From contig JBBSKF010000001.1 in assembly GCA_038256525.1 (NCBI GenBank), forward strand, positions 9,706 to 73,705: 64,000 nucleotides of DNA, in the 5' to 3' direction. A program made the position numbers and the translations under genes. The DNA is from Mycobacteriales bacterium (GTDB lineage Bacteria; Actinomycetota; Actinomycetes; Mycobacteriales; SCTD01). Numbering within the stretch: position 1 is the first letter of the stretch; the number at the start of each line of letters is the position of its first letter. This document shows positions 1-64,000 of the stretch, in pieces. The notes beneath the pieces were generated by a model. That model saw only the letters and a list, made by a program, of their open reading frames with translations. It had not been told where the DNA came from and made no database searches.

Positions 1-477
1 GAAGGACAGGGCGAAGCCGACAAGGACCGCGAGGGTGACGGTCAGCACGACGGCGGGCAGCAGGTCGACCGGTGGGAGCGGGATCCGGAACGCGACGACG
101 CCGACGGCGACGATCGGCAGGCTGCGGAAGACGAGCTCGAACGCACTGCGGCCGGCGAAGGTCGCCATGGAGTAGTGCTGCAGGTCGACCGGGCGGTAGA
201 GGTCGGTGGCGATGTCCCCGGAGCGCACCCGGTCGGCGATGTCGGTCCAGCCGAACAGCATCACCGGTGCGAGCAGCGCCTGGGTGAAGAAGACGAAGCC
301 GACCGCCGCCGTCTCGTCGAATCCACCCACCGTGTCGCGCTGCGCGAGCACCGCCAGCAGCACATAGGCCCGCAGGGCGCCGAAGCTCGCGTTGGTGAAC
401 AGCCCGGCGACGACCGCGGCGCGATAGGCAGACCGCTGCCGCCAACCGCGTCTGGCCACCTCCCACCACAGACGCAC
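1..477 (-). CDS. ABC-2-type transporter permease-like membrane protein (N-terminal part; 3' end outside window)
   Basis: The minus-strand frame is open from GTG at 477 to the window edge. Manual translation is VRLWWEVARRGWRQRSAYRAAVVAGLFTNASFGALRAYVLLAVLAQ..., followed by hydrophobic helices. AAGGGGGA lies just upstream of the GTG. The family call rests only on resemblance to ABC-2 permeases. Confidence 0.5.
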   Translation of the reverse strand, partial: MRLWWEVARRGWRQRSAYRAAVVAGLFTNASFGALRAYVLLAVLAQRDTVGGFDETAAVGFVFFTQALLAPVMLFGWTDIADRVRSGDIATDLYRPVDLQHYSMATFAGRSAFELVFRSLPIVAVGVVAFRIPLPPVDLLPAVVLTVTLAVLVGFALSF

Positions 478-507
478 GCGTCCCCCTTCGATCCGCCGGC
501 AGCCTAG

Positions 508-2073
508 TTGTGCCCGGCGACGAATTTGGCCTGTGGACAACTCGCAGGCCGGTGCTCCCGGTGCTTCGCTGCCAGGGTGAGCGAGGTCTTCATCCTTCCC
601 GGCTACGACATCCAGGCGCTGATCGGCGCCGGCGCGACCGGCGAGGTGTGGCGCGCCGTCGAGCTGTCCTCCGGCGACACGGTGGCGCTCAAACGGCTGT
701 CGCCGGACGCTGACCCGCGGGCCGTGGAGGCGCTGCGCCGCGAGGCCTCCCTGCTGCGGACCCTGGACACCCCTTACGTCGTACGGCTGCGCGCCGTCGT
801 CGACGAGGGCCCGGCCGCGGTGCTGGTGCTCGACCACGCACCGGGCGGGTCCCTGGCGGATCTGCTGGCGCGACGGGGTGCCCTCGATCCCGGCGAGGTC
901 ATCACCGTCGGTGGTCCGCTCGCTCAGGCGCTCGCCGCGGCCCACGCCGTCGCCCTCGTGCACGGTGACGTGTCGCCGGCCAACGTGCTGTTCACCGCGG
1001 CCGGGATGCCGCTGCTCGCCGACCTCGGGGTGGCCCGAGTGGTGGGTGAGCGGTGCGAAAGCGTCTATGGTGTAGCGGAATACCTCGATCCGGCCGTTGC
1101 CGCGGGCGGTGCGCCGGACTTCGCCTCCGACGTGTGGGCGCTTGCGGCGCTCTGCCACCACCTGCTGGCCGGCACGCCCCCGCACGCCGGCGACTCCGTC
1201 GCCGACGTCCTGTATGCAGCCGGGAACGGCGAGCGGGCGCCGCTCGGGCTGCTCGCACCGAGTGCGCCCAGGGCGCTGGTGGCGGCCATCGAGGCCGGCC
1301 TCGCGGCCGATCCTGGGCAGCGGCCCGATGCGGGGGAGTTCGCCTCCTTGCTGCGGCGTGCCCACGCCGCTGCGCCGGTGCGGCTCCACGGGGGCGGCGG
1401 TCCGCCGCCGGAGCCGGTGCGCCCCACCCATGTGGTCCGGGCAGCACCCCCGCCTGCGCCGCCGGTCGACCGGGTGCGCAGGCGGCTGCCGCGGCACGTC
1501 GTGCCGACTGTCGGGTTCGCCCTGCTGGTTCTGCTCGCCGCCGGTCTCGGGTGGCTGTCCGGGCGGGGCGAGGTGCCGGCGGCCGCTGCCCTCGCCCCGA
1601 TACCGCCCACGTCCCCTGCACCCGCGCCCGCCCGGCCCGAACCCGCCCGGCCTGCGCCGGCACAGCCCGTGTCCGCGACGACCGGGGCCTTCCCCACCCC
1701 GGACTGGGTGGAGGTGCTGGACGGCCTCGACGCCGCCCGAGCGCGGGCCTTCGCTTCCGCCGATCCGGCCGGGCTGCTGGCCGTGTGGGCTCCGGGCACC
1801 CCGGGCCTGCGCGCCGACACCGCCACCCTGGAGGGGCTCGCCGCGAGGGGCGAGAGCGCTCACGGACTGAGGCACGCCGTACAAGGTGTCGATCCCGTCG
1901 CGGGCGAGGGTCCGGCGAGACTCGAGGTCGTCGACGTGCTAGCGGGTCATGAGATCCGCGACTCGTCAGGGGTGGTCGTGCAACGGGTTGCCGAGCGCGG
2001 CCCTACCAGATGGGTGGTCGACCTGACCAAGACTCCGGCGGGCTGGCGGCTGACGTCGGTGACCCCGGCCTGA
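508..2073 (+). CDS. Ser/Thr protein kinase with one TM segment and a C-terminal extracytoplasmic domain
   Basis: Gly-rich loop IGAGATGEVWRA, VALKRL lysine, HGDVSPANVL catalytic loop and ADLGVAR. A Pro-rich linker and the TM segment VGFALLVLLAAGLGWL follow. The start is uncertain (TTG 508 or GTG 577). Confidence 0.85.
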   Translation: MCPATNLACGQLAGRCSRCFAARVSEVFILPGYDIQALIGAGATGEVWRAVELSSGDTVALKRLSPDADPRAVEALRREASLLRTLDTPYVVRLRAVVDEGPAAVLVLDHAPGGSLADLLARRGALDPGEVITVGGPLAQALAAAHAVALVHGDVSPANVLFTAAGMPLLADLGVARVVGERCESVYGVAEYLDPAVAAGGAPDFASDVWALAALCHHLLAGTPPHAGDSVADVLYAAGNGERAPLGLLAPSAPRALVAAIEAGLAADPGQRPDAGEFASLLRRAHAAAPVRLHGGGGPPPEPVRPTHVVRAAPPPAPPVDRVRRRLPRHVVPTVGFALLVLLAAGLGWLSGRGEVPAAAALAPIPPTSPAPAPARPEPARPAPAQPVSATTGAFPTPDWVEVLDGLDAARARAFASADPAGLLAVWAPGTPGLRADTATLEGLAARGESAHGLRHAVQGVDPVAGEGPARLEVVDVLAGHEIRDSSGVVVQRVAERGPTRWVVDLTKTPAGWRLTSVTPA

Positions 2074-2226
2074 CCCGGGTCGAGCCTCCTCGCCCAGGGG
2101 GGCGGCACTCCCGGTCGGCGGGTGTTACCACAGAGCGCAACATCTCAGGAATGTTGGCCTGTGTGGAAACAGGTCGGCGAGAGGGCTGCCCACGTCGGCG
2201 CGACACGCCGGCGCACTCGCAGTTGA

Positions 2227-3657
2227 CTAACGGCCCCACTCCTCCAGCAGGCGCAGCCACACCTCGCTCATCGTCGGGAACGACGGGACTGCGTGCCACA
2301 GCCGCGAGATCGGCACCTCACCGACGAGCGCGACGGTGGCGGCGTGCACCAGCTCCGCGCTGTCCTGGCCGACGAAGGTGGCGCCGAGCAGCAGCTCCCG
2401 GACGCTGTCGACCACGAGCTTGGCGTGACCGACGTAGCCGTCGGCGTGCAGCGCGGCACCCGACACGTTGCCCAGGGCGTATTCCACCGTGCGCACCGGG
2501 TGCCCGGCCGCGCGGGCCCGCGCCTCGGTGAGACCGACCGAGGCCACCTCCGGGTCGGTGAACACGACCTGGGCCACGGCGGCGTGGTCAGCGGTCGACA
2601 CGTGCCGCCCCCACGGTGCGGTGTCCTCCTGGCGGCCTGCCGCCCGGGCGGCGATCAGGTCGCCGAGCGCCCGCGCCTGGTACTTCCCCTGGTGGGTCAG
2701 CAGCGCCCGGCCGTTGACGTCGCCCACGGCGTAGAGCCAGCCACCCGGGACGTCCTGCACGGCCATCGTGTCGTCGACCGGCACGAAGCCGCCCGGCTCC
2801 AGGCCGACCGACTTCACGCCGAGGTCGGTCGTTGCCGGCTGCCGCCCCAGTGCGACCAGCACCTCGTCGGCAGAGATGATGCGCCCGTCGGCCAGGGTGG
2901 CCTTGACCGGGCCGCCGGGGTGTGGCCGTTCGATCCGCCGGACGCTGCTGCGCAGCAGCACCTGCACGCCGGCGTCCTCGAGACCTTCCTGGACCAGCGG
3001 CCCGACGAACGGTTCGGTGCGGCCGAGCAGCCGGTCACCTCGTTCGACGATCGTCACCTGCTGAGAGCCCAGCGCTCGCCAGGCCTGCGCCATCTCGACG
3101 GCCACCACTCCGCCGCCGAGGACGAGCAGTCGCCGTGGCGCCTTGCTCGCGGTGGTTGCCTCGCGGCTGGTCCAGGGACCCGCTTCGCGCAGCCCCGGGA
3201 TCGGTGGGATCGCGGCCCTGGTCCCGGTGGCCAGCACCACGGCATGCCGCGCCGTGAGCGTGGTCGGGCCCCCCGGACGCTCGATCTCGACGAACTTCTC
3301 GCCCGCCAGCCGGCCGTGCCCACGCACGAGTGAGATCCCGGCGCTGTCGAGCCAGCTGACCTGCCCGGCATCGTCGAAGCCGCTGATGAAGGCGTCCCGA
3401 CGGGCCAGGACCGCGGCGATGTCGAGCTCGCCGGAAGCCGCCTCCCGGCTGCCGGGCACCCTTCGCGCGGCCACAAGAGCATGGACCGGCCGCAGCAGCG
3501 CCTTGCTCGGGATGCACGCCCAGTAGGAGCATTCACCCCCCACCAGATCGGCTTCGACGATCGCGACGCTGAGCCCACCGCGCGCCGCCCGGTCGGCGAC
3601 GTTCTCCCCGGCCGGCCCGGCGCCGAGAACGACGACGTCGTACGTCTGGATGTCCAT
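2227..3657 (-). CDS. FAD-dependent pyridine nucleotide-disulfide oxidoreductase (Lpd / mercuric-reductase-like paralogue)
   Basis: N-terminal VVVLGAGPAGE dinucleotide fold, redox-active GGECSYWACIPSK and a second GGGVVAVEMA NAD fold. The C-terminal dimerisation region contains HAVPSFPT. Confidence 0.85.
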   Translation of the reverse strand: MDIQTYDVVVLGAGPAGENVADRAARGGLSVAIVEADLVGGECSYWACIPSKALLRPVHALVAARRVPGSREAASGELDIAAVLARRDAFISGFDDAGQVSWLDSAGISLVRGHGRLAGEKFVEIERPGGPTTLTARHAVVLATGTRAAIPPIPGLREAGPWTSREATTASKAPRRLLVLGGGVVAVEMAQAWRALGSQQVTIVERGDRLLGRTEPFVGPLVQEGLEDAGVQVLLRSSVRRIERPHPGGPVKATLADGRIISADEVLVALGRQPATTDLGVKSVGLEPGGFVPVDDTMAVQDVPGGWLYAVGDVNGRALLTHQGKYQARALGDLIAARAAGRQEDTAPWGRHVSTADHAAVAQVVFTDPEVASVGLTEARARAAGHPVRTVEYALGNVSGAALHADGYVGHAKLVVDSVRELLLGATFVGQDSAELVHAATVALVGEVPISRLWHAVPSFPTMSEVWLRLLEEWGR

Positions 3658-3679
3658 GCCGCCAGCCTGTCAGAACGGC

Positions 3680-4567
3680 TCAGATCGAGCTCTGCAGCGC
3701 CCCCGCGAGGTCGCTGTCGGCGAAGGAGAAACCGCTGCGCTGCAACACCTGTGGGAGCAGGCGCTGCCCGATCAGGACTCCTTCGGCAGCAAATCCACCG
3801 AGCGCGGCCGTCAGCGCGAATCCGGGCACCGGAACGGGCAGCGTCGGCCGGTGCACCGCCTTGCCGAGCGCTCTGGTGAATGCCTTGTTCGTAACCGGCG
3901 CCGGTCCGACGAGGTTCACCGGCCCCGCGACGTCGGCGGTCAGCAGGTGCGTGATCGCGGCGATCTGATCGCGCAGGGTGATCCAGCTGTTCCACTGCCG
4001 GCCGCTGCCCAGTGGAGCGCCCGCGCCGAGCCGGAAGATCGGCAGCTGCTTGGCCAGCGCCCCGCCCGAGCCGGACAAGACGATGCCGGTACGCAGGTGG
4101 ACCACCCGGATCCCGGCGGCCTGCGCGGGGGCGGTCGAGGCCTCCCACTGCTGGCACACCTCGGCGAGGAACCCCTGACCGGCCGGCCCGGTCTCATCGG
4201 TGAACCGGTCGCCGGTGTCGCCGTACCAGCCGATCCCGCTCGCCGACAGCAGCACCCTCGGGCCGTCTGCGACGGACATGGCGGTGGCAACCGTGGTCGT
4301 GCCATCGACCCGGCTGTCGAGGATCAGCTTCTTGTAGGACGGCGTCCAGCGCTTGTCGGCGACACCCGCGCCGGCGAGGTGGATGACGGCGTCGAGGTCG
4401 GCGACCGCCTGCGGGTCCAGCCGGCGGGCGGCCGGATCCCAGCCTCGTTCGTCGTGTGCGTCCGCTTGTCCGCGTACGAAGCGCACCACGTCGTGACCCT
4501 GCTCTCGCAACGACGCGACGAGGGGCGTGCCGATGAACCCGGACGCGCCGGTGATCCCGATCTTCAT
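3680..4567 (-). CDS. NAD-dependent epimerase/SDR, YfcH (TIGR01777)-like
   Basis: MKIGITGASGFIGTPLV Rossmann start. The track ORF was trimmed to ATG 4567. Length and C-terminal region resemble the DUF1731-type tail. Confidence 0.7.
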   Translation of the reverse strand: MKIGITGASGFIGTPLVASLREQGHDVVRFVRGQADAHDERGWDPAARRLDPQAVADLDAVIHLAGAGVADKRWTPSYKKLILDSRVDGTTTVATAMSVADGPRVLLSASGIGWYGDTGDRFTDETGPAGQGFLAEVCQQWEASTAPAQAAGIRVVHLRTGIVLSGSGGALAKQLPIFRLGAGAPLGSGRQWNSWITLRDQIAAITHLLTADVAGPVNLVGPAPVTNKAFTRALGKAVHRPTLPVPVPGFALTAALGGFAAEGVLIGQRLLPQVLQRSGFSFADSDLAGALQSSI

Positions 4568-4697
4568 GGGTGAATCGTGCCCCGCGGCCAGGTGGGCCGC
4601 GACCGGGGCCCCGCGGCGGACTCCGTTCTCGGTGCCGCACACACGCCTCAGCCGGGCGGTGGTGGCACCGAGAAGGGGGGCGGGGGAGGGGCGGGAG

Positions 4698-6167
4698 CTA
4701 CAGGCCTAGCTCCGCGGCGAAGTCGCCCTCCTCCAGGCGGGTCTTGACCGTGCCGAGGAAACGGGCCGCATCAGCGCCGTCGACGATGCGGTGGTCGTAG
4801 GTCAAGGCGAGATAGATCATCGAGCGTACGGCGACGACCTCGCCGAGCTCGGCGTCCTGCACGACGACGGGCCGCTTCACCACCGCGCCGGTGCCGAGGA
4901 TGCCGACCTGCGGCTGGTTGATGATCGGGGTGTCGAACAGCGCGCCGCGCGAGCCGGTGTTGGTGAGCGTGAAGGTGCCGCCGCCCAGCTCGTCGGGGGT
5001 GACGTTGTTGCTCCGGGTGCGCTCCGCCAGATCTGCGATCTTGCGCGCCATGCCGGCCAGGTTGAGGTCACCCGCTGCGTGGATGACCGGCACGAGCAGC
5101 CCGCGGGGGCTGTCGACGGCGATCCCCAGGTGCTCGGCCTCGTGGTAGGTGATGGTGCCGGCGTTCTGGTCGATGCTCGCGTTGAGGACCGGGTGCAGCT
5201 TGAGCGCCTCGATCGTGGCGAGCGCGAAGAAGGGCAGGAACGACAGCTTGGTGCCCTCGCGGGCAACGAAGTCGTCCTTGGCCGCGCTCCGCAGCCGGGC
5301 GATCCGGGTGACGTCGGCCTCGACCACCGAGGTGAGCTGGGCGCTCGTCTGCAACGACTCCGTCAGGCGCGTGGCGATCACCTTGCGCAGTCGGGTCATC
5401 GGCTCGGTCCGTCCGCGCACGTGCGTGGCGGGGGCGGCCTGCACCGCCTGGTCGACGTAGGTGGGCGCCGGGGCAGAGGTCGGTTTCGGCTGCCCCGGCT
5501 GAGGGAGCGAAGGGGACTGCGCCGGGGCTGCGGGGGCGGCTGGTGCGCCGGCGGCGGGCTCGGGAGCGTCGCCGCCGCGCCCCTGCTCGGCGGCGTCGAG
5601 CACGTCCTGCTTGCGGATCCGGCCGCCGACCCCGGTGCCCGACAGGCTCGACAGGTCGACGCCGTGCTCGGTGGCGAGCTTGCGGACCAGCGGCGTGACG
5701 TAGGCGCCCTCGCTGCCCGCTGACCCCGATGGCGCCGGCCGGGCTCCCTCAGGAGCAGCGGGCTGGGGGGCCGGTGCCGGTGGCGTCTCGGCGGCCGTCG
5801 CGACAGGCGCCGGTGCCGGCTCGGGCTCCGGCTCGGATGCGGATTCAGGCTCGGGCTCGGGCTCGGGTTCGGGTTCGGGTGCGGCTTCGGGCTCGGCGGG
5901 AGCGGCTTCCCCGTCCCCGTCACCCCCCGCACCGTCGTCGATCGTCGCGAGCTCAACCCCGACCTCGACGGTCTCGTCCTCCTGCACCTTGATCGAGCTG
6001 ACGATTCCGCCTGCCGGAGAGGGAATCTCGGTGTCTACCTTGTCGGTGGAGACCTCCAGCAGGGGCTCGTCGGCCTCGACCCGCTCACCCTCCTTCTTCA
6101 GCCAGCGGGTGACCGTGCCTTCGGAGACGCTCTCGCCGAGGCGCGGCATGGTGACGGAGACGGCCAT
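4698..6167 (-). CDS. sucB: Dihydrolipoamide acyl(succinyl)transferase E2
   Basis: Lipoyl domain ([16 protein letters not shown]), a PE/PA-rich linker, a peripheral subunit-binding domain ([17 protein letters not shown]) and a catalytic domain with DHRIVDGA. Confidence 0.9.
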
Positions 6168-6181
6168 GTGAGCAGGGCTCC

Positions 6182-7588
6182 CTAGGAGTGGCTGTGGAGG
6201 GGCTTGCCGGCGAGCGCGAGATGGGCCTCGCCGACGGCTTCGGACATGGTCGGGTGCGGGTGGATCAGGGCGGCGACCTCGCTCGGCAGGGCCTCCCAGT
6301 TGGTGATCAGCTGGGCCTCGGCGATGAGCTCGCCGACCCGGTCGCCGACCATGTGGACGCCGATCACCGGGCCGTCCTTGGCGGCCAGGACCTTGACCGC
6401 ACCCGCGGTGCCGAGGATCCGCGCCTTGCCGTTCCCGGCCAGGTCGTACGTCGCCTCGACGACGTCGTAGCCGCGCTCCTCGGCGACCTTGCGGGTCAGG
6501 CCGACCGAGGCGACCTCGGGTGAGGAGTAGGTGACCCGGGGGACGCCGTCGTAGTCGACCGGGGTGACGGCGAGCCCGGCGAGGCGCTCAGCGACCAGGA
6601 TGCCCTCGGCGAAGCCGACGTGCGCGAGCTGCAGGGTCGGGATCAGGTCACCGACCGCGCTGATCGTCGGGACGCTCGTCTGGCAGTAGTCGTCGACCTC
6701 GACGAAGCCCCGGTTCATCGTCACGCCGACCTGCTCGTAGCCGAGGTCCTTCGACACCGGGCCCCTCCCGATGGCCACCAGCAGCAGCTCCGCCTCGAGC
6801 GTCTTGCCGCCCTCGAGGTGCACTCGTACTCCCGTGTCGGTGTGCTCGACCTTCTCGAACCGGGCGCCGAGCTCCTGGACGATGCCCCGCTTGCGGAAGG
6901 CCCGCTCCAGCAGCTTGGAGGACGACTCCTCCTCGAGCGGCACGAGGTGGGGCAGCGCTTCGACCAGAGTGACCTCTGCGCCGAATGAGCGCCAGGCCGA
7001 GGCAAACTCGCACCCGATAGCACCAGCACCGAGGATCACCACTGAGCCGGGGACGGTGTCCATGCCGAGGGCGTCGTCACTGGTGATGACCCGCCGGTGG
7101 TCGACCTCCAGGCCAGGAAGCGAGCGCGGGACCGAGCCGGTGGCGAGCAGCACGTGCTCGGCCTCGATGGTCCGGCCGTCCACCTCGACAGCGGTGGGCG
7201 ACACCAGGCGCCCGTGCCCGTGCACCACCTCGATCTTGCGGCTCTTCACCAGACCGGTGAGCCCCTTGAACAGGCCCTCGACGACCTTGTCCTTGTACTT
7301 GTTGACCGCGGGCATGTCGACCGACTCGAACGTCCCGTGCACACCGAACTGGCCGGCCTCTTTGATGACCTCGACGGTCTCGGCGGAATGCAGGAGGGCC
7401 TTGGTCGGGATGCAGCCGCGGTGCAGGCAGGTGCCGCCGACCTTGTCCTGCTCGACCATGACGACGCTCTTGCCGAGCTCGGCGCTGCGCAGCGCGGCCG
7501 CGTAGCCGCCGGAGCCGCCGCCGAGGACGACGAGGTCGACCCCATCCGCAGATGTGGTGGCGGTGGGTGTGGCTGCAGATCGGGTCAC
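6182..7588 (-). CDS. lpdA: Dihydrolipoyl dehydrogenase E3
   Basis: [13 protein letters not shown] fold, [13 protein letters not shown] redox disulfide and the C-terminal HPHPTMSE motif. It lies directly upstream of sucB on the same strand. Confidence 0.9.
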
Positions 7589-7745
7589 TGATGAACTCCT
7601 CGCTCGTGGCGGTGGTGCGGTGCATCGGCCTCATGGGTTGGCACTCGGCCGATCGCAAGGGCATCCTGTCACTTCTGAAGTACAGGCCTGCACGGCACCC
7701 GCCGCATTCCCGAGCGGGCGCCGTGCACCCAGGCAGGGAGAGCAC

Positions 7746-8094
7746 CGTGGGACTGCGCGACCGCTTCCGGCGGCCGCCGAGCCGGTCGGGCTCGGGGCGT
7801 GAGGCTCAGTCCGCGGACTTCGACCATCTGAAGGAGTGGGCCGGTAGTCGACGTGGGGTGGAGGGCTTCGTCGAGCCGGAGACCCGGACCACCGCGACGA
7901 CGCTCGTGCTCGTCGCCACCGACGGTGAGTGGACCCGCCGCCGCGTGCCCTCCCCGAAAGCCGCCTTCGGGTTCGGTCAGAAGGTCGGCATCCCGGTCTA
8001 CGACGTGGCCGCGGTGGGTTACCCGGTCCGGATGCGGGAGTGGACCGCCAAGCGCAAGGCAGCCGGCCAGACCGGTGTCCCGCCTTCAGATTGA
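7746..8094 (+). CDS. Conserved hypothetical protein
   Basis: GC3-rich frame from GTG 7746, preceded by GGGAGAG. No recognisable domain. The track ORF starting at 7552 overlaps the lpdA start and was trimmed. Confidence 0.4.
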
Positions 8095-8174
8095 TCCACC
8101 GCAGGAATGCCGCCCTCAGCCGGGCGCGCCCACCATGACGACGGCGATGCCGCGGATGATCAGCTGCGGGCGGG

Positions 8175-8753
8175 TTACGGCTTGCCGGTGCCCTCAGGCT
8201 TGCCGGCACCGTCTGACTTGCCCGTCACGTCGGGCTTGCCGGTGCCCTCGGGCTTGCCGGCACCGTCTGACTTGCCGGTTACGTCAGGCTTGCCGGTGCC
8301 CTCCGGCGCGGTGCTCCCGGGATCGGCTGCCTTGTCAGGCTTGGCTGCCTCGTCAGGCTTGCCGGTCTTGTCGGTGTCCTCGACGTCCTTGCCGCAGTCG
8401 CTCTTGGCGGCCTGTGAGACGAGCGCACCGCGACCGGGGCCCTTGGGCAGCGAGTGGACGTACGCCGAGATGTTCTGCCCGTGGGTCTTGGTCGGATCGC
8501 AGACGAAGGGAGCTGCGGGAGCCTGCGCGCCGCGCTGGCTCTCGCGCTGCAGCTTGGCGAGCTTGGCCAAGCCGCGTTTCTCGGCGCCCTGGCTGTTCTC
8601 GGCGGCCGGAGCGGGCGCCGGGCTCTGCGCGGCCACGGTGTGAACGACGACTGTGCCACCACCGACGACCGCCGCCGTGGCGATCGCGGTGCCGGTGACA
8701 AGCACGCCGACCCGGGCCTTGGCTGCGAGCAGGGACATCAGAGGTCGGGACAC
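8175..8753 (-). CDS. Membrane-anchored or secreted repeat protein
   Basis: N-terminal TM/signal anchor (VGVLVTGTAIATAAVVGG). The C-terminus consists of GKPEGTGKPDVTGKSDGA repeats encoded by a 54-bp tandem repeat. Confidence 0.6.
   Translation of the reverse strand: MSRPLMSLLAAKARVGVLVTGTAIATAAVVGGGTVVVHTVAAQSPAPAPAAENSQGAEKRGLAKLAKLQRESQRGAQAPAAPFVCDPTKTHGQNISAYVHSLPKGPGRGALVSQAAKSDCGKDVEDTDKTGKPDEAAKPDKAADPGSTAPEGTGKPDVTGKSDGAGKPEGTGKPDVTGKSDGAGKPEGTGKP
8179..8306. repeat. 54-bp tandem repeat, about 2.4 copies, inside the 3' end of the 8175-8753 CDS
   Basis: Units at 8179-8232 and 8233-8286 are near-identical (ggcttgccggtgccctcRggcttgccggcaccgtctgacttgcc...). A partial third unit runs to 8306. 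Confidence 0.85.
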
Positions 8754-8799
8754 GTTGCTGAGCCTCTACCTGTTTGGTGAGAAGAGCAAGGGCCTATCG

Positions 8800-10332
8800 C
8801 TACCCAGCGTGAGCGAGATCCTCGAGCAGCTGCACGAAGGTGCGCACTGCGGCTCCGGTCCCGCCGTGCGGGGTGTATCCGTACGCCGCACCGGAGTTGT
8901 AGGCCGGACCGGCGATGTCCAGGTGGGCCCAGCGCACACCCTCGGTGACGAACTCCTTCAGGAACAGCCCGGCGCTGAGCATCCCGCCCTCGCGCGGGCC
9001 GGTGTTGATGAGGTCGGCGACCTCGGACTCGAGTCCCTTGCGCAGGTCGGCCGGCAGGGGCATCGGCCAGGACGGCTCGCCGGCCCGGTCGGCCGCATCG
9101 ACCACTGACGCGCGCAGCGCGTCGTCGTTGCCCATCACGGCGGTCGTCCGCGCGCCGAGGGCCACCAGCTGGGCGCCGGTCAGGGTCGCGACGTCGATCA
9201 GGATGTCGGGGGAGTCCTCGCACGCGCGGGCGATCGCGTCGGCCAGGATCAGCCGTCCCTCGGCGTCGGTGTTGTTGACCTCCACCGTCTTGCCGTTGCG
9301 GAACGTGAGGACGTCGGACGGCCGGATCGCCGCACCGCTCGGCATGTTCTCGGCCATCGGGATCCACGCCTCGACGTCGACGGCGAGACCGAGCTCGGCG
9401 ACGGCGACGACGGTGGCGAGCACGGCGGCGGCGCCGCTCATGTCGCTCTTCATCTCCTCCATCGCCGCGGCGGGCTTGAGCGACAGGCCGCCGGAGTCGA
9501 AGGTGACGCCCTTGCCGACCAGGGCGACCTTGGAGCTGGTGCCCTTGCCCCCGCGGTAGGACAGGTACACCAGGCGAGGGCCGTTCGCCGAACCCTGTCC
9601 GACGCCGATCAGTCCGCCGAAGCGGCCCTTCACCAGAGCCTGTCCTTCGAGAACCTCGACGTCCACACCGGCCTTGCCGGCGACGGAGCTCGCCAGATCG
9701 GCCAGCTCGGCGGGGTGCAGGTCACTCGGCGGGGTGTTCACCAGGTCGCGCACCAGCAGGACGGCGCGGGTCACGACCTCGGCCCGCCTGACAGCGGCCC
9801 GGAGCACCTTGCTCTTGGCGTCGGGGACCAGCAGGACGAGCTCGCGCACCGGTTCGCGGCGATCTGCATCCGAGCTCGCGTCTCCCGCCGCGGTGCGGTA
9901 GCGACCGAACGCGTAAGCCCCGAGCAGCGCGCCCTCCCCGGCCGCGCGTACCCCCGAGGCCGGCTCGCTGCCGCACACCGCCAGGGTCAGGGCGACCCTG
10001 CCCGAGCCGGCGAGGTCACGCACCGCCGCCCCCGCCGCCCGGCGCAGCAGCTCGCCGTCGTACGTCCCGTCGCTGGCCACCGGGCCGAGCCCGATCGCGA
10101 CAACCACCGGTGCCGTCGTGGCGCCCAGGGTGGCGAGCCGGGTGACCTGCTCGGCCTTGCCGGTGGCGCCGAGTCCGGTCAGGGCGGGCAGCAGGGCCTT
10201 GCCGAGGGCCTGCGCGATGCTGTCGGCGCCGGCGGCCAGCACCAGGCCTTTCGGTCCCCGGGCCACGCCGATCACGACGGCGTCGACCTTCGCGGCGGCA
10301 GCGGACGCGCTGGACAGCGAGAGAGAGGTCAC
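8800..10332 (-). CDS. pepA: Leucyl aminopeptidase (M17)
   Basis: VGKGVTFDSGGLSLKP and NTDAEGRLILADA M17 signatures. The start is probably GTG 10332 (VTSLSLS...); the track ORF begins at 10380. Confidence 0.85.
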   Translation of the reverse strand: MTSLSLSSASAAAAKVDAVVIGVARGPKGLVLAAGADSIAQALGKALLPALTGLGATGKAEQVTRLATLGATTAPVVVAIGLGPVASDGTYDGELLRRAAGAAVRDLAGSGRVALTLAVCGSEPASGVRAAGEGALLGAYAFGRYRTAAGDASSDADRREPVRELVLLVPDAKSKVLRAAVRRAEVVTRAVLLVRDLVNTPPSDLHPAELADLASSVAGKAGVDVEVLEGQALVKGRFGGLIGVGQGSANGPRLVYLSYRGGKGTSSKVALVGKGVTFDSGGLSLKPAAAMEEMKSDMSGAAAVLATVVAVAELGLAVDVEAWIPMAENMPSGAAIRPSDVLTFRNGKTVEVNNTDAEGRLILADAIARACEDSPDILIDVATLTGAQLVALGARTTAVMGNDDALRASVVDAADRAGEPSWPMPLPADLRKGLESEVADLINTGPREGGMLSAGLFLKEFVTEGVRWAHLDIAGPAYNSGAAYGYTPHGGTGAAVRTFVQLLEDLAHAG

Positions 10333-10387
10333 GAGACCGACGCTACCGGGGGCCGTCGTGACAACTCGGTGACATCGCATCGCACGA

Positions 10388-11788
10388 GTGGTGGGCCCTA
10401 CCGGGCTGGGGCAGGGTCGACGGAGCGATGTTGGACCGCCAGGAGAGGGGAAGGAGCCGCGCTATGAACCTGCCCGCTCCACGCTCAGCGCGTCGGCGAC
10501 GCCGCGGCCGACCCACTCACCAGAACTCGCGCCTGCGACGGTCGTGACCATCCGCACGCGCGAGGACGTCGCCGCGCACGTCGACGCCGCCATCCACTTC
10601 GGCGTCCCCGGCGTCGTCGGTGCCGAGCTCGAGTGGCTCGTCGTCGATCGGCCCTGCGCGCGGACACGGCCCGGCCTCGAACGCGTGTCGGCGGCTGTCC
10701 AGGGAGCCGGTGCGCTGCCCGGGGGCAGCGTGCTGTCGACCGAGCCAGGCGGGCAGCTGGAGTTCTCATCGGCGCCGCAGCAGGGACCGGGGGCCGCTGT
10801 GCGCGCGCTCGCCGCCGATGTCGACGCCGTCCGGGCCCCGCTGTCCGCCGCCGGAATCGGGATGAGCGGGATGGGCGCCGATCCCTACCGTCCGCCGGTC
10901 CGGCTGGTCGAGAGCTCTCGCTACGACGTGATGGAGGCCTTCTACGCCCGGATGGGGGAACCGTGCACGAGCGCCGGCCGGGCGATGATGTGTTCGTCGG
11001 CGGCGGTGCAGATCTCGCTCGATGCCGGTACGGCCGGCACGGGCGTCCAGTCGGCTGGGCAGCGGTGGCAGCGCGCCCATGCGGTCGGCCCGGCGCTGGT
11101 CGCCGCGTTCGCCTGCTCGCCGGTTCTCGAGGGGGTCCGCACCGGCTGGCAGTCGACCAGGCAGCGCTTGTGGGCTGACATCGACCCTTCCCGCACACGG
11201 CCGCCGGACCCCGATCTCGGCCCGGTCGAGGCACTCACCGAGCTCGCCATGTCGGCCCAGGTCATGGCCGTCTGCGACGGGGCGCGGGACTGCCGGCCAG
11301 GTCCGCGCGGCGCCAGCTTCGCCGAGTGGATGGCCTCGGGCGGCCGGAGCACGGCCGAGCTGGACTACCACCTGACCACGCTGTTCCCGCCGGTGCGGCT
11401 GCGCGGCTGGCTCGAGCTGCGCTATCTCGACATGCTGCCCGATCCGCTCTGGCAGGTGGCGGTCGCGGTGGCGGCCGCGGTGCTGGACGACGACCGCGCC
11501 GCCGACGCCGCCCGAGCCGCGTGCGCCCCGGTAGAGGGGCGCTGGCGGGACGCCGCGCGGCTGGCCACCCGCGATGCCGACCTCGCCGCAGCAGCCCGCG
11601 GTTGCCTGCTCGCAGCTGCCGAGGCGCTGCCCCGCATGGGCGCAGCCGACCTCGTACCCGCCGTGCTCGGATATCTCGAGCGCTACACCGCTCGCGACCG
11701 GTGCCCGGCCGATGACGTGCTCGAGGCGCACCGCGCCGGCGTGCCCGCCGCGGCCCTGCTCGCCGGGGCCATCCAGGTGTCGGCATGA
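10388..11788 (+). CDS. egtA: Glutamate-cysteine ligase family protein EgtA
   Basis: GCS2-type GAELEWLVVD motif and operon context with egtBCDE. The true start may be downstream (for example GTG 10544). Confidence 0.75.
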   Translation: MVGPTGLGQGRRSDVGPPGEGKEPRYEPARSTLSASATPRPTHSPELAPATVVTIRTREDVAAHVDAAIHFGVPGVVGAELEWLVVDRPCARTRPGLERVSAAVQGAGALPGGSVLSTEPGGQLEFSSAPQQGPGAAVRALAADVDAVRAPLSAAGIGMSGMGADPYRPPVRLVESSRYDVMEAFYARMGEPCTSAGRAMMCSSAAVQISLDAGTAGTGVQSAGQRWQRAHAVGPALVAAFACSPVLEGVRTGWQSTRQRLWADIDPSRTRPPDPDLGPVEALTELAMSAQVMAVCDGARDCRPGPRGASFAEWMASGGRSTAELDYHLTTLFPPVRLRGWLELRYLDMLPDPLWQVAVAVAAAVLDDDRAADAARAACAPVEGRWRDAARLATRDADLAAAARGCLLAAAEALPRMGAADLVPAVLGYLERYTARDRCPADDVLEAHRAGVPAAALLAGAIQVSA

Positions 11789-13113
11789 GCGTCACCCAGC
11801 CCGCCCCGCCGGCCGTCGACCGCATCCGCGCGGACCGCATCGTTGCGGAGCTGAAGGCGAGCCGGGACCGCTCGCTCGCCCTGCTCGCTCCGCTGGACGA
11901 GGCCGAGCTGACCCGGCAGGTCTCGCCGCTGATGTCGCCGCTCGTCTGGGACCTTGCCCACATCGGCAACTACGAGGAGTTGTGGGTGCTCCGGGCGGTC
12001 GGGGGGATCGAGCCGCTCCGGCCCGAGATCGACTGTCTTTACGATGCTTTCGAGCAGCCGCGGGCCATCCGCCCGACGCTGCCGATCCTCGGGCCGGCCG
12101 CCACCCGGGCCTACCTGTCCGGCGTGCGGTCCTGTGCCCTCGACATTCTCGAGCGCACTGCCCTGGACGGCTCACCGCTGGTGCGCGACGGCTTCGTGTT
12201 CGGCATGGTCGTACAGCACGAGCACATGCACGACGAGACCATCCTCGCGACGCTGCAGCTGCGCGGCGGCCCGCGCACCCTTGCTCCCGACCAGCCGCTC
12301 CCGAGCGGCCGTGCGGTGCCTGTTCACGACGACGTGCTGGTCGCGGGCGGGTTCTCGGTCCAGGGCACGAGCACCGATCCGTGGGCGCTGGACAACGAAC
12401 GGCCCGCGCACCGCGTCGATCTCCCGTCGTTCCGGCTCGACCGGGTGCCGGTCACCAACGCAATGTTCGCGCGCTTCGTCGATGCGGGCTGCTACGCCGA
12501 TCCGCGCCTGTGGAGCGAACCGGGCTGGGCCCACCTGCGGGAGTCGGGCCGCACCGCCCCGATGACGTGGCAGCGCGACGGGGCCGGCGGTTGGACGTGC
12601 ACCCGGTTCGGCGAGACCGAGGCGGTCGAGCCTGACGCCCCGGTCGAGCACGTCTGCTGGTACGAAGCGGACGCCTACGCCCGCTGGGCCGGCCGCCGGC
12701 TGCCCACCGAGTCGGAGTGGGAGAAAGCCTGTGGCTGGGATCCTTTCGCGCAGCGGCTGCGGCGTTATCCTTGGGGCGAGGAGGACCCCACACCGGAGGT
12801 GGCCAACCTCGGCCAGCGGGCGACCCGCCCGGCTCCGGTCGGCGCCTACCCCGAGGGCGCATCGGCGTACGGCGTGGAACAGCTGGTCGGCGATGTGTGG
12901 GAGTGGACGAGCTCGGGCTTCGACGCCTGGCCCGGCACCCGCCCGTTTCCGTACCGGGAGTATTCCGAGGTGTTCTACGGCGGCGACTACCGCGTGCTGC
13001 GCGGCGGGTCATGGGCGACGCACCCGACCGCGGTGCGCACCACCTTCCGTAACTGGGATCTGCCCGTGCGACGGCAGATCTTCAGCGGGTTCCGCACTGC
13101 TGTCGATGTGTAG
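11785..13113 (+). CDS. egtB: Ergothioneine biosynthesis sulfoxide synthase EgtB
   Basis: N-terminal DinB-like region (VWDLAHIGNYEE, HEHMHDE iron ligands) and a C-terminal FGE-sulfatase domain (RGGSWAT). Its start overlaps the egtA stop by 4 nt. Confidence 0.9.
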   Translation: MSVTQPAPPAVDRIRADRIVAELKASRDRSLALLAPLDEAELTRQVSPLMSPLVWDLAHIGNYEELWVLRAVGGIEPLRPEIDCLYDAFEQPRAIRPTLPILGPAATRAYLSGVRSCALDILERTALDGSPLVRDGFVFGMVVQHEHMHDETILATLQLRGGPRTLAPDQPLPSGRAVPVHDDVLVAGGFSVQGTSTDPWALDNERPAHRVDLPSFRLDRVPVTNAMFARFVDAGCYADPRLWSEPGWAHLRESGRTAPMTWQRDGAGGWTCTRFGETEAVEPDAPVEHVCWYEADAYARWAGRRLPTESEWEKACGWDPFAQRLRRYPWGEEDPTPEVANLGQRATRPAPVGAYPEGASAYGVEQLVGDVWEWTSSGFDAWPGTRPFPYREYSEVFYGGDYRVLRGGSWATHPTAVRTTFRNWDLPVRRQIFSGFRTAVDV

Positions 13114-13121
13114 GGCCGTCG

Positions 13122-13868
13122 ATGTGTAGGCATGCGGCCTGGTTGGGTCGGCCCCGCACGCTGCGGGATCTTCTCGTCGACCCGCCGTACGGGCTTGTGC
13201 AGCAGTCCTTCTCGCCACGCCGACAGCGCTACGGCACCGTCAACGCCGACGGCTTCGGGGTGGGGTGGTTCTCGGCTGAGCGGACCGCGCCGGCTCGCTA
13301 CCGACGGGCGGTGCCGATCTGGTCGGACCCGTCGTTCGCGTCGCTCGCCGGGGTGGTGCGCTCGGGGTGCGTGCTCGGCGCGGTGCGCTCGGCGACGGTC
13401 GGCGGTCCGGGCGGGGAGGAGGCGTGCGCGCCGTTCCTGCTGCCCGGGGGGGTGCTGCTCTCGCACAACGGTGCGGTGCCGGTCGCCGCGATCGCGCCGC
13501 TCGTGTCACCGGCCGCGCTGGGGGCTGTCGGCTCGACCGTCGACAGCGCCTTTGTCGCGGCATCGGTCGCGGACCGCCTCGCCGGACCGTCCGGCGGGGG
13601 GCTCGCCGCGGCGCTTGCCGCCACTGTGAGGGCGGTCGCGGCCGTCGCCCCGGCGGCGCGGCTGAACCTGCTCGCCACGGACGGGGCCGTGGTCGCGGCG
13701 ACGACCTGGGGCGACACCCTGTGCTTCCGGATCGCCGACGGGGGAGTGGCGGTTGGCTCGGAGCCCTCGGATGACGAGGCCGGCTGGACCGATGTCCCCG
13801 ACCGCAGCCTGCTCGAGCTCTCCGGTGACGGATGCACCGTCACCGCTCTTTCGGAAGGTGTCCGATGA
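13122..13868 (+). CDS. egtC: Class II glutamine amidotransferase EgtC
   Basis: [10 protein letters not shown]-terminal nucleophile Cys. It sits between egtB and egtD. Confidence 0.85.
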
Positions 13869-14830
13869 CTCGGCTCGACCGCCACCTCGGCCCCGACGCG
13901 ATGCGCGAGGCTCTCGAGGCCGACGTGCGGGCCGGACTGACCGCGACGCCGAAGACGCTTCCCCCCAAGTGGTTCTACGACGCCAGGGGATCAGCCCTGT
14001 TCGACGAGATCACCCGGCTGCCGGACTACTACCCCACCCGCAGCGAGCGGGCGGTCCTCCGCGAGCGGTCGGCCGAGATCGCCGAGCTGACCGGCGCGGA
14101 CACCCTTGTCGAGCTCGGAAGCGGCACGTCGGAGAAGACCCGGCTGCTTCTCGACGCCCTCTCGGCCGCCGGAACGCTGCGGCGCTTCATCCCGTTCGAC
14201 GTCGACGAGTCGGTCCTCACGATGGCCGGGAAGTCGATCGATCAGGAGTATCCCGGCATCGAGGTGCACGCTGTCGTCGGCGACTTCGAGCACCACCTGT
14301 CGCTGATCCCCGCCGGGGGCCGGCGCCTGTTCGCCTTTCTGGGCGGGACCATCGGCAACCTGCTGCCGGCCGAGCGCGCGTCGCTGCTGTCGAACCTCGC
14401 CTCCACGATGGCCTCCGGTGACGCCCTGCTGCTCGGCACCGACCTCGTGAAGGACCCGGCCAGGCTGATCGCGGCTTACGACGACTCGAGTGGTGTCACC
14501 GCCGACTTCAACCGCAACGTGCTGCGTGTCGTCAACCGCGAGCTGGACGGGGACGCCGACGTGGATGCCTTCGCTCACGTAGCGGTCTGGGACGCCGAGC
14601 AGGAGTGGATCGAGATGCGCTTGCGGTCGCTGCGGACGCAGACCGTCCGGCTCGAGGCGCTCGACCTCGACGTCGAGTTCGCCGAGGGTGAGCTGCTGCG
14701 TACCGAGATCAGCGCGAAGTTCCGCTCGGAGCGGGTGCTGGAGGAGCTCAGCGAGGCCGGTCTGCTGCTGTTGCGGTGGTGGACCGACGAGGGGGGCGAG
14801 TTCGGCGTCAGCCTGTCGGTGAAGAGCTGA
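13865..14830 (+). CDS. egtD: L-histidine N-alpha-methyltransferase EgtD
   Basis: [32 protein letters not shown] and [13 protein letters not shown] fold. ATG 13865 overlaps the egtC TGA (ATGA). Confidence 0.9.
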
Positions 14831-14887
14831 CGCACGAGAGGCCGCCAGGCGGAGCCAAGCTGCCCAGCTGGTGCGTGACCCCGTTGG

Positions 14888-15020
14888 CCCGCCCGCCCGC
14901 CCAGCCCCCAGCCCCCAGCCCCCAGTCCCCAGCCCTCGCTGATCATGCAGTTGTTGCTCGCCTGCTGAGCGTGAGGGGTGTGCAGTAACTCCATGATCAG
15001 CGCGGGGTTTGGGGTGGCGG
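14888..15020. repeat. Palindromic intergenic element, copy 1 (C-tract arm, 58-nt core GATCATG...CATGATC, G-tract arm)
   Basis: (CCCCCAG)n tracts at 14900-14937, core at 14941-14998 and GGGGTTTGGGGTGG at 15004-15017. The core is the same length as the core at 38056-38113 and identical at 43 of 58 positions (manual alignment). Confidence 0.7.
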
Positions 15021-15033
15021 CAGACTGCGACCC

Positions 15034-16098
15034 ATGAACCTGCCGTGGATCGACGACCGCGTCCCGACGACGGTCGTGCACCTGGACGTCGCGGGCGCCG
15101 GGCGGCCGTCCCGGGCGGTGCTCGCCGCCGAGATCGCCCATCTGCAGGCCGAGGCGGAGGGCGGCGGCTACGTCGCGCAGTCCCACGCCGAGCCCGCCGT
15201 CGATGCCGCCCGGGCGGCGCTCGGCGCGATGGTCGGCCTGACCGGCGACGACGTCTGCTTCCTCGACGGAGCGGGCACGGCGTTCGCGACCCTCCTGGCT
15301 GCCTGGCCGCTGCCACGCGGCGCCCGGATCGGGATGGTCCCCAGCGAGTACGGCGCCAATGCCCGGGCCCTTCGCCGGCTGGCGCCCGAGCGCGGCTGGC
15401 AGCTGGTGGTCCTGCCGGTTGACGAGCTCGGTCGGATCGTCGATGTGCCGGCCGATCTCGACCTGCTGACCTTCCCTCAGGTGGCCAGCCAGCGCGGCAT
15501 CGCACAGCCGGTCGGCGAGGTCTTCGACTCGGGTGCGCCGCTGCTGCTCGACGTCGCGCAGTCGCTCGGTCAGGTCGAGGTGCCGCCGGGGTGCGCGGCC
15601 TATGTCGGCACGTCGCGCAAGTGGCTGTGCGGCCCGCGCGGTGTCGGCTTCGCGGTCGTCGACCCGGTCGTGCAGGCCGCCCTCGTCGAGCCACCGACAC
15701 TTGCGCCCACGCATGGCTCGGGGATGCGGCGGTGGGAGGCGCAGGAGGCCCATGTCGCCGGCCGGGTCGGCCTGTCGGTGGCTGCGCAGGAGTGGACTCC
15801 GGAGCTGTTGCCGGAGATCCACCGGCTTGCCGCGCAGCTGCGCGCGCAGGTGGCGGACACTCCTGGCTGGCAGGTCCGGGAGCCGGTGGACGAGCCGACC
15901 GGGATCACCACGCTGTCCGGGGGTGACCCGGTGGCGACACGGGCCGCCCTGCTCGCCGACGGCTTCGTCACCTCCGCGATACCGACGAGTCGCGCGGACG
16001 ACCTCGCCGGGCCGGTGCTGCGCATGTCCACCGCCGCCTGGGTGCGCGACGACGAGCTGGAGCGGCTCGCCCGGACGCTGGCTCGTCGTACGAAGTAG
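15034..16098 (+). CDS. egtE: PLP-dependent C-S lyase EgtE
   Basis: Aminotransferase class V-like protein with a TSRKW lysine region. It is the last gene of the egt cluster. Confidence 0.8.
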
Positions 16099-16108
16099 GT
16101 TCCGGCAG

Positions 16109-17203
16109 ATGAGCGCTCTGCAACAGGGTCCGCTGCATGACCGTCATGGCGCCCTCAGCGCCAAGCTCGCCGACTTCGGCGGCTGGCACATGCCGATCGA
16201 GTACGCCGGCGGCGGCGTGCTCAAGGAGCACCACGCGGTGCGCGAAGCGGTCGGTCTGTTCGATGTCAGCCACCTTGGCAAGGGGTCGGTACGCGGCCCG
16301 CGGGCGCTCGAGTTCGTCAATGACCGGCTCACCGGCGACCTGCGCAAGATCGGCCCGGGACGGGCGCAGTACACCCTGTGCTGCAACGAGAAGGGCGGAG
16401 TGGTAGATGATCTGATTGCTTACGTGCGTAGCGAGGACGACGTCTTCCTCATCCCCAATGCCGCGAACTCGAGCCAGGTTGTCGCCCGGCTGGCCGCGGA
16501 GGTGCCCAGTCATCTGCTCGTCGAGGACCTGCACCGCAGCCTCGCGGTGCTCGCCGTGCAGGGGCCGCGCAGCGCTGAGCTCCTCGCGGCGCTGGGCCTG
16601 CCGGTCGAGCACGGCTACATGTCGTTCGTCTCGGTGGACTGGCAGGGCCTCCCGCTCGTCGTCTGCCGCAGCGGCTACACCGGTGAGCTGGGCTTCGAGC
16701 TGCTGCCGCGATGGGCGGACGCGGGCCGCCTATGGGATGCCTTGCTCGAGCAGGGCGCGCCGCTCGGAGTGCTGCCGTGCGGGCTCGGCGCCCGCGACAC
16801 CCTGCGCACTGAGATGGGCTATCCCCTCCATGGGCAGGACCTTTCGCCGGAGATCACCCCCGTACAGGCAAGGTCGGGTTGGGCCGTCGGGTGGGACAAG
16901 CCGCGCTTCTGGGGGCGAGAGGCGCTGCTGCGTGAGAAGGAGGCTGGGCCGCGGCGCCTGCTGCGCGGCCTCGAGTCGCTCGACCGCGGCATCCCTCGCG
17001 CCCACATGGGCATCTCCCGCGACGGACAGCGGGTGGGGGAGGTCACGAGCGGGACGTTCTCGCCGACCCGCAAGCTCGGCATCGGCCTCGCCCTGCTCGA
17101 TGCCGTCATCGGTGAGGGCGACGAGGTCGAGGTCGACATCCGCGGTCGCGCCTCGAGGATGCGTGTCGTACGACCGCCCTTCGTGCCGTCGCGGGTGCGC
17201 TGA
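16109..17203 (+). CDS. gcvT: Glycine cleavage system aminomethyltransferase T
   Basis: [42 protein letters not shown] and YTGELGFEL. The track ORF was trimmed to ATG 16109. Confidence 0.9.
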
Positions 17204-17206
17204 CCG

Positions 17207-17719
17207 GTGACCCGGATCCTGCTTCTCGGGCTGATGGCTTCGGGCAAATCGACTTTGGCAAAGGCTATTTCGAACTTGTCGGGCTGGCCGGCCATCGACA
17301 ACGACGTGCTGCTGGAGCGCGCTACCGGATCGACTGCGGCGCAGCTGCTCGCGACCCACGGCGAGCAGCATCTGCGGGCCGCGGAGTCGGACGTGCTCAC
17401 CCTGACCCTGTCCCTGCCCGCGCCGATGGTGGCAGGGGTTGCCGCCGGAACGGTGCTCGATCTGCACAACCGCGAGCGCATGCGGTCCGGCGGGCACGTC
17501 GTCTGGCTGCGCACGCCCGTGTCGACGCTCGTACGCCGGGTGTCCCGCCCCGGGCACCGGCCCTTCGTGACCGACGATCCCGCGGCTGTCCTTCGCGCGA
17601 TGGCCGCCGAGCGCGAGCCGCTGTTCGCAGAGATCGCTCACCAGGTGCTCGACATGGACTCGCTGAGGCCGGCATCGGCCGCGCGCCAGGTCCTCGATGC
17701 CGTCGCGTTGCGCAGCTGA
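17207..17719 (+). CDS. P-loop kinase, shikimate kinase-like
   Basis: LLLGLMASGKSTLAK Walker A motif in a protein of about 170 aa. The GTG start lies 4 nt after the gcvT stop. Confidence 0.55.
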   Translation: MTRILLLGLMASGKSTLAKAISNLSGWPAIDNDVLLERATGSTAAQLLATHGEQHLRAAESDVLTLTLSLPAPMVAGVAAGTVLDLHNRERMRSGGHVVWLRTPVSTLVRRVSRPGHRPFVTDDPAAVLRAMAAEREPLFAEIAHQVLDMDSLRPASAARQVLDAVALRS

Positions 17720-17729
17720 GTACGCAAGG

Positions 17730-17948
17730 ATGCCCCTCATGGTCTGGAGTTGGCGCTATGAGGACGCGGGCGGCGCCGTGGTCTCGCCCGCCGAGTCGGC
17801 GCCTGCGCAAGAGCCGTTCCCGAGCCAGGCAGACGCCGAGAGCTGGGTGGGGGAGTTCTGGCGCGAGCTGCTCGAGGCCGGCGTCGCGCAGGTCACGTTG
17901 CTGGAAGGGGACCGGGAGGTCTACGGCCCGATGGGGCTGAACGTCTGA
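17730..17948 (+). CDS. Small hypothetical protein
   Basis: MPLMVWSWRYEDAGG... in a GC3-rich frame with no recognisable domain. Confidence 0.4.
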   Translation: MPLMVWSWRYEDAGGAVVSPAESAPAQEPFPSQADAESWVGEFWRELLEAGVAQVTLLEGDREVYGPMGLNV

Positions 17949-18055
17949 CGGTGCGATCGTCCGGCTCACCGGATCGGGACTGACCCGATGTGCCCACCAG
18001 GCCGCGACACGCCCGGCGCAGGGGCGGCTTCGGTGGCGGTCCGCTGGGTGCCGAC

Positions 18056-19057
18056 CTACGGGCGGCGGGCCGGGCTCAGCGTCTTCGCCGGGTCGCGCTC
18101 CACGACGTCACCGAGCACCTCGTCGATCGCGGCGAGCAGGTCGGCGTCGAGCGTGCGCCCGGCCGCAGCAGCGTTCTCGCGTACCTGCTCCGGACGTGAC
18201 GCCCCGATGATCGCGGAGGCGACGTTGCTGTTCGACAGCACCCAGGCGATCGCCAGCTGCGCGAGCGAGAGCCCGGTCTGCTCGGCGAGCGGGGTGAGCT
18301 GCTGCACCTTGGTGAGCACCTCGTCGCGTAGCCAGCTCGAGATCATGTCGGCGCCACCGCTCTGGTCGGTGGCCCGCGACCCGGCGGGCAACTCGGCACC
18401 CGGCTGGTACTTGCCGGTCAGCACGCCCTGCGCGATCGGCGACCAGACGACCTGCCCGATGCCGGCCTGCTCGCACACCGGAACCACCTCGGCCTCGATG
18501 ACCCGCCAGAGCATGTTGTACTGCGGCTGGGAGGACACGATCCGGTCCAGGCCCATCGTGTCGGCGAGCTCCAGCGCCGCCGCGATCTCGGACGCCTTCC
18601 ACTCGCTGACGCCGATGTAGTGCACCTTGCCGGCCCGTACGAGGTCGTCGAAGGCCCGCAGCGTCTCTTCGAGTGGCGTCTCGTAGTCGTAGCGGTGCGC
18701 CTGATAGAGATCGACGTAGTCGGTCTGCAGCCGCTTCAGCGAAGCGTGGCAGGACTCGAGGATGTGCTTGCGGGACAGGCCGCGGTCGTTGCGGCCCGCA
18801 CCGGTCGGCCAGTAGACCTTGGTGAACAGCTCGTAGGACTCGCGCCGGACCCCCTTCAGTGCCGCGCCGAGGACGGTCTCTGCCTTGGTGGCGGCGTAGA
18901 CGTCCGCAGTGTCGAAGGTCGTGATCCCCACATCGAGGGCCGCGTGGACGCACGCCGTGGCCTGCTCGGCCTCGACCTGCGAGCCGTGCGTCAGCCAGTT
19001 TCCGTAGCTGATCTCCGAAACCATCATGCCGCTGCGCCCCAGGCGCCGGAAGTCCAT
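18056..19057 (-). CDS. Aldo/keto reductase
   Basis: MDFRRLGRSGMMVSEISYGNW, TFDTADVY and the length are typical of the AKR family. The ORF was trimmed to ATG 19057. Confidence 0.85.
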   Translation of the reverse strand: MDFRRLGRSGMMVSEISYGNWLTHGSQVEAEQATACVHAALDVGITTFDTADVYAATKAETVLGAALKGVRRESYELFTKVYWPTGAGRNDRGLSRKHILESCHASLKRLQTDYVDLYQAHRYDYETPLEETLRAFDDLVRAGKVHYIGVSEWKASEIAAALELADTMGLDRIVSSQPQYNMLWRVIEAEVVPVCEQAGIGQVVWSPIAQGVLTGKYQPGAELPAGSRATDQSGGADMISSWLRDEVLTKVQQLTPLAEQTGLSLAQLAIAWVLSNSNVASAIIGASRPEQVRENAAAAGRTLDADLLAAIDEVLGDVVERDPAKTLSPARRP

Positions 19058-19076
19058 GCGCCCGACCGTACGTCGC

Positions 19077-19622
19077 TCAGTCCGGGCGCGGCCCACCGGG
19101 GGACACTCGCGCGGGGGGCAGTCGGAAGCGACGGAAGACTGTGGAGCGCAACACGCCGTACCCGATGTGGTTGGTCATCTTGCGCTCGTCCGGGAAGTCG
19201 GCGCGCACGTTGCGCCGGATCGCCCCGGCCGTCAGCACGACGTCGGCGATCATCGCGAGGATGCCGGCCAGCCAGACGGTCAGGGCGAGGTCGAGGACCC
19301 GCCGGTTGCCCGATATCTGCGCGATGACCAGCAGCAGGGCGAGCGGCAGCAGCAGCACTCCCACGTTCCGCCGGCGGTCGACCGTGTCCCGGACCACCGC
19401 GCGGACCGGCCCCGCGTCACGCTTTGCGAGGTAGCGCTCCTCACCCCGGGCGGCGCCCTCCTTCACGCGGGTACGGGAGGCGGCCGCCTGCTCCCGGGCA
19501 CGCTTGGCCGCCTCCTTCCGCGTCTGCGGCGGTGGTGCGACCGGGCCGGTGCGCCGGCGCTGCGCCTCGCTGCGCTTGGGCGTCGGGCGGCCCTTGCCGG
19601 TCGGGGGATTGAGGGAACTCAC
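19077..19622 (-). CDS. DUF3043 family membrane protein
   Basis: Basic N-terminus (GKGRPTPKRSEAQ) followed by two TM helices, as in actinobacterial DUF3043 proteins. GTG start at 19622. Confidence 0.7.
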   Translation of the reverse strand: MSSLNPPTGKGRPTPKRSEAQRRRTGPVAPPPQTRKEAAKRAREQAAASRTRVKEGAARGEERYLAKRDAGPVRAVVRDTVDRRRNVGVLLLPLALLLVIAQISGNRRVLDLALTVWLAGILAMIADVVLTAGAIRRNVRADFPDERKMTNHIGYGVLRSTVFRRFRLPPARVSPGGPRPD

Positions 19623-19629
19623 CGGGCAA

Positions 19630-19671
19630 CTGTAGCGACGCCTTTCACCAGTCAGGGGGGTGTCGCTACAG
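19630..19671 (-). terminator. Hairpin overlapping the stop codon of the 19666-21039 gene
   Basis: Perfect 10-bp inverted repeat CTGTAGCGAC (19630-19639) / GTCGCTACAG (19662-19671). There is no U-tract, so function is uncertain. Confidence 0.3.
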
Positions 19672-21039
19672 GCTGCCCTGCCTCCACGGGCCGGTGATGG
19701 CGAAGGTGATGCCGGGCGACTGGATGTTCGCGAACAGCCAGTTGCCGTTCTTGGGCTCGAAGACCGCACCGCACCACTCCGCCCCGGTGTAGCTGCCGGG
19801 CGCGACGGCCGGTCTGCCGGGTACCCCGCCCGCCGGGATCACCACGGCGTTCTCCGCGAAGGGGAAGATCTCCCCACCCGGGGTGAGGCCGTGCAGGTAC
19901 TCCAGGCCGCTGCCGTCCTCGCACAGCACGAGCCCACCGCGGGGGCTGACGCAGATGTTGTCAGGCGCGTTCAGCACGCCGGCGCTGGGCGAGACGAAAA
20001 GCGCGCGGAACGTCTGGGCGCCCGGGTCGAGCGCGAAGATCTGGCCCTGACCCGCCGGGCCGCCGTTGGTCGACACGACGTAGACGACGCCGTTGCCGTA
20101 CCAGGCCCCCTCGCCGCGGGAGATGCGCGCGGCGCCCTTGGCTTCCACCTGTCGCCACGTCGACAGCTCGCCCGGCGCCCAGTCGGGATTGTCGACCTTC
20201 ACCCAGCCGCTGATCCTGGCGGTCGTCCCGGTCGTCCACGGCTTGGTGTCGGTCGTGCCCTCGAGCACCATCGCCTCGAGCAGGCCTTCGGTCATGTCAC
20301 CGGGCGTGGCCGGCGTGAAGCGGTAGAGCGCCGAGCTGCCGGCGTCCTCGGTGAGGTAGACGATGCCGGTCGCGGGGTCGATCGCAACCGCCTCGTGCGA
20401 GAAGCGGCCCATGGCCTTGAGCGGCGTGCCGCTGGCCTTGCCGTCGGCCGGGACGTCGAAGACGTAGCCGTGCCGGGTGCCGTCCGCCGAGACGAGCGTC
20501 GTCTCCTCGCAGGTCAGCCAACTGCCCCACGGGGTCGGGCCGCCGGCGCAGTTGCGGATGGTTCCGGACAGCGAGGCGTGATCGCGCACCAGCGCGCCGG
20601 CATCCGGGTCGAAGACCAGCGTCGTCGTGCCGCCGGCGCCAGCCGGGTCGTAGGTCGCATCGTCGGTGCCCGGGAGGAAGGGTGCGCCGGCGCCCTTCTC
20701 GTGGTTGCGCACCAGGTGGATACCGGCGTCAAGGCGGAACGCTGCCATGCCGTCGTGGGCCCCGGGCGTGGCGATGCCATCGGACATGACGTCGCCGGTC
20801 CAGCCGAAACTGAGGTATTCGAACCCGCGGGGAAGCTTGAGCAGCTCGAGCCCGGTGGTCTGGTCCCGCACCGGGGACAGCGGGCCGTAGCCCGCGCCCG
20901 AGACGGCCGGCTTCGCGCCGGCCATCCTGGCGGCGTAGGCCTCGAAGGGTCCGGCGAGGGCCACTGCGGCGGCGACGACGGCGGAGCGGCGGAACAACGT
21001 ACGACGATCAAGGCCCATGGGCTCGATCTCGGTGGACAT
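19666..21039 (-). CDS. Tat-secreted PhoX/DUF839-like phosphatase (short paralogue)
   Basis: Twin-arginine signal (DRRTLFRRSAVVAAAVALA). The beta-propeller-like body shares NCAGGPTPWGSWLTCEE with the larger PhoX at 22605. GGAGAG RBS. Confidence 0.7.
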   Translation of the reverse strand: MSTEIEPMGLDRRTLFRRSAVVAAAVALAGPFEAYAARMAGAKPAVSGAGYGPLSPVRDQTTGLELLKLPRGFEYLSFGWTGDVMSDGIATPGAHDGMAAFRLDAGIHLVRNHEKGAGAPFLPGTDDATYDPAGAGGTTTLVFDPDAGALVRDHASLSGTIRNCAGGPTPWGSWLTCEETTLVSADGTRHGYVFDVPADGKASGTPLKAMGRFSHEAVAIDPATGIVYLTEDAGSSALYRFTPATPGDMTEGLLEAMVLEGTTDTKPWTTGTTARISGWVKVDNPDWAPGELSTWRQVEAKGAARISRGEGAWYGNGVVYVVSTNGGPAGQGQIFALDPGAQTFRALFVSPSAGVLNAPDNICVSPRGGLVLCEDGSGLEYLHGLTPGGEIFPFAENAVVIPAGGVPGRPAVAPGSYTGAEWCGAVFEPKNGNWLFANIQSPGITFAITGPWRQGSL

Positions 21040-21170
21040 GTCTCTCCAGGGGGTGAGGGGTCAGCTAGACCTCTCCCACGCTGTCCATCGCTCCTGGCTC
21101 GCAGACGACGCCGAGGTGAACGTGGGGCAAAGTGCCGCCGAAGGCTGGGGGCGGGCCGGTCAGGGCGAGA

Positions 21171-22367
21171 TCAGGGCAGGGCGAGCATCTGGTCGAGCGC
21201 TGCCTTGGCGTAGCGCGCGGTCTCCGGCTCGACGGTGATCTGGTGAACGACCCGACCGGCGACCAGCGACTCGAGCGTCCACACCAGGTGCGGCAGGTCG
21301 ATGCGGTTCATCGTCGAGCAGAAGCAGACCGTCTTGTCGAGGTAGACGACGGTCTTGTCCGGGTGCGCCTTGGCAAGCCGGCGGACCAGGTTGAGCTCGG
21401 TACCGATCGCCCAGGAGCTGCCGGCGGGCGCGGCATCCAGGGTCTTGAGGATGAAGTCGGTCGAGCCGACGAGGTCCGCGGCCAGCACGACGTCGTGCCG
21501 GCACTCCGGGTGGACGAGGACGGTCACGCCGGGCACCCGCTCGCGCACCTCCCGGACCGATTCGACGGTGAAGCGACCGTGCACCGAGCAGTGGCCCTTC
21601 CACAGGATCACCGTGGCGTCGCGAAGCTGCTGGGCCGTGAGCCCGCCGCCGGGTCGGTGCGGGTCGTAGACGACGCAGTCCGAGAGGGCGAGGCCGAGCT
21701 CCCGGACGGCGGTGTTGCGGCCCAGGTGCTGGTCTGGCAGGAACAGGATCTTGCGGGGCCGGGTGGGGTCGTCGTGCGTCAGCGCCCACTCGAGCGCGCG
21801 GCGGGCGTTCGAGGACGTGCAGATGGTGCCGCCGTGCCGGCCGGTGAAGCCCTTGATGGCGGCGCTGGAGTTCATGTAGCTGACCGGGACGGTGTCCTCG
21901 GCGACTCCGGCGGCGAGCAGGTCCTCCCAGCACCGTTCGACCTGCTCGAAGCTGGCCATGTCGGCCATCGAGCACCCGGCGGCGAGGTCCGGCAGGAGCA
22001 CCGCCTGCTGCGGCCCGGTGAGGATGTCGGCCGCCTCGGCCATGAAGTGCACGCCGCAGAAGACGAGGAACTCCGCCTCCGGGCGGGCCGCGGCCTGCTG
22101 GGCGAGGCGGAAGCTGTCACCGGTGACGTCGGCGAAGGCGATCACCTCGTCGCGCTGGTAGTGGTGACCGAGCACGAACAGCCGGTCACCCAGGGTGGCC
22201 TTGGCGGCAGCTGCGCGGGCGACCAGTGTCGGGTCCGAGGCAGCCGGGAGCTCGCCCGGGCAGTCGACGCCGCGTTCGGAGTCCGGGTCGCTCTGCCGGC
22301 CGAGCAGCAGCAGGGCCAGCGGGGTCGGCTCGACACCGGGCATCAGATCGCGTGCGGTAGTCGTCAC
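21171..22367 (-). CDS. nadA: Quinolinate synthase
   Basis: VLGHHYQRDEV, VFCGVHFMAE and the C-terminal CSTMNRI-type cysteine region. The start is uncertain (GTG 22367, ATG 22343, or the track start at 22418). Confidence 0.85.
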   Translation of the reverse strand: MTTTARDLMPGVEPTPLALLLLGRQSDPDSERGVDCPGELPAASDPTLVARAAAAKATLGDRLFVLGHHYQRDEVIAFADVTGDSFRLAQQAAARPEAEFLVFCGVHFMAEAADILTGPQQAVLLPDLAAGCSMADMASFEQVERCWEDLLAAGVAEDTVPVSYMNSSAAIKGFTGRHGGTICTSSNARRALEWALTHDDPTRPRKILFLPDQHLGRNTAVRELGLALSDCVVYDPHRPGGGLTAQQLRDATVILWKGHCSVHGRFTVESVREVRERVPGVTVLVHPECRHDVVLAADLVGSTDFILKTLDAAPAGSSWAIGTELNLVRRLAKAHPDKTVVYLDKTVCFCSTMNRIDLPHLVWTLESLVAGRVVHQITVEPETARYAKAALDQMLALP

Positions 22368-22604
22368 GGGAGGGCCTCTCGTCCGGCGGCCGGGATAGCG
22401 TCGCACAGACGATAACACCTCGGACGACGGCAGCCTTCCCGGCGACGTCGGCGGGGGACGACGACGGGGTTCGCGCTGTCCCGTCCCGTTCCATCCCGGT
22501 TCACCGGCTGTTCAGACAATGGGGCAGGCCCCGCCACCTCCCCTGCCTACCGTCCGTCACACCCCGGCGGAACGGCCGCCGGAAGCGTTCAGGGGAGATG
22601 CTGC

Positions 22605-24581
22605 ATGACCGAGCTGACCGACCGACCCGCCGCGGCGCACGCCGACGCCGCGTTCGACGCCGACGACCTGCCGTCGAGTCCGGCCACCACGCCGCACTTC
22701 GCCGAGGTGGTGCAGTCGCGGATGTCGCGCCGGACGGTGCTGCAGGGCGGCATGCTGGCAGCGGCCGGCTTCCTGACCACCTCGCTGGTCGACACCCCCG
22801 CCGCGCAGGCCGCACCCGGGGCGAAGGGCCGGCCCGCCGTGCCCCCGAGCACCGGCCTGCTGGGCTTCACACCGATCCCGCCCGGTTACGGCGACGAGGT
22901 CGTCGTGCCGGAGGGCTACAGCGCGGTGCCGTTCATCCCGTGGGGGACGCCACTGCAGCCGAGCGGTCCGCGCTTCGTACCGGGCACGCCAGACCTGATC
23001 GGCACCGGCAACACCGCCGCCGAGCAGGAGCAGCAGGTCGGCATGCACCACGACGGGATGCACTTCTTCCCCCTCGGCGAGCGCAAGCAGGCGAGCCGGC
23101 ACGGCCTGCTCGTGGTCAACCACGAGTACACCGACGAGTACTACCTGCACACCGGCACGTTCACCGAGTTGACCCCCGAGCAGTACACCCCCGACATGGT
23201 GCGCAAGTCCCAGGCCGCGCACGGCGTCGGCGTCTACGAGGTGCGGGCCAACCGGCACGGCAGCTGGCGGCTGATGCCGTCGAAGCTCAACCGGCGGATC
23301 ACGGCCAACACGCCGATGACGTTCTCGGGCCCCGCCGCCGGCAGCCCGCTGCTGGTCACCGGCGCCCCGGCCGACGGCACCAACCCGGTCGGCACCATGA
23401 ACAACTGCGCGCACGGCTACACGCCGTGGGGCACGTACCTGACCTGCGAGGAGAACTTCAACGGCTACTTCCGGGTCGACGCCGGCGCCTACACCGCCTC
23501 CCAGCAGGCACTGAACTCGAGGTACGGCGTCGGCGGCGACCGCTTCAACTGGGCCACCCAGGACGACCGCTTCGTGGTGACCGCGGCCCGGCCGAACGAG
23601 CCGAACCGGTTCGGCTGGGTCGTCGAGATCGACCCCTTCGCGGCCTCCTCGACCCCCGTGAAGCGCACGGCGCTCGGTCGGATGAAGCACGAGGGCGCTT
23701 ACATCCACGTCGCCGACAACGGCCACGTCGTCGCCTACATGGGCGACGACCAGGTCAACGAGTACGCCTACAAGTTCGTCAGCGCCCGACCGTGGCGGAC
23801 CATGGTGCTCGCCGGCCAGAGCCCGCTCGACGAGGGCACCCTCTACGTCGGCCGGTTCAACGACGACGGAAGCGGCGCCTGGCTCCCGCTGGTGCACGGC
23901 ACCGGGCCGCTGACGACGGCGAACGGCTTCGCCGATCAGGGCGACGTCCTCGTCAGGACCCGGCAGGCCGCCGATGCGCTCGGCGCGACCCGCATGGACC
24001 GCCCGGAGTGGACCGCCGTCGATGAGCGGACCGGCATGGTCTATCTGACGCTGACCAACAACACCTCGAGCAGCAAGGTGGTCAACGCGGCCAACCCACG
24101 CAAGCCCAACCCCTGGGGTCAGATCATCCGTTGGGAGGAGCGGGGTGGGGACCACACCTCCACGTCGTTCCAGTGGGACCTGTTCCTGCTCGCCGGTCCG
24201 GGCGGGGGCGCCGACGGCTCGACTGTCGACACCGAGGACGCGTTCGGCTCACCCGACGGCCTCTGGGTCGACCCGGACAGCCGGGTGTGGATCCAGACCG
24301 ACGGCCGGCAGCCGGCAGCGGCCAACAACCAGATGCTCGCCGCCGCCCCGACCCCGCTGACCTCCCCGGCGCGGCCTGACGTGCGGCGCTTCCTGACCGG
24401 TGTCATCGGCTGCGAGGTCACCGGCGTCATCACCACACCCGACCAGCGCACGATGTTCATCAACCTGCAGCACCCCGGCGAGGACGGCGGAAGCACCTGG
24501 CCGCAGGACGACGGCCTCGCCACGCCGCGATCGGCGACCGTCGTTATCGTCAAGGACGACGGCGGCGTGATCGGCACCTGA
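22605..24581 (+). CDS. phoX: Tat-secreted alkaline phosphatase PhoX (DUF839)
   Basis: SRRTVLQGGMLAAAGF Tat signal, NCAHGYTPWGTYLTCEEN and PEWTAVD. AGGGGAG RBS 7 nt upstream of the start. Confidence 0.8.
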   Translation: MTELTDRPAAAHADAAFDADDLPSSPATTPHFAEVVQSRMSRRTVLQGGMLAAAGFLTTSLVDTPAAQAAPGAKGRPAVPPSTGLLGFTPIPPGYGDEVVVPEGYSAVPFIPWGTPLQPSGPRFVPGTPDLIGTGNTAAEQEQQVGMHHDGMHFFPLGERKQASRHGLLVVNHEYTDEYYLHTGTFTELTPEQYTPDMVRKSQAAHGVGVYEVRANRHGSWRLMPSKLNRRITANTPMTFSGPAAGSPLLVTGAPADGTNPVGTMNNCAHGYTPWGTYLTCEENFNGYFRVDAGAYTASQQALNSRYGVGGDRFNWATQDDRFVVTAARPNEPNRFGWVVEIDPFAASSTPVKRTALGRMKHEGAYIHVADNGHVVAYMGDDQVNEYAYKFVSARPWRTMVLAGQSPLDEGTLYVGRFNDDGSGAWLPLVHGTGPLTTANGFADQGDVLVRTRQAADALGATRMDRPEWTAVDERTGMVYLTLTNNTSSSKVVNAANPRKPNPWGQIIRWEERGGDHTSTSFQWDLFLLAGPGGGADGSTVDTEDAFGSPDGLWVDPDSRVWIQTDGRQPAAANNQMLAAAPTPLTSPARPDVRRFLTGVIGCEVTGVITTPDQRTMFINLQHPGEDGGSTWPQDDGLATPRSATVVIVKDDGGVIGT

Positions 24582-24660
24582 CCGCTGGTACGACGACCGA
24601 CGGCCCGCTGCGCTCCACGCGGCGGGCCGTTGGTCTGTCCCGTCTCACTAGGCTGACCGG

Positions 24661-25818
24661 GTGCGGGTCCTGATCGCCCCCGACGGCTTCGGGGGCACCC
24701 TGAGCCCGGTCGAAGCGGCCGAGGCCATCGCCGCCGGCTGGCGGACCGCGGCGCCGGACGACGACCTCGATCTCGCGCCGCTGTCCGACGGGGGCCCCGG
24801 CTTCGTCGAGGTGCTGGCCGCCGCGCGGCCGGGCGCGATCCGGCGAGCGGTCCGGGTGCAGGACGCCCTGGGCCGCCCGGTCCGGGCCGAGCTCCTGCTG
24901 GACGGCGCCACCGCCTACGTCGAGAGCGCTTCGGCCTGCGGCCTGCACCTGCTGACCGACGGTGAGCGAACCCCGAGAGCCACCACGACGTACGGGGTGG
25001 GGCAGCTGCTCACCGAGGCGCTCGAAGCCGGCGCAGGTCGCATCGTCGTCGGACTCGGCGGCAGCGCGACCAACGACGGCGGCGCCGGGATGCTGGCCGC
25101 GCTCGGGTTGGCCTGCCACGGCGCGGGCGGCGAGCGGCTGGCACCAGGCGGCGCAGCGCTGAGCGGGCTCGCCCGGCTCGCGGGTCGGCCAGATCCGCGG
25201 CTGGCCGACGTGGAGCTGATCGCCGCGACCGACGTCGACAGCCCGCTGCTCGGCCTGCGTGGGGCGTCTGCCGTCTTCGGACCGCAGAAGGGCTCGAGCC
25301 GCGAGGACGTCGCCCTGCTCGACGGCGCACTTCACCGCTTCGCCGATGTCCTCGAGGCGCACCTCGGGGTGTCGGTCCGCGAGCAGCAGGGCGCCGGCGC
25401 GGCCGGCGGCCTCGGCGCCGCGCTGCTCGCCCTGGGTGCCCGCCGCGAGTCGGGCATCTCGCTGGTCCAGCGACTCGTCGGCCTGCCGGCGCGGGTCGCC
25501 CGCGCTGAGCTCGTCGTCACGGGGGAGGGGACGCTCGACGGCTCCAGCCTGTCGGGCAAGGTGGTCTCAGGTGTCGCCGCGCTGGCTGCCGCCGAGGCAG
25601 TCGTCTGCCTGGTGCTTGCGGGCGCCGTACGGGTGGGTGGGCGCGAGCTGGCCGCAGCCGGCATCGAGGCGGCGTACTCGCTGGTCGAGCAGGTGGGGGT
25701 CGAGGCGGCCCTGCTCCGCCCGGCCGAGGAGCTCGCGGCGCTTGCGACCCGGGTCTCGAGGCAGTGGTCTCGGCCCGGACGTGCGACAGTGGAAGGGTCC
25801 GGGACGCCACCGTGTTGA
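24661..25818 (+). CDS. Glycerate kinase
   Basis: MRVLIAPDGFGGTLSPVEAAEAI, LSDGGPGF and GGSATNDGGAGML. Confidence 0.85.
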   Translation: MRVLIAPDGFGGTLSPVEAAEAIAAGWRTAAPDDDLDLAPLSDGGPGFVEVLAAARPGAIRRAVRVQDALGRPVRAELLLDGATAYVESASACGLHLLTDGERTPRATTTYGVGQLLTEALEAGAGRIVVGLGGSATNDGGAGMLAALGLACHGAGGERLAPGGAALSGLARLAGRPDPRLADVELIAATDVDSPLLGLRGASAVFGPQKGSSREDVALLDGALHRFADVLEAHLGVSVREQQGAGAAGGLGAALLALGARRESGISLVQRLVGLPARVARAELVVTGEGTLDGSSLSGKVVSGVAALAAAEAVVCLVLAGAVRVGGRELAAAGIEAAYSLVEQVGVEAALLRPAEELAALATRVSRQWSRPGRATVEGSGTPPC

Positions 25819-25868
25819 CTGGACGACACCCGTACGCGATTCCCCGCTCGCTCTCACCGGAGGCCCCG

Positions 25869-26246
25869 ATGACCGCCCCGCAGACCACTTCACCCGAGAC
25901 CGCCTCCGACACGGCTGTCGGCGTCGTGCTCAGCGACCCCGCCGCCGAGAAGGTCAAGGCGCTGCTCGCGCAGGAGGGCCGTGACGACCTCGCGCTGCGG
26001 GTCGCCGTGCAGCCCGGCGGCTGCTCCGGTCTGCGCTACCAGCTGTTCTTCGACGAGCGCTCACTCGACGGTGACGCGGTGCAGTCCTACGCCGACGGCA
26101 GCGTCCGGGTCGTCGTCGACCGGATGAGCGTGCCCTACCTCGCCGGCGCGACGATCGACTTCGTCGACACCATCGAGAAGCAGGGCTTCACCATCGACAA
26201 CCCCAACGCGGGCGGCTCCTGCGCCTGCGGCGAGTCCTTCCACTAG
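25869..26246 (+). CDS. erpA: HesB/IscA-family iron-sulfur cluster insertion protein
   Basis: GGCSGLRYQLFFD and the C-terminal GGSCACGESF cysteine motif. The ORF was trimmed to ATG 25869. Confidence 0.85.
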   Translation: MTAPQTTSPETASDTAVGVVLSDPAAEKVKALLAQEGRDDLALRVAVQPGGCSGLRYQLFFDERSLDGDAVQSYADGSVRVVVDRMSVPYLAGATIDFVDTIEKQGFTIDNPNAGGSCACGESFH

Positions 26247-26446
26247 CTGCCGTAGGCGCCGTAGCCCTCGAGTCGGGCGGCAACGGCCGCGCTGATGTCG
26301 ATGATCCCGCTGCCGGGAGCTGTCACGGGGCGGGTCGGACAGGGGGCGACGGCGCCGAGCACGATGGAGATCTCCCGGCAGTCCTCGACCAGGACGGAGA
26401 TCGAGTCGGCGTCCACGTCGGCGGGGACTGCTCGAGGCCGGGTCAT
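26243..26446 (-). CDS. 67-aa hypothetical protein, last gene of the KS/ACP/C25/DUF4157 operon
   Basis: By manual count, about 88% of third codon positions are G/C. It starts 17 nt after the stop of the upstream KS-like gene. No family is recognised. Its stop shares the CTAG tetranucleotide with the erpA stop. Confidence 0.5.
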   Translation of the reverse strand: MTRPRAVPADVDADSISVLVEDCREISIVLGAVAPCPTRPVTAPGSGIIDISAAVAARLEGYGAYGS

Positions 26447-26463
26447 GCCGCGACGATAGGCAG

Positions 26464-27171
26464 TTACCGGCGAGTACCCAAGCCGGCTCGGCGCGTCGCG
26501 GCGTGCAGCAGGGCGAGCAACCCGTCAGCGGCCTGGCAGTGTCCGGTGAGCGTGGTGACCGACTCGGCCGCTGCCGGGTCCGCGAGCTCGAAGAGCACAG
26601 GCCGGCTGGGCGCTCGTTCGAGCAGCAGCGCCACCGCCGCCTCGCCCGGAGTCGGGCCGTCCGGGGCGAGCCCGGCGAGCACGGTCGGGTCGAGCGCGTC
26701 GGCCCCGACGGCCAGGGCCGCGTCGCTCCGTCCGGTCAGCAGCAGCCGCGAGGCCTCCGTGAGGGCGTCCAGTCCGGCGTTCGGCCCGCACAGCGTCAGA
26801 TTGGGACCGGTGGGTCCGAGCAGTGCCGCCAGCTGCCCGGCATGCACGCTCAACACCGTGTTGGGGAAGGCCATCGGAAAGACCCGGTCGGGGCCCTGCT
26901 CGGCGGCGACCTGCACGAAGGCGGCCAGCGGGTCGACGCTCGCCCACCGGGTCCCGAGCACGATCGCGCACCGCGCCGCCGCGACCGGTATCCCGGCGGT
27001 GCCGAGCGCGTCGGCGCACGCCACCATGGCGAGCCGCGCGGTGCGCGACAGGGGCCGCAGTCCCCGCATCTGCAGGGCGCCGTGCAGCACGTCGTCGGGC
27101 ACCCGCCCTGAGGCCGGCGCTGCACCGAAGCTGCCACGGCCACCTGCGTACAGCAGGCCGACCCCGGTCAC
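26464..27171 (-). CDS. Truncated beta-ketoacyl synthase N-terminal-like protein (CLF-like, no catalytic Cys or His)
   Basis: About 235 aa that align with only the N-terminal KS half. The position of the KS GGACAAG motif reads CGPNAG, and the C-terminal His-His half is absent. GTGA start/stop overlap with the upstream KS at 27168-27171. Confidence 0.65.
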   Translation of the reverse strand: MTGVGLLYAGGRGSFGAAPASGRVPDDVLHGALQMRGLRPLSRTARLAMVACADALGTAGIPVAAARCAIVLGTRWASVDPLAAFVQVAAEQGPDRVFPMAFPNTVLSVHAGQLAALLGPTGPNLTLCGPNAGLDALTEASRLLLTGRSDAALAVGADALDPTVLAGLAPDGPTPGEAAVALLLERAPSRPVLFELADPAAAESVTTLTGHCQAADGLLALLHAATRRAGLGTRR

Positions 27172-28403
27172 GAACACGGTGACCAGCCGGGGGCGGCCAG
27201 GACCGTGACGACGTCGATGCCGCCGAAGGCGTACGCCTGGTTGGCGATGATCCGCAGCGGTGCCTCGCGCGGTTCGTCCGGCACGATGTCCCAGTCCAGG
27301 GCCGGGTCCTGCTCGCCGGCGTGCCAGGTCGGCGGGATCACCTGCTGCTGCAGCGCGAGCACCGACAGCACTGCTTCGACGGCGCTGGCCGCACCGAGGC
27401 CGTGGCCGGTGAGCGACTTCACCGATGACGCTGGCGGACGAGGCCCGTCACCGAAAACCATATGCAGCGCGGCGATCTCAGCGGCGTCGTTCGCCGGAGT
27501 GCCCGTGCCGTGCGCGCAGACCCAGTCGACGTCGCATCGGTCGACCCGAGCATCCTCGATGGCGGAGCGCAGAGCTGCGGCCGCGCCCGCGCCCGAGGGC
27601 AGCGGCGCGGTCGGATGGTGGGCGTCGCAGGCGTGGCCCGCGCCGGCCAGCACGGCGAGCTCCTCGGCGCCCCGGCCGGCGGCACTCGAGCGCCGCTCGA
27701 GCACCAGGAAGGCCGCACCCTCGCCGAGCACCAGCCCCTGCCGGTCGCGGCCGAACGGCCGGCAGCCGTCGCGGGCGAGCGCGCCGAGCTTGGCGAAGCC
27801 GGTGAACGCGGTCCGGCTGAACGCATCGACCCCGCCGGCGAGCACCCGTGTGTGTGCGCCGGACCGAAGGACATCCAAGCCCCAGGCGAGGGCCGAGTTT
27901 CCGGCTGCGCAGGCACCGCCCAGGGCCAGCACCCGACCGTCCGCGCCGACGTGTCTCGCGGTGTCTGCCGCAAGGACGTCAGGTGTGCCGGCCAGCAGCT
28001 CCGCCGCGCGGTGCGGCAGCGGTGGCCAGGCCCGGGCATCCTCCTCCGGCCAGGTCTCGATCCAGGTCGGTTCGCCCATCGTCGTGCCCACCGCCACCGC
28101 CAGACCGGCACCGTCCGAACCGGCGCCGGCGAGCGCATCCTCGGCCGCGAGCCGGGACAGCGCGGCCGCCCGGCCGACCATCGGCCGTCCGGCGCCGTCG
28201 CGGTAGGACGACGGCAGCAGCGCGGCGGGCACCTCGGCGCCCAGGCACGTCGCGTAGTCGCTCGTGGAGAACGACCGCACCGGCCGCACCCCGCTGCGGC
28301 CGGCCAGCACCGCATCCCACAGCGACGGTGCACCCCGGCCCAAGGCCGTCACCACGCCGATCCCGGTCACGACGACGGGATCGCGCCCGTCGGACCCGCT
28401 CAC
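27168..28403 (-). CDS. Beta-ketoacyl-ACP synthase (FabF/KAS II-like)
   Basis: PVVVTGIGVVTALG, active-site LGGACAAGNSAL, CDAHHPTAP, VCAHGTGTPANDAAE and KSLTGHGLGAASAVE. GTG 28403 overlaps the ACP stop (GTGA). The 125 codons of the track ORF upstream of this start were rejected. Confidence 0.85.
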   Translation of the reverse strand: MSGSDGRDPVVVTGIGVVTALGRGAPSLWDAVLAGRSGVRPVRSFSTSDYATCLGAEVPAALLPSSYRDGAGRPMVGRAAALSRLAAEDALAGAGSDGAGLAVAVGTTMGEPTWIETWPEEDARAWPPLPHRAAELLAGTPDVLAADTARHVGADGRVLALGGACAAGNSALAWGLDVLRSGAHTRVLAGGVDAFSRTAFTGFAKLGALARDGCRPFGRDRQGLVLGEGAAFLVLERRSSAAGRGAEELAVLAGAGHACDAHHPTAPLPSGAGAAAALRSAIEDARVDRCDVDWVCAHGTGTPANDAAEIAALHMVFGDGPRPPASSVKSLTGHGLGAASAVEAVLSVLALQQQVIPPTWHAGEQDPALDWDIVPDEPREAPLRIIANQAYAFGGIDVVTVLAAPGWSPCS

Positions 28404-28642
28404 CTGCGGGCGCCCAGCCGCTCCTCGGTCAACGCGGCGAGCGCGCGCAGCGTCGTCGCGCGGATCAGCGAGGCCTCGTCGTAACGGACGCCGAACCGTC
28501 CTTCGGCGTGCACGGCGATCTCCATGGCCATGAGCGAGTCGACATCGACCTGCTCGAACGGCGTGTCCAGGTCGACGTCGGCGGGGTCGAGCTCGGCGAT
28601 CTCGGCGACGAGCTCCCGCAGGGCGTCCTGCAGCGGGGTCAC
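28400..28642 (-). CDS. Acyl carrier protein
   Basis: 80 aa with VDVDSLMAMEI (DSL phosphopantetheine-attachment serine). GTG 28642 overlaps the upstream stop (GTGA). Confidence 0.8.
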   Translation of the reverse strand: MTPLQDALRELVAEIAELDPADVDLDTPFEQVDVDSLMAMEIAVHAEGRFGVRYDEASLIRATTLRALAALTEERLGARR

Positions 28643-29574
28643 GAGGCGACCAGCTGCTCGTCCGGGGCCGGGGCATAGAGCGCGTGCGCCCGCGCCGCCG
28701 CGCCGGGCCCGCCCGACAGGTGGGCGAGCGGGTCGCCGCAGATGCGGTACTGCGAGGCGAGCACCTCGACCTGGCCATCGTCGACGAGTGCGCGGCGCAG
28801 CAGGTCGCCCAGCGAAGTGGGCGCCGCCTGCAGCGCTGCCGCCAGTCGCACCACCAGGCGCACGCTGTCCAGGTGCAGGACCGGCCGGACCGCGCCGAGC
28901 GACGCGGCGGCGGCTCCGGCGACCACGACCGACTCGCTGAAACTCAGTCCGACCCGCCAGCGGCTCGCGGTCCAGCAGGTCACCGACAGCAACGCCCCGA
29001 GCGGGGCGTCCAGGGCGGCGGCAGACAGGTGCTCCGCCCGCAGCCCGCGGTAGGCCGCCCAGCCACCCGGTCGGCCGTGGCCGAGATAGACGGCGAGGCC
29101 GAGCCCACCGCCCAGGCCGTGCAGCAGGTCCTCGCGGGTCACTCGCTCGGCGGTCCAGCGGACGACGTCGACATCCCCGAGGTGGCGCTCGAGCCGATCG
29201 GCCAGGTGCAGGTAGCGGGCCTCGCGCTGGCCGAGCACCGCGACGGGTGCGGGCGACCTGCGGCCGAGGACTTCCGCCGCGGTGGCAACGGCCAGCGGCA
29301 GCTGCGAGGTCACCGGCAACCAGCCGACGGGGACCGGCGCGCCGTCCGCGTCCGGAACGAACAGGCCGGGCAGGACCGTCTGCGGCGAGCGCTGCCGCGC
29401 ACCGACCAGGAGCACGCCGGCCGCTCCGGCCGGCACCCGGTCCTGCCACCGGGCCGGCGGGCCTTCGGCGGTCAGAACGCGGACCTCCCGGGTCGCGGCG
29501 TGCGCCGCCACCAGCGGCGCGAGCGCGGGCAGGGCCTGTGCCGGGGCCAGCAGCACCCAGGCGCCGTCGTTCAC
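28639..29574 (-). CDS. Peptidase C25 (gingipain)-like clan CD protein without a signal peptide
   Basis: VYLGHGRPGGW (His166), then LLSVTCWTAS (Cys200) 34 residues later, then FSES and YRICGDPLAHL. The order and spacing resemble the gingipain GHG...W / AC / GDP pattern. GTG 29574 overlaps the upstream stop (GTGA). Confidence 0.55.
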   Translation of the reverse strand: MNDGAWVLLAPAQALPALAPLVAAHAATREVRVLTAEGPPARWQDRVPAGAAGVLLVGARQRSPQTVLPGLFVPDADGAPVPVGWLPVTSQLPLAVATAAEVLGRRSPAPVAVLGQREARYLHLADRLERHLGDVDVVRWTAERVTREDLLHGLGGGLGLAVYLGHGRPGGWAAYRGLRAEHLSAAALDAPLGALLSVTCWTASRWRVGLSFSESVVVAGAAAASLGAVRPVLHLDSVRLVVRLAAALQAAPTSLGDLLRRALVDDGQVEVLASQYRICGDPLAHLSGGPGAAARAHALYAPAPDEQLVAS

Positions 29575-32351
29575 GCCGCGCGCACCTCGGCGATGTAGCT
29601 GTCGAAAGCAGCGGTGCTGGTCCCGGCCTTGGTCGCCGTGTAGAAGTCGCGCACGATCTGCGCCTGCTGCTCGGGATTGAAGGCCGCCAGACCCTCTGCC
29701 TCGTGATCGGCGAGCCCGGTTGCCCCGCCGTAGCTGTAGCCGTCGGTCTGCTGCCCGATCAGGGCGTGGGCCATGTAGACCGGGCCGACCTGCTCGCCCT
29801 GCCAGACGTGCATCAGCTCGTGCATGAGCCAGCCCTCCTGAGTCGGGTCCGTGTCGGAGTAGCTGGCCGGGAAGTGGATGATCCGCATGGTGACCACCCC
29901 GGTCGGGTTGCCGGTGTTGTTGGCGGCGGCCCAGGACACGAACGATCCCTCGAAGATCTGCACGTCGTCGTAGGGCAGCGTGTCCTGGAACACCGTCTCG
30001 GCCCGCGACCGCTCTCCCGCCGTGAGCCCGCGGAACACCCCGAAGATCTCGAGAACGATCGCGACCGCGCCGAACACCGCGCCGCCGAAGACCTCGAGCA
30101 GCCCGTCGAGCACCTCCTGCAGCGCGCTGCCGGCGTCTTTGAGGGCCTGCGTGATGCGCCGCTTGTCCTCGTCCCTGAGCGTGAACGCCTCCGCCAGGAT
30201 GTCCTTCACCTGCGTGCCGAGCTCGCGCAGCGCCTGCATCGTCAGCGCCAGGGCGTTCTGCGGCTGGGTGACCACGGCGACCAGGAGCTGGCCGAGCGTG
30301 ACGCCGGTGAGCAGGATCGCCTCCACGACCGCGACCACGGCCTCGAGCGCCTTGCCGGCGAACCACGCGACGAGGTCGGCGAGGGCGGCGCCGGCCCGTA
30401 GCAGGCCGCGCACGACCGCGGCGACTCCGGGCAGGAAGTCCTTGGCCACCCACGTGAGCAGGTAGCTGATCGAGTTCTTCAGCCTCGCCCACACCTCGCC
30501 GAGCAGATCGAGCGCGGCCTGCCCGGCCGCCTTCGCCCAGTCGATGACGTCGCGCAGCCGGCTGCCGATGTCCTCGGCGACCCGGACGACCGCCTCGAGG
30601 AAGTCCCGTCCCCGGGCAAGGGCCCAGCTCAGCGCCTCGTCGAGCGCCCGGCGGACGAAGCGGATCGCGAGCACCGCCTCACGCAGCAGCGCCTCGAAGG
30701 CGTTTGCCGCCTGGTTCGCGACCCAGTCGAGGATCTCCCCGACAGCCCGACCGGCCTGCAGGATGCCGGTGACCAGCCGGCGGAGCAGGAAGTAGGTGCC
30801 CGAAGCCGCCTGCTCCAGCAGGTCGGCCACGGCGACGCCCGCCGCGATCGCGGCCTGGACGAACCGGTAGACCGCCCGGTAGCTGAAGACCACGGCGGCC
30901 TTCACGAGCTCCCCGATCGCTGCCCCGGCCGCGACCAGAGCATCGATGGCGGCGTTGAGCGCGGACTGGGCGAGCCGAGCGACCTCCTGGACGATGCGCA
31001 GGACGGCGTAGCCGAGGTCCACTGCCGCCTCGACGGCCCGCCGCACCGCGTCCACGCTGAACCGGACCAGCTCGGTGATCAGGTCGCCCAGCGTCCGCCC
31101 CAGCTCCAGCACGGCGCGGGCCAGCTGCCGGGCGAGGTTTGCCGCCTCCTGGGCGATCAGGCGCATCACCTCGACGAAACCGCTCGCAACGCTGATCAGC
31201 TCCTTCACGACCTCGCGCAGCAGGTCTGCCGCGGTCTGCGCGACCTTGCGCACCACGTCAACGATCTGGTGCCCGAGCTCGACCAGGGCGCGGACCATCC
31301 GGCGCAGCAGGCTCAGCGAGGTCTCGACCGCCGCGCGGAGCACCGTCGCGAGGTTGTGACCCAGATCGATCAGCGCCTGGCCGATGCGGCCGAGCACCCC
31401 GCCGACCGCGTCGGCCGCCTGACGCACGATGTTGGCGAGAGTCTTGCCGATCGCGATCAGCGCCTGGACGACGTTCTTCACGATGTTCGCGGCCTGGGTG
31501 ACCAGGAAGGACAGCAGCTCCCCGAGCGTCTGGCCGAGGCTGTCGATCGCCCGGAGCAGCGTCCGCAGCGCTTCGCCGACGAAGGACACCGCGTCCTGCA
31601 GGATCGAGAACATGGCCCGGCCGGCGTCGCGGACGGCCTGCACCATCTTGCGGACGAAGTCGTAGCCGTGGGCCAGTGCGGCGCCCAGGAGCTGGCCGAT
31701 GCTCTGCCCGGCCGCGAGCAGCCCCTTGGCCAGGCTGGTGAGCTTGTCGACCGTCCAGCTGACCACCGAGGCGATGGCCGCGCCAAGGTCCTGGATGGCG
31801 TCGCTCACCGCGTCGACGAGGGCGTCGATGGCCTCCTTCACCTCATCGACGATGTCGTTGATGACCTCGACGATGGCGTTGTCCTGCTCGTCGTCGGCGG
31901 GAGTGACCGGCTGGGTCTGGAGCTGTGCGCCCAAGCCGGCGATGTGCTCCCAGACCGACTCGAGGGCCGCCTTGTCCTTGCGCCCGGCCGGGGTCAGCAC
32001 GAAGTCCTTCATCAGCGCCCGGGCATGCGCCGCCGGGAGCTGGCTGATGGCGTGGACGACCCACGGCTCCTGACCGGCGTCGCGGTAGCCCTTCAGCAGC
32101 ATCCGGCGTTCCTGCTCGCCCCGCGTCGCGACCGACTGGAACACCTGCCGGTGCTGGTCGATGCTCGGCAAGCCGCTCGCGTAGGCGGCCGCCAGCTTGC
32201 GAGCGGTGGCGGGTGACTGGGCGAACGCCTCCTGGAAGGCCGGCCCCACCTCCGACGGTGTGGGCTCGGCGAGGGCGACCCGCTCAGCGAGCTCGGCCGC
32301 CCCGCTGCGCGAGATGTTGCCCAGCATTGCCACGAAGCGTTCTGCTGCCAT
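29571..32351 (-). CDS. 926-aa helical-repeat protein with one predicted TM segment and a C-terminal DUF4157-like HExxH metallopeptidase domain
   Basis: Residues about 190-760 carry at least 17 copies of an x-[LA]-G-x-x-hydrophobic-x-x-hydrophobic-hydrophobic motif (for example LVELGHQIVDVV, VLELGRTLGDLI). The hydrophobic segment is VFGGAVFGAVAIVLEIFGVF. The C-terminus reads AETVFQDTLPYDDVQIF...WLMHELMHVWQGEQ, with HELMH encoded at 29808-29822. Confidence 0.7.
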   Translation of the reverse strand: MAAERFVAMLGNISRSGAAELAERVALAEPTPSEVGPAFQEAFAQSPATARKLAAAYASGLPSIDQHRQVFQSVATRGEQERRMLLKGYRDAGQEPWVVHAISQLPAAHARALMKDFVLTPAGRKDKAALESVWEHIAGLGAQLQTQPVTPADDEQDNAIVEVINDIVDEVKEAIDALVDAVSDAIQDLGAAIASVVSWTVDKLTSLAKGLLAAGQSIGQLLGAALAHGYDFVRKMVQAVRDAGRAMFSILQDAVSFVGEALRTLLRAIDSLGQTLGELLSFLVTQAANIVKNVVQALIAIGKTLANIVRQAADAVGGVLGRIGQALIDLGHNLATVLRAAVETSLSLLRRMVRALVELGHQIVDVVRKVAQTAADLLREVVKELISVASGFVEVMRLIAQEAANLARQLARAVLELGRTLGDLITELVRFSVDAVRRAVEAAVDLGYAVLRIVQEVARLAQSALNAAIDALVAAGAAIGELVKAAVVFSYRAVYRFVQAAIAAGVAVADLLEQAASGTYFLLRRLVTGILQAGRAVGEILDWVANQAANAFEALLREAVLAIRFVRRALDEALSWALARGRDFLEAVVRVAEDIGSRLRDVIDWAKAAGQAALDLLGEVWARLKNSISYLLTWVAKDFLPGVAAVVRGLLRAGAALADLVAWFAGKALEAVVAVVEAILLTGVTLGQLLVAVVTQPQNALALTMQALRELGTQVKDILAEAFTLRDEDKRRITQALKDAGSALQEVLDGLLEVFGGAVFGAVAIVLEIFGVFRGLTAGERSRAETVFQDTLPYDDVQIFEGSFVSWAAANNTGNPTGVVTMRIIHFPASYSDTDPTQEGWLMHELMHVWQGEQVGPVYMAHALIGQQTDGYSYGGATGLADHEAEGLAAFNPEQQAQIVRDFYTATKAGTSTAAFDSYIAEVRAA

Positions 32352-32480
32352 GACTCCCCCCAGAGATCATCACGAATGCTGCGCGACAACAGATCACAGT
32401 CGCTCGCGTCAGGTCAAGCAGCAGCCCTGCACAGACCGACCTGGCCCGGTGCCGTCGACCGCCGTCAGTACTGTCCCCGC

Positions 32481-33446
32481 ATGCGCATCGCCGTCGCCGG
32501 TTCCATCGCCACCGACCACCTGTTCACCTTCGAGGGGCGCTTCGCCGATTCCCTGCTGGTGGCCCAGCTGAGCAACGTGTCCCTGTCGTTTCTTGCCAGC
32601 GACCTGCAGATCCGGCGCGGTGGCACGGGCGCCAACATCGCCTTCGGCATGGGGATGCTCGGTGCCCGGCCGTTGCTGGTCGGGGCGGTGGGCAGGGACG
32701 GGGCCGACTACCTGAGCTGGCTGCGGGAGCACGGTGTGGACACCGACCACGTACGCATCAGCCCGGACAAGGCCTCCGCCCGCTTCACCTGCACGACCGA
32801 CCAGGACCACGCCCAGCTCGCCACCTTCTACCCGGGGGCGATGTCGGAGGCGGCGGAGATCGACATCGGCGCCCTGGGCGAGCTCGACCTGGTCGTCGTC
32901 GCCCCGGACGATCCCGGCGCCATGCAGCGCCACTCCGCCAGCTGCCGTGAGCGGGGGGTGCCGTTCGCCGCTGACCCGTCCCAGCAGCTGTCGTTCCTGA
33001 CCGGAGACGCCATCCGGGCGCTGGTCGAGGGGGCGACCTACCTGTTCAGCAACGCCTACGAGGCCGCGCTCATCCACGACAAGACCGGCTGGAGCGCCGA
33101 CGACGTGCTCGGCCTGGTCGGCACCCGCATCACGACGCACGGGCCGGACGGGATCCGGATCACGCGCAGGGGCGAGGACGAGATCCTGGTCGCCGTGGCG
33201 CCGGCTCGCCGGTTGACCGACCCGACCGGCGTCGGCGATGCCTTCCGGGCCGGGTTCCTCACCGCCACCGGGTGGGGGCTGCCGCTCGAGCGCGCCGCGC
33301 AGGTGGGCGCCCTCGTGGCGACCCATGTGGTGGAGACGGTCGGCCCGCAGGACTACACCTTCACCCCGGCCGAGTTCCTCGTCCGCTTCGTCGAGGCGTA
33401 CGGCGGGGACGCCGCCGCCGAGGTGGAGCCCTTGTTCGCGGCCTGA
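32481..33446 (+). CDS. PfkB-family carbohydrate/adenosine kinase
   Basis: MRIAVAGSIATDHLFTF, GGTGANIAFGMGMLG and the C-terminal DPTGVGDAFRAGF motif. The ORF was trimmed to ATG 32481. Confidence 0.8.
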   Translation: MRIAVAGSIATDHLFTFEGRFADSLLVAQLSNVSLSFLASDLQIRRGGTGANIAFGMGMLGARPLLVGAVGRDGADYLSWLREHGVDTDHVRISPDKASARFTCTTDQDHAQLATFYPGAMSEAAEIDIGALGELDLVVVAPDDPGAMQRHSASCRERGVPFAADPSQQLSFLTGDAIRALVEGATYLFSNAYEAALIHDKTGWSADDVLGLVGTRITTHGPDGIRITRRGEDEILVAVAPARRLTDPTGVGDAFRAGFLTATGWGLPLERAAQVGALVATHVVETVGPQDYTFTPAEFLVRFVEAYGGDAAAEVEPLFAA

Positions 33447-33450
33447 GGAG

Positions 33451-33681
33451 TCAGACGAGGCGTCGTACGCGGTAGACCGAGCCGATCTCGCGCTCGGTCG
33501 CACCGACGTACTCCTGCCGGCGCATCCGGCACCAGGCGGGGATGTCGAGCCGGGCCGCCGGGTCGTCGCTGAGCACGTGGACCTGTTCGCCGACGGCCAC
33601 CTCCAGCAGCGCCCGCGCCAACTCGATGACCGGGATCGGGCACGGCCGTCCGAGGCAGTCGATCGTCAGGACCGCGCTCAC
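33451..33681 (-). CDS. TusA-like sulfurtransferase
   Basis: 76 aa with the CLGRPCPIPV (CPxP) active-site motif. Confidence 0.75.
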   Translation of the reverse strand: MSAVLTIDCLGRPCPIPVIELARALLEVAVGEQVHVLSDDPAARLDIPAWCRMRRQEYVGATEREIGSVYRVRRLV

Positions 33682-33694
33682 AGCGCCTCCATAG

Positions 33695-34834
33695 TCACAG
33701 GGCCTCCACGCCGGCCTCGCGGCGGAGCCGGGCGACCACCGGCGGGAGCACGGCCAGGAAGCGGTCGATGTCGGCCTCGGTCGTGCCGTGGTGCAGCGAG
33801 AGCCGCACGTTGCCGTGGGTCAGCACTCCCATCGCCACCAGCACGTGGCTCGGCTCGAGCGTCGAGGCGGTGCAACTCGAGCCGCTGCTCACGGCGAAAC
33901 CCTCCCGGTCGAGGGCGGTGAGCAGGGCCTCGCCGTCCACGTACAGGCAGGAGAAGGTGAGCAGGTGGGGGAGTCGGTCGACCGGATCGCCGACCACCTC
34001 GACGTCCGGCACAGCCGCAACGATGCCGAGACGCAGCCGGTCGACGAGCGGGCGCAGCCGCGCATCCTCGCCGGCCGCCTCGGCCGCGGCTGCCTGCAAT
34101 CCGACCGCCGCGGACAGGATCTGCGGCAGGCCGGGAGCCCCGGGGACACGCCCGGCCTCGCGCTCGTCGGTCGGCAGCGGCGAGCGCCAGCGGGTGCCGG
34201 TACGGATGGCAAGGACACCGACCCCGGGCGGGCCACCCCACTTGTGGGCGCTCGCGGTCAGCAGCGCCCAGCCGGTCGGGATCGGCGCCCGGCCGGCGCT
34301 CTGCGCGGCATCGACGAACAGCGGCACCTCACCGCAGCGCTCGGCGACGGCGTCCACCGGCTGGACGGTGCCGACCTCGTGGCTCGCGCTGATCAGGCAG
34401 GCCACGGCGGTGCCGGGACGCAGCGCCGCCCCGAACCCGGCCACGTCCACCCGGCCCAGCCGGTCGACGGGCGCGGCGCTGGCCTCGCCCGCGGCATGCG
34501 CCACGGCCGACAGCACGCAGGAGTGCTCGATCGCGGAGTGCACGACGTGCCGCCCGGTGCCTGCGCGTCCGGCGAGCGTGCCCAGCACCGCGAGGTGGGC
34601 CGCCTGCGTCCCGGAGCCGGCGAAGCTGACCTCGTCCGGGCGGGCGCCGAGCACGTCGGCCACCGCCTCGCGCGCACCCTCCAGCAGCAGCCGGGCGCGG
34701 CGGGCGGCACCGTACAGCCGGGTGGGATCGGCCCAGCCGTCGTCGAGCGCGGCCAGCAGCGCAGCGCGGGCCGCCGGGGCGAGCGGCACCGCCGCCGCCG
34801 CGTCGAGGTAGCCACCGTCGGAAGGGGCGCTCAT
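33695..34834 (-). CDS. Cysteine desulfurase family protein (class V aminotransferase)
   Basis: GYLDAAAAVPL, SAHKWGGPPGVG (PLP lysine) and SSGSSCTAS (catalytic Cys loop). Confidence 0.85.
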   Translation of the reverse strand: MSAPSDGGYLDAAAAVPLAPAARAALLAALDDGWADPTRLYGAARRARLLLEGAREAVADVLGARPDEVSFAGSGTQAAHLAVLGTLAGRAGTGRHVVHSAIEHSCVLSAVAHAAGEASAAPVDRLGRVDVAGFGAALRPGTAVACLISASHEVGTVQPVDAVAERCGEVPLFVDAAQSAGRAPIPTGWALLTASAHKWGGPPGVGVLAIRTGTRWRSPLPTDEREAGRVPGAPGLPQILSAAVGLQAAAAEAAGEDARLRPLVDRLRLGIVAAVPDVEVVGDPVDRLPHLLTFSCLYVDGEALLTALDREGFAVSSGSSCTASTLEPSHVLVAMGVLTHGNVRLSLHHGTTEADIDRFLAVLPPVVARLRREAGVEAL

Positions 34835-34918
34835 GAGGTGACGGTATGCGCGGCGAGCCCCGGCAGGTGCGGTGAAAGCCGCTGGGCTAGGCTCGCCGCC
34901 GTGGGATCAGGGGCCAGG

Positions 34919-35770
34919 ATGCGTGCTGTGTCAGGGTCGATCCCGCGGACGATCCGGCTCGCCACAGTGCTGCTGCCGGTCGGCCTGCTCGCCTCCGGGT
35001 GCAGCATGCGGGAGGCCTACGAGAGCACGTTTGCGCTCGGCTTCCCGGACCCCGTCACCGAGCAGGCGGAGAGCGTCTACGAGCTGTGGTTGGGCTCGGT
35101 CGCCGCCGCCGCGGTGGTCGGGGTGTTCGTCACCTTCCTGATCCTCTACGCGATGGTGCGCTTCCGGAAGACGGGCGACACGCTCCCGCGGCAGGTCCGG
35201 TACAACCTGCCGATCGAGGTGCTCTACACCGCGGTCCCCTTCGTGATCATCGCGGTGCTCTTCTACTACACGACGGTGAGCCAGAACTTCGTCCTCGCCA
35301 AGTCGAAGGACGGGGCGGACGTCAACATCGGTGTCGTCGGCTTCCAGTGGAACTGGACCTTCCGGCACGACGACTCAGGGGTCCAGGTCACCGGTGAGAC
35401 TCGAAAGCCCGCGCAGCTGGTCCTGCCGACCGACACCCGGATCCGCTTCACCGAGACCTCGCCCGACGTCATCCACTCCTTCTTCGTGCCCGCCTTCCTG
35501 TTCAAGCAGGACGTCGTCCCCGGTCGGGCCAACACCTTCGAGATCACGATCACGAAGGAGGGGACCTACATCGGGCGCTGCGCCGAGCTGTGCGGGGAGA
35601 AGCACTCGGCGATGAACTTCTCGGTCCGGGCGGTCTCCCCGCAGGCCTACGCGGACTACATCACCGAGCTCCAGTCCGACCCGGCCAACTCGATCGGGAC
35701 CACCGCCGGTGACGGCTCGGTCCGCAGCGCCGAGCAGGCCAAGGAACTGATCGACGGGAGACCCTCATGA
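34919..35770 (+). CDS. ctaC: Cytochrome c oxidase subunit II
   Basis: Lipobox LLASGC, two TM helices and CuA motif HSFFVPAF...[12 protein letters not shown]. The ORF was trimmed to ATG 34919. Confidence 0.9.
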
Positions 35771-37449
35771 CCTTGCTCGCGGAGGCCACCACCAGCCCGG
35801 TGCAGGTGCGCCGGCCGTCGCCCGGCCCGGGCTCGAAGATCACCAAGGTCCTCACCACCACCGACCACAAGACCATCGGCATGCTCTACCTGTGCACGTC
35901 GTTCGCGTTCTTCCTGGCGGCCGGCTTCATGGCGATGCTCATCCGGGCCGAGCTGGGCCAGCCAGGGCTGCAGATCGTCAGCCCGGAGCAGTACAACCAG
36001 CTGTTCACCATGCACGGCACGATCATGATGTTCCTGTTCGCCCCGCCGGCGGCGTACGGCTTCACGAACTACATCATGCCGTTGCAGATCGGCGCGCCGG
36101 ACATGAGCTTCCCGCGCCTGAACGCCTTCTCGTACTGGCTCTACCTGTTCGGCGGGCTGACCGTCCTGGCCGGCTTTCTCGCCCCCGAGGGTGCTGCGTC
36201 GTTCGGCTGGTTCGCCTACGCACCCCTGAACGACATCATCCGCTCGCCCTCGATCGGCGCCGACCTGTGGATCGTGGGGCTCGCGGTGTCCGGGCTCGGC
36301 ACCATCCTGGGGGCCGTCAACTTCATCACGACCATCATCACCCTGCGGGCTCCCGGCATGACCATGTTCCGGATGCCGATCTTCACCTGGAACATGCTGG
36401 TCACCTCGATCCTGGTCCTGCTGGCCTTCCCGGTCCTGACCGCGGCGCTGTTCGCGCTGCTGGCCGACCGGCACCTCGGGGCGCAGGTCTACAACCCCGA
36501 CAACGGTGGGGCGATCCTGTGGCAGCACCTGTTCTGGTTCTTCGGCCATCCTGAGGTCTACATCATCGCCCTGCCCTTCTTCGGGGTGATCACCGAGATC
36601 ATCCCGGTGTTCAGCCGCAAGCCGGTGTTCGGCTACAAGGGGCTGGTCTTCGCAACGCTCGGCATCGGCGCGCTGTCGCTGACCGTGTGGGCCCACCACA
36701 TGTACCCGACCGGCGCGGTATATCTACCGTTCTTCGCCTTCCTGAGCTTCCTCATCGCCGTTCCGACCGGCGTCAAGTTCTTCAACTGGATCGGCACGAT
36801 GTGGCGCGGCCAGCTCACGTTCGAGACGCCGATGCTGTTCGCGATCGGCTTTCTGATCACCTTCCTGCTCGGTGGTCTCACCGGTGTGCTGTTGGCTGCG
36901 CCGCCCATCGACTTCCACGTCAGCGACACCTACTTCGTGGTGGCCCACTTCCACTACGTCGTGTTCGGCACCGTGGTGTTCGCCTTCTTCGGCGGCGTCT
37001 ACTTCTGGTTCCCCAAGCTGACCGGCCGGATGATGAACGACCGGCTCGGCAAGGTCCACTTCTGGACCCTGTTCGTGGGCTTCCACCTCACCTTCCTCGT
37101 GCAGCACTGGGTCGGGGCGGAGGGGATGCCGCGCCGCTATGCCGACTACCTGCCGAGTGACGGCTTCACCACGCTGAACATGATCTCGACGGTCGGGGCC
37201 TTCGTGCTCGGTGCCTCGACGCTGCCGTTCATCTACAACGTGGTCGTGAGCTTCCGCCGCGGCGAGCGGGCTCTCAGTGACGACCCGTGGGGCTTCGGCA
37301 ACTCCCTCGAGTGGGCGACGTCCTGCCCACCGCCGCGGCACAACTTCGTGACCATGCCCCGCATCCGCTCGGAGCGGCCCGCCTTCGACCTGCACTTCCC
37401 GCAGGTGGCCGGCAAGGCCGACTTCCATGCCTCCCCGGAAGCGAAGTGA
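35767..37449 (+). CDS. ctaD: Cytochrome c oxidase subunit I
   Basis: [21 protein letters not shown] and HHMY motifs in 560 aa. Its start overlaps the ctaC stop. Confidence 0.95.
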
Positions 37450-37453
37450 TTCG

Positions 37454-37921
37454 GTGAAGGTCGAGGGCTACCTGTTCGCCCTGCTGGCGGCATTCCTGGT
37501 GCCGGTGACGGTGATCTACTGGCTGCTGTCCAAGGATCCCACCGGTACGGCGTGCCTGATCATGTCCATCGGGCTCGCCTTCATGGTGGGCTGGTATCTG
37601 CTGTTCACCGCGCGCCGGATGGACGCCCGCCCCGAGGACCGCCCGGATGCCGAGATCAGTGAGGGCTCCGGAGAGGTCGGCTTCTTCCCGCCGCACTCCT
37701 GGTGGCCGATCGCCATGGCGGGGGCGTTCACTCTCACCATGCTCGGCACCATCATCGGCCCGTTCCTCGTGATGATCGGCGCGGCCACGCTGGTCGTGGC
37801 GGCCGGCGGCTTCCTGTTCGAGTACTACGTCGGCGTGAACCGGACGCAGGGGTACACCGTCGGGGCGGTGCAGGCGATGGGGGAGCAGCCGACCAGCACG
37901 CGCAAGTTCCTCGGCGAATAG
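37454..37921 (+). CDS. ctaF: Cytochrome c oxidase subunit IV (actinobacterial CtaF)
   Basis: VKVEGYLFALLA... with four TM helices, immediately after ctaD. GTG start at 37454. Confidence 0.8.
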   Translation: MKVEGYLFALLAAFLVPVTVIYWLLSKDPTGTACLIMSIGLAFMVGWYLLFTARRMDARPEDRPDAEISEGSGEVGFFPPHSWWPIAMAGAFTLTMLGTIIGPFLVMIGAATLVVAAGGFLFEYYVGVNRTQGYTVGAVQAMGEQPTSTRKFLGE

Positions 37922-38025
37922 CTCAGGTCGACCGCCGCTGCCGGAGTCGGGCCAAGGGGCCGGCGAGTCGGGGGCGCCGGGCCTGTGGAGGCGGCTGCGC
38001 AGCGTGGCGAGGCGGCGGGGTGGCG

Positions 38026-38133
38026 AGCCCCGAGCCCCGATCCCCCAACCCCCGCCGATCATGGAGTTGTGGCACACCCGTTGAGCGTGCCGGCCGAGCA
38101 CAAGTTCCATGATCGGCGAGAGGAAGGCGGGGG
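38026..38133. repeat. Palindromic intergenic element, copy 2
   Basis: C-tracts (CCCCGAGCCCCGATCCCCCAACCCCCG), the 58-nt core at 38056-38113 (GATCATGGAGTTGTGGC...GCACAAGTTCCATGATC) and a G-rich arm. It has the same orientation and architecture as copy 1. Confidence 0.7.
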
Positions 38134-38186
38134 TCCACCTGCTGTCGGTGCTCCGGCCAGGACAGCGGCACGGGCCGGGGAGCCGG

Positions 38187-39821
38187 CTACGAGGGTCGGT
38201 TCGTCTTGCTGGTCGCTTCGAGCTCGGGCAGCGTCGCTTCGGGCCGCTCCGCTGATCCGTTCTTCGAGCCGTTCTTGGAACCGTTGCGACGGGGCGAGAA
38301 GAAGCCGTCTTTATCCGGCGCCGGCTCGACCGCTGCCTTCTCATATCCGGGGCCGAGCGGCGGTGGAGCGCTGTGGTCCAGCGCCTCGGCCTCCACGCCG
38401 GTGAGCCCGAGCTGGTAGACGAGCGGCAACGGGACGGTTTCCTCGACGAACTCGCCGGAGGGCAGCCGCCGGATGGTGCCCGACTCGATGCCGTGGTGCA
38501 GCAGCTCCTGGTCACTGTGCTGCAGCGCGAGGCACCAGCGCTTGGTGATCACGTAGACCAGCGGCGGCACCACGATCAAGGCAATGCGTCCTGCGATCGT
38601 CATGGAGTTGACGTTCACGCCGAAGACCGAGGCGATCACGTCGTTGCCACCCGCGATGACGAGGATGATGTAGAAGGCGAGGGACATGGCGCCGATGGCG
38701 GTCCGCACCGGAACGTCGCGCGGACGGTCCAACAGGTTGTGGTAGTCGCGGTCGCGGGTGAAGCGTGCCTCGAGCCACGGGTAGACCATCATCACCGTGA
38801 ACATCAGCCCGGGCATGATCACTGTCGGGAGCAGGACGTTGAACGGCACCGTGTAGCCGAGGCCGCTCAGCTCCCAGTTGGGCATGAGGCGCAACGAGCC
38901 GTCGAGGAAGCCGATGTACCAGTCGGGCTGTGAGCCGGCGGTCACCTGCGAGGCGTTGTACGGCCCGTACAGCCAGATGGGGTTGATCTGCGCCAATCCG
39001 CCGAGCGCGGCCATCACCGCGAACACCAGGAAGAAGAAGCCACCGGCCTTGGCGGCATAGGCGGGATAGAGCCGGGAGCCGACCACGTTGTTCTCGGTCC
39101 GGCCCGGTCCGGCGAACTGGGTGTGCTTCTGGTACCAGATCATCAGCATGTGGAAGGTGATCAGGCCGAGGATGGCCAGCGGGATCACGAAGATGTGCAA
39201 GGCGTAGAGCCGGTCGAGGAACTCTGTGCCGGGGTATTCGCCGCCGTAGATCAGGAACGTGGCCCACGAGCCGATGACCGGAACCGACAAGATGATGCCG
39301 TGGAAGATGCGGGCGCCGGTGCCGGACAGCAGGTCGTCCGGCAGTGAGTAGCCGGCGAAGCCTTCGAGCAGACCGAGAACCAGCAGCAGCACGCCGATGA
39401 GCCAGTTGAGCTCGCGCGGCTTGCGGAAGGCACCGGTGAAGAACACCCGCATGAGGTGCACCACGATCGCGGCGATGAACAGCAGGGCCGCCCAGTGATG
39501 GATCTGCCGCATGATCAGGCCGCCGCGCACGTCGAAGCTGATGTAGAGCGTCGACTCGTAGGCCTGCGACATCGTCACGCCCTTGAGCGGGATGTAGCCG
39601 CCGTCGTAGACGACCTCGGTCAGGGACGGTGTGTAGAAGAACGACAGATAGGTCCCGGTGAGCAGCAGGATGATGAAGCTGTAGAGCGCGATCTCGCCGA
39701 GCATGAACGACCAGTGGTCCGGAAAGACCTTGTTGAGGCTCTTGCGGACGTAGCCGGCGGCGCCGAGCCGTTCGTCCACCCAGCCGGCCGTGGTGGCGGG
39801 CGCCTTTTCCAGACGGCTCAT
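38187..39821 (-). CDS. qcrB: Cytochrome bc1 complex cytochrome b subunit
   Basis: FPDHWSFMLGEIALYSF, the heme-ligand His region and a long actinobacterial C-terminal extension. ATG 39821 overlaps the qcrA stop (ATGA). Confidence 0.9.
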   Translation of the reverse strand: MSRLEKAPATTAGWVDERLGAAGYVRKSLNKVFPDHWSFMLGEIALYSFIILLLTGTYLSFFYTPSLTEVVYDGGYIPLKGVTMSQAYESTLYISFDVRGGLIMRQIHHWAALLFIAAIVVHLMRVFFTGAFRKPRELNWLIGVLLLVLGLLEGFAGYSLPDDLLSGTGARIFHGIILSVPVIGSWATFLIYGGEYPGTEFLDRLYALHIFVIPLAILGLITFHMLMIWYQKHTQFAGPGRTENNVVGSRLYPAYAAKAGGFFFLVFAVMAALGGLAQINPIWLYGPYNASQVTAGSQPDWYIGFLDGSLRLMPNWELSGLGYTVPFNVLLPTVIMPGLMFTVMMVYPWLEARFTRDRDYHNLLDRPRDVPVRTAIGAMSLAFYIILVIAGGNDVIASVFGVNVNSMTIAGRIALIVVPPLVYVITKRWCLALQHSDQELLHHGIESGTIRRLPSGEFVEETVPLPLVYQLGLTGVEAEALDHSAPPPLGPGYEKAAVEPAPDKDGFFSPRRNGSKNGSKNGSAERPEATLPELEATSKTNRPS

Positions 39822-40951
39822 GTCCCACGCTCCCAATAGCTCGGACCGATCGGCTCCGAAAAGTCGCCTTGCGCGATGAAGTATCCCTCGTCATCGACCG
39901 AGATCGCCAGTTGGGGAAGGGCGCGGGCGGCCGGTCCGAAGATGACCGTGGCTCCGGTGCTCGCGTCGAAGACCGACTGGTGGCAGGGGCACAGCAGGTT
40001 GTGGGTCTGCTGCTCGTACAGCTTGACCGGGCAGCCCAGGTGGGTGCAGATGCTCGAGTAGACGACATGCCCCTTGTAGGCCCAGTCCTGTTGCTCGCCC
40101 TCGAGCTTGAGCTCCTCGGGACGCATGCGGATGAGCAGTGCCGGTGAGTCGGCCGCGATCGTGCCGTGGAAGACGTCGGGGAAGACGCTCTCGACCCCGC
40201 CGATCTGCAGATCGCCGAGCTTGACCGGAGTGCCGTTCTGGCGGATGAGACGGACCCCCTCGACCCACGAGGTCGTCGCCAGCACCCGCTCCTTGTGCTG
40301 GAAGCGCCCGAGGAAGCCGACGAACGGCAACGGCAGCAGCGCGAGCGAGCCGGCTCCGAGCAGCAAGGTGTTGCGCAACAGCTTGCGGCGGGGCAGCCCG
40401 GTGTCGGCCAGGCCCTGCCGAAGCGCCTTCGCGGTCGCGGCGCGCTCGTCCGGCGCGGAGCCGAAGGGGTGTCGCTCCTGCACGGCCTCGTCGTCGACCA
40501 TCAGGAGCTTGGCCCACAGCACCGTCCCGGCGCCGACGCCGCCCAGGGCCATGGCCATGAACACCCCGAGCAGGGGGGTGAAGTAGGCGTTGCCCGGCGC
40601 GCCGAACTCCTGCTCCTGGGCGAAGAACGTCACGATGAAGCTGATCACGCCGATCACGGCCAGCAGGAACAGCGAGGCGACCTTGCGTTCGGCGATGGCG
40701 GCGTCGCGCTCGCTGAGTGGGGCGTGTGGCGGGTGCGCCGCGGGCTGGGCGGGGTGATCGCTGTGCCGCTGTCCGTCGCCGTGACCGGAGGTGTACAGGT
40801 CGGTGCCGCTGCTGCTGTTGGTGTGACTGCTGGAGGAGACGTCGGACCCGCGGGTGTCGCCGGGACCGCTGGCCGAACTGCTCGGCCGGGGTGAGCTCAG
40901 CTTTTCGGGCAACGAGCCCGAGTCGGGGTGCTCGGGCCGGTCGTCGCTCAT
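39818..40951 (-). CDS. qcrA: Cytochrome bc1 complex Rieske iron-sulfur subunit
   Basis: CTHLGCPV...CPCHQSVF Rieske motifs and N-terminal TM helices. ATG 40951 overlaps the qcrC stop (ATGA). Confidence 0.9.
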   Translation of the reverse strand: MSDDRPEHPDSGSLPEKLSSPRPSSSASGPGDTRGSDVSSSSHTNSSSGTDLYTSGHGDGQRHSDHPAQPAAHPPHAPLSERDAAIAERKVASLFLLAVIGVISFIVTFFAQEQEFGAPGNAYFTPLLGVFMAMALGGVGAGTVLWAKLLMVDDEAVQERHPFGSAPDERAATAKALRQGLADTGLPRRKLLRNTLLLGAGSLALLPLPFVGFLGRFQHKERVLATTSWVEGVRLIRQNGTPVKLGDLQIGGVESVFPDVFHGTIAADSPALLIRMRPEELKLEGEQQDWAYKGHVVYSSICTHLGCPVKLYEQQTHNLLCPCHQSVFDASTGATVIFGPAARALPQLAISVDDEGYFIAQGDFSEPIGPSYWERGT

Positions 40952-41724
40952 GAGCGGGCTCCGATCCACAGCGTCATCATGATCAGCACCGCGATGCCCA
41001 CGACCCAGATGACCAGGCCCTCGGTCAGCGGGCCGTAGCGGCCCAGGCTCGCCCCGCCGACGTCCTCGGCTTGCGTGATGTAGGTGACGTAGCGGGTGAT
41101 CGCCTTCTTCTCCTCGACGCTGAGCTGGTTGTCGCCGTAGCGCGGCATCGACTCCGGGCCGGACTGCATGGCCGTGTAGATGACGCGCGCGCTGGCCGAC
41201 TCGAGCTCCGGGGCGTACTTGCCGTAGGTCAGCGCGCCGCCGGAGCCGGCGAAGTTGTGACAGCTGGCGCAGTTGGTGCGGAACAGCGCCCCGCCGAGCT
41301 GCAGGTCGCCGTCATCGAGGTCGCCCGCGGGGACCGTCGGGCCGCCGCCCTGGCCCTGGATGTACTCGGCGAGCGCGTCGATCTCCTCCAGGGTGTAGCG
41401 CACGTCCTTGCGCGGAGCCTGCTGCACGCCGGCCGCGAGCGGCATGCGGCCGCTCTCCACCTGGAAGATCACCGAGGAGGCGCCGACCCCGATCAGCGTC
41501 GGCCCACCCGAGCCGCCGGCGAGGTCGAGCCCGTGGCAGGTCGAGCAGCCCGACAGGTAGAGGTCGCGCCCCTCCTGAACCAGCTCCTCCTTCGTCGGGG
41601 CCGGCTTCGTGGCGGCTGGCTCCTCGACCGCCGAGCTGGGGGCGGCGACTGCGGTGTACAGCGTGCCGACGATGCTGAGGGAGAGCAGCACCACGGCGTA
41701 CCCGCTCAGCTTGGTCTTCTTCAC
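40948..41724 (-). CDS. qcrC: Cytochrome bc1 complex diheme cytochrome c subunit
   Basis: Two CxxCH motifs (CSTCHG, CASCHN), an N-terminal signal anchor and a C-terminal TM helix. Confidence 0.9.
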   Translation of the reverse strand: MKKTKLSGYAVVLLSLSIVGTLYTAVAAPSSAVEEPAATKPAPTKEELVQEGRDLYLSGCSTCHGLDLAGGSGGPTLIGVGASSVIFQVESGRMPLAAGVQQAPRKDVRYTLEEIDALAEYIQGQGGGPTVPAGDLDDGDLQLGGALFRTNCASCHNFAGSGGALTYGKYAPELESASARVIYTAMQSGPESMPRYGDNQLSVEEKKAITRYVTYITQAEDVGGASLGRYGPLTEGLVIWVVGIAVLIMMTLWIGARS

Positions 41725-41734
41725 GCGAGTCCGT

Positions 41735-42361
41735 TCACTGGATGATGTAGATCGCGGCGAACAGCCCGATCCACACGACGTCGACGAAGTGCCAGTAGTA
41801 GGAGGTGACGATCGCGCTGGTCGCCTTCTCGGCGTTGTAGCGCCCCACGGTCGAGCGGAGCAGCACGACGACGAAGGCGAACAGGCCGGCGACCACGTGC
41901 AGCCCGTGGAACCCGGTGGTGAGGTAGAACACCGAGCCGTACGGCGCGGAGGCGATCGTCAGGCCCTCGTGGACCAGCTCGCGGTACTCGTTGACCTGCC
42001 CCAGCACGAAGGCGGTGCCCATGACGAGCGTCAGGACGTACCAGCGGCGCAGTCCGTAGACGTCGCCACGCTCGGCCGCGAACACCCCGAGCTGGCAGGT
42101 CACCGACGACGCCACCAGGATCACGGTGAAGACCAGGGCGTACGGCACGTTGAGCTCGGCGGTGTACTCCGCCCACACCTCGGCGCCCTGCACCGAGCGG
42201 ATCGTGAAGTACATCGCGAACAGCGCCGCGAAGAACATCAGCTCCGAGGACAGCCAGACGATCGTCCCGACGCTGACCATGTTCGGCCGGGTCAACGACC
42301 CGTGGCCGCTCGCGGCCCCGTGCGGAGGTGCAGCGGCCGGGGGCGCGGCGGTCGTCGTCAC
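41735..42361 (-). CDS. ctaE: Cytochrome c oxidase subunit III
   Basis: [21 protein letters not shown] and YWHFVDVVW. The ORF was trimmed to GTG 42361. Confidence 0.9.
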
Positions 42362-42517
42362 GTGAGCATCATGGCAGGCCGGGACGGCCCCCACCACGCG
42401 GGGCGGGGGCGCGTCGCGGTCGGTGCGCCGTGACCTGCTTTCGGGCCTACCCTGGGGAACGTGGAGCCTTCCGCAACGACGCTCGCCCATCGCGAGGGCC
42501 TACCGGACTTCGGACCG

Positions 42518-43384
42518 ATGTCGGTCTTCACCGAGGCCCAGCCGGCGCTCCTGCCGGTCCTGCTGGTGGCGGTGCCCGCCGCCCTCTACGTCTACGGCGT
42601 GCGTCGTCTGCGCGCCCGGGGCGATGCCTGGCCGGTCGGGCGCACGGTGTCCTTCCTGGTCGGCGGGCTCGGGGCGATCGCGCTCGCCACCCTGTCCGGG
42701 CTCGCGGCGTACGACACGAGCCTGTTCGGGGTGCATATGGCCCAGCACATGCTCCTGTCGATGGTGGCGACGATCTTCCTCGCCCTCGGGGCGCCGGTGA
42801 CCCTTGCCCTGCGGACCCTGCCCAGCCGCTCCCGCGGGGTGCTGCTCGCGGTCCTGCGCTCGCGCCCGGCCCGCGTCATCAGCTTCCCGCTGGTCACCTG
42901 GATGCTGTTCGTGCTCAGCCCCTTCGCCCTCTACTTCTCCGGCTGGTACGAAGCCACTCTCACCTCACCGGCGCTGCACGAGTTGCTGCACGTGCACTTC
43001 CTGGTGGTGGGGGCGCTGTTCTTCTGGCCGATGCTCGGGGTCGACCCGGTGCCGGGACGCTCCAGCCACCCGTTCCGGATGCTGCTGATGGCGGCGACCC
43101 TGCCGTTCCACGCCTTCCTCGGCGTGGCGATCATGAGCGTGGAGCCCGACGGTCGTGGCCTGCTCGCTCCCGGGTACTACGTCCCGCTGCACGGGCTGGC
43201 CGAGTCGGTCTTCCAGCAGCAGGTCGGCGGCGGGCTGCTGTGGTCGGCCGGGGACATCGTCGGCCTGCTGTTCCTCGGGGTGCTGCTCCACCAGTGGATG
43301 CGGGCCAGCGAGCGGGAGGCCCGGCGGGAGGACCGGCGGCTCGATCGGCTCGAGGAGGCCGATGCCGAGCGGGCGGGGGTCTGA
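42518..43384 (+). CDS. Cytochrome c oxidase assembly protein (Caa3 CtaG-like membrane protein)
   Basis: Polytopic membrane protein with HMAQHMLLSMV and HELLHVHFLVVG motifs. Alternative start at GTG 42461. Confidence 0.75.
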   Translation: MSVFTEAQPALLPVLLVAVPAALYVYGVRRLRARGDAWPVGRTVSFLVGGLGAIALATLSGLAAYDTSLFGVHMAQHMLLSMVATIFLALGAPVTLALRTLPSRSRGVLLAVLRSRPARVISFPLVTWMLFVLSPFALYFSGWYEATLTSPALHELLHVHFLVVGALFFWPMLGVDPVPGRSSHPFRMLLMAATLPFHAFLGVAIMSVEPDGRGLLAPGYYVPLHGLAESVFQQQVGGGLLWSAGDIVGLLFLGVLLHQWMRASEREARREDRRLDRLEEADAERAGV

Positions 43385-43534
43385 CCTGCGTGTTCGCCAT
43401 GTTTTCCGAATGATCTCAGGTCTTGACCGGCGGCACGGCCGTCTCTAGGGTGCGCCCTGTGACCGCCGTCCCTCCGGCGGACCCGAGCGAAGGAGCACGC
43501 CTTGGCCTCTGGCAGTCGCATCACCGGGACAACC

Positions 43535-43681
43535 ATGAAGCCGGTGCCCAAGGCCCGGACCTCCGGAAGCGCGGCCTGCCGGGTCTGCGGCTCGCGCCTG
43601 TCGGCCTACAACGCGGGCCCGGACTGCTACACCCACACCGTCGCCGAGCCGTGGAAGGGTCCGGGCCAGCTGCCGCGCTAG
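43535..43681 (+). CDS. 48-aa Cys-containing small protein (possible zinc finger), absent from the ORF track
   Basis: Manual translation MKPVPKARTSGSAACRVCGSRLSAYNAGPDCYTHTVAEPWKGPGQLPR. Nearly every third codon position is G/C. The RBS is weak. Confidence 0.45.
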   Translation: MKPVPKARTSGSAACRVCGSRLSAYNAGPDCYTHTVAEPWKGPGQLPR

Positions 43682-43742
43682 CCGGAACCTCGGGCGTCGC
43701 CGCTGTCCCTTTCCGAGCGGCTCGCCGCTACCATCCCCGAGC

Positions 43743-44189
43743 ATGAGCGAGCCTGCCGCCCCGGCCCCCGAGGGACGCACCCATCTGGTCGTCGTCTACA
43801 GCGACGACGCGGCGATCCGCGACCAGGTCCGCGGCGCCCTGGGACGCCGGCCGGCGGCCGACCTCGGGCGGGTCGAGTGGGCCGAGTGCTCGACCGGGGC
43901 CCAGGTGCTCGCGCGGGTCGATGCTGGTGGGGTCGACCTGTGCGTGCTGGACGGCGAGGCCTGGCCGACGGGCGGCATGGGGCTGGCCAAGCAGATGAAG
44001 GACGAGCTGCCGGACTGCCCGCCGACGCTGCTGATCATCGCTCGCAAGGACGACTCGTGGCTCGCGACCTGGTCGCAGGCCGACGGCGTCGTGGCGCACC
44101 CGATCGATCCGCCCGAGCTGACGACGGTCGCGAGCGACCTGCTGCGCCGGCGGGCGGCCGGTCGGCCCGTACGCCGCGCCCTGCACTGA
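43743..44189 (+). CDS. Stand-alone receiver-like (pseudo-receiver) domain protein
   Basis: REC-like pattern: [16 protein letters not shown]. The beta4 Thr/Ser position reads LLIIAR and the beta5 Lys-Pro reads AHPID. Confidence 0.55.
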
Positions 44190-44197
44190 ACGCCCCG

Positions 44198-45247
44198 ATG
44201 GTCGCCCCGGTCGGCAACAGCTGGCCAGCGGTGCTCAGCGCCCTGCTGCGCGGGGAGTCGCTGAGCTCGGCCGACACCGCCTGGGTCATGGGTGAGGTGA
44301 TGGCGGGCGACGCGAGCCCCGCCCAGGTGGCCGGCTTCGCCGTGGCCCTGCGGGCCAAGGGGGAGACCGCGGCCGAGGTGGCCGGGCTGGTCGAGGTGAT
44401 GCTCGCCGAGGCAGCCCCGGTGACGGTGGTGGGCCGGGTCGTCGACACCTGCGGTACGGGTGGGGACCGTTCCAACACCGTCAACCTGTCCACCATGGCG
44501 GCTCTCGTCGTCGCCGGCGCAGGGGTGCCGGTCGTCAAGCACGGCAACCGCGCCGCCTCATCGGCCTGCGGGTCGGCGGACCTGCTGGAGGCGCTCGGCA
44601 TCGTCGTCGACCTGCCGCCCGCCGAGGTCGCCCCGTGCCTGGAGCAGGCCGGCATCGCCTTCTGCTTCGCCCCGGTCTTCCACCCCGGGATGCGCCACGC
44701 GGCCGTGCCACGGCGTGACCTCGGCGTGCCCACGGTGTTCAACGTGCTGGGACCGCTCACGAACCCGGCCCGGCCCGGCGCGCAGGCGGTCGGGGTCGCC
44801 GATGTGCGGCTCGCGCCGGTCATGGCCGGGGTGCTTGCGGCGCGGGGGGCTGATGCGCTGGTGTTTCGCGGCGACGACGGGCTGGACGAGCTCACGACGA
44901 CCGGGCCGTCAACCGTGTGGGTGGTCGCCGAGGGTGCGGTGCGGAAGGAGTCCTTCGACCCGGCCTCGATCGGTGTGCCGCGGGCCGACCTCGAGGCGTT
45001 GCGCGGCGGCGACGCGGCCCACAACGCCGGCGTGGCCCGGGCGCTGCTGGCGGGGGAGGGGTCCGGGCCGGTGCGTGACGCAGTGCTGCTCAACGCGGCC
45101 GCGGCGCTCGCGGCCTTCGCCGGCGGCGACGACCCGCTGGTCGACCGGCTGGGGGCCGGCTGGGCGAAGGCGGCGGCGGCGCTGGACTCCGGTGCGGCCG
45201 GCGCGCTGCTCGGGCGCTGGGTGTCGGCGTCAGCGGCGCTGCGCTGA
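44198..45247 (+). CDS. trpD: Anthranilate phosphoribosyltransferase
   Basis: [36 protein letters not shown] and [10 protein letters not shown]. The ORF was trimmed to ATG 44198. Confidence 0.9.
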
Positions 45248-45259
45248 GCCGCACCCCCC

Positions 45260-45291
45260 GGTGATCCACGCGGGCTTTGACGTGGATCCCC
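45260..45291. terminator. Hairpin between convergent trpD and the RAM-domain gene
   Basis: GATCCACG (45263-45270) / CGTGGATC (45281-45288) is a perfect inverted repeat, followed by the CCCCCCGGGG palindrome. There is no U-tract. Confidence 0.3.
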
Positions 45292-45334
45292 CCGGGGATT
45301 CCACCTCAACGGGCGCGTAGATCACCCCAGGAGC

Positions 45335-45616
45335 TCATGACGGCAGCCCGAGGCTGAAGGTCGCTTCGAGGTCGTGCCGGCTGTAGGCCTGGAAGGCGAT
45401 CAGCGTCGAGGTGGCGATGACACCCTCGACCTTGTTGAGGCGCCCGGCGATGACGTCGTGCAGCTGCTCGTGCCGGCGTACGCGCACCATCGCGACCAGG
45501 TCGATGTCCCCGGCGACCGAGTAGACCTCGCTCACACCGTCGAGCTCGGCGATGCGCTGAGCCACCTCGGGGATCGAGTCCACGGCGGCGCTGACCATGA
45601 CGATGGCGGTGATCAC
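45335..45616 (-). CDS. Lrp/AsnC ligand-binding (RAM) domain protein lacking an HTH
   Basis: ITAIVMVSA...VSEVYSVAGDIDLVAMVRV...LNKVEGVIATSTLIAF matches the AsnC C-terminal domain only. GTG 45616 is the likely start. Confidence 0.65.
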   Translation of the reverse strand: MITAIVMVSAAVDSIPEVAQRIAELDGVSEVYSVAGDIDLVAMVRVRRHEQLHDVIAGRLNKVEGVIATSTLIAFQAYSRHDLEATFSLGLPS

Positions 45617-45641
45617 TTCTCGAAGGGTACGGCCCCGCCGC

Positions 45642-47438
45642 TCAGGCGTAGGCGCGGGCCGGGCGGGCGACCGGGCGCAGGGCTCGGCGGTCGGCGAACG
45701 GCTGGGCGGCCCCACGCGCTTCTTGTGCGGCTTCGAGCCAGGCGCGCCCGCGCGCGGCGCCGAAGGCGGGGGAGGCCCAGACTCCCTCGAGGCGGACGAG
45801 CCGGGTGCCGGGCAGCTCCAGCCACCGCAGCACGCACTCGACCTCCTCGGCGGTCGCCGCCGGCAGCGGGCCCGGGCCGGCGGACACGGTCTCGGCGGTG
45901 GCGATGAGCGCGTCGACGTAGGGGGCTGGATGCGCGCCGCGGGGGATCGTGCCGGCCGCGACCAGCCGGCCGGAGCGCACCACCGCCAGCTCCCAACCTC
46001 GGTCGGCCGTCGGGCGCGCCGCCACCAGCTGGCGCACCCCGGTCAGGGCCGACAGGCGCTGCAGCCTGGCGACCGCCCGGACGAAAGCGGTGAGCCGGTC
46101 GCGCTGGGTGGCGGCGTCCTCGAAGCGCTCGGCGCCGGCCAGCGCCGTGATGCGGGCGTGCAGCGCGTCGACGACCGCCGTCGGGTCCCGGGTGACGGCG
46201 TCGCGATAGGCAAGGGCATGCACGGCGTAGGCCTCGACGGACTCGCCCTCGGTCGGGCCCAGGCACGGCGCGCCGCACCGGCGCATCTCGGCGAGCGCGC
46301 AGGCGCCGGTCGGCCGCCGCACCGAGACCCGCTTGGTGCACTGGCGCAAGGGCAGCGCCTCGTGCACGGCCGCGATCGCGAGCTCGGCGGTCCGGGACGT
46401 GCCGAACGGGCCGAGGTAGAGCGCGCCGTCGTCGAGCACCCGGCGCACGGTGGACAGCCGCGGGAAGGACTCCACCGTGAGCTTGACCCACAGGGCGCGG
46501 TCCGGGTGCTTCGAGCGCCGGTTGTAGCGCGGGCTGTGCTCGGCGATCAGGCGCAGCTCGCGGACCTCGGCCTCCAGCGCCGTGCTGCAGACGACCGGGT
46601 CGACCCGCTCGGCCAGGCCCACCATCTCGGCCATCCGGGTCCGGTGCTCGCTCGCGGTGAAGTATTGCCGGACGCGGCTGCGCAGGTTGGTGCTCCTGCC
46701 GACGTAGAGCACCCGGCCGCGGGCGTCGCGGAACAGGTAGACGCCCGGCAGCGCCGGCAGGGCGTCGGCGAGGTGACGCTTGCGGCGTTGCTCGGGGCTG
46801 ACCTGCGCCGAGAACGTCCGCAGCTCCTCCAGGCTGTGCACGCCGAGCCCGCCGAGCCGGGCGATCAGGCCGTGCAGGACATCGACAGTGGCCCGCGCGT
46901 CTGCGAGCGCCCGGTGGTTCGGCGTCGTCGCGGACCGGAACACCTGCGCCAGCGTCGAGAGCTTGCAGTTGGGGGCCTCGTCGCGGGTCAGCACCCGGCG
47001 GGCCAGCCGCGCGGTGTCGACCGAGTCCGGCGCCGGCCAGGTCAGGTCGAGCCGGTCGCAGCCGGCCCGCAGGAAGCCGAGGTCGAACGGCGCGTTGTGG
47101 GCGACCAGCACCGCGCCACGGCTGAACTCGAGGAACGCGGGCAGCGCCTGCGCGAGCCGCGGGGAGGCGGCGACCATGCTGTCGGTGATCCCGGTGAGGA
47201 CCGCGATGAACGCCGGGATCGCCGCCCCGGGGTTGACCAGCGTCTGGAACTCTCCGAGCACCTCGCCGCCCCGCACCTTGACCGCCCCGATCTCGGTGAT
47301 CTCGCAGGCCGCGGGCGATCCGCCAGTCGTCTCCAGGTCGACCACCACGAAGGTCGTCTCCCGAAGCGGGCTGCCCAGCTCGTCGAAGCTCGTCTGGACG
47401 GACACCTGGGGGACGGGACGGGGCGGTGCTGCGGGCAT
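45642..47438 (-). CDS. DEDD 3'-5' exonuclease domain fused to a GIY-YIG (UvrC-like) nuclease domain
   Basis: FVVVDLETTG and VAHNAPFDLGFL exonuclease motifs. GVYLFRDARGRVLYVGRSTNLRSRVRQYF is the GIY-YIG motif. Confidence 0.8.
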   Translation of the reverse strand: MPAAPPRPVPQVSVQTSFDELGSPLRETTFVVVDLETTGGSPAACEITEIGAVKVRGGEVLGEFQTLVNPGAAIPAFIAVLTGITDSMVAASPRLAQALPAFLEFSRGAVLVAHNAPFDLGFLRAGCDRLDLTWPAPDSVDTARLARRVLTRDEAPNCKLSTLAQVFRSATTPNHRALADARATVDVLHGLIARLGGLGVHSLEELRTFSAQVSPEQRRKRHLADALPALPGVYLFRDARGRVLYVGRSTNLRSRVRQYFTASEHRTRMAEMVGLAERVDPVVCSTALEAEVRELRLIAEHSPRYNRRSKHPDRALWVKLTVESFPRLSTVRRVLDDGALYLGPFGTSRTAELAIAAVHEALPLRQCTKRVSVRRPTGACALAEMRRCGAPCLGPTEGESVEAYAVHALAYRDAVTRDPTAVVDALHARITALAGAERFEDAATQRDRLTAFVRAVARLQRLSALTGVRQLVAARPTADRGWELAVVRSGRLVAAGTIPRGAHPAPYVDALIATAETVSAGPGPLPAATAEEVECVLRWLELPGTRLVRLEGVWASPAFGAARGRAWLEAAQEARGAAQPFADRRALRPVARPARAYA

Positions 47439-47544
47439 GCCCGGACGCTAGGTCCGACCTGCGACATCCTGGCCGTACGACGCGCCGGCCTCACGGCGGC
47501 ACCCCGGCTCGCCCCGCGCCCGCCTCGCCCGCGGCCGCCCCCGG

Positions 47545-49236
47545 TCAGAGCAGGCCGCGACCGTTGACCAGGCCCCGCAGGACGAGAGCGAGGCCGAGCA
47601 ACACGACGATGCCGGCCGTACCGAGCGGGAGCAGCCGGGCGAGCGTGCGACCGCGACCGGTGGTCCAGCCGCGGCGGTCGAGGAGGCCGCGCGCGCGCAG
47701 CAGCAGCAGACCGGCCAGCGTCAGGGTGATGGCCATGCCGATCCCGTAGAACAGGACCAGCAGCACGCCGAACCACGCACGGCCGAGCACGGTGGCGCTC
47801 AGCAGGACGAGCAGCGCCGACGGACTGGGTACGAGGCCGCCCGCGACGCCCATGCCGGCGAGGGTCTTCCAGGACAGCGGCCCCTCGGGCAGCGGGGCGT
47901 GGCTGTGCGCCTTGCCGCCGCCGTGGCTGTGGAGGAGCGGCTTGGTGGCGACGGCCAGCCCGCCGCCGGGCGGCGCCGCGCCGGCAGGGACGAGCTCCTC
48001 CGCACTCTCCGGGTGCGGGTGCGGGTGGTCGTGCTCGTGCGGGTGGTCGTGCTCGTGCGGATGGTCGTGCTGGTGCGGGTGCGGGTCCTCGTGCGGGTGG
48101 TCGTGCTGGTGCGGGTGCGGGTCCTCGTGCGGGTGCGGGTGCCCGTCCCCGTGCTCCGTGTGCTCGTGATCTGGCACCGCGCGCAACCGGCGCAGCGCCA
48201 GCACCAGCAGATAGCCGCCGACCAGCGCGAGCAGCACCCCGGACAGCACCTCGGTGAAGGGCACCACGAGCTCTGGTGCGGCAAGCGCCCCCGCCGCAAG
48301 CACCGCACCGAGCAGCAGGACGCTGATCGTGTGGGTGAACGTCACCACCGCCCCGAGCTGCAGGGCCTGTCGGCGGGTGCCTCGCTGGCCGACGAGGTAG
48401 GCCGCCATGACCGTCTTGCCGTGACCCGGCGCCAGCGCATGCAGCACGCCGAACAGCACCGATGCCGCGATCGAGATCAGGGCGAAGGGCGCCGTCAGGT
48501 CCGGCCGGCCCAGGAAGTCGGTGAAGAAGCGGGACACCCGGTCCAGCCCGCGTGGCGCCACCTGGTCCTCACTCGCAGCGCCCGTGGCGGTCCCGGCCGA
48601 GCAGGCGGCACCGGTGCGTACCGAGAATGCCGCCGTCGTCACATTCGACGGCGACTGCAGCAGGTCCTCCGGATAGACCGTGAGCAACCCGCTCGGGCTC
48701 TCGGTCGGGACCGTGGACTGCCGCAGGTCCCCGCACCGGGACGCCGCGGTCACCTCCCGCCAGCCGTTGCGCTCACCGGCCAGCGGGTCGGTGAAGGTGA
48801 CGGTGGAGCGCGGCCGGATGCCGGTGTCGTACGCACACTCGATCCGCACGGTCGGCAGCCCGGCGGCGCCGGGGGCCGAGCGGCCCGAGAAGCCGGTCAC
48901 CGTCAGCGCGGCGCGGGCGCCGTCCACCTCCGCGACCAGCAGTGACCCGACCCGCGAGCACTCCCTGCCGGCGTACGCATCGAGCTCGGCCTCGGACAGC
49001 GTCCCGTCACCGGAGGTGTCCACGCCGGTACGGGACTGGCCGAGCTGCACCGCCGGGATCTCGGCCAGGTCGATGACGTGCTCGACGAGCAGCCCGTCCT
49101 CGGTGACGACCAGCCGGTCGGCGGTGTTGACCGTGAAGTTGCCGAGCGGATGGGCCAGCGCCGCGCCGGCGGGCAGGAGGGCGAGGCCAAGAGCCACCAC
49201 GACCAGGGGCAGGGCACGTCGGAGCCAGCGCTGCAT
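47545..49236 (-). CDS. NicO/RcnA-type nickel/cobalt transporter fused to an N-terminal extracytoplasmic domain
   Basis: Signal peptide ending ALA followed by HPLGNFTVN, HALAPGHGKT NicO signature, His-rich loop (HPHPHEDPHPHQHDHPHE...) and C-terminal TM helices. GGAGG RBS before ATG 49236. Confidence 0.8.
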   Translation of the reverse strand: MQRWLRRALPLVVVALGLALLPAGAALAHPLGNFTVNTADRLVVTEDGLLVEHVIDLAEIPAVQLGQSRTGVDTSGDGTLSEAELDAYAGRECSRVGSLLVAEVDGARAALTVTGFSGRSAPGAAGLPTVRIECAYDTGIRPRSTVTFTDPLAGERNGWREVTAASRCGDLRQSTVPTESPSGLLTVYPEDLLQSPSNVTTAAFSVRTGAACSAGTATGAASEDQVAPRGLDRVSRFFTDFLGRPDLTAPFALISIAASVLFGVLHALAPGHGKTVMAAYLVGQRGTRRQALQLGAVVTFTHTISVLLLGAVLAAGALAAPELVVPFTEVLSGVLLALVGGYLLVLALRRLRAVPDHEHTEHGDGHPHPHEDPHPHQHDHPHEDPHPHQHDHPHEHDHPHEHDHPHPHPESAEELVPAGAAPPGGGLAVATKPLLHSHGGGKAHSHAPLPEGPLSWKTLAGMGVAGGLVPSPSALLVLLSATVLGRAWFGVLLVLFYGIGMAITLTLAGLLLLRARGLLDRRGWTTGRGRTLARLLPLGTAGIVVLLGLALVLRGLVNGRGLL

Positions 49237-49389
49237 GCCGGCATCCTCCTTCACCCGGACCACTTTGCCCTCCCGGACCTTTCGTCTCAGATCGGTGTGC
49301 GGTTCTGGCATCCGCGGCGGCGTCACGGACGAAGGGAGGATGGCGGCCGAGTGCTGTCACACCCCCTGACCCCGACGTGCAGGAGTCCC

Positions 49390-50925
49390 ATGACGACATC
49401 CACGAGGCGAGCGGCGCGACGACGCGCCCTGGCCCTCTTCGCTGCCACCGCGACAGCCGCCTCTGGCGCCGCGCTGCTCGGCCCCAGCACCTCCTCGGCG
49501 TCCAGCCACCGCGAGGCGCCGTACATCCTGAACGACCCGGCGGTGGACAACACCGACACCTTCGCCTTCGTCAGTCCCAACGACCCCGACAAGGTGTCGT
49601 TGATCGCCAACTGGTTCCCGTTCTCCGAGCCCGCCGGTGGCCCGAACTTCTTCCCGTGGGACACGACCGCGGCCTACGACATCAACATCGACAACGACGG
49701 TGACGCGATCGCCGACATCGTCTACCGCTGGACGTTCAAGGACGTCGACAAGCGCGGCACCGTGGATCGCGGCGTCGGCAACGGCGGCAAGGGCACCTTC
49801 CTCTACGCCGACGGGGCGGTCGAGAGCCTGACGGACGAGAACCTGCTGTTCCGGCAGACCTACGACCTGGTCGCGATTCCCGAGCAGGGGCGCCCCGTCT
49901 CGCTGGTGAAGAACGGCCTCGTTGCTCCGTCCAACGTGGGTATGGCGACGATTCCGGACTACCCGAAGTTGCGCCAGGAGGCCGTCACCCCGACGTCCAC
50001 TGAGGGCGGCAGCTCCTACGTCGGCCAGGCCGACGACCCCTTCTACCTCGACCTGCGCATCTTCGACCTGCTGTACGGCGGGGACCTGTCCGCACGGGGC
50101 AACGACACCCTGTCGGGCTACAACGTCAACACGATCGCGCTCGAGCTGCCGAAGGAGGCGCTGGTCGCCGCCGGTGACGCTGCCGCCAACCCGGTGATCG
50201 GTGTCTGGTCGACGACCAGCCGCGAGAAGGTGCGCATGTTCGCGGACACGAACTCCAAGCCCGGCACCTCGCCGACCGACAGCACCGACCAGACCAAGGA
50301 CAACGGCAAGTTCGTGCAGGTCTCGCGCCTCGGTAACCCGCTGGTCAACGAGGCCGTCGTCCCCGCGAACCTCAAGGACTTCTTCAACCGGTCCACCCCG
50401 GATCGCGACGCGCAGTTCCTCGGCAAGGTCCAGGACCCGGAGGTGCCGTTCCTGGTCGAGCTGCTCTACAAGATCCCGAACCCGAACAAGCTGGATTCGG
50501 CCGCCGCGAAGAAGCGCAACGACCTCGTCGCGACCTTCCTCACCGGCTTCTCGGAGGACGTCTTCGACGGTAAGACCTTCGGTGGCCTCGGCGCCGGTGT
50601 CGTGGACGCGAACCTCAACTCGCTGGACCTCAACGCGGTCAGCCCCAACCCGGCCCCCGCTGAGTACCTGCGGCTGAACGTCAACGTCCCGCCGTCGGCA
50701 GTGGAGAACCGGCTCGGCGTCGTCGGCGGAGACTTCGCCGGCTACCCGAACGGTCGCCGCCTGAACGACGACATCACCGACGTCACCCTCCAGGTGGCCG
50801 AGGGCCTGCTGCTCGGCCAGACCGCGGCCGCCGGGCTGGGCGACAACGTGAACGAGAACGACGTGCCGTTCCTCGACGTCTTCCCGTTCATCGGCGACCC
50901 GCACTCCGGCTCGGACGTTCCGTAG
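49390..50925 (+). CDS. DUF4331 family secreted protein
   Basis: Signal peptide followed by the SSHREAPYI motif, then NDPAVDNTDTFAFVSP and NIDNDGDAIADI. AGGAG RBS. Confidence 0.8.
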   Translation: MTTSTRRAARRRALALFAATATAASGAALLGPSTSSASSHREAPYILNDPAVDNTDTFAFVSPNDPDKVSLIANWFPFSEPAGGPNFFPWDTTAAYDINIDNDGDAIADIVYRWTFKDVDKRGTVDRGVGNGGKGTFLYADGAVESLTDENLLFRQTYDLVAIPEQGRPVSLVKNGLVAPSNVGMATIPDYPKLRQEAVTPTSTEGGSSYVGQADDPFYLDLRIFDLLYGGDLSARGNDTLSGYNVNTIALELPKEALVAAGDAAANPVIGVWSTTSREKVRMFADTNSKPGTSPTDSTDQTKDNGKFVQVSRLGNPLVNEAVVPANLKDFFNRSTPDRDAQFLGKVQDPEVPFLVELLYKIPNPNKLDSAAAKKRNDLVATFLTGFSEDVFDGKTFGGLGAGVVDANLNSLDLNAVSPNPAPAEYLRLNVNVPPSAVENRLGVVGGDFAGYPNGRRLNDDITDVTLQVAEGLLLGQTAAAGLGDNVNENDVPFLDVFPFIGDPHSGSDVP

Positions 50926-51022
50926 CGGTAGACCAGTAGTCCCTGCACGACCTCGTACGTCCTGCCGGGGCGGTCTCTGATCCCAGAGGCCGCCCCGGTG
51001 GCTTTCCCTGTTTGGAGTTCAT

Positions 51023-51424
51023 GTGTCCCGACGCCTGGCCGCCGGCGCGGCTCTCGCCGTCCTGCTCACCGGCTGCACCTCCTCGGGGGACGGTCCGCAG
51101 ATCCCCGCCGAGTCCGCGTTCCTCGAGGGCACCTGCCGCACGGCCGCTCCCGACGTGATCGCGATCGGCCGTACGATCTCCCGACTCGGCGACGACAACG
51201 TCGTCGACCAGGACGTCAAGGACGAGCTGCGGATCGCCCAGGACGGCGTGTTCGAGCTCGTCGCGACTGCCGAGGAACCGTTCCGGGCCGCCCTGGACGA
51301 GCTGGTCGTCAGCACCGGCGTCGTCCGGATCCGCGCCGACGGCAACAGCTACGAGCCCGACCTCGGTGGACTGCTCCGTCGATCCTACGAGCGGGTGCTC
51401 TCGGTCTGCACGGCCCCGAAGTAG
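51023..51424 (+). CDS. Lipoprotein
   Basis: MSRRLAAGAALAVLLTGC lipobox. GGAG lies 6 nt upstream of GTG 51023. Confidence 0.6.
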   Translation: MSRRLAAGAALAVLLTGCTSSGDGPQIPAESAFLEGTCRTAAPDVIAIGRTISRLGDDNVVDQDVKDELRIAQDGVFELVATAEEPFRAALDELVVSTGVVRIRADGNSYEPDLGGLLRRSYERVLSVCTAPK

Positions 51425-51433
51425 GCTGGCCCG

Positions 51434-51676
51434 GTGGCTCCCGTGCCCCAACCCGGCCCCGACTCGCGCTGGCGCTGCACGCTGTGCGGCAACCTGACGC
51501 GCTTCGACGTCACCCGCTCGACCCGGGCGAGGGAGTACGTCCATGTCGACCTCGCCGGGGTGCCCGTCGTCGAGGAGCGGGAGCTGCTCGTGGACACGGT
51601 GGAGCACGTGAGCTGCCGGTGGTGCCACGCCGTCGACCGGGTGGTCGTCGTCGCACGGCCCTCGACGACCGGCTGA
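51434..51676 (+). CDS. Small zinc-ribbon protein
   Basis: CTLCGN ... CRWCH gives two CxxC pairs in about 80 aa. Confidence 0.55.
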   Translation: MAPVPQPGPDSRWRCTLCGNLTRFDVTRSTRAREYVHVDLAGVPVVEERELLVDTVEHVSCRWCHAVDRVVVVARPSTTG

Positions 51677-51712
51677 GCGAGGGTCGGGCGGGACGCTGCG
51701 TGGTCGGCCGAT

Positions 51713-51941
51713 CCCCTCGGCCCCCCTCGCCCCCCCTCGCGCACTTCCCCCGGGGGGCACTTCCCCCCTCGCCCCCTGCCCCCTGCCCCCCTCGCGCACT
51801 TCCCCCCTCGCGCACTTCCCCCCTCGCGCACTTCCCCTGCAGGACGACACCGCCTGGCGGCGCAGACGTGACATACCGCAGGGGAAGTCGCAGGGTCGGG
51901 GTCGGGGTCGGGGCCGGGGCCGGGGCCGGGGCCGGGGCCGG
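51713..51941. repeat. Composite intergenic repeat block: C-rich 16-mers, 11-bp inverted repeat, G-rich hexamers
   Basis: CTCGCGCACTTCCCCC occurs at 51736-51751, 51791-51806, 51807-51822 and 51823-51838. Inverted repeat ACTTCCCCTGC (51830-51840) / GCAGGGGAAGT (51878-51888). (GGGGTC)3(GGGGCC)5 spans 51893-51941. Confidence 0.85.
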
Positions 51942-51966
51942 TCTCGCCGCGGCATGCTTGTCGGAG

Positions 51967-52245
51967 GTGGCACCTAGCGTCCGACCGGCCGGCATCGAGC
52001 TGGTCCTGAGCCTCCCGGAGGATGCAGTGCTGATCGACTGCGACGACTGCGTCATGCGTGACCTGGCCTGTGCTGACTGCGTCATGACCGTCCTGCTCGG
52101 TGCGCCACCGGGCGCCGTCGAGGTCGACGATCAGGAGCAACGAGCACTGGCGGTCCTTGCCGACAGCGGCCTCGTGCCACGCTTGCGGCTGGTGCCGCTG
52201 GGGCTGCCGGGAGGGAACGGACGACCGGCGAGCGCAGCCGGCTGA
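51967..52245 (+). CDS. Small Cys-rich hypothetical protein upstream of sepH
   Basis: LIDCDDCVMRDLACADCVMTVLLG contains two CxxC-like pairs. The start is uncertain (GTG 51967, GTG 52027, or upstream within the repeat block). Confidence 0.45.
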   Translation: MAPSVRPAGIELVLSLPEDAVLIDCDDCVMRDLACADCVMTVLLGAPPGAVEVDDQEQRALAVLADSGLVPRLRLVPLGLPGGNGRPASAAG

Positions 52246-52327
52246 GACCTGCTGCTTGTGATCCGGCGCTTGACCCGCGAGACTTTCGCCACGTCCGGGT
52301 GACCGCGCCCGGCTGGACGGAGGAACG

Positions 52328-53644
52328 GTGCGCGAGCTGCACGTCGTCGCGATGAGCGAGGACGGCCGACACGTCGTGCTCGCCACGCGCAAGGGGGTGA
52401 CCCGCGGCGAGTTCAAGGTGGCGCTCGACGATCGCCTGGCGGCGGCGATGCGCGGCGAGTTGCCACGGCCCGGGGAGCGTTCGGCGCGGGACATCGTCCT
52501 GTCTCCGAAGGAGATCCAGGCCCGCCTGCGGGCGGGTGAGTCGACCGAGCAGATCGCTGCCTCCGCCGGGGTGCCGGTTGCGCGGGTCGAGCGATATGCC
52601 GGGCCGGTGCTGTCCGAGCGGGAGAAGGTGATCAACGGCGCGCGTGCGGCGGTGTTGGCGCGCAGCCGTAGAGGCGTGTCCAGCCTGCCGATGGGTGAGG
52701 CGGTCGCGCAGCACCTGTCCCAGGCCGCCGGCTACAAGCCCGAATCCACCCGCTGGTCGGCCCGTCGCGAGCCGTCCGGCCGCTGGGTGGTCGCGCTGTC
52801 CTATGTCGCCCGCGCACAGACCCGCACCGCCGCGTGGCGCTTCGACCCGGGCACCCGGGAGATCACCGCCCTCGATGCTGCCTCGACCGCGCTCGCTCAC
52901 GTCGATCCGACCCTCGGCCAGCGGGCAGCGGCCAATGAGCGGCTGCCCCCGCCGCAGGAGCTCCGGGCGCCCCGCCGGGCGACGGGGCGGGTGTCGGGGC
53001 GGGCGGCGGCAGCGACGACCGCCGGTAAGCCGTCGTCGCGGCCGGCTGCCGCGACGGTCAAACCGGCCGTCAAGGCTCCGTCGGTCAAGACTCCGGCAGT
53101 GAAAGCTCCGGCAGTGAAGGCTCCGGCAGCGAAGGCTCGGTCCGTTCGGGCGCCCGTCATCACGGGGACGGGCAAGCGGGTGGTCGCCTCCGGACGCCTG
53201 CTTCCCGGCCGGACCATCGCTGCACCGGGGGCGCAGGTCTCGGGCGCTCCCCCAGCGGTTGCCGCACCGTCCGGGTCGGCCCCGGCCGTGCCTGAGACCA
53301 CCGCGCCTGAGACCACCGCGCCTGAGACCACCGCGCCCGACACCACCGCGCCCGACACCACCCCGGCAGCCCCCCCGACCCCCGCAGCAGCGGAGGCACC
53401 GAGCGGTCCGCCGACGCTTCGGGTCGTCCCGCACCCCGCACCCGCCGAGCAGGAGCCGGCCGCGAGCGCCGAGCCGGAAGCAGGGGCGGACGGTTCGGCC
53501 CCCAGCCCTGCCCCGCCCCCACCGCCCCCCCCGCCGGCCCGGCGTGCCGCCGGTGCGCGCGCGTCCGTACCCGCCTGGGCGGACGTCCTGCTCGGCATCG
53601 CGCCGGTCGACCGGCCGGGTGGCGCCGACAAGGATCGGGACTGA
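52328..53644 (+). CDS. sepH: Septation protein SepH (DUF3071)
   Basis: MRELHVVAMSEDGRHVVLAT, LSPKEIQARLRAGESTEQIAASAGVPVARVERYAGPV (HTH) and a long Pro/Ala-rich disordered C-terminus. GGAGGA RBS. Confidence 0.75.
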   Translation: MRELHVVAMSEDGRHVVLATRKGVTRGEFKVALDDRLAAAMRGELPRPGERSARDIVLSPKEIQARLRAGESTEQIAASAGVPVARVERYAGPVLSEREKVINGARAAVLARSRRGVSSLPMGEAVAQHLSQAAGYKPESTRWSARREPSGRWVVALSYVARAQTRTAAWRFDPGTREITALDAASTALAHVDPTLGQRAAANERLPPPQELRAPRRATGRVSGRAAAATTAGKPSSRPAAATVKPAVKAPSVKTPAVKAPAVKAPAAKARSVRAPVITGTGKRVVASGRLLPGRTIAAPGAQVSGAPPAVAAPSGSAPAVPETTAPETTAPETTAPDTTAPDTTPAAPPTPAAAEAPSGPPTLRVVPHPAPAEQEPAASAEPEAGADGSAPSPAPPPPPPPPARRAAGARASVPAWADVLLGIAPVDRPGGADKDRD

Positions 53645-54363
53645 GCCGCCGAGCGGCCGCCGCCCTGCTGACGGTCCTGTTGCTGGTCGGCTGCGCGGGC
53701 CAGCGGACGACGACCCTGGATCAGGCGTCTCCGCTACCGGACCCGTCCGGGCCGACGCTGAGCCGGCTGGACGCGGCCGTCGCCGGCGTCGACAGCACCC
53801 GCACGCAGCTGCTGGCCGCGCCGGCGGCGGTCACCGCCGCCGCCACCGCGCTCGACACGGCTGACGCGGCCAGCGCCGAGGGCGCGCGCGCAGCAGCCCG
53901 CGCGGCCCGGAACGCCGTCCGGGACGTCGTTCCGGCGGCGACGGCCGCCCTCGATGCCCTGCCGCAACAGGCCGCGGAGTACGAAACGGCTCTCGCAGCG
54001 CTGGCTCTGGCCGCTGAGCCGCTCGAGTCGGCGCAGAAGGCCGCCCTCGAGAACGTCGTTACGGCGGGCAGGGCCGAGGCCACCGCCATCATGGCGTTCG
54101 GGCTCACAGCCCGAAACGCCTGGCCGGCCTACACGGCGCTCGACAAGGCGGAGGCCCTGTGGCTGGAGCGGGCGACCGCGGGGTGGTACCGCACCGAGTC
54201 CGAGGCCGCCGATGCCTACACCGTCCTGCTCCGGCCGCAACGCGCGGCCCTGGACCGGGCGCGCGCCGCCCTGCGTGAGGCCGACGCCGGACGTCGCCCG
54301 GCCACGGATCGACAACGGCAGGCGCTGACCGCCGCCGACGCGGCGCTCGCTCCGCTGCGCTGA
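53641..54363 (+). CDS. Lipoprotein, alanine-rich helical
   Basis: The track ORF starts at TTG 53680, inside the lipobox (LLVGC). The upstream in-frame sequence LSRRAAAALLTVLL completes a signal peptide, and the only start-like codon there is CTG 53641. Confidence 0.5.
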   Translation: MSRRAAAALLTVLLLVGCAGQRTTTLDQASPLPDPSGPTLSRLDAAVAGVDSTRTQLLAAPAAVTAAATALDTADAASAEGARAAARAARNAVRDVVPAATAALDALPQQAAEYETALAALALAAEPLESAQKAALENVVTAGRAEATAIMAFGLTARNAWPAYTALDKAEALWLERATAGWYRTESEAADAYTVLLRPQRAALDRARAALREADAGRRPATDRQRQALTAADAALAPLR

Positions 54364-54463
54364 CGGCTCTCGCGAGTCTCCGGCACACGACGGCCGGGCC
54401 GGTCGAGCTCGCATCGGTCTCGAGTCGGACCCCCGGACGCCGGGCCGGCCGTACGATCTGGGC

Positions 54464-55849
54464 GTGACGCTTCCGCCCACATCGAGCATCCGCTCGATGC
54501 GGCTCGTGGCGCTCGCCGTTGTCCTTCAGCTGTCGATGGGCCTGCTCGCGGTCGCCGTCGTCGACCAGCCTGCCGCGCAGCGCCAGCCTGACGCGACGCG
54601 CCCGGCCGTACCGGAGCCGCGTGCCGCCGGGGCGCCGCGCGCCGCCCCGTCGGAGGCCGAGCTCGAGCGGGTCGCTGACGCCGAGCGGCTCGAACAGGTG
54701 GAACAACTGCTGACGGCCCGGTCCGCTGCGATCCTGGGCCGCGACCGGACGGCGTTCCTTGCCACCGTCGACCCCAGGGCCACGGCGCTGCGGGCCCGCC
54801 AGGCGGCGATGTTCGACGCGCTCGCTGCCGTACCGCTCGGCACCTGGGACTACCGCCTCGATCAGGGGGGTGGGCGCGCCGCCGACGCCGGGCTCGACAC
54901 CCGCTACGGCCCCGGGCAGTGGTGGGCCCCCCCGGTGACGCTGAGCTACGGGCTGGCCGGCTTCGACGACACCCCGACGCTGGACCAGCACCACCTGACC
55001 TTCGTACGCCGCGACGGCGGCTGGCTGCTCGGCGCCGACGACGACTTCGACGCGGTCGGAGGCCGCACGCCGCGCGCGTTGTGGGAGCGCGGACCGGTCG
55101 TCGCGGTCCGGGCGCCGGGCGTGCTCGCGCTCGGCCACAAGGACACCTCCTTGCTGCGCAACGTCGCCATGTTGGCCTCCGCCGCCATCCCGCGGGTGAA
55201 CGCGGTGTGGGGCGAGCAGTGGGGCCGGCGCGTCGTCGTGGTCGTCCCGTCCGGCGCCGCCGAGATGGCCTCGTTGATCGACAGCACGCAGGACTTCTCC
55301 CAGATCGCCGCGGTGGCGACCGCCGAGGTCGGTGACGACAGCGGCGACGACGCCGTCGAGCGGATCCTGGTCAACCCGGACACCTTCAGCAAGCTCGGCC
55401 AGCTCGGTCGCCGGGTCGTGCTCACCCACGAGGTCACCCATGTCGCGGCTCGCCGGGCCACCGGGCCGGCCGTGCCGGCGTGGCTCGCCGAGGGCCTTGC
55501 CGACTACGTCGGCTACAAGGACGTGAAGGTGCCGCTGTCGGTCGCGGCGAAGAACCTGCGCCAGGACGTACGCTCCGGCCGCCTCCCCACCGGGCTGCCC
55601 GCCGACGAGGCGTTCAACGGGGGCAACCCCGCCCTCGCGCAGGCCTACGAGCAGTCCTGGCTCGCGGTCCGGATGCTGGTCGAGCGCTACGGCGAGGCCG
55701 AGCTGCTCGCCTTCTACCGGGCGGTCGGCGCGAGCGAGGACACCGAGCGGTCGGTGGTGCTGGCCACCGAGCTTCGTGAGGCGTTCGGCATCGATGACGT
55801 ACGGCTTCTTGCCGACTGGCGGGCCGCGCTGCAGCGCCAGCTCGGGTGA
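54464..55849 (+). CDS. Membrane-anchored protein with an HExxH motif (putative metallopeptidase-like)
   Basis: N-terminal TM helix (LVALAVVLQLSMGLLAVAVV) and VLTHEVTHVAA followed by WLAEGLADY. Confidence 0.55.
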   Translation: MTLPPTSSIRSMRLVALAVVLQLSMGLLAVAVVDQPAAQRQPDATRPAVPEPRAAGAPRAAPSEAELERVADAERLEQVEQLLTARSAAILGRDRTAFLATVDPRATALRARQAAMFDALAAVPLGTWDYRLDQGGGRAADAGLDTRYGPGQWWAPPVTLSYGLAGFDDTPTLDQHHLTFVRRDGGWLLGADDDFDAVGGRTPRALWERGPVVAVRAPGVLALGHKDTSLLRNVAMLASAAIPRVNAVWGEQWGRRVVVVVPSGAAEMASLIDSTQDFSQIAAVATAEVGDDSGDDAVERILVNPDTFSKLGQLGRRVVLTHEVTHVAARRATGPAVPAWLAEGLADYVGYKDVKVPLSVAAKNLRQDVRSGRLPTGLPADEAFNGGNPALAQAYEQSWLAVRMLVERYGEAELLAFYRAVGASEDTERSVVLATELREAFGIDDVRLLADWRAALQRQLG

Positions 55850-57102
55850 GCGGTCGTCTGCCGCTCTGCCTCACCCTGCTGCTCACCGCGCTCGCGATCG
55901 CCCTCGCGGTGACCGTTCCGTGGACGGTGCTGCCCGGCGCGGACCTGCAGACCGACGCGCTCGCCGACTTCACCCCGGAGCAGCTCGCCCGCGAGGTCGC
56001 CTTCCACCGGGCGCTGCGCCCGACGTCCTACGCCGCCCTCGCCGTCGGGCTGGCCGTCGCGGCCCTGCTCGGGCTGACCCGGGCCGGCGCACGGATCGTC
56101 ACGGCGGTGGCCCGGCCCTTCGGCGGCGGTTGGGTCTGGCAGGTGCTGCTCGGCACGCTGGCCCTGACCGCCCTCGGCCGCCTCGCGACCCTGCCGCTGT
56201 CGGCGCGCAGCGAGCAGGTCCTGCGCGACTACGCCCTGTCGACGCAGACGTGGGGCTCGTGGCTGGTCGACGTCGCCAAGGGGGTCGGGGTCGGGGCCGG
56301 GCTGACCGCGTTGGCGCTGCTGGTGCTGGTCACCCTCGCCCGGGCCGCGCCGCGGACCTGGTGGGCCTGGGGGGCGCTGGCGACCGCGGGCCTGGTGGTG
56401 GCCGGCTCCTTCGCGTACCCGCTCGTGATCGAACCTGTCTTCAACGACGTCAAGCCGCTCCCGCCGGGCGAGCTGCGCGAGGACCTGCTGGCGCTGGCCG
56501 CCCGGGACGGGGTCGCCGTCGACGGGGTGCTGGTCGCGGACGCCTCCCGCCGTACGACCGCACTCAACGCCTACGTCAGCGGCTTCGGCGGCAGCCGGCG
56601 GATCGTGCTCTACGACACGCTGCTCGCCGAGGCCCCGGCACGCGAGGTCGAGGTGATCGTGGCGCACGAGCTCGGCCACGCCGCGCAGCGCGATGTGCTG
56701 GTCGGGACGCTGCTCGGCGCGCTCGGGGCGAGCGCAGCGGTGCTCGCGCTGGCCCTGCTGCTGACGTCCGAGCCGCTGCGCCGGCGCGCCGGTGCCACCG
56801 GCATGGGGGACCCCCGGGTCGTGCCGCTGGTCCTGCTGCTGGTGGCGGTCGCCGGCCTCGCGACCGCGCCCGCAGCCAATCTGGTGTCGCGCCGGATCGA
56901 GGCCCGCGCCGACGTGCACTCGCTCGACCTGACGGCTGACCCGGCGACGTTCGCCGCCTCGCAGCGCCGCCTGGCGCTGACCAACCTGGCCGACCTGGAG
57001 CCGCATCCGCTGGCCTACGCGCTGTTCGCGACCCACCCCGGGGTGACCGAGCGGCTTGCGCTCGCCCGCGACTGGGAACGGCTGCGGGAGCGGTTGCGGT
57101 GA
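55846..57102 (+). CDS. M48 (Ste24/HtpX-like) zinc metallopeptidase
   Basis: Multiple TM helices, IVAHELGHAAQRD and a C-terminal EARAD motif. GTG 55846 overlaps the upstream stop (GTGA). Confidence 0.8.
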   Translation: MSGRLPLCLTLLLTALAIALAVTVPWTVLPGADLQTDALADFTPEQLAREVAFHRALRPTSYAALAVGLAVAALLGLTRAGARIVTAVARPFGGGWVWQVLLGTLALTALGRLATLPLSARSEQVLRDYALSTQTWGSWLVDVAKGVGVGAGLTALALLVLVTLARAAPRTWWAWGALATAGLVVAGSFAYPLVIEPVFNDVKPLPPGELREDLLALAARDGVAVDGVLVADASRRTTALNAYVSGFGGSRRIVLYDTLLAEAPAREVEVIVAHELGHAAQRDVLVGTLLGALGASAAVLALALLLTSEPLRRRAGATGMGDPRVVPLVLLLVAVAGLATAPAANLVSRRIEARADVHSLDLTADPATFAASQRRLALTNLADLEPHPLAYALFATHPGVTERLALARDWERLRERLR

Positions 57103-58211
57103 AGGTCCTCGTGGTCAGCAACGACTTCCCGCCGCGCCCCGGTGGCATCCAGGCCTACGTCCACGCGCTCGCCTCCCGGCTGCCGGCCGGTGAGGTCGTG
57201 GTGTACGCGCCGGCGTGGAAGGGGGCCGCCGCCTTCGACGCGGCGCAGGGCTTCCCCGTCGTCCGCCACCCGACGTCGCTGATGCTGCCGACCCCCGATG
57301 TGCTGCGCCGGGCCCGCACCATCGCGGCCGAGCACGGCTGCGACCGGGTCTGGTTCGGCGCGGCGGCCCCGCTGGGCCTGCTCGCCGGACGGCTCGGCCT
57401 CGAGCGGTCGGTGGCCTCCACACACGGTCACGAGGTCGGTTGGGCGTTGCTGCCCGGCGCCCGGCAGGTGCTGCGCCGGATCGGCGCAGGCGTCGACGTG
57501 GTGACCTACCTCGGCGCCTACACCAGGCAGCGGCTCGCACCGGCGCTCGGGCCGGGCGCCACGCTGGAGCGGCTGCCGAGCGGCGTGGACACCACCGTCT
57601 TCCGGCCCGGGGCGGGCGGCAGTGAGATCCGCAGGCGGTACGCCCTGTCCGACCGCCCGGTGGTCGTCTGCGTCTCCCGGCTGGTCCCGCGCAAGGGCCA
57701 GGACGTGCTCATCCGGGCGCTGCCGGAGATCCGCCGCCGGGTGCCGGGCGCCGCGCTGCTGTGCGTCGGCGGTGGCCCGGACGCCCCCCGCCTGCAGCGG
57801 CTCGCCGCCGAGCACGGGGTGGCCGACGACGTGGTGCTGACCGGCTCGGTGCCGTGGCCGGATCTCCCGGCGCACTACGACGCAGGCAACGTGTTCGCGA
57901 TGCCGTGCCGGACCCGCCGGGGCGGGCTCGAGGTCGAGGGGCTCGGGATCGTCTTTTTGGAGGCCTCGGCGACGGGGCTCCCGGTGGTGGTCGGTCGGTC
58001 CGGAGGCTCACCGGAGGCGGTGCTGGACGGCCGGACGGGCCGGCTCGTCGACGGGCGCTCGGTGGCCACGGTCGCGGCCGCGGTCGCGGAGCTGCTCGCC
58101 GACCCGGACCGCGCTCAGGTCATGGGCGGCGCAGGGCGGACCTGGGTCGAGCGGGACTGGCGCTGGGATGTGCTCGCGAACCGGCTGCGGGACCTCCTAG
58201 CGGGCGACTGA
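57099..58211 (+). CDS. GT4 glycosyltransferase, PimB-like mannosyltransferase
   Basis: MKVLVVSNDFPPRPGGIQ, RLVPRKGQD and EGLGIVFLEASATGLPVV (EX7E region). GTGA overlap with the upstream gene. Confidence 0.85.
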   Translation: MKVLVVSNDFPPRPGGIQAYVHALASRLPAGEVVVYAPAWKGAAAFDAAQGFPVVRHPTSLMLPTPDVLRRARTIAAEHGCDRVWFGAAAPLGLLAGRLGLERSVASTHGHEVGWALLPGARQVLRRIGAGVDVVTYLGAYTRQRLAPALGPGATLERLPSGVDTTVFRPGAGGSEIRRRYALSDRPVVVCVSRLVPRKGQDVLIRALPEIRRRVPGAALLCVGGGPDAPRLQRLAAEHGVADDVVLTGSVPWPDLPAHYDAGNVFAMPCRTRRGGLEVEGLGIVFLEASATGLPVVVGRSGGSPEAVLDGRTGRLVDGRSVATVAAAVAELLADPDRAQVMGGAGRTWVERDWRWDVLANRLRDLLAGD

Positions 58212-60210
58212 TCGACGGTCGCGGCGGGTGCAGCGCCTGGGCGGCGAGGCGCGCTTCGAGCTTGTCGGGAGGCAGCGGTCGCCCGAACAGGAAACCCTGC
58301 GCCCGGTCGCAGCCGAAGCCGATCAGCGCGTCGCGCTGCTCGGCGGTCTCGACGCCCTCGGCGAGCACGCAGATGTCGAGGGTGTGCCCGAGCCGGACCA
58401 CCGCCCAGGCGATCGTGCCGGCGTCGTCCTCCGGGAGCGAGGAGACGAAGGACCGGTCGATCTTGATGATGTCGAACGGCAGGCGCCGCAGCGCGGCGAG
58501 CGAGGAGTAGCCGGTCCCGAAGTCGTCGATGGCCAGGTGGACCCCGTCGCCGCGCAGCTCGGTGAGCATGGCGATGCCGGCGTCGTCGCGCTCCATCAGC
58601 ATGCTCTCGGTCATCTCGAGGCACAGCCCGCCGGCCGCGAGGCCGGTGGTCTCCAGGGCGCCCCGGACCAGCGTGCCGAAGTCGGGCTCGCGAAGCTGCC
58701 GCCCCGAGACGTTCACCGCCATGGAGAAGCCCGTGGACAGCTGCCGCCACTGGGCCGCCTGCCGGCAGGCCTCGCGCAGGACCCACAGGCCGAGCGGCAC
58801 GATCAGTCCGGTCTCCTCGGTGCGCGGAATGAACTCGTCGGGCGGCACCAGGCGCCCGCTCGGATGGCGCCAGCGCACCAGGGCCTCGGCGCCGGTGATC
58901 CGTCCGCTGGCGAGGTCCACCACCGGCTGGTAGGCCAGGAAGAACTCCTCGTTGGCGATGGCGCGGTGCAGCTCCTCGCCGAGGGAGTGCCGTCGGCGGG
59001 CCTCGGCCTGCAGGTGCGGGGTGAACACGACGTACTGACCCTTCCCGGCGTGCTTCGCCGCGTGCATCGCCACGTTGGCGGCCGCGAGGACGTCCTCGGG
59101 CTCGGCGCCGTCCTCCGCCCGGGCCGTGCCGATGCTCACCCCGACGAAGACCTGGTTGGCCGCGAGCTGGAGCGGCACCCCGAGCCGTTGCCGGATGCGG
59201 TCGGCGACCACCTTGGGGTCCGGGCAGTCGTCCAGCACGATGGCGAACTCGTCCCCGCCGAGGCGGGCGACCGTGCTCGGCACCGGCCGGCCCCAGCAGT
59301 CGGTCTGTCGTACCGCTTCCTGCAGGTGGGTCGAGACGGCGGTGAGCACCTCGTCCCCGGCCGAATGCCCTTGGCTGTCGTTGATCGTCTTGAAGTCGTC
59401 GATGTCGAGGTAGAGGACGTCGACGCGGGTGCGATCGTGCCGGCTGCGGTCCATGCTGACGCGCAGACGGTCCATGAGCAGCATCCGGTTGGGCAGCCCT
59501 GTCAGCGCGTCGTAGAGCGCCAGCTGCCGGAGCCGCTCCTCGGCGGCCTCCCGCTCGATGACCCGGGCCAGCTGTGCGGCGACGAAGCCGACCACGCGCA
59601 GCAGGTCCTCATCGGGGGGCCGGATCTCGGTGGCGAAGAACTCGAGCACGGCGGCGGTCTCGCTGCGGATCAGCACCGGGATCCCGAAGCCGGCGCGCAG
59701 GCCGCTGCCGCGGGCGCTCTGCTTGCGGGCGAACTTGTGATGGATGTCGAGATCGGGTGCCCACAGCGGTGCGCCGGTCTGCAGGATGTGGCCGGGCAGG
59801 CCCACCCCGGGCAGGAACAGCATCTCCTCACTGACCGCCCGGAACTCCGCGCAGGTCTGCTCGTCGGCCAGGTGCCACACGCGGGAGGAGGTCAGCGCCT
59901 CCGGCACGATCGTGGAGCGGACGAGCGCGTGCCCGACCGGCCATCCCGTGTAGGCGCAGACGCCGGCCAGCGCCGCGCGAGCGGCCTGCAAGAACGAGGC
60001 GGCCTCGTTCGCATGGGCGGCCACCTCGGTGAGCAGCTCCGCCACCTGGGTCGAGCGGGTCAACTGCTGGACCGTCTCGTAGAGCGCGCTGGTGGCCCGC
60101 TCGGCCACCACCTCGGCCTCGGCCCTGGCGGCGCGTTCGCGGGCGAGGCGGCGCTCGAGGACGTGGACCCGGTCGACGTCACCGGCGCCCACCGCCTCAG
60201 ACGGTGGCAT
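58120..60210 (-). CDS. GAF-GGDEF-EAL c-di-GMP turnover protein
   Basis: GAF-like N-terminal region, RLGGDEFAIV (intact GGDEF), EALVRWRHP, DDFGTGYSSL and KIDRSF (EAL). Its 3' tail overlaps the convergent GT4 gene. Confidence 0.85.
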   Translation of the reverse strand: MPPSEAVGAGDVDRVHVLERRLARERAARAEAEVVAERATSALYETVQQLTRSTQVAELLTEVAAHANEAASFLQAARAALAGVCAYTGWPVGHALVRSTIVPEALTSSRVWHLADEQTCAEFRAVSEEMLFLPGVGLPGHILQTGAPLWAPDLDIHHKFARKQSARGSGLRAGFGIPVLIRSETAAVLEFFATEIRPPDEDLLRVVGFVAAQLARVIEREAAEERLRQLALYDALTGLPNRMLLMDRLRVSMDRSRHDRTRVDVLYLDIDDFKTINDSQGHSAGDEVLTAVSTHLQEAVRQTDCWGRPVPSTVARLGGDEFAIVLDDCPDPKVVADRIRQRLGVPLQLAANQVFVGVSIGTARAEDGAEPEDVLAAANVAMHAAKHAGKGQYVVFTPHLQAEARRRHSLGEELHRAIANEEFFLAYQPVVDLASGRITGAEALVRWRHPSGRLVPPDEFIPRTEETGLIVPLGLWVLREACRQAAQWRQLSTGFSMAVNVSGRQLREPDFGTLVRGALETTGLAAGGLCLEMTESMLMERDDAGIAMLTELRGDGVHLAIDDFGTGYSSLAALRRLPFDIIKIDRSFVSSLPEDDAGTIAWAVVRLGHTLDICVLAEGVETAEQRDALIGFGCDRAQGFLFGRPLPPDKLEARLAAQALHPPRPSISRPLGGPAAGSRAHPSASPARPRSALRRP

Positions 60211-60745
60211 CCGGGAACCGACAGTGCAGCAGGCAGCGGCTCGCCCCGTCGAGCATGCAGGCCGGCCGGGAGATCATCACGGTCTGACCGTAGTGCGTTG
60301 CGGCGCCGTAGACGAAGCCTTCTGCGAGCGCGCACAGCCGCCGCGGGGAGGTGTAGCTCAGCAGCACCTCCGCCTCCGGCGCGGGCTCGAAGCCGAACAC
60401 GGGCGGGGTGGCGCCGGGATAGAGCTTGCGCACCTCAGGATGGATCATGTCGTTGAGTGTCAGCACGAAGGAGCGGGTGCTGGTGTGCGGCGTGAAGAAG
60501 TGCGGATAGCGCTGGGCGAGCAGCGGGATGGCGCCTTCCGCCACGGTGCGCAGGACCGCGCCCCGGTCGACGCCGAGCAGCGTCGCGGCGCTGGCCGTCA
60601 CGCGCTCCAGGTGCTCGTCGGGGTAGCTGCCCAGAGACGTCCAGCTGCCGTCCAGCCCGGCCTTGACCAGGATCGCGTCCCACGCGTCCTCGCCATGGTC
60701 GCGCCGCACGACCTCCTCGGCGAGGTTGAAGATGATGCCCTTCAC
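60197..60745 (-). CDS. H-NOX (heme NO/O2-binding) domain protein
   Basis: MKGIIFNLAEEVV start, a proximal-His candidate in MIHPEV and the YTSPR (YxSxR) heme-propionate motif. It overlaps the start of the GGDEF-EAL gene by 14 nt. Confidence 0.8.
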   Translation of the reverse strand: MKGIIFNLAEEVVRRDHGEDAWDAILVKAGLDGSWTSLGSYPDEHLERVTASAATLLGVDRGAVLRTVAEGAIPLLAQRYPHFFTPHTSTRSFVLTLNDMIHPEVRKLYPGATPPVFGFEPAPEAEVLLSYTSPRRLCALAEGFVYGAATHYGQTVMISRPACMLDGASRCLLHCRFPDATV

Positions 60746-60758
60746 GCCGGGCCCGCGC

Positions 60759-61049
60759 TCAGCTGAGGGCGACGCGGGCGACGCCGGCGAGCAGGGTCAG
60801 CCCGGCGACGCCCGCCAGCAGCACCTCCGCGCGCTCGGTCGAGAGGGGGGCGCGTGCGGCCGGGTCGACCCAGACGACGTCGCAGTCGGGTCGGATCAGC
60901 GCTCGGCGCAGCTCGGTGCCGCTCGGGTCGTAGACGTAGGAGAAGGGGCTGTGCGTCGCGGTCGTCACAGGGTCAGCATCTGCGGATCCGTGGCCGGGCG
61001 CCATGGCCCGGAAGGACCAGATGCGCGTCATGCTGCCCACTCGCGACAT
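60759..61049 (-). CDS. 96-aa hypothetical protein with a C-terminal TM helix
   Basis: GC3-rich frame from ATG 61049, 2 nt after the M15 stop. The C-terminus is VLLAGVAGLTLLAGVARVAL. Confidence 0.5.
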   Translation of the reverse strand: MSRVGSMTRIWSFRAMAPGHGSADADPVTTATHSPFSYVYDPSGTELRRALIRPDCDVVWVDPAARAPLSTERAEVLLAGVAGLTLLAGVARVALS

Positions 61050-61051
61050 GG

Positions 61052-62284
61052 TCAGCCGGCGAACTCCCAGTGCCACGGCTCGGGCTTCGAGCCGTTCTGC
61101 TGCGCCCAGGCCGGCAGGAACCAGCCATAGAGCATCGAGTTGTCGACCATCCACTCGTGCGTCGGGCTGCCGAAGGCCTGGATCCCGTCGCAGAGGTCGG
61201 TCGCCACGCCCCAGCCGTGGTTGCTGCTGCCGGGACGGGCCGCGAGGTCCGGCTTCGCCGCGGCGACGGCCACCTGCTCGTCGTAGTTGCGGTAGGAGTC
61301 GGTGACGCAGATCGGCGCGCCGAACTCTTGCGCGTAGGCCCGGCTCATGTCGTTGAACGCCGCGGCGGCATCGGCCCGCAGGATCTGGCTGCGGGTGCCC
61401 CACAGCGGGCACAGGGCCTCGGGCGGAATCATCCCGTTGGGGTAGCCGCGGGTGTCCCGACCCTGGCAGGCGGCGAAGGGGCGGGGGACGAAGGCTCCGT
61501 CGATCGCCGCGTCCGGTGCCTCAGCGCGCTGCCGGGCAATGAGCTCGGCCGCGGCCAACAGGGCTGCCCGGCGCTTCTCCTGGGCCAAGGCGGCCGCCGC
61601 GGCGGCCTGGGTGCGCAACAGGGCGATCGTCCGGGCTGCGACCTGGTCGGCCTGCTGGGCGACGACCCGGTCGGCGGCGAGCTTGGCGTCGGCGGCAAGG
61701 GTCTCGGCGGCCTTTCGGGCCTGGTCGGCCGCGGCGGCCTCGGCGGCGGCGATCTCCTGAGCCGCCTCGGCCACGCCGAGTTCGTTGAGCGCGTTGCTCT
61801 GGTTGCCACCGACCCGCTGGGCCAGGCCCAAACCGCTGAACAGCTCACGTGGGTTCTCCGCGTCCAGCACGGAGGAGTAGAGCGAGAGCTGGCGGTTGCC
61901 CATGCCGGTGCGGTACATCGAGCCGATGTAGCCGGCCAGCCTCGCCCGAGCATCGACGGTGGCCTGTTTGGCCGCCGCATGCCGCTGCGCCTGCTCGGTG
62001 GCCACCCGGGCCGCCTCCTCCGCCTGTCGCTGGGCGAGCTGGTAGGCCTCGAGCGTCTCCCTCGCCGTGCGGGAGGCCGCGGCCAGATCGGCTTCCTGCT
62101 CGGCGAGCAGGGCCTGCTGCCGCTCCACCTGCAGGTTGAGCTCGGCGGACGACGGACCGGACGGGCTCGGGCCGCTGCTGGGGGTCGCGCTGGGCCGCGG
62201 GGAGGGCGCGAGAGCGACCGCGGGGGCGGGCATCAGCACAGCGGACAGAGCCAGCGCCGTCACGGCGGCAGGCAGGCGCAGCAT
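61052..62284 (-). CDS. Secreted M15B (VanY-like) D-alanyl-D-alanine carboxypeptidase with an N-terminal coiled coil
   Basis: Signal peptide, a long Ala/Gln/Glu-rich coiled coil, then CVTDSYRNYDEQ and SSNHGWGVATD zinc-ligand motifs. Confidence 0.8.
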   Translation of the reverse strand: MLRLPAAVTALALSAVLMPAPAVALAPSPRPSATPSSGPSPSGPSSAELNLQVERQQALLAEQEADLAAASRTARETLEAYQLAQRQAEEAARVATEQAQRHAAAKQATVDARARLAGYIGSMYRTGMGNRQLSLYSSVLDAENPRELFSGLGLAQRVGGNQSNALNELGVAEAAQEIAAAEAAAADQARKAAETLAADAKLAADRVVAQQADQVAARTIALLRTQAAAAAALAQEKRRAALLAAAELIARQRAEAPDAAIDGAFVPRPFAACQGRDTRGYPNGMIPPEALCPLWGTRSQILRADAAAAFNDMSRAYAQEFGAPICVTDSYRNYDEQVAVAAAKPDLAARPGSSNHGWGVATDLCDGIQAFGSPTHEWMVDNSMLYGWFLPAWAQQNGSKPEPWHWEFAG

Positions 62285-62460
62285 GGAGGCAATCTCGGTT
62301 TCGTCGATTCGTGCCGGGTGTTCTCAGACGATCCAGGACCAACCTGAGTGTTGGCTGAGGGTTTCCTGAAGACCGGCTGAACGTTGGCGGGACGAGTCGT
62401 GCTGTCATCACCATCGGTTGATGGTTTCGCCTTCGGCTGGAAGGACGATAAGCGTTAGCG

Positions 62461-62871
62461 ATGGCAACGGCAATTCTACGATCGCTGCACGTGACGCCTG
62501 ACGCCGCTTCGATCTCAGCGGTGCGGGACTTCGTGCGGGAGTGCTGTGCCGACTGGGGGGTGTCGGAGAGCAGCGACACGGCGGTCCTGCTCGCCAGCGA
62601 GCTCGCAACCAACGCGGTCCGCTACGCCTCCACGCCCGTGACCGTGTGGCTCGGCTACCGACCGGACCGCATCGTGCTGAGTGTCGAGGACGCCTCGCAC
62701 GCCTCCGCCACGGTGCGCGCTCCGGGCGTCTTGGACGAGGGCGGCCGGGGACTGCTGCTCGTCGACGCGCTGGCCGAGCGCTGGGGAGAGCGGGAAGTGG
62801 CGAACGGCAAGCTGGTCTGGGCCGAGATCGCGACGCGACGGCCACCCGATTCGGCGCAACCTGGGGCATGA
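62461..62871 (+). CDS. RsbW/SpoIIAB-like anti-sigma-factor serine kinase (HATPase_c_2)
   Basis: LLASELATNAVRYA (N-box) and DEGGRGLLLVDALAERWG (G-box) in a 136-aa protein. Confidence 0.75.
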   Translation: MATAILRSLHVTPDAASISAVRDFVRECCADWGVSESSDTAVLLASELATNAVRYASTPVTVWLGYRPDRIVLSVEDASHASATVRAPGVLDEGGRGLLLVDALAERWGEREVANGKLVWAEIATRRPPDSAQPGA

Positions 62872-62890
62872 TGCCGGAGGGGAGGCTCGA

Positions 62891-63274
62891 ATGCGCAGGT
62901 CACGCGAGGTGAAGGACCCGGATCGCTCGGTGACATCTTGGCTGCCGGAGGTGGACCCGGTCTACCGGGATGCCGTCGATCCCGACCCGCTCGTCGAAGC
63001 GATGGTCGGGCGGCTGCGCAGCTCGTTGTCCGGGCTGATGGCCCTGGACGAGTTCGGCCGGCCGGTCCCCTGGCGCAACGTCGTCCGGATCGCGCTCGGT
63101 CCGACCCTCGGGCAGCTGCGCGACGTCGAGACCAGCCTGGCGCTGATGCAGGAGGTCGGCCAGCGCCCGCCCCACCGCGTCGCCGCCCCGCCGCCAGCAC
63201 CTGCCCCGTCGGCGCCCGCCCTGCAGCAGCCCCCCGCCCCGCCGGCACCGCCCTCCCTGCCCGGTTGGCCATAG
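62891..63274 (+). CDS. Hypothetical protein with a Pro-rich C-terminus
   Basis: GGAGG RBS before ATG 62891, a GC3-rich frame and no recognisable domain. Confidence 0.45.
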   Translation: MRRSREVKDPDRSVTSWLPEVDPVYRDAVDPDPLVEAMVGRLRSSLSGLMALDEFGRPVPWRNVVRIALGPTLGQLRDVETSLALMQEVGQRPPHRVAAPPPAPAPSAPALQQPPAPPAPPSLPGWP

Positions 63275-63358
63275 CGGATCGGCAGGCCGCCGGGTCGCCG
63301 ACTGTCGTTCGACGTGAGGGCGGGGCGGCCGCCTGAGGCAGCATCCGCCCCGCTGCGC

Positions 63359-64000
63359 TCATGGCGGGTCGTGGGTGGCGTGGGTGCAAGTGAGCCAGGG
63401 GACGTGCAGGTCGCGTAGTTGGACTCGTCCCTGGTGCCACAGCACGTGGTGACGGCGGCACAACAGGACGAGGTTGTCGAGGGTGGTCGGGCCGCCGTCT
63501 TTGCGGGCGCGAAGGTGGTGGGCGTCGCAGAAGGCGGGCGGTCGGGTGCAGCCGCGGGCGGCGCAGCCGTGGTCGCGGCCCGCCAAGGCGCGGCGTTGGT
63601 TGTTGGTGACCGTGTCGCCGAGGGCTTCCAGGCCGCGGACCTGACCGAGGGTGTCGAGCAGCACCCGGCTGATCCGGGCGTCGCACAGGATCGTCTCGAT
63701 CCGGCTGCGGGTCTGCGGTCCGGACCAGGCGCCGAGGGCGCACCGGTCCTCGGCGGGCACCGGCATCGGCCTGGCCGGGTCGGCCGGGTCGGTCGCGTCG
63801 GCCGGGTCGGCGGGTTCCGTGGGGTCGGGGGGCAGGCTGGCCTCGACCACGTCGGCCAGGGTTCCGGTCGGGGGTTGTCCCGCGGCCCAGCCGGCGGGCA
63901 TCACGTAGCTGACCTGTGGCCGTTGGCCGCCGGCGTCGGGCAGGTCGGCGAAGCGCAGTCCGAGGTCGAAGATCTCGACCATGGCGTCGGCGCGACGCTG
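63359..64000 (-). CDS. HNH endonuclease, DUF222-type (C-terminal part; 5' end outside window)
   Basis: CAARGCTRPPAFCDAHHLRARKDGGPTTLDNLVLLCRRHHVLWH is an HNH motif. This family is usually over 400 aa, so the true start probably lies beyond 64000, not at the track start of 63982. Confidence 0.75.
   Translation of the reverse strand, partial: QRRADAMVEIFDLGLRFADLPDAGGQRPQVSYVMPAGWAAGQPPTGTLADVVEASLPPDPTEPADPADATDPADPARPMPVPAEDRCALGAWSGPQTRSRIETILCDARISRVLLDTLGQVRGLEALGDTVTNNQRRALAGRDHGCAARGCTRPPAFCDAHHLRARKDGGPTTLDNLVLLCRRHHVLWHQGRVQLRDLHVPWLTCTHATHDPP

What the first reader, a model, noticed from the sequence alone, without database searches (positions are those of the whole stretch)
14888..15020. 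Conserved palindromic intergenic element (copy 1) inside the ergothioneine operon, between egtD and egtE
A 58-nt core at 14941-14998 (GATCATGCAGTTGTTGC...TGAGCGTG...GCAGTAACTCCATGATC) recurs in the same orientation at 38056-38113. The two cores have identical length and 43 of 58 identical positions (manual alignment).

The core ends are inverted repeats of each other. Several differences between the copies keep the arms complementary (GGAGTTGTG/CACAAGTTCC versus GCAGTTGTTGC/GCAGTAACTCC). This pattern fits a selected hairpin in RNA or DNA, and not chance similarity.

Both copies are flanked on the left by runs of C4-5 tracts ((CCCCCAG)n here) and on the right by G-rich sequence, which extends the potential stem to about 130 nt. 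The C-tracts also give four or more G-runs on the minus strand (G-quadruplex potential). This copy ends 14 nt before the egtE ATG. It would therefore be transcribed within the egt mRNA and could affect egtE translation, mRNA processing or stability. It could also be a small non-autonomous mobile element (MITE/REP-like).
Basis: seen in the sequence. Interest (0 to 1): 0.6.

Follow-up and report, generated by a model that had tools for sequence, protein, structure and literature searches.

The report
Palindromic repeat tied to nuclease gene
The hairpin between egtD and egtE is not an ergothioneine regulator: it is a solitary copy of a dispersed palindromic DNA repeat of actinomycetes, and elsewhere pairs of these repeats always bracket a gene for a DNA-binding, Vsr-like nuclease, much as REP repeats flank their transposase in proteobacteria.

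Summary
Two 58-nt imperfect palindromes (14941-14998 and 38057-38114, 43/58 identical) lie on the + strand, each with a C-rich left flank and a G-rich right flank.

They belong to a large family. Pattern scans found about 170 copies in Frankiales/Mycobacteriales MAGs and soil metagenomes. Sister size classes of 55 and 69 nt occur in Micromonospora. The termini GATCATG...CATGATC are conserved, the inner stem covaries, and the central TGAGCGTG is family-specific.

Relatives lack the element at both window sites. At egtD-egtE the spacer is 23 nt instead of 203, so the window copies are lineage-specific insertions.

No evidence favours an RNA function on one strand:
- G·U-type and A·C-type mismatches are balanced.
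- Orientation relative to the upstream gene is random.
- There is no Rfam hit.

New finding: a roughly 290-aa gene is bracketed by two elements wherever both of its sides are visible. It encodes an AbiEi-like wHTH domain plus a DUF559/Vsr-like nuclease domain, whose closest solved fold is the catalytic domain of homing endonuclease I-Bth0305I. This held in 8 loci at 6 genomic sites, including 3 of 3 protein-seeded look-ups.

Best reading: a REP/REPIN-RAYT-like or MITE-like system with a different partner enzyme. That the nuclease mobilises the elements is inferred, not shown.

The parts
14941..14998 (+). Copy 1 core. A 58-nt imperfect palindrome, GATCATGCAGTT...TGAGCGTG...AACTCCATGATC, with the loop motif TGAGCGTG on the + strand.
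   Evidence: 75.6 bits.
14841..14940 (.). C-rich left flank of copy 1, including the (GCCC)5 array at 14887-14907 and the (CCCAGCC)5 array at 14900-14935. The minus strand carries a canonical G4 motif.
   Evidence: negative GC skew.
14999..15021 (.). G-rich right flank of copy 1 (AGCGCGGGGTTTGGGGTGGCGGC). It is partly complementary to the left flank.
   Evidence: (I6: 45-nt arms, 73% complementary).
14841..15021 (.). The 181-nt segment present in the window but absent from the 23-nt egtD-egtE spacer of a relative. Its ends are GCCGCCA.../...TGGCGGC, and it is flanked by AG on both sides, a possible 2-bp duplication.
   Evidence: and direct reading of the sequence.
38057..38114 (+). Copy 2 core, 58 nt, in the same orientation as copy 1.
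   Evidence: (66 bits).
38024..38056 (.). C-rich left flank of copy 2, with a (CGAGCCC)3 array. The minus strand carries a G4 motif.
38115..38137 (.). G-rich right flank of copy 2 (GGCGAGAGGAAGGCGGGGGTCC). It extends the stem.
13832..14830 (+). egtD, the gene upstream of copy 1.
   Evidence: TIGR03438, 361 bits.
15034..16098 (+). egtE-like PLP enzyme gene, downstream of copy 1. The best family is egtE, but the score is below NCBIfam's cut-off.
37427..37921 (+). Gene for cytochrome c oxidase subunit IV (ctaF). Copy 2 lies 135 nt after its stop codon.
38187..39836 (-). Cytochrome b gene (qcrB), convergent with ctaF. Copy 2 lies 72 nt from its stop codon.

Best explanation
The two window elements are solitary copies of a dispersed palindromic DNA repeat family that acts at the DNA level. 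The 58-nt class is found in Frankiales/Mycobacteriales-type actinomycetes, and 55- and 69-nt sister classes are found in Micromonosporaceae.

Each copy has four parts:
- conserved termini, GATCATGGAGTT...AACTCCATGATC;
- a covarying inner stem;
- a class-specific centre, TGAGCGTG in the 58-nt class;
- variable flanks that are C-rich on the 5' side and G-rich on the 3' side, and are often short tandem repeats.

Both window copies arrived by insertion after the lineage split from its sequenced relatives. They have nothing specific to do with ergothioneine.

The family's 'home' arrangement is element - gene - element. The gene encodes an AbiEi-like winged-helix DNA-binding module fused to a Vsr/DUF559-type nuclease.

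By analogy with REPIN-RAYT and with homing endonucleases, I infer the following, none of which is shown. The protein recognises the conserved termini or the extruded hairpin and nicks there. This spreads or maintains the elements, and lets the gene move between element sites. Solitary copies such as those in the window would then be its non-autonomous partners or landing sites.

Any effect on egtE would be a side effect. A hairpin ending 35 nt upstream of the ATG could add transcript pausing, processing or stability effects.

The confidence given covers the package. By my own estimate, 'dispersed DNA repeat, gained by insertion, linked to the nuclease gene' stands at about 0.85, and 'the nuclease mobilises or maintains the elements' at about 0.4.
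For: Shown:
1. The family is real and widespread. The genome scan was dominated by Micromonospora, with the 58-nt class in Frankiales/Mycobacteriales MAGs. The metagenome scan gave 55 loci and 72 copies.
2. Stem complementarity is kept by compensatory changes.
3. Insertion polymorphism is seen at both window sites. The relative L124-126 (EgtD 80% identical) has a 23-nt egtD-egtE spacer whose ends match the window sequence on either side of a 181-nt insert. Relatives L185/186 (CtaD 89%) have a 61-nt ctaF-qcrB spacer with no element, and L184 (CtaD 97%) also lacks it. The covariance model finds no copy in any of those loci.
4. The features fit DNA rather than RNA on one strand: G·U-type 120 versus A·C-type 152 mismatches, orientation relative to the upstream gene 11:13, no Rfam family, and no U-tract terminator.
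5. Gene association. tblastn finds the gene next to the element in 10 of about 170 element-seeded loci and nowhere else in about 1.3 Mb. An element lies on both sides of the gene in all 8 loci where both sides are visible. The reverse test was 3 for 3: homologues chosen only by protein sequence (L188, L189/190, L191) are bracketed by elements. The loci cover six different housekeeping sites: rho/rpmE, purC/purS, tsaD/rimI, next to purA, a G5-domain gene, and one unidentified site.
6. In the 58-nt class both flanking copies read TGAGCGTG on the gene's sense strand.
7. Protein identity. Pfam gives AbiEi_4 plus DUF559/REase_MTES_1575, and PADLOC gives AbiEi. The AF2 model has pLDDT 93.7. Its C-terminal domain matches the I-Bth0305I homing endonuclease catalytic domain (TM 0.80), Vsr and 3hrl; its N-terminal part matches the AbiEi antitoxin 6y8q and Rv2827c. 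The E..DG..H..D..R..N motif is invariant in 32 homologues.
8. Soft evidence: 85 of 120 homologues lie on contigs shorter than 1.7 kb, against about 25 of 120 for EgtD homologues. This is what one expects if assemblies break at flanking repeats.
Against: - No experiment or strain-level comparison shows movement, and none shows that the nuclease acts on the element. The link is co-location only.
- The nuclease genes sit at the same housekeeping sites in different organisms and in three Micromonospora species, so they look mostly vertically inherited. That fits a domesticated partner but not frequent transposition.
- The target-site duplication is at best 2 bp (AG) at one site, which could be chance.
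- Flanks differ between copies, which is unusual for a classical MITE.
- The window contains no such gene, and I could not check the rest of the source genome.
- Flanking copies are in direct orientation in the 58-nt class but inverted in Micromonospora (and direct reading), so there is no single geometry.
- The test of 'gene inserted into a pre-existing solitary element' (outer flanks complementary to each other) failed.
- Sampling was by exact patterns and capped, so copy numbers per genome are unknown.
Confidence: 0.65

Rival explanations
1. The elements are mainly host-selected 3'-end signals: bidirectional terminators or pause sites, possibly Rho-dependent, or mRNA-stabilising hairpins. 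A transcript entering from either side meets a C-rich, G-poor stretch (rut-like), then a strong hairpin, then G-rich sequence prone to G4 or R-loop formation. Under this reading the sequence conservation reflects a host factor, and the nuclease gene is merely insulated by the elements.
For: - Solitary copies often begin 16-32 nt after a stop codon, and convergent gene pairs are the commonest context.
- Flank polarity is very consistent: GC skew is -0.33 on the left and +0.31 on the right. G4 motifs occur on the 3' side of each strand in 27-28% of copies, against 0.6% in the background, and with the wrong polarity in only 1 of 159.
- The palindrome would act the same way on both strands, which fits the random orientation.
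Against: - Copy 1 sits inside an operon whose relatives have a 23-nt spacer, where a terminator would do harm.
- There is no U-tract.
- G·U pairs are not in excess.
- A plain terminator does not need 12-nt termini conserved across orders, or a conserved loop.
- This reading does not explain why one nuclease gene family is always bracketed by the elements.
- It could still be a secondary, co-opted role.
Confidence: 0.15
2. The elements are operator or decoy binding sites for the AbiEi-like winged-helix module. AbiEi antitoxins autoregulate by binding inverted repeats in front of their own gene. The dispersed copies would be extra binding sites with no mobility of their own, spread by ordinary duplication or recombination.
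For: - The N-terminal 190 residues resemble AbiEi and Rv2827c.
- An element always lies just upstream of the gene, followed by a YTGTGGAC motif found only in the gene-bearing loci.
- One arm is better conserved than the other.
Against: - Elements also lie downstream of the gene, and far more copies are solitary and remote from any such gene.
- The 181-nt insertion into a tight operon junction needs an insertion mechanism.
- A fused, apparently intact nuclease domain is not needed for repression.
Confidence: 0.1
3. The hairpin is a cis-regulatory RNA specific to the egt operon, controlling egtE translation or processing of the egt mRNA.
For: Only its position: it lies within the egtD-egtE spacer and close to the egtE start.
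Against: - It is absent from the egt operon of relatives.
- The same element lies between ctaF and qcrB, and next to dozens of unrelated genes.
- It has no strand preference.
- Rfam has no match.
Confidence: 0.02

Closest known systems
REP / REPIN elements and their RAYT (TnpA-REP) transposases in Proteobacteria (my own knowledge of Nunvar et al. 2010 and Bertels & Rainey 2011; not retrieved here)
   Same: - Short, GC-rich, imperfect palindromes in many intergenic copies, often just after stop codons.
- Clusters and tandem arrays occur, and in Micromonospora two types sit side by side.
- A single protein-coding gene is itself flanked by the repeats and sits at conserved chromosomal sites.
- Solitary repeats far outnumber the gene.
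   Different: - The partner protein is not a Y1 HUH transposase. It is an AbiEi-like wHTH fused to a Vsr/DUF559 PD-(D/E)XK-type nuclease.
- The termini are GATCATG, not GTAG-type.
- Each arm is not itself a hairpin.
- The flanks are C-rich on the 5' side and G-rich on the 3' side, with microsatellites and G4 motifs.
- The hosts are Actinomycetota.
MITEs (miniature inverted-repeat transposable elements)
   Same: - Terminal inverted repeats.
- Small size and no coding capacity.
- Insertion polymorphism between relatives.
- A longer gene-carrying form with the same termini.
   Different: - No DDE transposase.
- No clear target-site duplication.
- The interior and flanks vary strongly between copies, while length is fixed per class.
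- The long form carries a whole element at each end, not one arm at each end.
EDxHD / Vsr-like homing endonucleases (I-Bth0305I, PDB 3r3p; PMC3239194)
   Same: The nuclease domain of the associated protein superposes on the I-Bth0305I catalytic domain (TM 0.80, rmsd 3.0 Å). The gene is free-standing and looks selfish.
   Different: - It is not inside an intron or intein.
- Its DNA-binding part is AbiEi-like.
- It is bracketed by hairpin repeats.
- No cleavage site is known.
AbiEi antitoxins of type IV AbiE toxin-antitoxin systems (PDB 6y8q; Rv2827c, 1zel)
   Same: The N-terminal wHTH plus following domain. AbiEi binds inverted repeats upstream of its own gene (my own knowledge).
   Different: There is no AbiEii nucleotidyltransferase partner gene. 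A nuclease is fused instead, and the repeats are dispersed across the genome.
Integron attC sites
   Same: Imperfect palindromes of 55-70 nt whose ends are conserved and whose centres vary, with recurrent mismatched positions.
   Different: - Different end sequences.
- No integrase and no cassette array.
- The copies lie between housekeeping genes.

Membership tests
REP/REPIN-RAYT system | Many short imperfect palindromes in intergenic DNA | tested here: met
REP/REPIN-RAYT system | The associated gene is a Y1 (HUH) RAYT transposase flanked by the repeats | tested here: not met
   The flanked gene is AbiEi_4 plus DUF559/MTES_1575, not Y1_Tnp. No other gene family recurs near the elements.
REP/REPIN-RAYT system | Conserved GTAG-type tetranucleotide at the foot of the hairpin | tested here: not met
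   The termini are (C)GATCATG...CATGATC(G).
MITE | Terminal inverted repeats and presence/absence between relatives | tested here: met
MITE | Target-site duplication of fixed length | tested here: inconclusive
   The only candidate is a 2-bp AG at the egtD-egtE site. The boundaries at site 2 could not be mapped.
MITE | An autonomous parent that encodes a transposase and has the same ends | tested here: inconclusive
   A gene-carrying form exists, but it encodes a nuclease of unproven function and carries whole elements at both ends.
Curated structured RNA (Rfam 15) | Match to a covariance model at the gathering score | tested here: not met
   only chance-level miRNA and snoRNA hits.
Structured cis-regulatory RNA in general | Strand-specific signature: G·U pairs tolerated over A·C, and fixed orientation relative to the transcript | tested here: not met
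   120 versus 152; 11 versus 13.
Intrinsic terminator | GC-rich hairpin followed by a U-tract | tested here: not met
   The flanks are G-rich, not T-rich.
Integron attC | R''/R' core sites (RYYYAAC/GTTRRRY) and an adjacent integrase or cassette array | tested here: not met
   The end sequences differ and the neighbours are housekeeping genes. No integrase search was made.
Vsr/EDxHD-type homing endonuclease gene | Vsr-like catalytic fold with conserved acidic and His residues | tested here: met
Vsr/EDxHD-type homing endonuclease gene | Cleaves the empty allele and is copied into it | not testable with these tools
   I found no pair of empty and filled alleles at one site. This needs biochemistry or strain-level comparisons.
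AbiE toxin-antitoxin | AbiEi antitoxin paired with an AbiEii nucleotidyltransferase gene | tested here: not met
   The AbiEi-like part is present, but the gene stands alone between two elements and housekeeping genes.

The most novel reading that the evidence does not exclude
Actinomycetes harbour a repeat-enzyme partnership that parallels REPIN-RAYT but was built from different parts. An AbiEi-wHTH/Vsr-like nuclease recognises GATCATG-terminated hairpins, nicks at their feet and thereby spreads or homogenises them. The gene hops between hairpin sites in the manner of a homing endonuclease. Repeated nicking and repair at the hairpin base generates the polar C-rich/G-rich microsatellites and G4 motifs that flank the elements.
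Probability: 0.35. Interest if true: 0.8.

Novelty: new variant of a known kind. Interest (0 to 1): 0.62.

Why it matters
REP-like repeats are among the commonest non-coding features of bacterial genomes. Their only well-understood partner enzymes are HUH transposases, and those are known mainly from proteobacteria.

This family suggests that high-GC actinomycetes, including antibiotic producers such as Micromonospora, have an analogous system built on a Vsr-like nuclease. Three consequences would follow:
- It would give a function to a large group of proteins annotated only as 'DUF559/endonuclease domain' or 'very-short-patch-repair endonuclease'.
- It would explain recurrent assembly breaks and odd intergenic hairpins in these genomes.
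- It would offer a structure-specific nuclease plus a defined DNA hairpin as a possible tool.

For annotation, hairpins like the one in the egt operon should be flagged as repeat insertions and not as operon-specific riboregulators.

Tried and rejected
- **Rfam.** Gathering and E-value thresholds gave nothing.
- **Viral contig scan.** Three hits, all chance matches in unrelated AT-rich or coding DNA.
- **Plasmid and phage collections.** No match for the element or the nuclease.
- **Literature.** I searched by sequence string; Micromonospora/Frankia with palindromic repeats or MITEs; REPIN/RAYT with Actinobacteria; DUF559; MTES_1575; and Vsr-like with palindromes. No description of this family or association turned up. 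Subscription-only papers are not covered.
- **Small-ORF readings.** I considered a 7-codon ORF on the + strand and MEL..HAQ..SMI on the - strand. I dropped both: the peptides are not conserved, the differences preserve the stem rather than the codons, and orientation relative to genes is random. This was not tested formally.
- **Third copy in the window.** The hit at 19248-19329 (16.6 bits) looks like a chance match.
- **Flanks as remnants of a deleted nuclease gene.** tblastn against the window and blastn-short of the flanks found nothing. A single CCTGTGGAGG motif lies 74 nt upstream of copy 2, at background frequency.
- **Gene inserted into a pre-existing solitary element.** This predicts that the outer flanks are complementary to each other. 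It was not supported.
- **Site-specific clades of the nuclease.** The signal is weak (69.6% identity for the rho-site pair, 65.6% for the purC pair), so this does not decide between vertical descent and movement.
- **Source organism.** It could not be named. The 100%-identical proteins lie on an unnamed 74-kb NCBI contig.

Full report
**Observation.** The window holds two 58-nt imperfect palindromes on the + strand, at 14941-14998 and 38057-38114. In the correct register 43 of 58 positions match. Both fold as hairpins better than shuffled controls. The 14-mer at their left end matches exactly only at these two places. Copy 1 lies in the 203-nt spacer between egtD (13832-14830) and an egtE-like gene (15034-16098), at the end of an egtABCD cluster. 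Copy 2 lies between the convergent ctaF and qcrB genes. Both have C-rich left flanks with short tandem repeats and G-rich right flanks. The minus strand of both left flanks carries a canonical G4 motif. Rfam has no family for the element.

**The family.** Apart from a few chance hits, these were Micromonospora and other Micromonosporaceae, plus Frankiales/Mycobacteriales MAGs. The copies fall into discrete length classes:
- 69 nt: GATCATGGAGTTGTGGTG...CACCACAACTCCATGATC.
- 55 nt.
- 58 nt, whose centre is CACGCTCAGC. This is the reverse complement of the window's GCTGAGCGTG.

A second scan of metagenome contigs, specific to the 58-nt class, gave 55 loci and brought the set to 72 copies. The common plan is [C-rich flank]-CGCC-GATCATGGAGTT-(covarying stem)-loop-(covarying stem)-AACTCCATGATC-GGCG-[G-rich flank]. 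Columns fixed by my patterns are invariant by construction. Copies found without them, as partners of seeded copies, in protein-seeded loci or by the covariance model, still keep GATCATG/CATGATC, while the loop varies. A covariance model built from 64 copies finds exactly two copies in the window: 75.6 and 66 bits, with the next hit at 16.6 bits looking like a chance match.

**Structure, and at which level it acts.** On 64 aligned copies, a single 35-pair helix is 74% paired, against 34-47% for slid controls. It has 199 cells changed on both sides, against 129 +/- 9 in shuffles; for example one pair is U-A in 25 copies and G-C in 24. Complementarity is therefore maintained. Several results argue against an RNA that works on one strand:
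- G·U-type and A·C-type mismatches are balanced, 120 against 152.
- Solitary copies face either way relative to the gene that ends next to them, 11 against 13.
- There is no U-tract.

This points to a DNA-level palindrome, or to something that works equally on both strands.

**Insertion.** In a relative whose EgtD is 80% identical, egtD and egtE are 23 nt apart: TAA-CGCCGCACGACAGACTGGACTTC-ATG. The window has CGCACGAG-AG-[181 nt]-AG-ACTGCGACCC in the same place. So 14841-15021 is an insert with ends GCCGCCA.../...TGGCGGC, and AG is a possible 2-bp duplication that could be chance. Two relatives at 87% EgtD identity also lack the element after egtD, but their downstream sequence differs. At the second site, relatives at 89% CtaD identity have a 61-nt ctaF-qcrB spacer without the element, and a 97% relative lacks it too, though with a different downstream gene. 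The covariance model finds no copy anywhere in those relatives' loci. Both window copies are therefore lineage-specific gains, and the element is not part of the conserved egt operon.

**Context.** Solitary copies are intergenic. The core typically starts 16-32 nt after a stop codon, and convergent gene pairs are the commonest setting. The flanks are strikingly polar:
- Mean GC skew is -0.33 in the 40 nt to the left and +0.31 in the 40 nt to the right.
- Canonical G4 motifs occur on the 3' side of the element on each strand in 45 and 43 of 159 copies, against 0.6% of background windows. The opposite polarity is seen once.
- Tandem repeats of period 4-30 cover 21.8% of the bases within 70 nt of an element, against 4.3% elsewhere in the loci. 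The 'elsewhere' sequence is mostly coding, so the contrast is inflated.

Tandem arrays of elements with 17-nt spacers also occur.

**The associated gene.** Clustering all plausible ORFs of the loci showed no dominant neighbour. One small cluster, however, lay directly against elements of different classes. tblastn with it found the gene next to the element in 10 element-seeded loci and nowhere else in about 1.3 Mb. In every locus where both sides of the gene can be seen, an element lies on each side: L017, L046, L133, L160, L171, and the protein-seeded L188, L189/190 and L191.

The reverse test used homologues picked only by protein similarity and contig length. All three were bracketed. The sites are ordinary housekeeping junctions: rho/rpmE, purC/purS, tsaD/rimI, next to purA, next to a G5-domain gene in three Micromonospora species, and one unidentified site.

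In the 58-nt class, both flanking copies read TGAGCGTG on the gene's sense strand, which is the orientation of both window copies on the + strand. In Micromonospora the two flanking copies are inverted relative to each other (and direct reading). A YTGTGGAC motif lies 7-80 nt after the upstream element in the gene-bearing loci only. Homologues are found on contigs shorter than 1.7 kb far more often than EgtD homologues are, 85 against about 25 of 120. This fits assemblies breaking at flanking repeats, but it is soft evidence.

**What the protein is.**
- Pfam and NCBIfam give AbiEi_4 at the N-terminus and DUF559/REase_MTES_1575 (Vsr-like) at the C-terminus.
- PADLOC models of AbiEi match the first roughly 200 residues.
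- No solved structure is detectable by sequence.
- An AlphaFold2 model built from 32 homologues is confident, with pLDDT 93.7.
- Foldseek matches the N-terminal part to the AbiEi antitoxin 6y8q and to Rv2827c. It matches the C-terminal 100 residues to the catalytic domain of homing endonuclease I-Bth0305I (TM 0.80), then to Vsr and to the DUF559 protein 3hrl.
- The E..DG..H..D..R..N positions are invariant, so the nuclease looks intact.
- No AbiEii partner gene is present.

**Interpretation.** The shown facts are these: a dispersed palindromic DNA repeat, gained by insertion at both window sites, whose family is tightly linked to a wHTH-Vsr nuclease gene. That the nuclease recognises and nicks the elements and thereby spreads or maintains them, or uses them as landing sites, is an inference. 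It rests on analogy with REPIN-RAYT and with homing endonucleases. Against frequent movement, the gene occupies the same sites in different organisms and looks largely vertically inherited. That resembles domesticated RAYTs. The specific model in which the gene inserts into a solitary element failed its test.

The polar C/G-rich, microsatellite-rich flanks are unexplained. They could reflect repeated nicking and repair, a termination or pausing function (a C-rich, rut-like stretch, then a hairpin, from either direction), or a more general property of hairpin sites in these genomes. The window holds a third, unrelated hairpin at 51836-51895 with the same kind of flanks.

**Known or new.** Nothing in Rfam or in the searchable literature describes this family or its link to DUF559/AbiEi genes. 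Subscription-only papers could not be searched. It works like a REP/REPIN-RAYT or MITE system but fails the defining membership features: it has no Y1 transposase, no GTAG foot and no clear target duplication. I therefore file it as a new variant of a known kind. The egt-specific riboregulator reading is not supported. A side effect on egtE expression remains untested.

Noticed in passing
window 51724-51942 (hairpin core about 51836-51895): A third, unrelated palindrome, ACTTCCCCTGCAGG...CCGCAGGGGAAGT (-29 kcal/mol). It is flanked on the left by C-rich tandem repeats, (CCCCCCTCGCGCACTT)n, and on the right by G-rich repeats, (GGTCGGGG/GGCCGGGG)n. This is the same polar flank architecture as the GATCATG elements, but with a different core and no homologue in the fetched loci.
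   Followed up: partly
L013, L015, L021, L024, L029, L034, L044, L048, L057, L095, L102, L121 (Micromonospora), about 25-35 nt to the right of the 69-nt element: A second 69-nt palindrome family, GATCTTGCAGTTTC...GAAACTGCAAGATC, sits next to one subclass of the 69-nt GATCATGGAGTT elements. Together they form composite units reminiscent of BIMEs. L072 209-289 carries a GATCTTGAC-type copy.
   Followed up: partly
L160 378-395, L188 9999-10010, L191 223-250, L151, L155, L133, L171, L046 (between the upstream element and the nuclease gene start): A YTGTGGAC motif occurs 7-80 nt after the upstream element in the loci that carry the nuclease gene. It is the complement of TTGTCCACA, which I recall as the Streptomyces DnaA-box consensus. 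It could be a promoter or operator.
   Followed up: partly
L161, L163, L176, L181, L131, L144, L150, L171: Tandem arrays of two or three elements. Several have 17-nt spacers, and L171 has extra partial right arms.
   Followed up: no
L031, L041, L097, L099, L111 (five Micromonospora species, same locus): The 69-nt element is kept at one orthologous site, and its interior accumulates substitutions. The ends look invariant, but all five loci were selected by a pattern that requires those ends.
   Followed up: partly
window 47992-48177, 8179-8373 and 53271-53375: Three arrays of tandem repeats with periods of 18, 18 and 15 nt, whose periods are multiples of 3 nt. They are unrelated to the finding.
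   Followed up: no
L128 1800-1870 (downstream of egtD in a relative with 87% identical EgtD): An inverted repeat, CTGTGGATAGCTGAAATCTTCTGTCCACAG, follows egtD where the window has its element. It contains the same TGTGGA/TCCACA words as the motif upstream of the nuclease genes.
   Followed up: no

Follow-up and report, generated by a model that had tools for sequence, protein, structure and literature searches.

Clan-CD protease genes lie beside large putative effectors in several described systems, such as those of caspase-like proteases and bacterial gasdermins, TPR-CHAT Craspase and SAVED-CHAT; bacterial gasdermins are lipidated and protease-activated. The toxin domain of VgrG2b lowers membrane-associated lipoproteins in vitro, and cutting of lipid anchors has been proposed for it (PMC6899460). 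DUF4157 is an eCIS core and effector-associated domain, which Tme and Sle1-type effectors carry together with tape-measure-like coiled coils (PMC11126660; bioRxiv 10.1101/2025.11.06.686954). In type II polyketide synthase (PKS)-like sets, ApeO pairs with ApeC, a half-size chain-length-factor partner (PMC8358021), while AmcF, AmcG and AmcB, a ketosynthase (KS), a small motif-less partner and an acyl carrier protein (ACP), perform a single C2 elongation (PMC10698177). In the literature searched, we found no publication describing a peptidase pair combined with an ACP and a KS, in agreement with an earlier note on this DNA, whose author knew of no system of such composition. The cassette described here is real, rare and undescribed in that literature.

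The cassette lies in a window of 64,000 nucleotides (the whole stretch analyzed) from a Mycobacteriales bacterium (assembly GCA_038256525.1, contig JBBSKF010000001.1, positions 9,706 to 73,705). As the earlier note had claimed, six minus-strand ORFs lie between a HesB/ErpA-type gene and a PfkB kinase gene (erpA and the adenosine kinase gene in that note).

26243-32351, minus strand: six-ORF operon (ORF calls), all ORFs intact
29571..32351, minus strand: g1, 926 aa, N-terminal domain, 29-residue helical repeats and C-terminal zinc-peptidase domain (ORF call)
28639..29574, minus strand: g2, 311 aa, signal-less gingipain-fold (C25, clan CD) cysteine peptidase (PF01364)
28400..28642, minus strand: g3, 80 aa, dedicated ACP (PP-binding)
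27168..28403, minus strand: g4, 411 aa, KS (both KS domains matched)
26464..27171, minus strand: g5, 235 aa, half-size non-catalytic KS partner, CLF/CYF-like (N-terminal KS domain)
26243..26446, minus strand: g6, 67 aa, lineage-specific trailing ORF outside the conserved cassette (in-frame GC3 0.88)

In codon-position GC, each of the six ORFs resembles a genuine gene (GC3 0.88-0.94), and a Shine-Dalgarno-like GGGGGAG precedes g1. The four GTGA stop/start overlaps proposed earlier are present on the minus strand at 29571-29574, 28639-28642, 28400-28403 and 27168-27171, and a 17-nt gap with no overlap separates g5 from g6. Reading the operon as one coupled unit holds up, but 4-base overlaps such as GTGA are commonplace in high-GC operons and are no proof of the fixed stoichiometry deduced from them. 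Evidence beyond chance comes instead from 79 other genomes that retain the gene set; this conservation also settles whether it co-occurs outside its host genome, a question that the earlier note had raised.

These 79 species-level genomes, out of 185,579 species, form our survey; the cassette is rare and patchy, in about eight bacterial phyla. A g1 homologue sits immediately upstream of g2 in 75/75 evaluable loci, mostly with a 4-nt overlap, and measures 918-983 aa in 70 of the 75. The ACP and KS genes adjoin this pair in 62 of 76 evaluable loci, spanning Actinomycetota, Chloroflexota, Bacteroidota, Pseudomonadota and Acidobacteriota, with a g5 homologue behind the KS in 52 loci; overall, the PKS-like genes come after the pair at about 80% of loci. 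The g1-g2 pair stands alone in 14 loci, and no fewer than four or five independent lineages lack the ACP/KS part. In one clade, a FabB-like KS and an ACP of a different subtype lie convergent beside g2 instead, which hints at non-orthologous replacement; this KS-ACP pair may belong to a neighboring flavoprotein operon. The trailing g6, whose stop overlaps the convergent erpA stop, is called as a gene and is restricted to relatives at ≥90% identity, with no homologue in the 79 loci and no family match. The six-gene conserved unit of the earlier note therefore shrinks to a well-supported five-gene cassette, whose invariant core is the translationally coupled pair g1 and g2.

No other neighbor is conserved across the 79 loci. 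Flanking genes vary between lineages, and the erpA/adoK flanks recur in 0/79 related loci, consistent with the variable locus suggested earlier. We found no cassette copies in plasmid or phage collections. Terriglobia g1 is 48% identical to actinobacterial g1, and an EAD11 gene lies near one divergent locus.

Within g1, we distinguished the following features.

31917..32351, minus strand: N-terminal domain, aa 1-145, with conserved HRxxFQ, ERRxLIxGYRxAxQ and VVHAIxQLP
30132..31904, minus strand: repeat region, aa ~150-740, ~20 tandem 29-residue helical repeats (autocorrelation)
30027..30101, minus strand: hydrophobic segment, aa 751-775, LLEVFGGAVFGAVAIVLEIFGVFRG, directly before the peptidase domain (Kyte-Doolittle)
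29574..30026, minus strand: C-terminal DUF4157 / VgrG2b-Tpe-type zinc-metallopeptidase domain, aa 776-926
nt 29808-29822, minus strand: HELMH, aa 844-848
nt 29670-29672, minus strand: conserved E894 within FNPEQQ

The N-terminal domain is family-specific, with no covering match in Pfam or PDB and only 65 matching clusters among 1.84 billion representative proteins. In the repeat region, autocorrelation peaks fall at 29, 58, 87, 116, 145 and 174, each repeat carries one near-invariant glycine (spaced 29 apart), proline is almost absent and GRAVY reaches +0.58. The 29-residue period and the hydrophobicity also occur in low-GC homologues, and GRAVY ranges across homologues from +0.4 to +0.65 over ~600 residues, with 20-24% charged residues. 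Repeats this unusually hydrophobic, in high- and low-GC hosts alike, would fit contact with lipid or membrane. The segment LLEVFGGAVFGAVAIVLEIFGVFRG holds the top 19-residue Kyte-Doolittle window of g1 (2.24); its hydrophobic character is kept across phyla, and AF2 renders it as a low-confidence helix.

In the peptidase domain, HExxHVWQ is ≥95% conserved in the g1 family (71 sequences). On its own, g1 matches eCIS_core/DUF4157 weakly (18-20 bits; threshold 22), and 15 of 21 family members match PF13699 (best E 2e-9). The family profile matched the VgrG2b effector structure 6H56 with E 1.8e-12 and its motifs aligned, and a fold search with the AF2 model of the domain (pLDDT 85.6) returned zinc peptidases as top, non-significant matches. 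Judged from the profile alignment, the C-terminal domain of g1 and the toxin domain of the T6SS protein VgrG2b are homologues.

The repeats raise two further explanations of g1. In the first, which we consider improbable, its amphipathic hydrophobic repeats would form a coat on a hydrophobic body or membrane, or run through it, like a phasin or apolipoprotein, with the peptidase domains serving maturation or turnover and the KS and ACP supplying lipid. The repeats weakly match Phasin_2 (above threshold in an Aequorivita homologue), ApoLp-III and apolipoprotein; such a role would also suit their GRAVY and charge, the constancy of g1 length and repeat number across phyla, and the housekeeping-like genomic contexts. 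The matches, however, are to helical proteins of similar composition and are possibly non-homologous, no storage-lipid or PHA synthesis genes are linked, and two conserved, intact peptidase active sites would be left unexplained. In the second, which we regard as very unlikely, g1 would be a Tme-like effector, matured by g2 and serving as orphan cargo for a contractile injection system or phage-tail-like particle with its genes elsewhere. Tme and Sle1-type effectors, with their DUF4157 and tape-measure-like coiled coils, are a precedent, g1 length is strikingly constant, and the repeats match the phage 80alpha tape-measure protein (E 6e-6); that match is weak and repeat-driven, though, DUF4157 is C-terminal in g1 and N-terminal in Tme, no conserved sheath, tube, baseplate or spike gene lies within 10 kb of any locus, and the cassette is found in phyla and genomes that have no shown CIS link.

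The candidate catalytic residues of g2 are two.

nt 29077-29079, minus strand: His166
nt 28975-28977, minus strand: Cys200

g2 scored 32.6 bits against Peptidase_C25 (PF01364; gathering score 23), and Foldseek with its AF2 model (pLDDT 94) placed RgpB and Kgp on top (E 1e-11, TMq 0.66-0.69), followed by separase and CHAT. Across 26 sequences, H166 and C200 never vary, and some family members retain the catalytic subdomain alone. The sole apparent fusion of g2 with an ACP has the look of an assembly frameshift. Gram-negative g2 homologues show no N-terminal signal, and since neither g1 nor g2 has a signal peptide, we read the pair as cytoplasmic.

The main rival to the reading that we favor below, and a doubtful one in our assessment, is a protease-activated toxin or defense (abortive-infection-like) module, in which g1 would be a Tpe-like zinc peptidase inhibited by its repeat region, a trigger would lead g2 to cleave it and free the toxin, and the PKS module would be an optional accessory (modifier, sensor or membrane anchor). 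Such a module would account for the homology between the C-terminal domain of g1 and the antibacterial toxin domain of the T6SS effectors VgrG2b/Tpe1 (PMC6899460), although VgrG2b works in the periplasm and g1 lacks an export signal; moreover, the toxin domain shows conservation, not polymorphism, with no conserved candidate immunity gene. The fold neighbors of g2 after the gingipains, namely separase and the CHAT proteases known from CBASS and type III-E CRISPR, likewise point toward conflict, as does a weak match of the g1 repeats to the ZorA tail, but g2-g6 matched no PADLOC model and g1 none apart from this tail, through its repeats. The patchy distribution (79/185,579 species, eight phyla) with signs of lateral transfer, such as the 48% identity of Terriglobia g1, and the EAD11 gene close to one divergent locus are set against a cassette that lies amid housekeeping genes with stable family-level synteny, not in defense islands, and that has no copy in the plasmid and phage collections.

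The remaining conserved genes encode the PKS-like module, whose key residues are as follows.

nt 28535-28537, minus strand: g3 Ser36 of the DSL motif (phosphopantetheine serine)
nt 27909-27911, minus strand: g4 Cys165
nt 27510-27512, minus strand: g4 His298
nt 27402-27404, minus strand: g4 His334

g3 matched PP-binding with 58 bits (E 8.6e-16) and scores under the housekeeping ACP cut-offs, and the phosphopantetheine serine is present in 64/64 cassette ACPs. In g4, the motifs of the Cys-His-His triad are ≥95% conserved (52 sequences). It scores under the FabF and AmcF equivalog cut-offs (218 versus 325 bits for AmcF), and its nearest solved chains are 9S5H_B (264 bits) and 6KXD_A, the KS of a KS-CLF complex (244 bits), with FabF at 213 bits or below. 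A placement of g4 close to highly-reducing type II PKS ketosynthases is well supported by these comparisons, and its retained triad marks it as catalytically intact. For g5, which has an alternative GTG start at 27177, Pfam matches the N-terminal KS domain only; the top PDB match of its family profile is 9S5H_C (E 1.2e-23), the partner chain of the best match of g4, and neither ApeC nor the 6KXD partner chain was found by that search. The earlier description of g5 as Cys-less is effectively right in that the alignment column varies (C 27, I 12, T 7, V 4, others), but Cys128 is present near the active-site position, off register in the HMMER alignment. The assignments made earlier for the peptidase-like, ACP, KS and half-KS proteins are upheld by the Pfam and profile searches. 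Two supposed oddities are not odd: type II systems borrow FabD and the host PPTase, such that a missing acyltransferase or PPTase is normal, and a half-size, Cys-less partner is the known architecture of ApeO-ApeC (PMC8358021) and resembles AmcF-AmcG (PMC10698177).

It is unlikely, in our estimate, that the locus is a small-molecule cluster in which the ACP, KS and partner would make a polyketide or beta-keto acid, of the highly-reducing type II or cispentacin-like kind, with the two peptidase-like proteins as unusual release, tailoring or self-resistance factors. Its ACP is dedicated, its KS triad conserved, and g4 and g5 are nearest to KS-partner heterodimers of type II PKS-like pathways (PMC10698177; PMC8358021); yet no conserved loading, reducing, dehydrating, cyclizing, releasing or exporting gene lies near any of the 79 loci, the peptidase pair is invariant and also occurs without PKS genes, and a 930-aa repeat protein of constant length would be an atypical tailoring enzyme.

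We tentatively favor, with low confidence, a possible scheme in which the protease pair processes or acylates a protein by way of an ACP-bound beta-ketoacyl chain. The earlier note had already offered protein acylation as one of its two readings, with a conflict module as the other. Host PPTase and FabD would yield malonyl-g3, and a g4/g5 heterodimer would perform one or a few condensations, primed by a fatty acyl chain or by malonyl after decarboxylation, leaving a beta-ketoacyl or short polyketide thioester on g3. The cassette encodes neither a reductase, dehydratase or cyclase that could complete a metabolite nor a thioesterase that could free it, which suggests the protease pair as user of this thioester. 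g2 would cleave g1, or a target held by the g1 repeat scaffold, and the acyl chain would then move onto a protein amine or thiol, in a step akin to the clan-CD transpeptidase chemistry of PorU (family C25), GPI transamidase and asparaginyl ligases. This would yield a zinc-peptidase effector that bears a lipid modification and is directed to the membrane. Where g1-g2 occurs alone, the lineage would either omit acylation or draw on housekeeping acyl-ACP.

We favor acylation because the catalytic residues are all kept (g1 HExxH, g2 His/Cys, KS Cys-His-His, ACP Ser), because adjacency holds for g1-g2 in 75/75 and for ACP/KS in 62/76 evaluable loci, and because it accommodates the gingipain fold of g2, the homology of g1 to the VgrG2b effector domain, the AmcF-AmcG-AmcB and ApeO-ApeC precedents and the hydrophobic repeats. 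It is weakened by the lone g2-ACP fusion, given its frameshift-like appearance, and by the possible flavoprotein affiliation of the convergent KS-ACP pair. Given the lineages that keep g1-g2 without the PKS module, acylation must be dispensable for core function. No g1 or g2 residue is conserved only in KS-containing cassettes, and thus there is no candidate acylation site; the four positions of g1 that co-vary are hydrophobic and owe their pattern mostly to a single clade. No clan-CD enzyme is known to take acyl groups from ACP thioesters.

The closest described systems compare with the cassette as follows. The C-terminal ~150 aa of g1 share RxL(S/T)xxE...VFGDSID, HExxHVWQ and FNxEQQxxI with VgrG2b/Tpe1, including the catalytic HExxH; unlike VgrG2b, g1 is not fused to VgrG, PAAR or an eCIS component, its loci have no T6SS/eCIS genes or adjacent immunity gene, its peptidase ends a 780-aa region of N-domain and 29-residue repeats, and it is always paired with a C25-like peptidase. 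Like Tme and Sle1-type effectors, g1 combines DUF4157 with a very long helical region, remotely tape-measure-like (PMC11126660), but the domain order is reversed, there is no nuclease or other toxin domain and no CIS gene context, and the helical region is a regular array with one invariant glycine per repeat. g2 shares with RgpB, Kgp and PorU (MEROPS C25, clan CD) the two-subdomain catalytic fold and, in the same order, the His-Gly...Cys dyad, at 13-15% identity to gingipains; unlike these, it lacks the signal peptide, pro-domain, Ig-like, adhesin and T9SS C-terminal domains, and it occurs in Actinomycetota, Chloroflexota and other phyla without T9SS. With protease-plus-effector conflict modules the cassette shares a clan-CD protease gene beside that of a large putative effector, and separase and CHAT are fold neighbors of g2, but it has no sensor (STAND, CRISPR or cyclic-nucleotide), and in place of a pore former its effector is a zinc peptidase, in a housekeeping context. 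Finally, g3-g5 resemble ApeO-ApeC (6QSP), the 6KXD KS-CLF and AmcF-AmcG-AmcB in joining an active-Cys KS, a smaller non-catalytic partner (half-size in both g5 and ApeC) and a dedicated ACP, with g4 scoring only 131 bits against ApeO; unlike those sets, the cassette has no ketoreductase, dehydratase, adenylating loader, aminotransferase, thioesterase or second KS, and it couples its PKS genes with peptidase genes instead of tailoring genes.

The interval between a HesB/ErpA-type Fe-S gene on one side and a PfkB (adenosine-kinase-like) gene on the other is filled by six intact ORFs, with genes for PhoX, glycerate kinase, TusA, a class-V aminotransferase and CtaC lying farther out.

26243-32351, minus strand: g1 (926-aa repeat and zinc-peptidase protein), g2 (311-aa gingipain-like protease), g3 (acyl carrier protein, ACP), g4 (ketosynthase, KS), g5 (half-size KS partner) and g6 (67-aa trailing ORF)
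26243-26246: convergent overlap (CTAG) of the stop codons of g6 (minus strand) and the HesB/ErpA gene (plus strand), which leaves no terminator space between the cassette operon and erpA

The GC1/GC2/GC3 profile of each of the six ORFs is that expected of a real gene. The same minus-strand GTGA stop/start overlap is present at the g1/g2, g2/g3, g3/g4 and g4/g5 junctions, while g5 and g6 are separated by a 17-nt gap, and the six-ORF operon with four GTGA junctions described in an earlier note on this DNA is thus borne out. Four-base overlaps are common in high-GC operons, and the GTGA junctions show that these genes form an operon but are unremarkable on their own. An Rfam scan found no family at gathering score anywhere in the window (1-64000). 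A promoter scan found no sigma-70-like promoter, and the single terminator-like match of a terminator scan was at chance level. The GC content of the locus region is ~0.70-0.78, and that of the cassette is in line with its flanks; a search for an insertion scar or shared flanks found no GC anomaly in the cassette and the erpA/adoK flanks in none of the related loci.

Scanning 185,579 species, one genome each, we recovered 79 cassette loci from Actinomycetota, Chloroflexota, Acidobacteriota, Verrucomicrobiota, Bacteroidota, Fibrobacterota, Pseudomonadota and unclassified MAGs, with the nearest relatives of the window cassette in Nocardioides and uncultured Actinomycetota. The earlier note had set non-co-occurrence of the genes elsewhere against its own claim; with loci in several phyla, this is clearly not the case. 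The g2 family is small (79 clusters in a collection of 5.8 billion proteins). In every one of the 75 loci that include upstream DNA, a g1 homologue directly precedes g2 on the same strand, mostly with a 4-nt overlap at the g1-g2 junction, and 70 of these 75 homologues are 918-983 aa long. Profile searches placed an ACP and a KS immediately downstream of g2 in 58 loci, with the half-size partner next in at least 52. The g1-g2 pair stands alone in 14 loci (the main Opitutaceae clade, Fibrobacterota, Lewinella and one Terriglobia genome), with a further case on a separately found actinobacterial contig; together these represent at least four or five independent lineages. In a convergent variant, restricted to four loci of one Holophagae/Opitutaceae clade, a FabB-like KS and then an ACP are convergent to g2; this KS is of a different subtype from the cassette KS and is not accompanied by a half-KS. 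The proposed six-gene unit therefore held for g1-g5, which are conserved, but not for g6, which had no family match. As phmmer found homologues of this ORF in none of the 79 loci, and only in near-identical relatives (at least 90% identity), we rejected it as a cassette member. The conserved unit is g1-g5, and its invariant core is g1-g2.

Individual related loci from other genomes (L-numbers) showed further features.

L045:10951-14447, minus strand: convergent variant, also at L019, L032 and L077, preceded by an FAD_binding_2 (succinate-dehydrogenase-like) flavoprotein gene
L084:6001-11399: g1-g2 without ACP or KS on an 873-kb actinobacterial contig, with a DUF222 gene (HNH-associated, often mobile) directly after
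L029:5147-6904, plus strand: gene for a 585-aa LGFP-repeat protein, co-directional with g1 and immediately upstream of it, in the Opitutaceae clade without ACP or KS; present at the equivalent position in L021, L025, L030, L037, L053, L063, L067 and L075
L083:4598-9910: divergent g1-like protein (962 aa, 29% identity), then a 214-aa g2 consisting of the catalytic subdomain only, with an EAD11 effector-associated-domain gene ~1.4 kb downstream
L082:7789-8981: apparent C25-ACP fusion, protein P0044

The LGFP-repeat gene may reflect lineage synteny or be a clade-specific partner. The fusion P0044 was set aside as a sign of direct coupling, since a 71-aa split-off g2 N-terminus precedes it in a long-read assembly, making a frameshift artefact likely. 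Past family-level synteny, no neighbour recurred among the 79 loci; in Nocardioides caldifontis, the five cassette genes adjoin a two-component system. We established that this rare cassette is maintained across phyla with every predicted active site conserved, namely those of two peptidases that differ in catalytic class, of a condensing enzyme and of a carrier protein.

The g2 protein matched PF01364 (Peptidase_C25, the gingipain/PorU family of clan CD) at 32.6 bits against a gathering score of 23, and the same family was detected in nearly all of the 79 g2 homologue clusters. This match is confined to the catalytic subdomain (model positions 215-371). The AlphaFold2 model of g2 (pLDDT 94, from an alignment of 26 homologues) aligned along its whole length, across both gingipain subdomains, with the catalytic domains of RgpB and Kgp, its best Foldseek matches (E 1e-11 to 1e-9, TMq 0.65-0.69). 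Separase and CHAT proteases were the next structural matches. The catalytic dyad, His166-Gly167 (in YLGHGRP) and Cys200 (in SVTCWTASR), is invariant across 26 sequences. The catalytic fold takes up all 311 aa, profile search found no Por_Secre_tail or further domain, and certain divergent members are reduced to the catalytic subdomain. Thus g2 has the sequence score, the caspase-haemoglobinase alpha/beta fold and the His/Cys dyad of C25 peptidases, but not their secretion architecture, as signal peptide, pro-domain and T9SS C-terminal domain are all missing; no signal-like N-terminus was seen in the Gram-negative homologues either. To our knowledge, all characterised C25 peptidases, namely the gingipains and the T9SS sortase PorU, are secreted. 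g2 represents a gingipain fold without an export signal, in phyla without T9SS, and thus a predicted cytoplasmic setting for the fold; the cassette products as a whole are predicted to be cytoplasmic.

The g1 protein is made up of four segments. We assembled its family from genome loci, a full-length word-indexed search having given 4 matches amid candidates that share repeats. The N-terminal ~145 residues form a conserved domain without known relatives, its matches among 1.84 billion representative proteins being limited to 65 clusters, mostly fragments of the g1 family. Residues ~150-740 are built from about 20 repeats of 29 residues in tandem (autocorrelation maxima at 29, 58, 87, 116, 145 and 174), each with one near-invariant glycine, while proline is almost absent. 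With a GRAVY of +0.4 to +0.65 and 20-24% charged residues, values shared by the homologues of low-GC Bacteroidota, this region has a hydrophobicity uncommon outside membrane proteins. Weak matches to Phasin_2, ApoLp-III, the ZorA tail, the phage 80alpha tape-measure protein and designed helical repeats are read as compositional or architectural likeness rather than family membership; that the cassette makes a lipid or inclusion coat is one of the lesser alternatives. We also considered that the repeats might form a RiPP precursor with multiple cores, processed by the peptidases, and rejected this, because they are mutually divergent, positionally conserved across phyla and held in an invariant glycine register, and so behave as a structural repeat array.

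The third segment of g1 is a conserved hydrophobic stretch (751-775), and the fourth, residues 776-926, is a predicted zinc-peptidase domain in which 71 homologues conserve an HExxHVWQ motif at 95% or more. Here the profile evidence was mixed: the C-terminus of the window g1 scored 18-20.4 bits against PF13699 (DUF4157/eCIS_core), below the gathering score of 22, whereas 15 of 21 family members matched this model (best E 2.3e-9). The remaining domain assignments of the earlier note stood, with C25 in g2, PP-binding in g3, KS in g4 and the N-terminal KS half in g5. The g1 family profile matched ~145 residues of the crystallised C-terminal effector domain of VgrG2b (6H56_A; E 1.8e-12), every signature motif being aligned, and the AlphaFold2 model of 776-926 (pLDDT 85.6) had no significant solved neighbour, its non-significant top matches being zinc peptidases. 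Judged by sequence, the C-terminal part of g1 is homologous to the VgrG2b/Tpe domain. DUF4157 is widely described as a core domain in effectors of contractile injection systems, with function unknown (PMC12067865, PMC11126660), and the cassette offers it in a small and self-contained setting that is amenable to genetics.

The toxin homology of this domain, taken with the CHAT and separase neighbours of the g2 fold and the patchy distribution of the cassette, speaks for a protease-activated toxin or defence module. We consider this principal rival rather unlikely, as g2-g6 match no defence-system model in PADLOC-DB 2.0 and g1 matches only ZorA tail regions there, through its helical repeats (E 5.7e-8). 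Furthermore, the loci have housekeeping contexts, as do the window flanks, and stable synteny; no delivery or immunity gene is conserved beyond g1-g5 in the 79 loci (10 kb each side), and no g2 homologue occurred in the plasmid and phage collections, which gave no sign of mobile-element carriage. Were the cassette such a module, it would be a new effector architecture. An orphan cargo of a contractile injection system is a lesser alternative: DUF4157 is known to pair with tape-measure-like helical regions in Tme/Sle1 effectors (PMC11126660; bioRxiv 10.1101/2025.11.06.686954), but no injection-system gene is nearby.

The remaining genes encode a minimal carrier-protein condensation set. PP-binding matches identify g3 as an ACP that scores under housekeeping ACP cut-offs, and the phosphopantetheinyl serine of its DSL motif is kept in all 64 cassette ACPs. 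g4 is a complete ketosynthase with Cys165, His298 and His334 motifs at least 95% conserved among 52 cassette ketosynthases; it falls under the FabF and AmcF equivalog cut-offs, and its nearest solved relatives are chain B of 9S5H and then the KS of the type II KS-CLF complex 6KXD (CLF, a chain-length-factor-type non-catalytic KS partner), ahead of every FabF structure. g5 keeps only the N-terminal thiolase half, and its Cys128 is off register in a column that varies among homologues. Its family profile matched chain C of 9S5H best in the PDB (E 1.2e-23), ten orders of magnitude ahead of any FabF, such that g4 and g5 have as their respective best matches two partner chains of one complex. That complex (9S5H/9S5I) is a recent deposition whose chains B and C are named just '3-oxoacyl-(ACP) synthase', and we found no publication or pathway for it. 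Type II systems normally lack an acyltransferase or PPTase of their own, and the absence of both, presented earlier as an oddity, is normal. The truncated KS partner is likewise ordinary rather than anomalous, given the documented half-size partner ApeC (PMC8358021) and the cispentacin pair AmcF-AmcG, which g4-g5 resemble and which carries out one round of C2 elongation on the ACP AmcB (PMC10698177, where 6KXD is cited as a typical KS-CLF complex). No tailoring, loading or release enzyme is present in the window locus or conserved in the related loci; a metabolite gene cluster is another of the lesser alternatives.

The reading we favour, tentatively and as something short of probable, is that g1-g5 couple proteolytic processing to the transfer of a beta-ketoacyl or short polyketide chain. 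The PKS part would load host-supplied units only, either malonyl via FabD or fatty acyl primers. Because it has no reducing, cyclising or releasing step and is co-translated with the proteases, the protease pair would be the likeliest consumer of the ACP thioester. g2 would then process g1, or a client held on g1, with transfer of the beta-ketoacyl or short polyketide chain. Beyond the classical proteases, clan-CD enzymes include transpeptidases that join proteins to lipid-bearing acceptors, among them PorU (C25), GPI transamidase and the asparaginyl ligases. The g1 repeats are hydrophobic enough for lipid contact, and a VgrG2b-type peptidase reduced membrane-associated lipoproteins in vitro, for which cutting near lipid anchors was proposed (PMC6899460). 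These considerations led us to prefer processing plus acyl transfer.

The main weakness of the processing-and-transfer reading is the repeated loss of the PKS genes from cassettes that retain g1-g2. A comparison of KS-containing with KS-less cassettes for an acylation site or KS-dependent residues found none differing in g2; in g1, the hydrophobic positions 489, 533, 561 and 566 differed, mainly as an Opitutaceae clade effect, and no KS-specific residue pattern was found in either protein. A chemical link, whether by protein acylation or through a thioester that the proteases handle, would amount to post-translational modification of a new kind. A more specific version, which we regard as slightly more doubtful, is that the cassette is a hitherto unknown protein-modification machine in which a cytoplasmic gingipain-fold enzyme and a DUF4157 zinc peptidase on a hydrophobic 29-residue-repeat scaffold cleave and acylate a protein via the thioester of their own mini type II PKS (ACP, KS, half-KS). 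If true, this would be a new protein lipidation route and also the first mechanistic role of the DUF4157 'eCIS core' domain outside injection systems. Taken as a whole, the interpretation put forward in the earlier note is partly supported, its two functional readings, protein acylation and a conflict module, being candidates only.

In the full-text literature covered, from which most subscription-journal papers are absent, no paper was found that places DUF4157 with ketosynthases or C25, or that joins C25 with ketoacyl or ACP genes, and we rate the cassette outside the described kinds on this basis. Within that literature, we found no described system in which a protease pair is directly coupled to carrier-protein/ketosynthase chemistry. 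The cassette joins the two in a small, well-defined and experimentally tractable unit that also offers a handle on the uncharacterised DUF4157. Compared with known systems, the g1 C-terminus shares HExxH homology with the VgrG2b-Tpe effectors but not their VgrG fusion, eCIS/T6SS locus or adjacent immunity gene. Similarly, g3-g5 have the KS triad, Cys-less partner and dedicated ACP of type II PKS-like sets, but not the enzymes that define their pathways: KR/DH in polyenes, AmcC-E and AmcH in cispentacin, cyclases in aromatics. Every component of the cassette thus belongs to or resembles a known family, and its novelty is the conserved combination, not a demonstrated mechanism.

Follow-up and report, generated by a model that had tools for sequence, protein, structure and literature searches.

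The window analysed here, by which we mean the whole stretch of 64,000 nucleotides from a Mycobacteriales bacterium, raises the question of what a gingipain-like cysteine enzyme might do in the cytoplasm, encoded next to an acyl carrier protein (ACP). The C25 family is familiar from secreted proteases that act in virulence and from the sortase of the type IX secretion system in Bacteroidota. A first-pass annotation, made from the letters alone, had proposed such an enzyme with a candidate His166/Cys200 dyad; the questions are therefore whether it belongs to this family, which of its neighbours it serves and what reaction it may catalyse.

Family membership, fold and catalytic dyad

The interval first annotated for the gene, 28639-29574, is correct, and the strand is minus (29574→28639). 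The plus strand of the same interval is a stop-free read-through of 312 codons in which the motifs quoted at first pass are absent, and the ORF list holds a different plus-strand ORF at 28684..29598. All of these motifs (VYLGHGRPGGW, LLSVTCWTAS, FSES and YRICGDP) are present in the minus-strand translation of 311 residues. The features of the gene are:

28639..29574, minus strand: C25-like (gingipain-fold) cysteine enzyme, 311 aa, GTG start (translation, Pfam PF01364, AF2, Foldseek)
29077..29079, minus strand: codon of His166 (YLGHG), candidate general base, aligned with RgpB His211, two residues past strand 160-164
28975..28977, minus strand: codon of Cys200 (SVTC), candidate nucleophile, aligned with RgpB Cys244 and PorU 'TATC', two residues past strand 192-198
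28729..28737, minus strand: G280-D281-P282, C25 family signature at the end of the last core strand, invariant and aligned with PorU 'GDP'

The HMM search proposed with the annotation matched Pfam Peptidase_C25 at 32.6 bits (E 6.5e-8; curated cut-off 23), residues 145-283 corresponding to positions 215-371 of the PF01364 profile, and a precomputed PF01364 label is carried by nearly all of 79 homologues. A profile of the C25-like family, when compared with PDB sequences, recognised RgpB (E 3.4e-5) and PorU (E 3e-3), and its alignment with RgpB places YLGHG on YTGHG and SVTC on DVAC. The 'alcohol dehydrogenase' 4j6f (E 2.4e-5) was dropped as a PDB relative, being absent from the results of both the family-profile and the fold search. 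The AF2 model of the enzyme has a pLDDT of 95.1 and consists of an N-terminal subdomain and a caspase-like C-terminal subdomain, which is the gingipain catalytic fold. Foldseek ranked RgpB first (1cvr, E 2.8e-12, TM 0.68), followed by Kgp (6i9a) and then by separase and CHAT proteases; the RgpB and Kgp alignments comprise 353-372 columns, gaps included, for the 311-residue query.

In both model and alignment, His166 and Cys200 are located at the C-terminal ends of the third and fourth core strands, as are His211 and Cys244 of RgpB. The gingipain-like spacing pointed out in the first-pass annotation also holds, the two residues being 34 apart as against 33 in RgpB (read from the alignment). His166 and Cys200, as well as the G280-D281-P282 signature, are invariant in 28 homologues and conserved at 95% or more in 75 sequences from seven phyla. 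The gene is a C25 / clan CD relative with its His/Cys dyad intact. Since the sequence and fold matches are significant and the His and Cys are invariant, the two points on which the earlier reading had been staked, its observation is confirmed and its core interpretation is supported. The C25 membership of the relatives was already known, as their NCBI name is 'C25 family cysteine peptidase'; what is new is the genomic context, a five-gene cassette, and not the C25 assignment.

Minimal architecture and predicted specificity

RgpB and Kgp of Porphyromonas gingivalis (MEROPS C25, clan CD) have the two-subdomain fold, the dyad position and the FxE and GDP motifs in common with the C25-like enzyme, at about 15% identity, however, they differ from it in architecture and in the cytoplasmic operon context of the latter. 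The gingipain signal peptide, 229-residue prodomain, Ig-like domain and type IX C-terminal domain are all absent, the catalytic subdomains filling the 311 residues. The description of the protein as signal-less is borne out by the model, in which residues 6-10 form the first strand (pLDDT 88-98), and by the alignment of residues 3-75 with residues 9-92 of mature RgpB, which together leave no space for a signal peptide or prodomain. Relatives are likewise about 300-350 residues long.

The position of RgpB Asp163, the S1 residue that gives Arg specificity, is occupied by Glu118 in the window copy and varies among family members, 47% of one group having His and another group Glu, so that no conserved acidic equivalent was found in the C25-like family. 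This acidic residue is a mark of gingipain specificity and not of C25 membership. In the loops that correspond, by sequence position, to those forming the S1 pocket in clan CD enzymes (PMC4357240), the family instead has invariant Gln116, Arg168 and Arg205 and a near-invariant His234, with no invariant acid. Because the Asp163-aligned position is variable and the S1 loops hold no invariant acid, Arg/Lys specificity appears unlikely, while a preference for an acidic or anionic P1 residue is plausible from the sequence.

The downstream synthase genes and coupling within the operon

Downstream of the C25-like gene lie the parts of a dissociated type II synthase, with matches to Pfam and NCBIfam models:

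28400..28642, minus strand: ACP, 80 aa, GTG start (PF00550, 58.1 bits)
28535-28537, minus strand: Ser36 of the ACP DSL motif (coordinates checked)
27168..28403, minus strand: FabF-type ketosynthase (KS), 411 aa (PF00109 and PF02801)
27909-27911, minus strand: Cys165 of the KS, both His motifs also being present
26464..27177, minus strand: truncated KS-like (CLF-like) partner, 237 aa, N-terminal thiolase half only (PF00109, 44.3 bits, profile 82-213)

The translational coupling to the ACP claimed at first pass is real: the TGA stop of the C25-like gene (28639-28641) overlaps the GTG start of the ACP gene (28640-28642) as GTGA. Further GTGA overlaps join the ACP and KS genes (28400-28403) and, at the other end, the stop of a long upstream gene, here called BIG, to the start of the C25-like gene (29571-29574). 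The cassette thus reads BIG, C25-like enzyme, ACP, KS and truncated KS-like partner. Scans of the locus for promoters and terminators gave nothing informative.

The Cys/His/His triad of the KS is kept in 60 homologues, and the ACP has its DSL serine. The closest known systems are highly reducing type II PKS/FAS-like KS-CLF pairs with their ACP (6KXD and the unpublished 9S5H/9S5I). For the KS (E 1e-71 to 1e-77 in rounded figures) the closest PDB relatives are the heteromeric KS chain 9s5h_B (E 2.7e-77) and 6kxd_A, 'Ketosynthase' (E 2.9e-71); the KS-like partner is closest to 9s5h_C, the other chain of the same heteromeric KS (E 9e-13), and the ACP matches 9S5I_E. We take 6kxd_A to be Iga11 and 6KXD to represent the ishigamide Iga11-Iga12 system. 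The cassette departs from these systems in two ways. Its KS-like partner, compared with heteromeric KS-CLF, has only about 200-270 residues (half a thiolase fold) and is poorly conserved, and none of ketoreductase, dehydratase, cyclase, thioesterase or acyltransferase was found in the window cassette or in common among the loci.

BIG, a repeat-rich protein with a metallopeptidase domain

The gene immediately upstream encodes a protein of unusual composition, with the following features:

29571..32351, minus strand: BIG, 926 aa (ORF), stop overlapping the C25-like start (GTGA)
31902..32351, minus strand: N-terminal domain, aa 1-150, conserved within the BIG family (alignment)
31881..31883, minus strand: codon of Asp157, invariant in 'D-x-A-V-V-E' (alignment columns)
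30132..31874, minus strand: central region, aa ~160-740, of about 20 tandem 29-residue repeats, predicted helical (autocorrelation)
29574..30038, minus strand: C-terminal zinc-metallopeptidase domain of VgrG2b/Tpe1 (DUF4157/eCIS_core) type (profile match 6h56_A)
29808..29822, minus strand: HELMH (His844, Glu845, His848), predicted zinc-binding/catalytic motif, invariant and aligned with VgrG2b HEMTH
29670-29672, minus strand: codon of Glu894, third zinc ligand by alignment (NIEQQ with FNPEQQ)

The last ~155 residues of BIG match the VgrG2b effector domain, including HExxHxWQ and the NxEQQ helix that carries the third zinc ligand. A profile of 27 BIG C-terminal domains aligned with 6h56_A over 138 positions (E 5.4e-14), and PF13699 recognised 22 of the 27 at E<=1, the best E being 2.3e-9; the window copy, at 20.5 bits (18 for the whole protein), falls just short of the cut-off of 22. 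His844, Glu845, His848 and Glu894 are invariant and align with H935, E936, H939 and E983, the zinc-site residues of VgrG2b (PMC6899460). BIG differs from VgrG2b/Tpe1 in that it is not fused to VgrG/PAAR and not placed in a T6SS/eCIS locus, in that some 770 residues of N-terminal domain and 29-residue repeats, unrelated to VgrG2b, precede the metallopeptidase domain, and in that it is followed by the C25-like enzyme, where VgrG2b/Tpe1 is followed by a small periplasmic immunity protein.

For the N-terminal domain, PDB and Pfam searches gave no match. Asp157 stands directly after a variable, Pro-rich linker, and we infer from the sequence only that it may be a processing site of BIG; the acidic P1 preference considered above would fit this invariant residue. 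Arg774 was also considered as a cleavage site and discarded, since its motif 'R-x-L-T/S-x-x-E' belongs to the VgrG2b domain itself. At the extreme C-terminus, 25 of 72 sequences end in VRAA or VQAA and most others in Ala.

In homologues from five phyla the repeat region gives autocorrelation peaks at 29, 58, 87 and 116 residues. About 52% of its residues are Ala, Leu, Val or Ile, and it is predicted, with low confidence, to be all-helical. A transmembrane-helix check ahead of the metallopeptidase domain gave a median hydrophobicity of 1.86, not clearly higher than the 1.77 of the rest of the repeat region. AF2 of full BIG, from five sequences, reached a pLDDT of 42.5; within this model only the N-terminal domain has values of about 60-78. 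Word-indexed protein searches, with a single sequence as well as with a profile, returned just 4-5 relatives owing to the Ala/Leu/Val-rich repeats, and BIG relatives were accordingly gathered from the loci.

Distribution and pairing

C25-like proteins of about 300 residues were found in Actinomycetota, Chloroflexota, Acidobacteriota, Verrucomicrobiota, Bacteroidota, Fibrobacterota and Pseudomonadota. The first-pass annotation had regarded the protein as an unexpected cytoplasmic homologue in an actinobacterium; the cytoplasmic part of this view stands, however, a restriction to Actinomycetota does not, since seven phyla carry the family. The hosts include the named Nocardioides caldifontis, N. 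halotolerans and Aequorivita nionensis as well as Lacinutrix and Terrimonas. No relatives were found in viral contigs.

Among 79 loci from seven phyla, all 75 that have an upstream flank carry a BIG homologue directly upstream of the C25-like gene. A reciprocal search, starting from the BIG motif HExxHVWQ, gave full-length BIG relatives that, wherever the downstream flank was long enough, were followed by a C25-like gene, apart from L102, a clear exception in which a BIG-like gene has no C25 neighbour, and possibly L101, at which no C25-like gene was found. About 60 stand-alone VgrG2b-like domains from the same search had no C25 gene alongside. Two very divergent BIG-C25 pairs that it recovered, L100 and L103, retain YWGHG and SC(N/S)T and have no KS/ACP. 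The BIG-C25 pairing is near-obligate across phyla.

KS/ACP genes lie near 60 of the 70 C25-like copies that could be assessed; the other 10, from Opitutaceae, a Fibrobacterota MAG and a Terriglobia MAG, have none within several kb. The invariant C25 residues are unchanged with or without adjoining KS/ACP. In Geothrix, the KS and ACP stay beside the BIG-C25 pair despite an inversion. An apparent C25-ACP fusion (P0044) is probably a frameshift, unrelated residues replacing the C25 C-terminus ahead of the ACP. The constant neighbour of the C25-like gene is BIG, and not the ACP. The surroundings of the cassette differ from genome to genome; all-against-all ORF clustering of the neighbourhoods revealed no further gene common across phyla besides the cassette genes, and neither a T6SS/eCIS apparatus nor a small downstream immunity gene is common to the 79 neighbourhoods. 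Our literature searches found nothing relevant that joins C25, gingipain, clan CD or DUF4157 with ACP or ketosynthase, nor on 9S5H.

A proposed role in the maturation of BIG

The reading we favour, to which we assign a probability of roughly 45%, is that the C25-like protein is an active cytoplasmic core enzyme for the site-specific maturation of BIG, with the KS and ACP feeding the same pathway. Cys200 would act as nucleophile and His166 as general base, and BIG, as the dedicated partner, would be the most likely substrate. That the invariant C25 residues are the same with or without KS/ACP points to the universal neighbour in this role. An acyl-enzyme would form with a peptide bond of BIG, for which the Asp157 junction and the conserved C-terminal tail are candidates, and would be resolved either by hydrolysis, releasing or activating a BIG module, or by attack of a different nucleophile, to which the cleaved BIG end would pass. 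Together, ACP, KS and the KS-like partner may make an acyl or ketide group for the same pathway, for example for lipidation of BIG. A clan CD enzyme devoted to one cognate protein has functional analogues in the GPI8 transamidase and in the caspase-like proteases that accompany bacterial gasdermins, and GPI8 and PorU attach their product to a lipid-bearing anchor; nevertheless the GPI8 and gasdermin pairs offer an analogy at most, as their sequence kinship with the cassette is limited to the clan and their compartment differs. The adjacency and coupling of BIG and C25 fit equally a stoichiometric complex formed without proteolysis.

A more ambitious and rather speculative extension, for which we would give fairly low odds, is that the cassette constitutes a hitherto undescribed protein-modification pathway in which the gingipain-fold enzyme joins BIG to carrier-protein chemistry, giving a covalently lipidated, membrane-active zinc metallopeptidase. 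The acyl or ketide chain made by KS/ACP might be loaded onto BIG or, more radically, the BIG-derived acyl-enzyme might be passed to the ACP thiol and then extended by the ketosynthase.

Alternative explanations

The ACP coupling, and a cassette lacking thioesterase and acyltransferase, fit just as well an enzyme that is itself an acyl-ACP-dependent acyltransferase or thioesterase, with Cys200 taking over the chain from the ACP by transthioesterification and releasing it or transferring it to an amine or hydroxyl, such as that of a BIG residue, as the off-loading step of a mini-synthase of KS, KS-like partner and ACP. This possibility, which the first-pass annotation had raised in suggesting a transpeptidase or acyltransferase in place of a hydrolase, and which we consider doubtful but the most serious of the alternatives, draws on the overlap of the C25 stop with the ACP start, on a cassette with KS, partner and ACP but no enzyme for release, transfer, keto reduction or dehydration, and on the persistence of KS/ACP beside the pair after inversion; the invariant Arg168, Arg205 and Arg277 could provide a binding site for the acidic ACP or for the phosphate of phosphopantetheine. 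Cysteine-protease folds have also been recruited as lysine fatty-acyltransferases in MARTX RID and Shigella IcsB, although we know of no clan CD enzyme with an acyl-ACP donor. It is weakened by the 10 of 70 copies that have no nearby KS/ACP and keep all invariant residues, and by the divergent pairs L100 and L103, unless a housekeeping acyl-ACP stands in where KS/ACP is missing.

Maturation of BIG by cleavage would differ in outcome if the enzyme were a PorU/GPI8-like transamidase that removes an end segment of BIG and links the freshly exposed carboxyl group to a lipid or envelope component bearing an amine, thereby anchoring the metallopeptidase protein. We regard this as improbable. PorU, the sortase-like transpeptidase of the type IX system, belongs to the same C25 family, can be aligned with the enzyme at its His, Cys and GDP motifs, and sets a precedent for an acyl-enzyme resolved by transfer and not by hydrolysis; clan CD also includes the GPI transamidase and legumain-type ligases, lipid-building genes are co-encoded, and BIG sequences show conservation at their very C-terminus (VRAA/VQAA as above). 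However, the ribosome-binding site and the overlapping start of the following gene may account for part of this conservation, and with the PorU-type sortase model (NCBIfam NF033707), whose cut-off is 420 bits, the enzyme reaches 13.8. PorU is an outer-membrane-associated protein of 1,150 residues, as against 311 here; type IX genes do not occur in the cassette, and the C25-like family, unlike the PorU system, extends to monoderm Actinomycetota. PorU and GPI8 work outside the cytoplasm, whereas all five cassette proteins are without export signals, and the cassette has no amine-forming enzyme.

Site-specific activation of BIG could also serve conflict, with BIG as a latent membrane- or envelope-active toxin of an abortive-infection module that the caspase-like enzyme switches on upon a trigger. 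Proteases activate bacterial gasdermins, and CHAT proteases act in CRISPR/CBASS. After the gingipains the closest folds are indeed separase and the CHAT defence proteases, the C-terminal domain of BIG belongs to the antibacterial VgrG2b/Tpe1 toxin family, and the genes around the cassette vary between genomes. Even so, such a module seems quite improbable, as it leaves KS/ACP unexplained, relatives are absent from viral contigs, and no sensor domain, immunity-like small ORF, compositional anomaly, nearby tRNA or integrase was found; PADLOC gave just ZorA-tail matches, which result from repeat bias and were rejected as evidence for a defence system.

Finally, although the gene directly downstream of the metallopeptidase is an immunity gene in VgrG2b/Tpe1 loci (PMC6899460), it is very improbable that the C25-like protein is a non-catalytic chaperone, inhibitor or immunity factor for the BIG metallopeptidase that is merely protease-folded, since the invariance of His166, Cys200 and the GHG and TC motifs over seven phyla, even in pairs less than 25% identical, is a signature of selection on catalysis, and the Tpi immunity proteins known so far, which are small and periplasmic, have no similarity to the C25-like enzyme.

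Implications

Taken with its predicted specificity, which differs from that of the gingipains, the enzyme represents a minimal cytoplasmic branch of C25 that occurs in at least seven phyla and is tied to one giant partner. An action on lipoproteins was proposed for toxins of the VgrG2b/Tpe1 type, whose substrate, to our knowledge, is still to be identified. The usual presence of KS/ACP suggests that proteolytic processing is linked with lipid or ketide chemistry, a combination without described precedent. Several of the hosts listed are named strains, which puts the hypothesis within reach of direct tests. If BIG and the C25-like enzyme are merely a pro-enzyme and its maturation protease, a widely distributed 'hypothetical' gene pair would still gain a role; if BIG is indeed joined to carrier-protein chemistry, a clan CD enzyme would for the first time be seen to work with an acyl carrier protein, and monoderm and diderm bacteria would have a new protein-lipidation route in common.

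Identification of a cytoplasmic C25-like enzyme

The first-pass annotation had placed a gingipain (C25)-like protein at 28639-29574. The coordinates hold, but the coding strand is minus: on the plus strand the interval is a stop-free read-through of 312 codons without a single gingipain motif, whereas the 311-aa minus-strand product contains VYLGHGRPGGW, LLSVTCWTAS, FSES and YRICGDP. The gene lies within a cassette of five, as follows.

Features of the five-gene cassette
29571-32351, minus strand: BIG, the 926-aa protein encoded directly upstream of the C25-like gene
30132-31874, minus strand: BIG repeat region (~580 residues; autocorrelation peaks at 29, 58, 87 and 116)
28639-29574, minus strand: C25-like gene (GTG start, 311-aa product)
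29077-29079, minus strand: codon of His166, in VYLGHGRPGGW
28975-28977, minus strand: codon of Cys200, in LLSVTCWTAS
28400-28642, minus strand: carrier protein (ACP), DSL serine present
27168-28403, minus strand: ketosynthase (KS), with a Cys/His/His triad kept in 60 homologues
26464-27177, minus strand: KS-like partner, half a thiolase fold, poorly conserved

The gingipain-like identity is upheld by four independent tests, namely family model, profile search, fold and catalytic dyad. The Pfam Peptidase_C25 model scored the protein at 32.6 bits, above the curated cut-off of 23, and a search of PDB sequences with a 28-homologue profile retrieved RgpB (E 3.4e-5) and PorU (E 3e-3). In the profile alignment YLGHG matches YTGHG of RgpB (His211), SVTC matches DVAC (Cys244), SFSE matches CFAE, and GDP corresponds to GDP of PorU. 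The AlphaFold2 model built on the 28-homologue alignment reached a mean pLDDT of 95.1 and, on comparison with the PDB using Foldseek, was closest to RgpB (E 2.8e-12, TM 0.68) and Kgp, with separase, CHAT/Craspase proteases and procaspase-3 ranking next; judged from this predicted structure, the ranking is a clan CD series with gingipains nearest. In the same model His166 and Cys200 lie just past strands 160-164 and 192-198, and the clan CD dyad is defined by positions just after such core strands (PMC4357240). Both residues are invariant in the 28 homologues and conserved at >=95 % across a set of 75 sequences that covers every phylum found. They are 34 residues apart, against 33 in RgpB, the spacing given in the first pass, which the alignment bears out.

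At E<1e-30 an exhaustive profile search gave 140 cluster representatives, with few exceptions 300-350 aa long. Homologues begin at the identical position ("M..GAWVLVAP"), and the GTG start is therefore well placed; it overlaps the stop of BIG as GTGA. The two catalytic subdomains occupy all 311 residues, with residue 3 aligned to residue 9 of mature RgpB, so that there is no room for a signal peptide, in agreement with the earlier description of the protein as signal-less, nor for the prodomain, Ig-like domain and type IX secretion tag that gingipains carry. The residue aligned to the Arg-binding Asp163 of RgpB is Glu118 in the window copy and varies across the family, while in the loops that form the S1 pocket in clan CD Gln116, Arg168 and Arg205 are invariant and His234 is near-invariant. 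From these sequence features Arg/Lys specificity appears unlikely and an acidic or otherwise anionic ligand plausible. We conclude that the protein looks like a catalytically competent, cytoplasmic C25-fold enzyme and is a minimal variant of a known family with altered predicted specificity. The family label is not new, as relatives from Nocardioides caldifontis and from a Nocardioidaceae MAG already carry the NCBI name "C25 family cysteine peptidase"; a literature search turned up nothing published on the subfamily or on the context of its genes.

The partner protein BIG

BIG comprises an N-terminal domain, central repeats and a C-terminal metallopeptidase domain. The first, roughly 150 residues long, is conserved across the BIG family and has no relatives detectable in PDB or Pfam. 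Residues ~160-740 form about 20 tandem repeats of 29 residues, rich in Ala/Leu/Val/Ile and predicted to be helical, a periodicity clear in homologues from five phyla; to our knowledge they match no described family of 29-residue helical repeats. The repeat is also strict in the BIG homologues of loci L003, L028, L031 and L047, with a conserved Gly in every unit ('ALxxxG'). An AlphaFold model of BIG from five sequences had a pLDDT of 42.5 and gave no fold for the repeat region.

The last ~155 residues match the effector domain of Pseudomonas aeruginosa VgrG2b (crystal-structure sequence, E 5.4e-14), sharing HELxHVWQ and an FNxEQQ helix. His844, Glu845, His848 and Glu894 are invariant and align to the zinc ligands and catalytic Glu of VgrG2b, a gluzincin toxic in the periplasm, for which action on lipoproteins has been suggested without proof (PMC6899460). 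Pfam eCIS_core (formerly DUF4157) is matched at E<=1 by 22 of 27 BIG family members, the window copy falling just below threshold.

Operon organization and surroundings

All five genes are linked by overlapping stops and starts, GTGA connecting BIG, C25-like gene, ACP and KS, and a 10-nt overlap joining KS to its partner; the translational coupling to ACP noted in the first pass is thus confirmed. The KS and KS-like partner are nearest to two chains of one heteromeric KS structure (9s5h_B, E 2.7e-77; 9s5h_C, E 9e-13), and 9s5i_E is among the PDB matches of the ACP; for each of the three (26464-28403 and the ACP) the best or near-best solved relative belongs to one recent heteromeric KS-ACP complex (9s5h/9s5i). 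Also close to the KS is 6kxd_A, deposited simply as 'Ketosynthase', which we take to be Iga11 of a highly reducing type II PKS. No paper was found for 9s5h/9s5i in a literature search; the biological system behind this entry might inform the product of the module. No reductase, dehydratase, thioesterase or acyltransferase occurs within the cassette.

Housekeeping genes (PhoX, glycerate kinase, Fe-S assembly protein, PfkB kinase, TusA, cysteine desulfurase) flank the cassette. Regions 22605-26246 and 32376-35770 hold ordinary chromosomal genes, TusA accompanying a class V aminotransferase/cysteine desulfurase, and one flanking gene looks like cytochrome oxidase subunit II. GC stays at 70-76 % throughout cassette and flanks, and a window scan found neither compositional anomaly nor tRNA around the cassette, whose proteins have their nearest named relatives in Nocardioides (about 59-60 % identity). 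At 32352-32480, the PfkB ORF as listed leaves just 24 bp between its own start and that of BIG, which runs divergently. Translation of PfkB probably begins about 105 bp deeper inside the ORF, at 'MRIAVAGS...', which would leave a divergent intergenic region of ~130 bp as the expected site of the operon promoter; a sigma-70 consensus scan of 32352-32480 found no promoter.

Conservation of the neighbourhood

Taking one genome per species, 79 loci were obtained from Actinomycetota, Chloroflexota, Acidobacteriota, Verrucomicrobiota, Bacteroidota, Fibrobacterota and Pseudomonadota, phyla being read from record titles, in which the labels of MAGs may not be fully accurate. In all 75 loci with upstream sequence, the C25 start coincides with the end of a BIG homologue. 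KS is near the C25-like gene in 60 of 70 assessable copies and absent from 10 (5 further copies are truncated). The pairing is near-obligate and translationally coupled, while the KS/ACP module is frequent but dispensable. Aequorivita has the five-gene order of the window. In Geothrix KS and ACP directly follow the BIG-C25 pair in convergent orientation; the association survives rearrangement. This opposite-strand arrangement is seen in Holophagaceae (Geothrix L047:8951-10458; also L021, L034 and L079), and no KS-like partner was detected at these four loci. Surroundings differ from genome to genome, and all-against-all ORF clustering found no further gene common across phyla.

In a reciprocal metagenome search seeded on the BIG motif HExxHVWQ, full-length BIG relatives with enough downstream sequence precede a C25-like gene, with one clear exception. 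This is L102:4863-7904, whose 1013-aa BIG-like protein ends in a long basic extension and has an Mrp/ParA-type ATPase, not a C25-like gene, behind it; L101:16-2259 may be a second, as no C25-like gene was found among small ORFs in ~1.9 kb downstream. Two very divergent pairs (L100:4800-8218 and L103:4752-7679; 26-28 % identity) consist of a shorter repeat/metallopeptidase protein of 847 and 679 aa, respectively, and then a ~293-aa protein retaining YWGHG, SC(N/S)T and LLG(T/N)P. Of these two ~293-aa proteins, the one from L100 alone passes the Pfam C25 threshold (30.4 bits), and both loci are without a nearby KS or ACP. A C25-like neighbour is missing beside about 60 short VgrG2b-like proteins. 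Together these observations indicate that the enzyme tracks the BIG architecture, and not the metallopeptidase domain alone or the ACP. A metagenome protein (P0044) resembling a C25-ACP fusion was rejected, since unrelated residues replace the C25 C-terminus before the ACP, most likely through frameshift or assembly error.

Several unrelated genomes carry cell-wall-directed genes no more than a few kb from the cassette; this could be chance, but it deserves mention since the envelope is where VgrG2b-type metallopeptidases act.

Cell-wall-directed genes near the cassette
L003:3815-6901: Amidase_2 with SH3 repeats
L028:12508-14667: M23 peptidase
L031:3147-4904: LGFP-repeat protein
L001:17214-18416: Amidase_2

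Substrate and mechanism

Since the invariant residues of the enzyme are unchanged where KS/ACP is absent, the most economical reading takes BIG, the universal neighbour, as substrate of the enzyme. We tentatively propose, at a probability of roughly 0.45, that the C25-like enzyme processes BIG. One candidate site is the invariant Asp157 in "D-x-A-V-V-E", just past the variable linker between N-domain and repeats, which would fit the predicted basic S1 pocket. Another is the very C-terminal end, conserved as VRAA or VQAA, whose codons are also constrained by the ribosome-binding site of the next gene. The acyl-enzyme would then be resolved by water or by another nucleophile. PorU and GPI transamidase, two clan CD precedents, attach proteins to lipid-bearing anchors.

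Acyl transfer, which the first-pass annotation raised and which would here run from acyl-ACP, is a live alternative but less probable than processing of BIG. In its favour are the direct coupling to ACP and the missing off-loading enzyme, and a housekeeping acyl-ACP could substitute where the module is absent; the lysine fatty-acyltransferases RID and IcsB are likewise recruited cysteine-protease folds. Transamidation, a conflict system and a non-catalytic role share the confidence left after processing of BIG and acyl transfer.

The C25-like finding is real and the central interpretation of the first pass is supported. What is added is a conserved five-gene cassette with BIG as constant partner, of which no description was found in the literature, and which is relevant to clan CD proteases, toxin metallopeptidases and carrier-protein chemistry.
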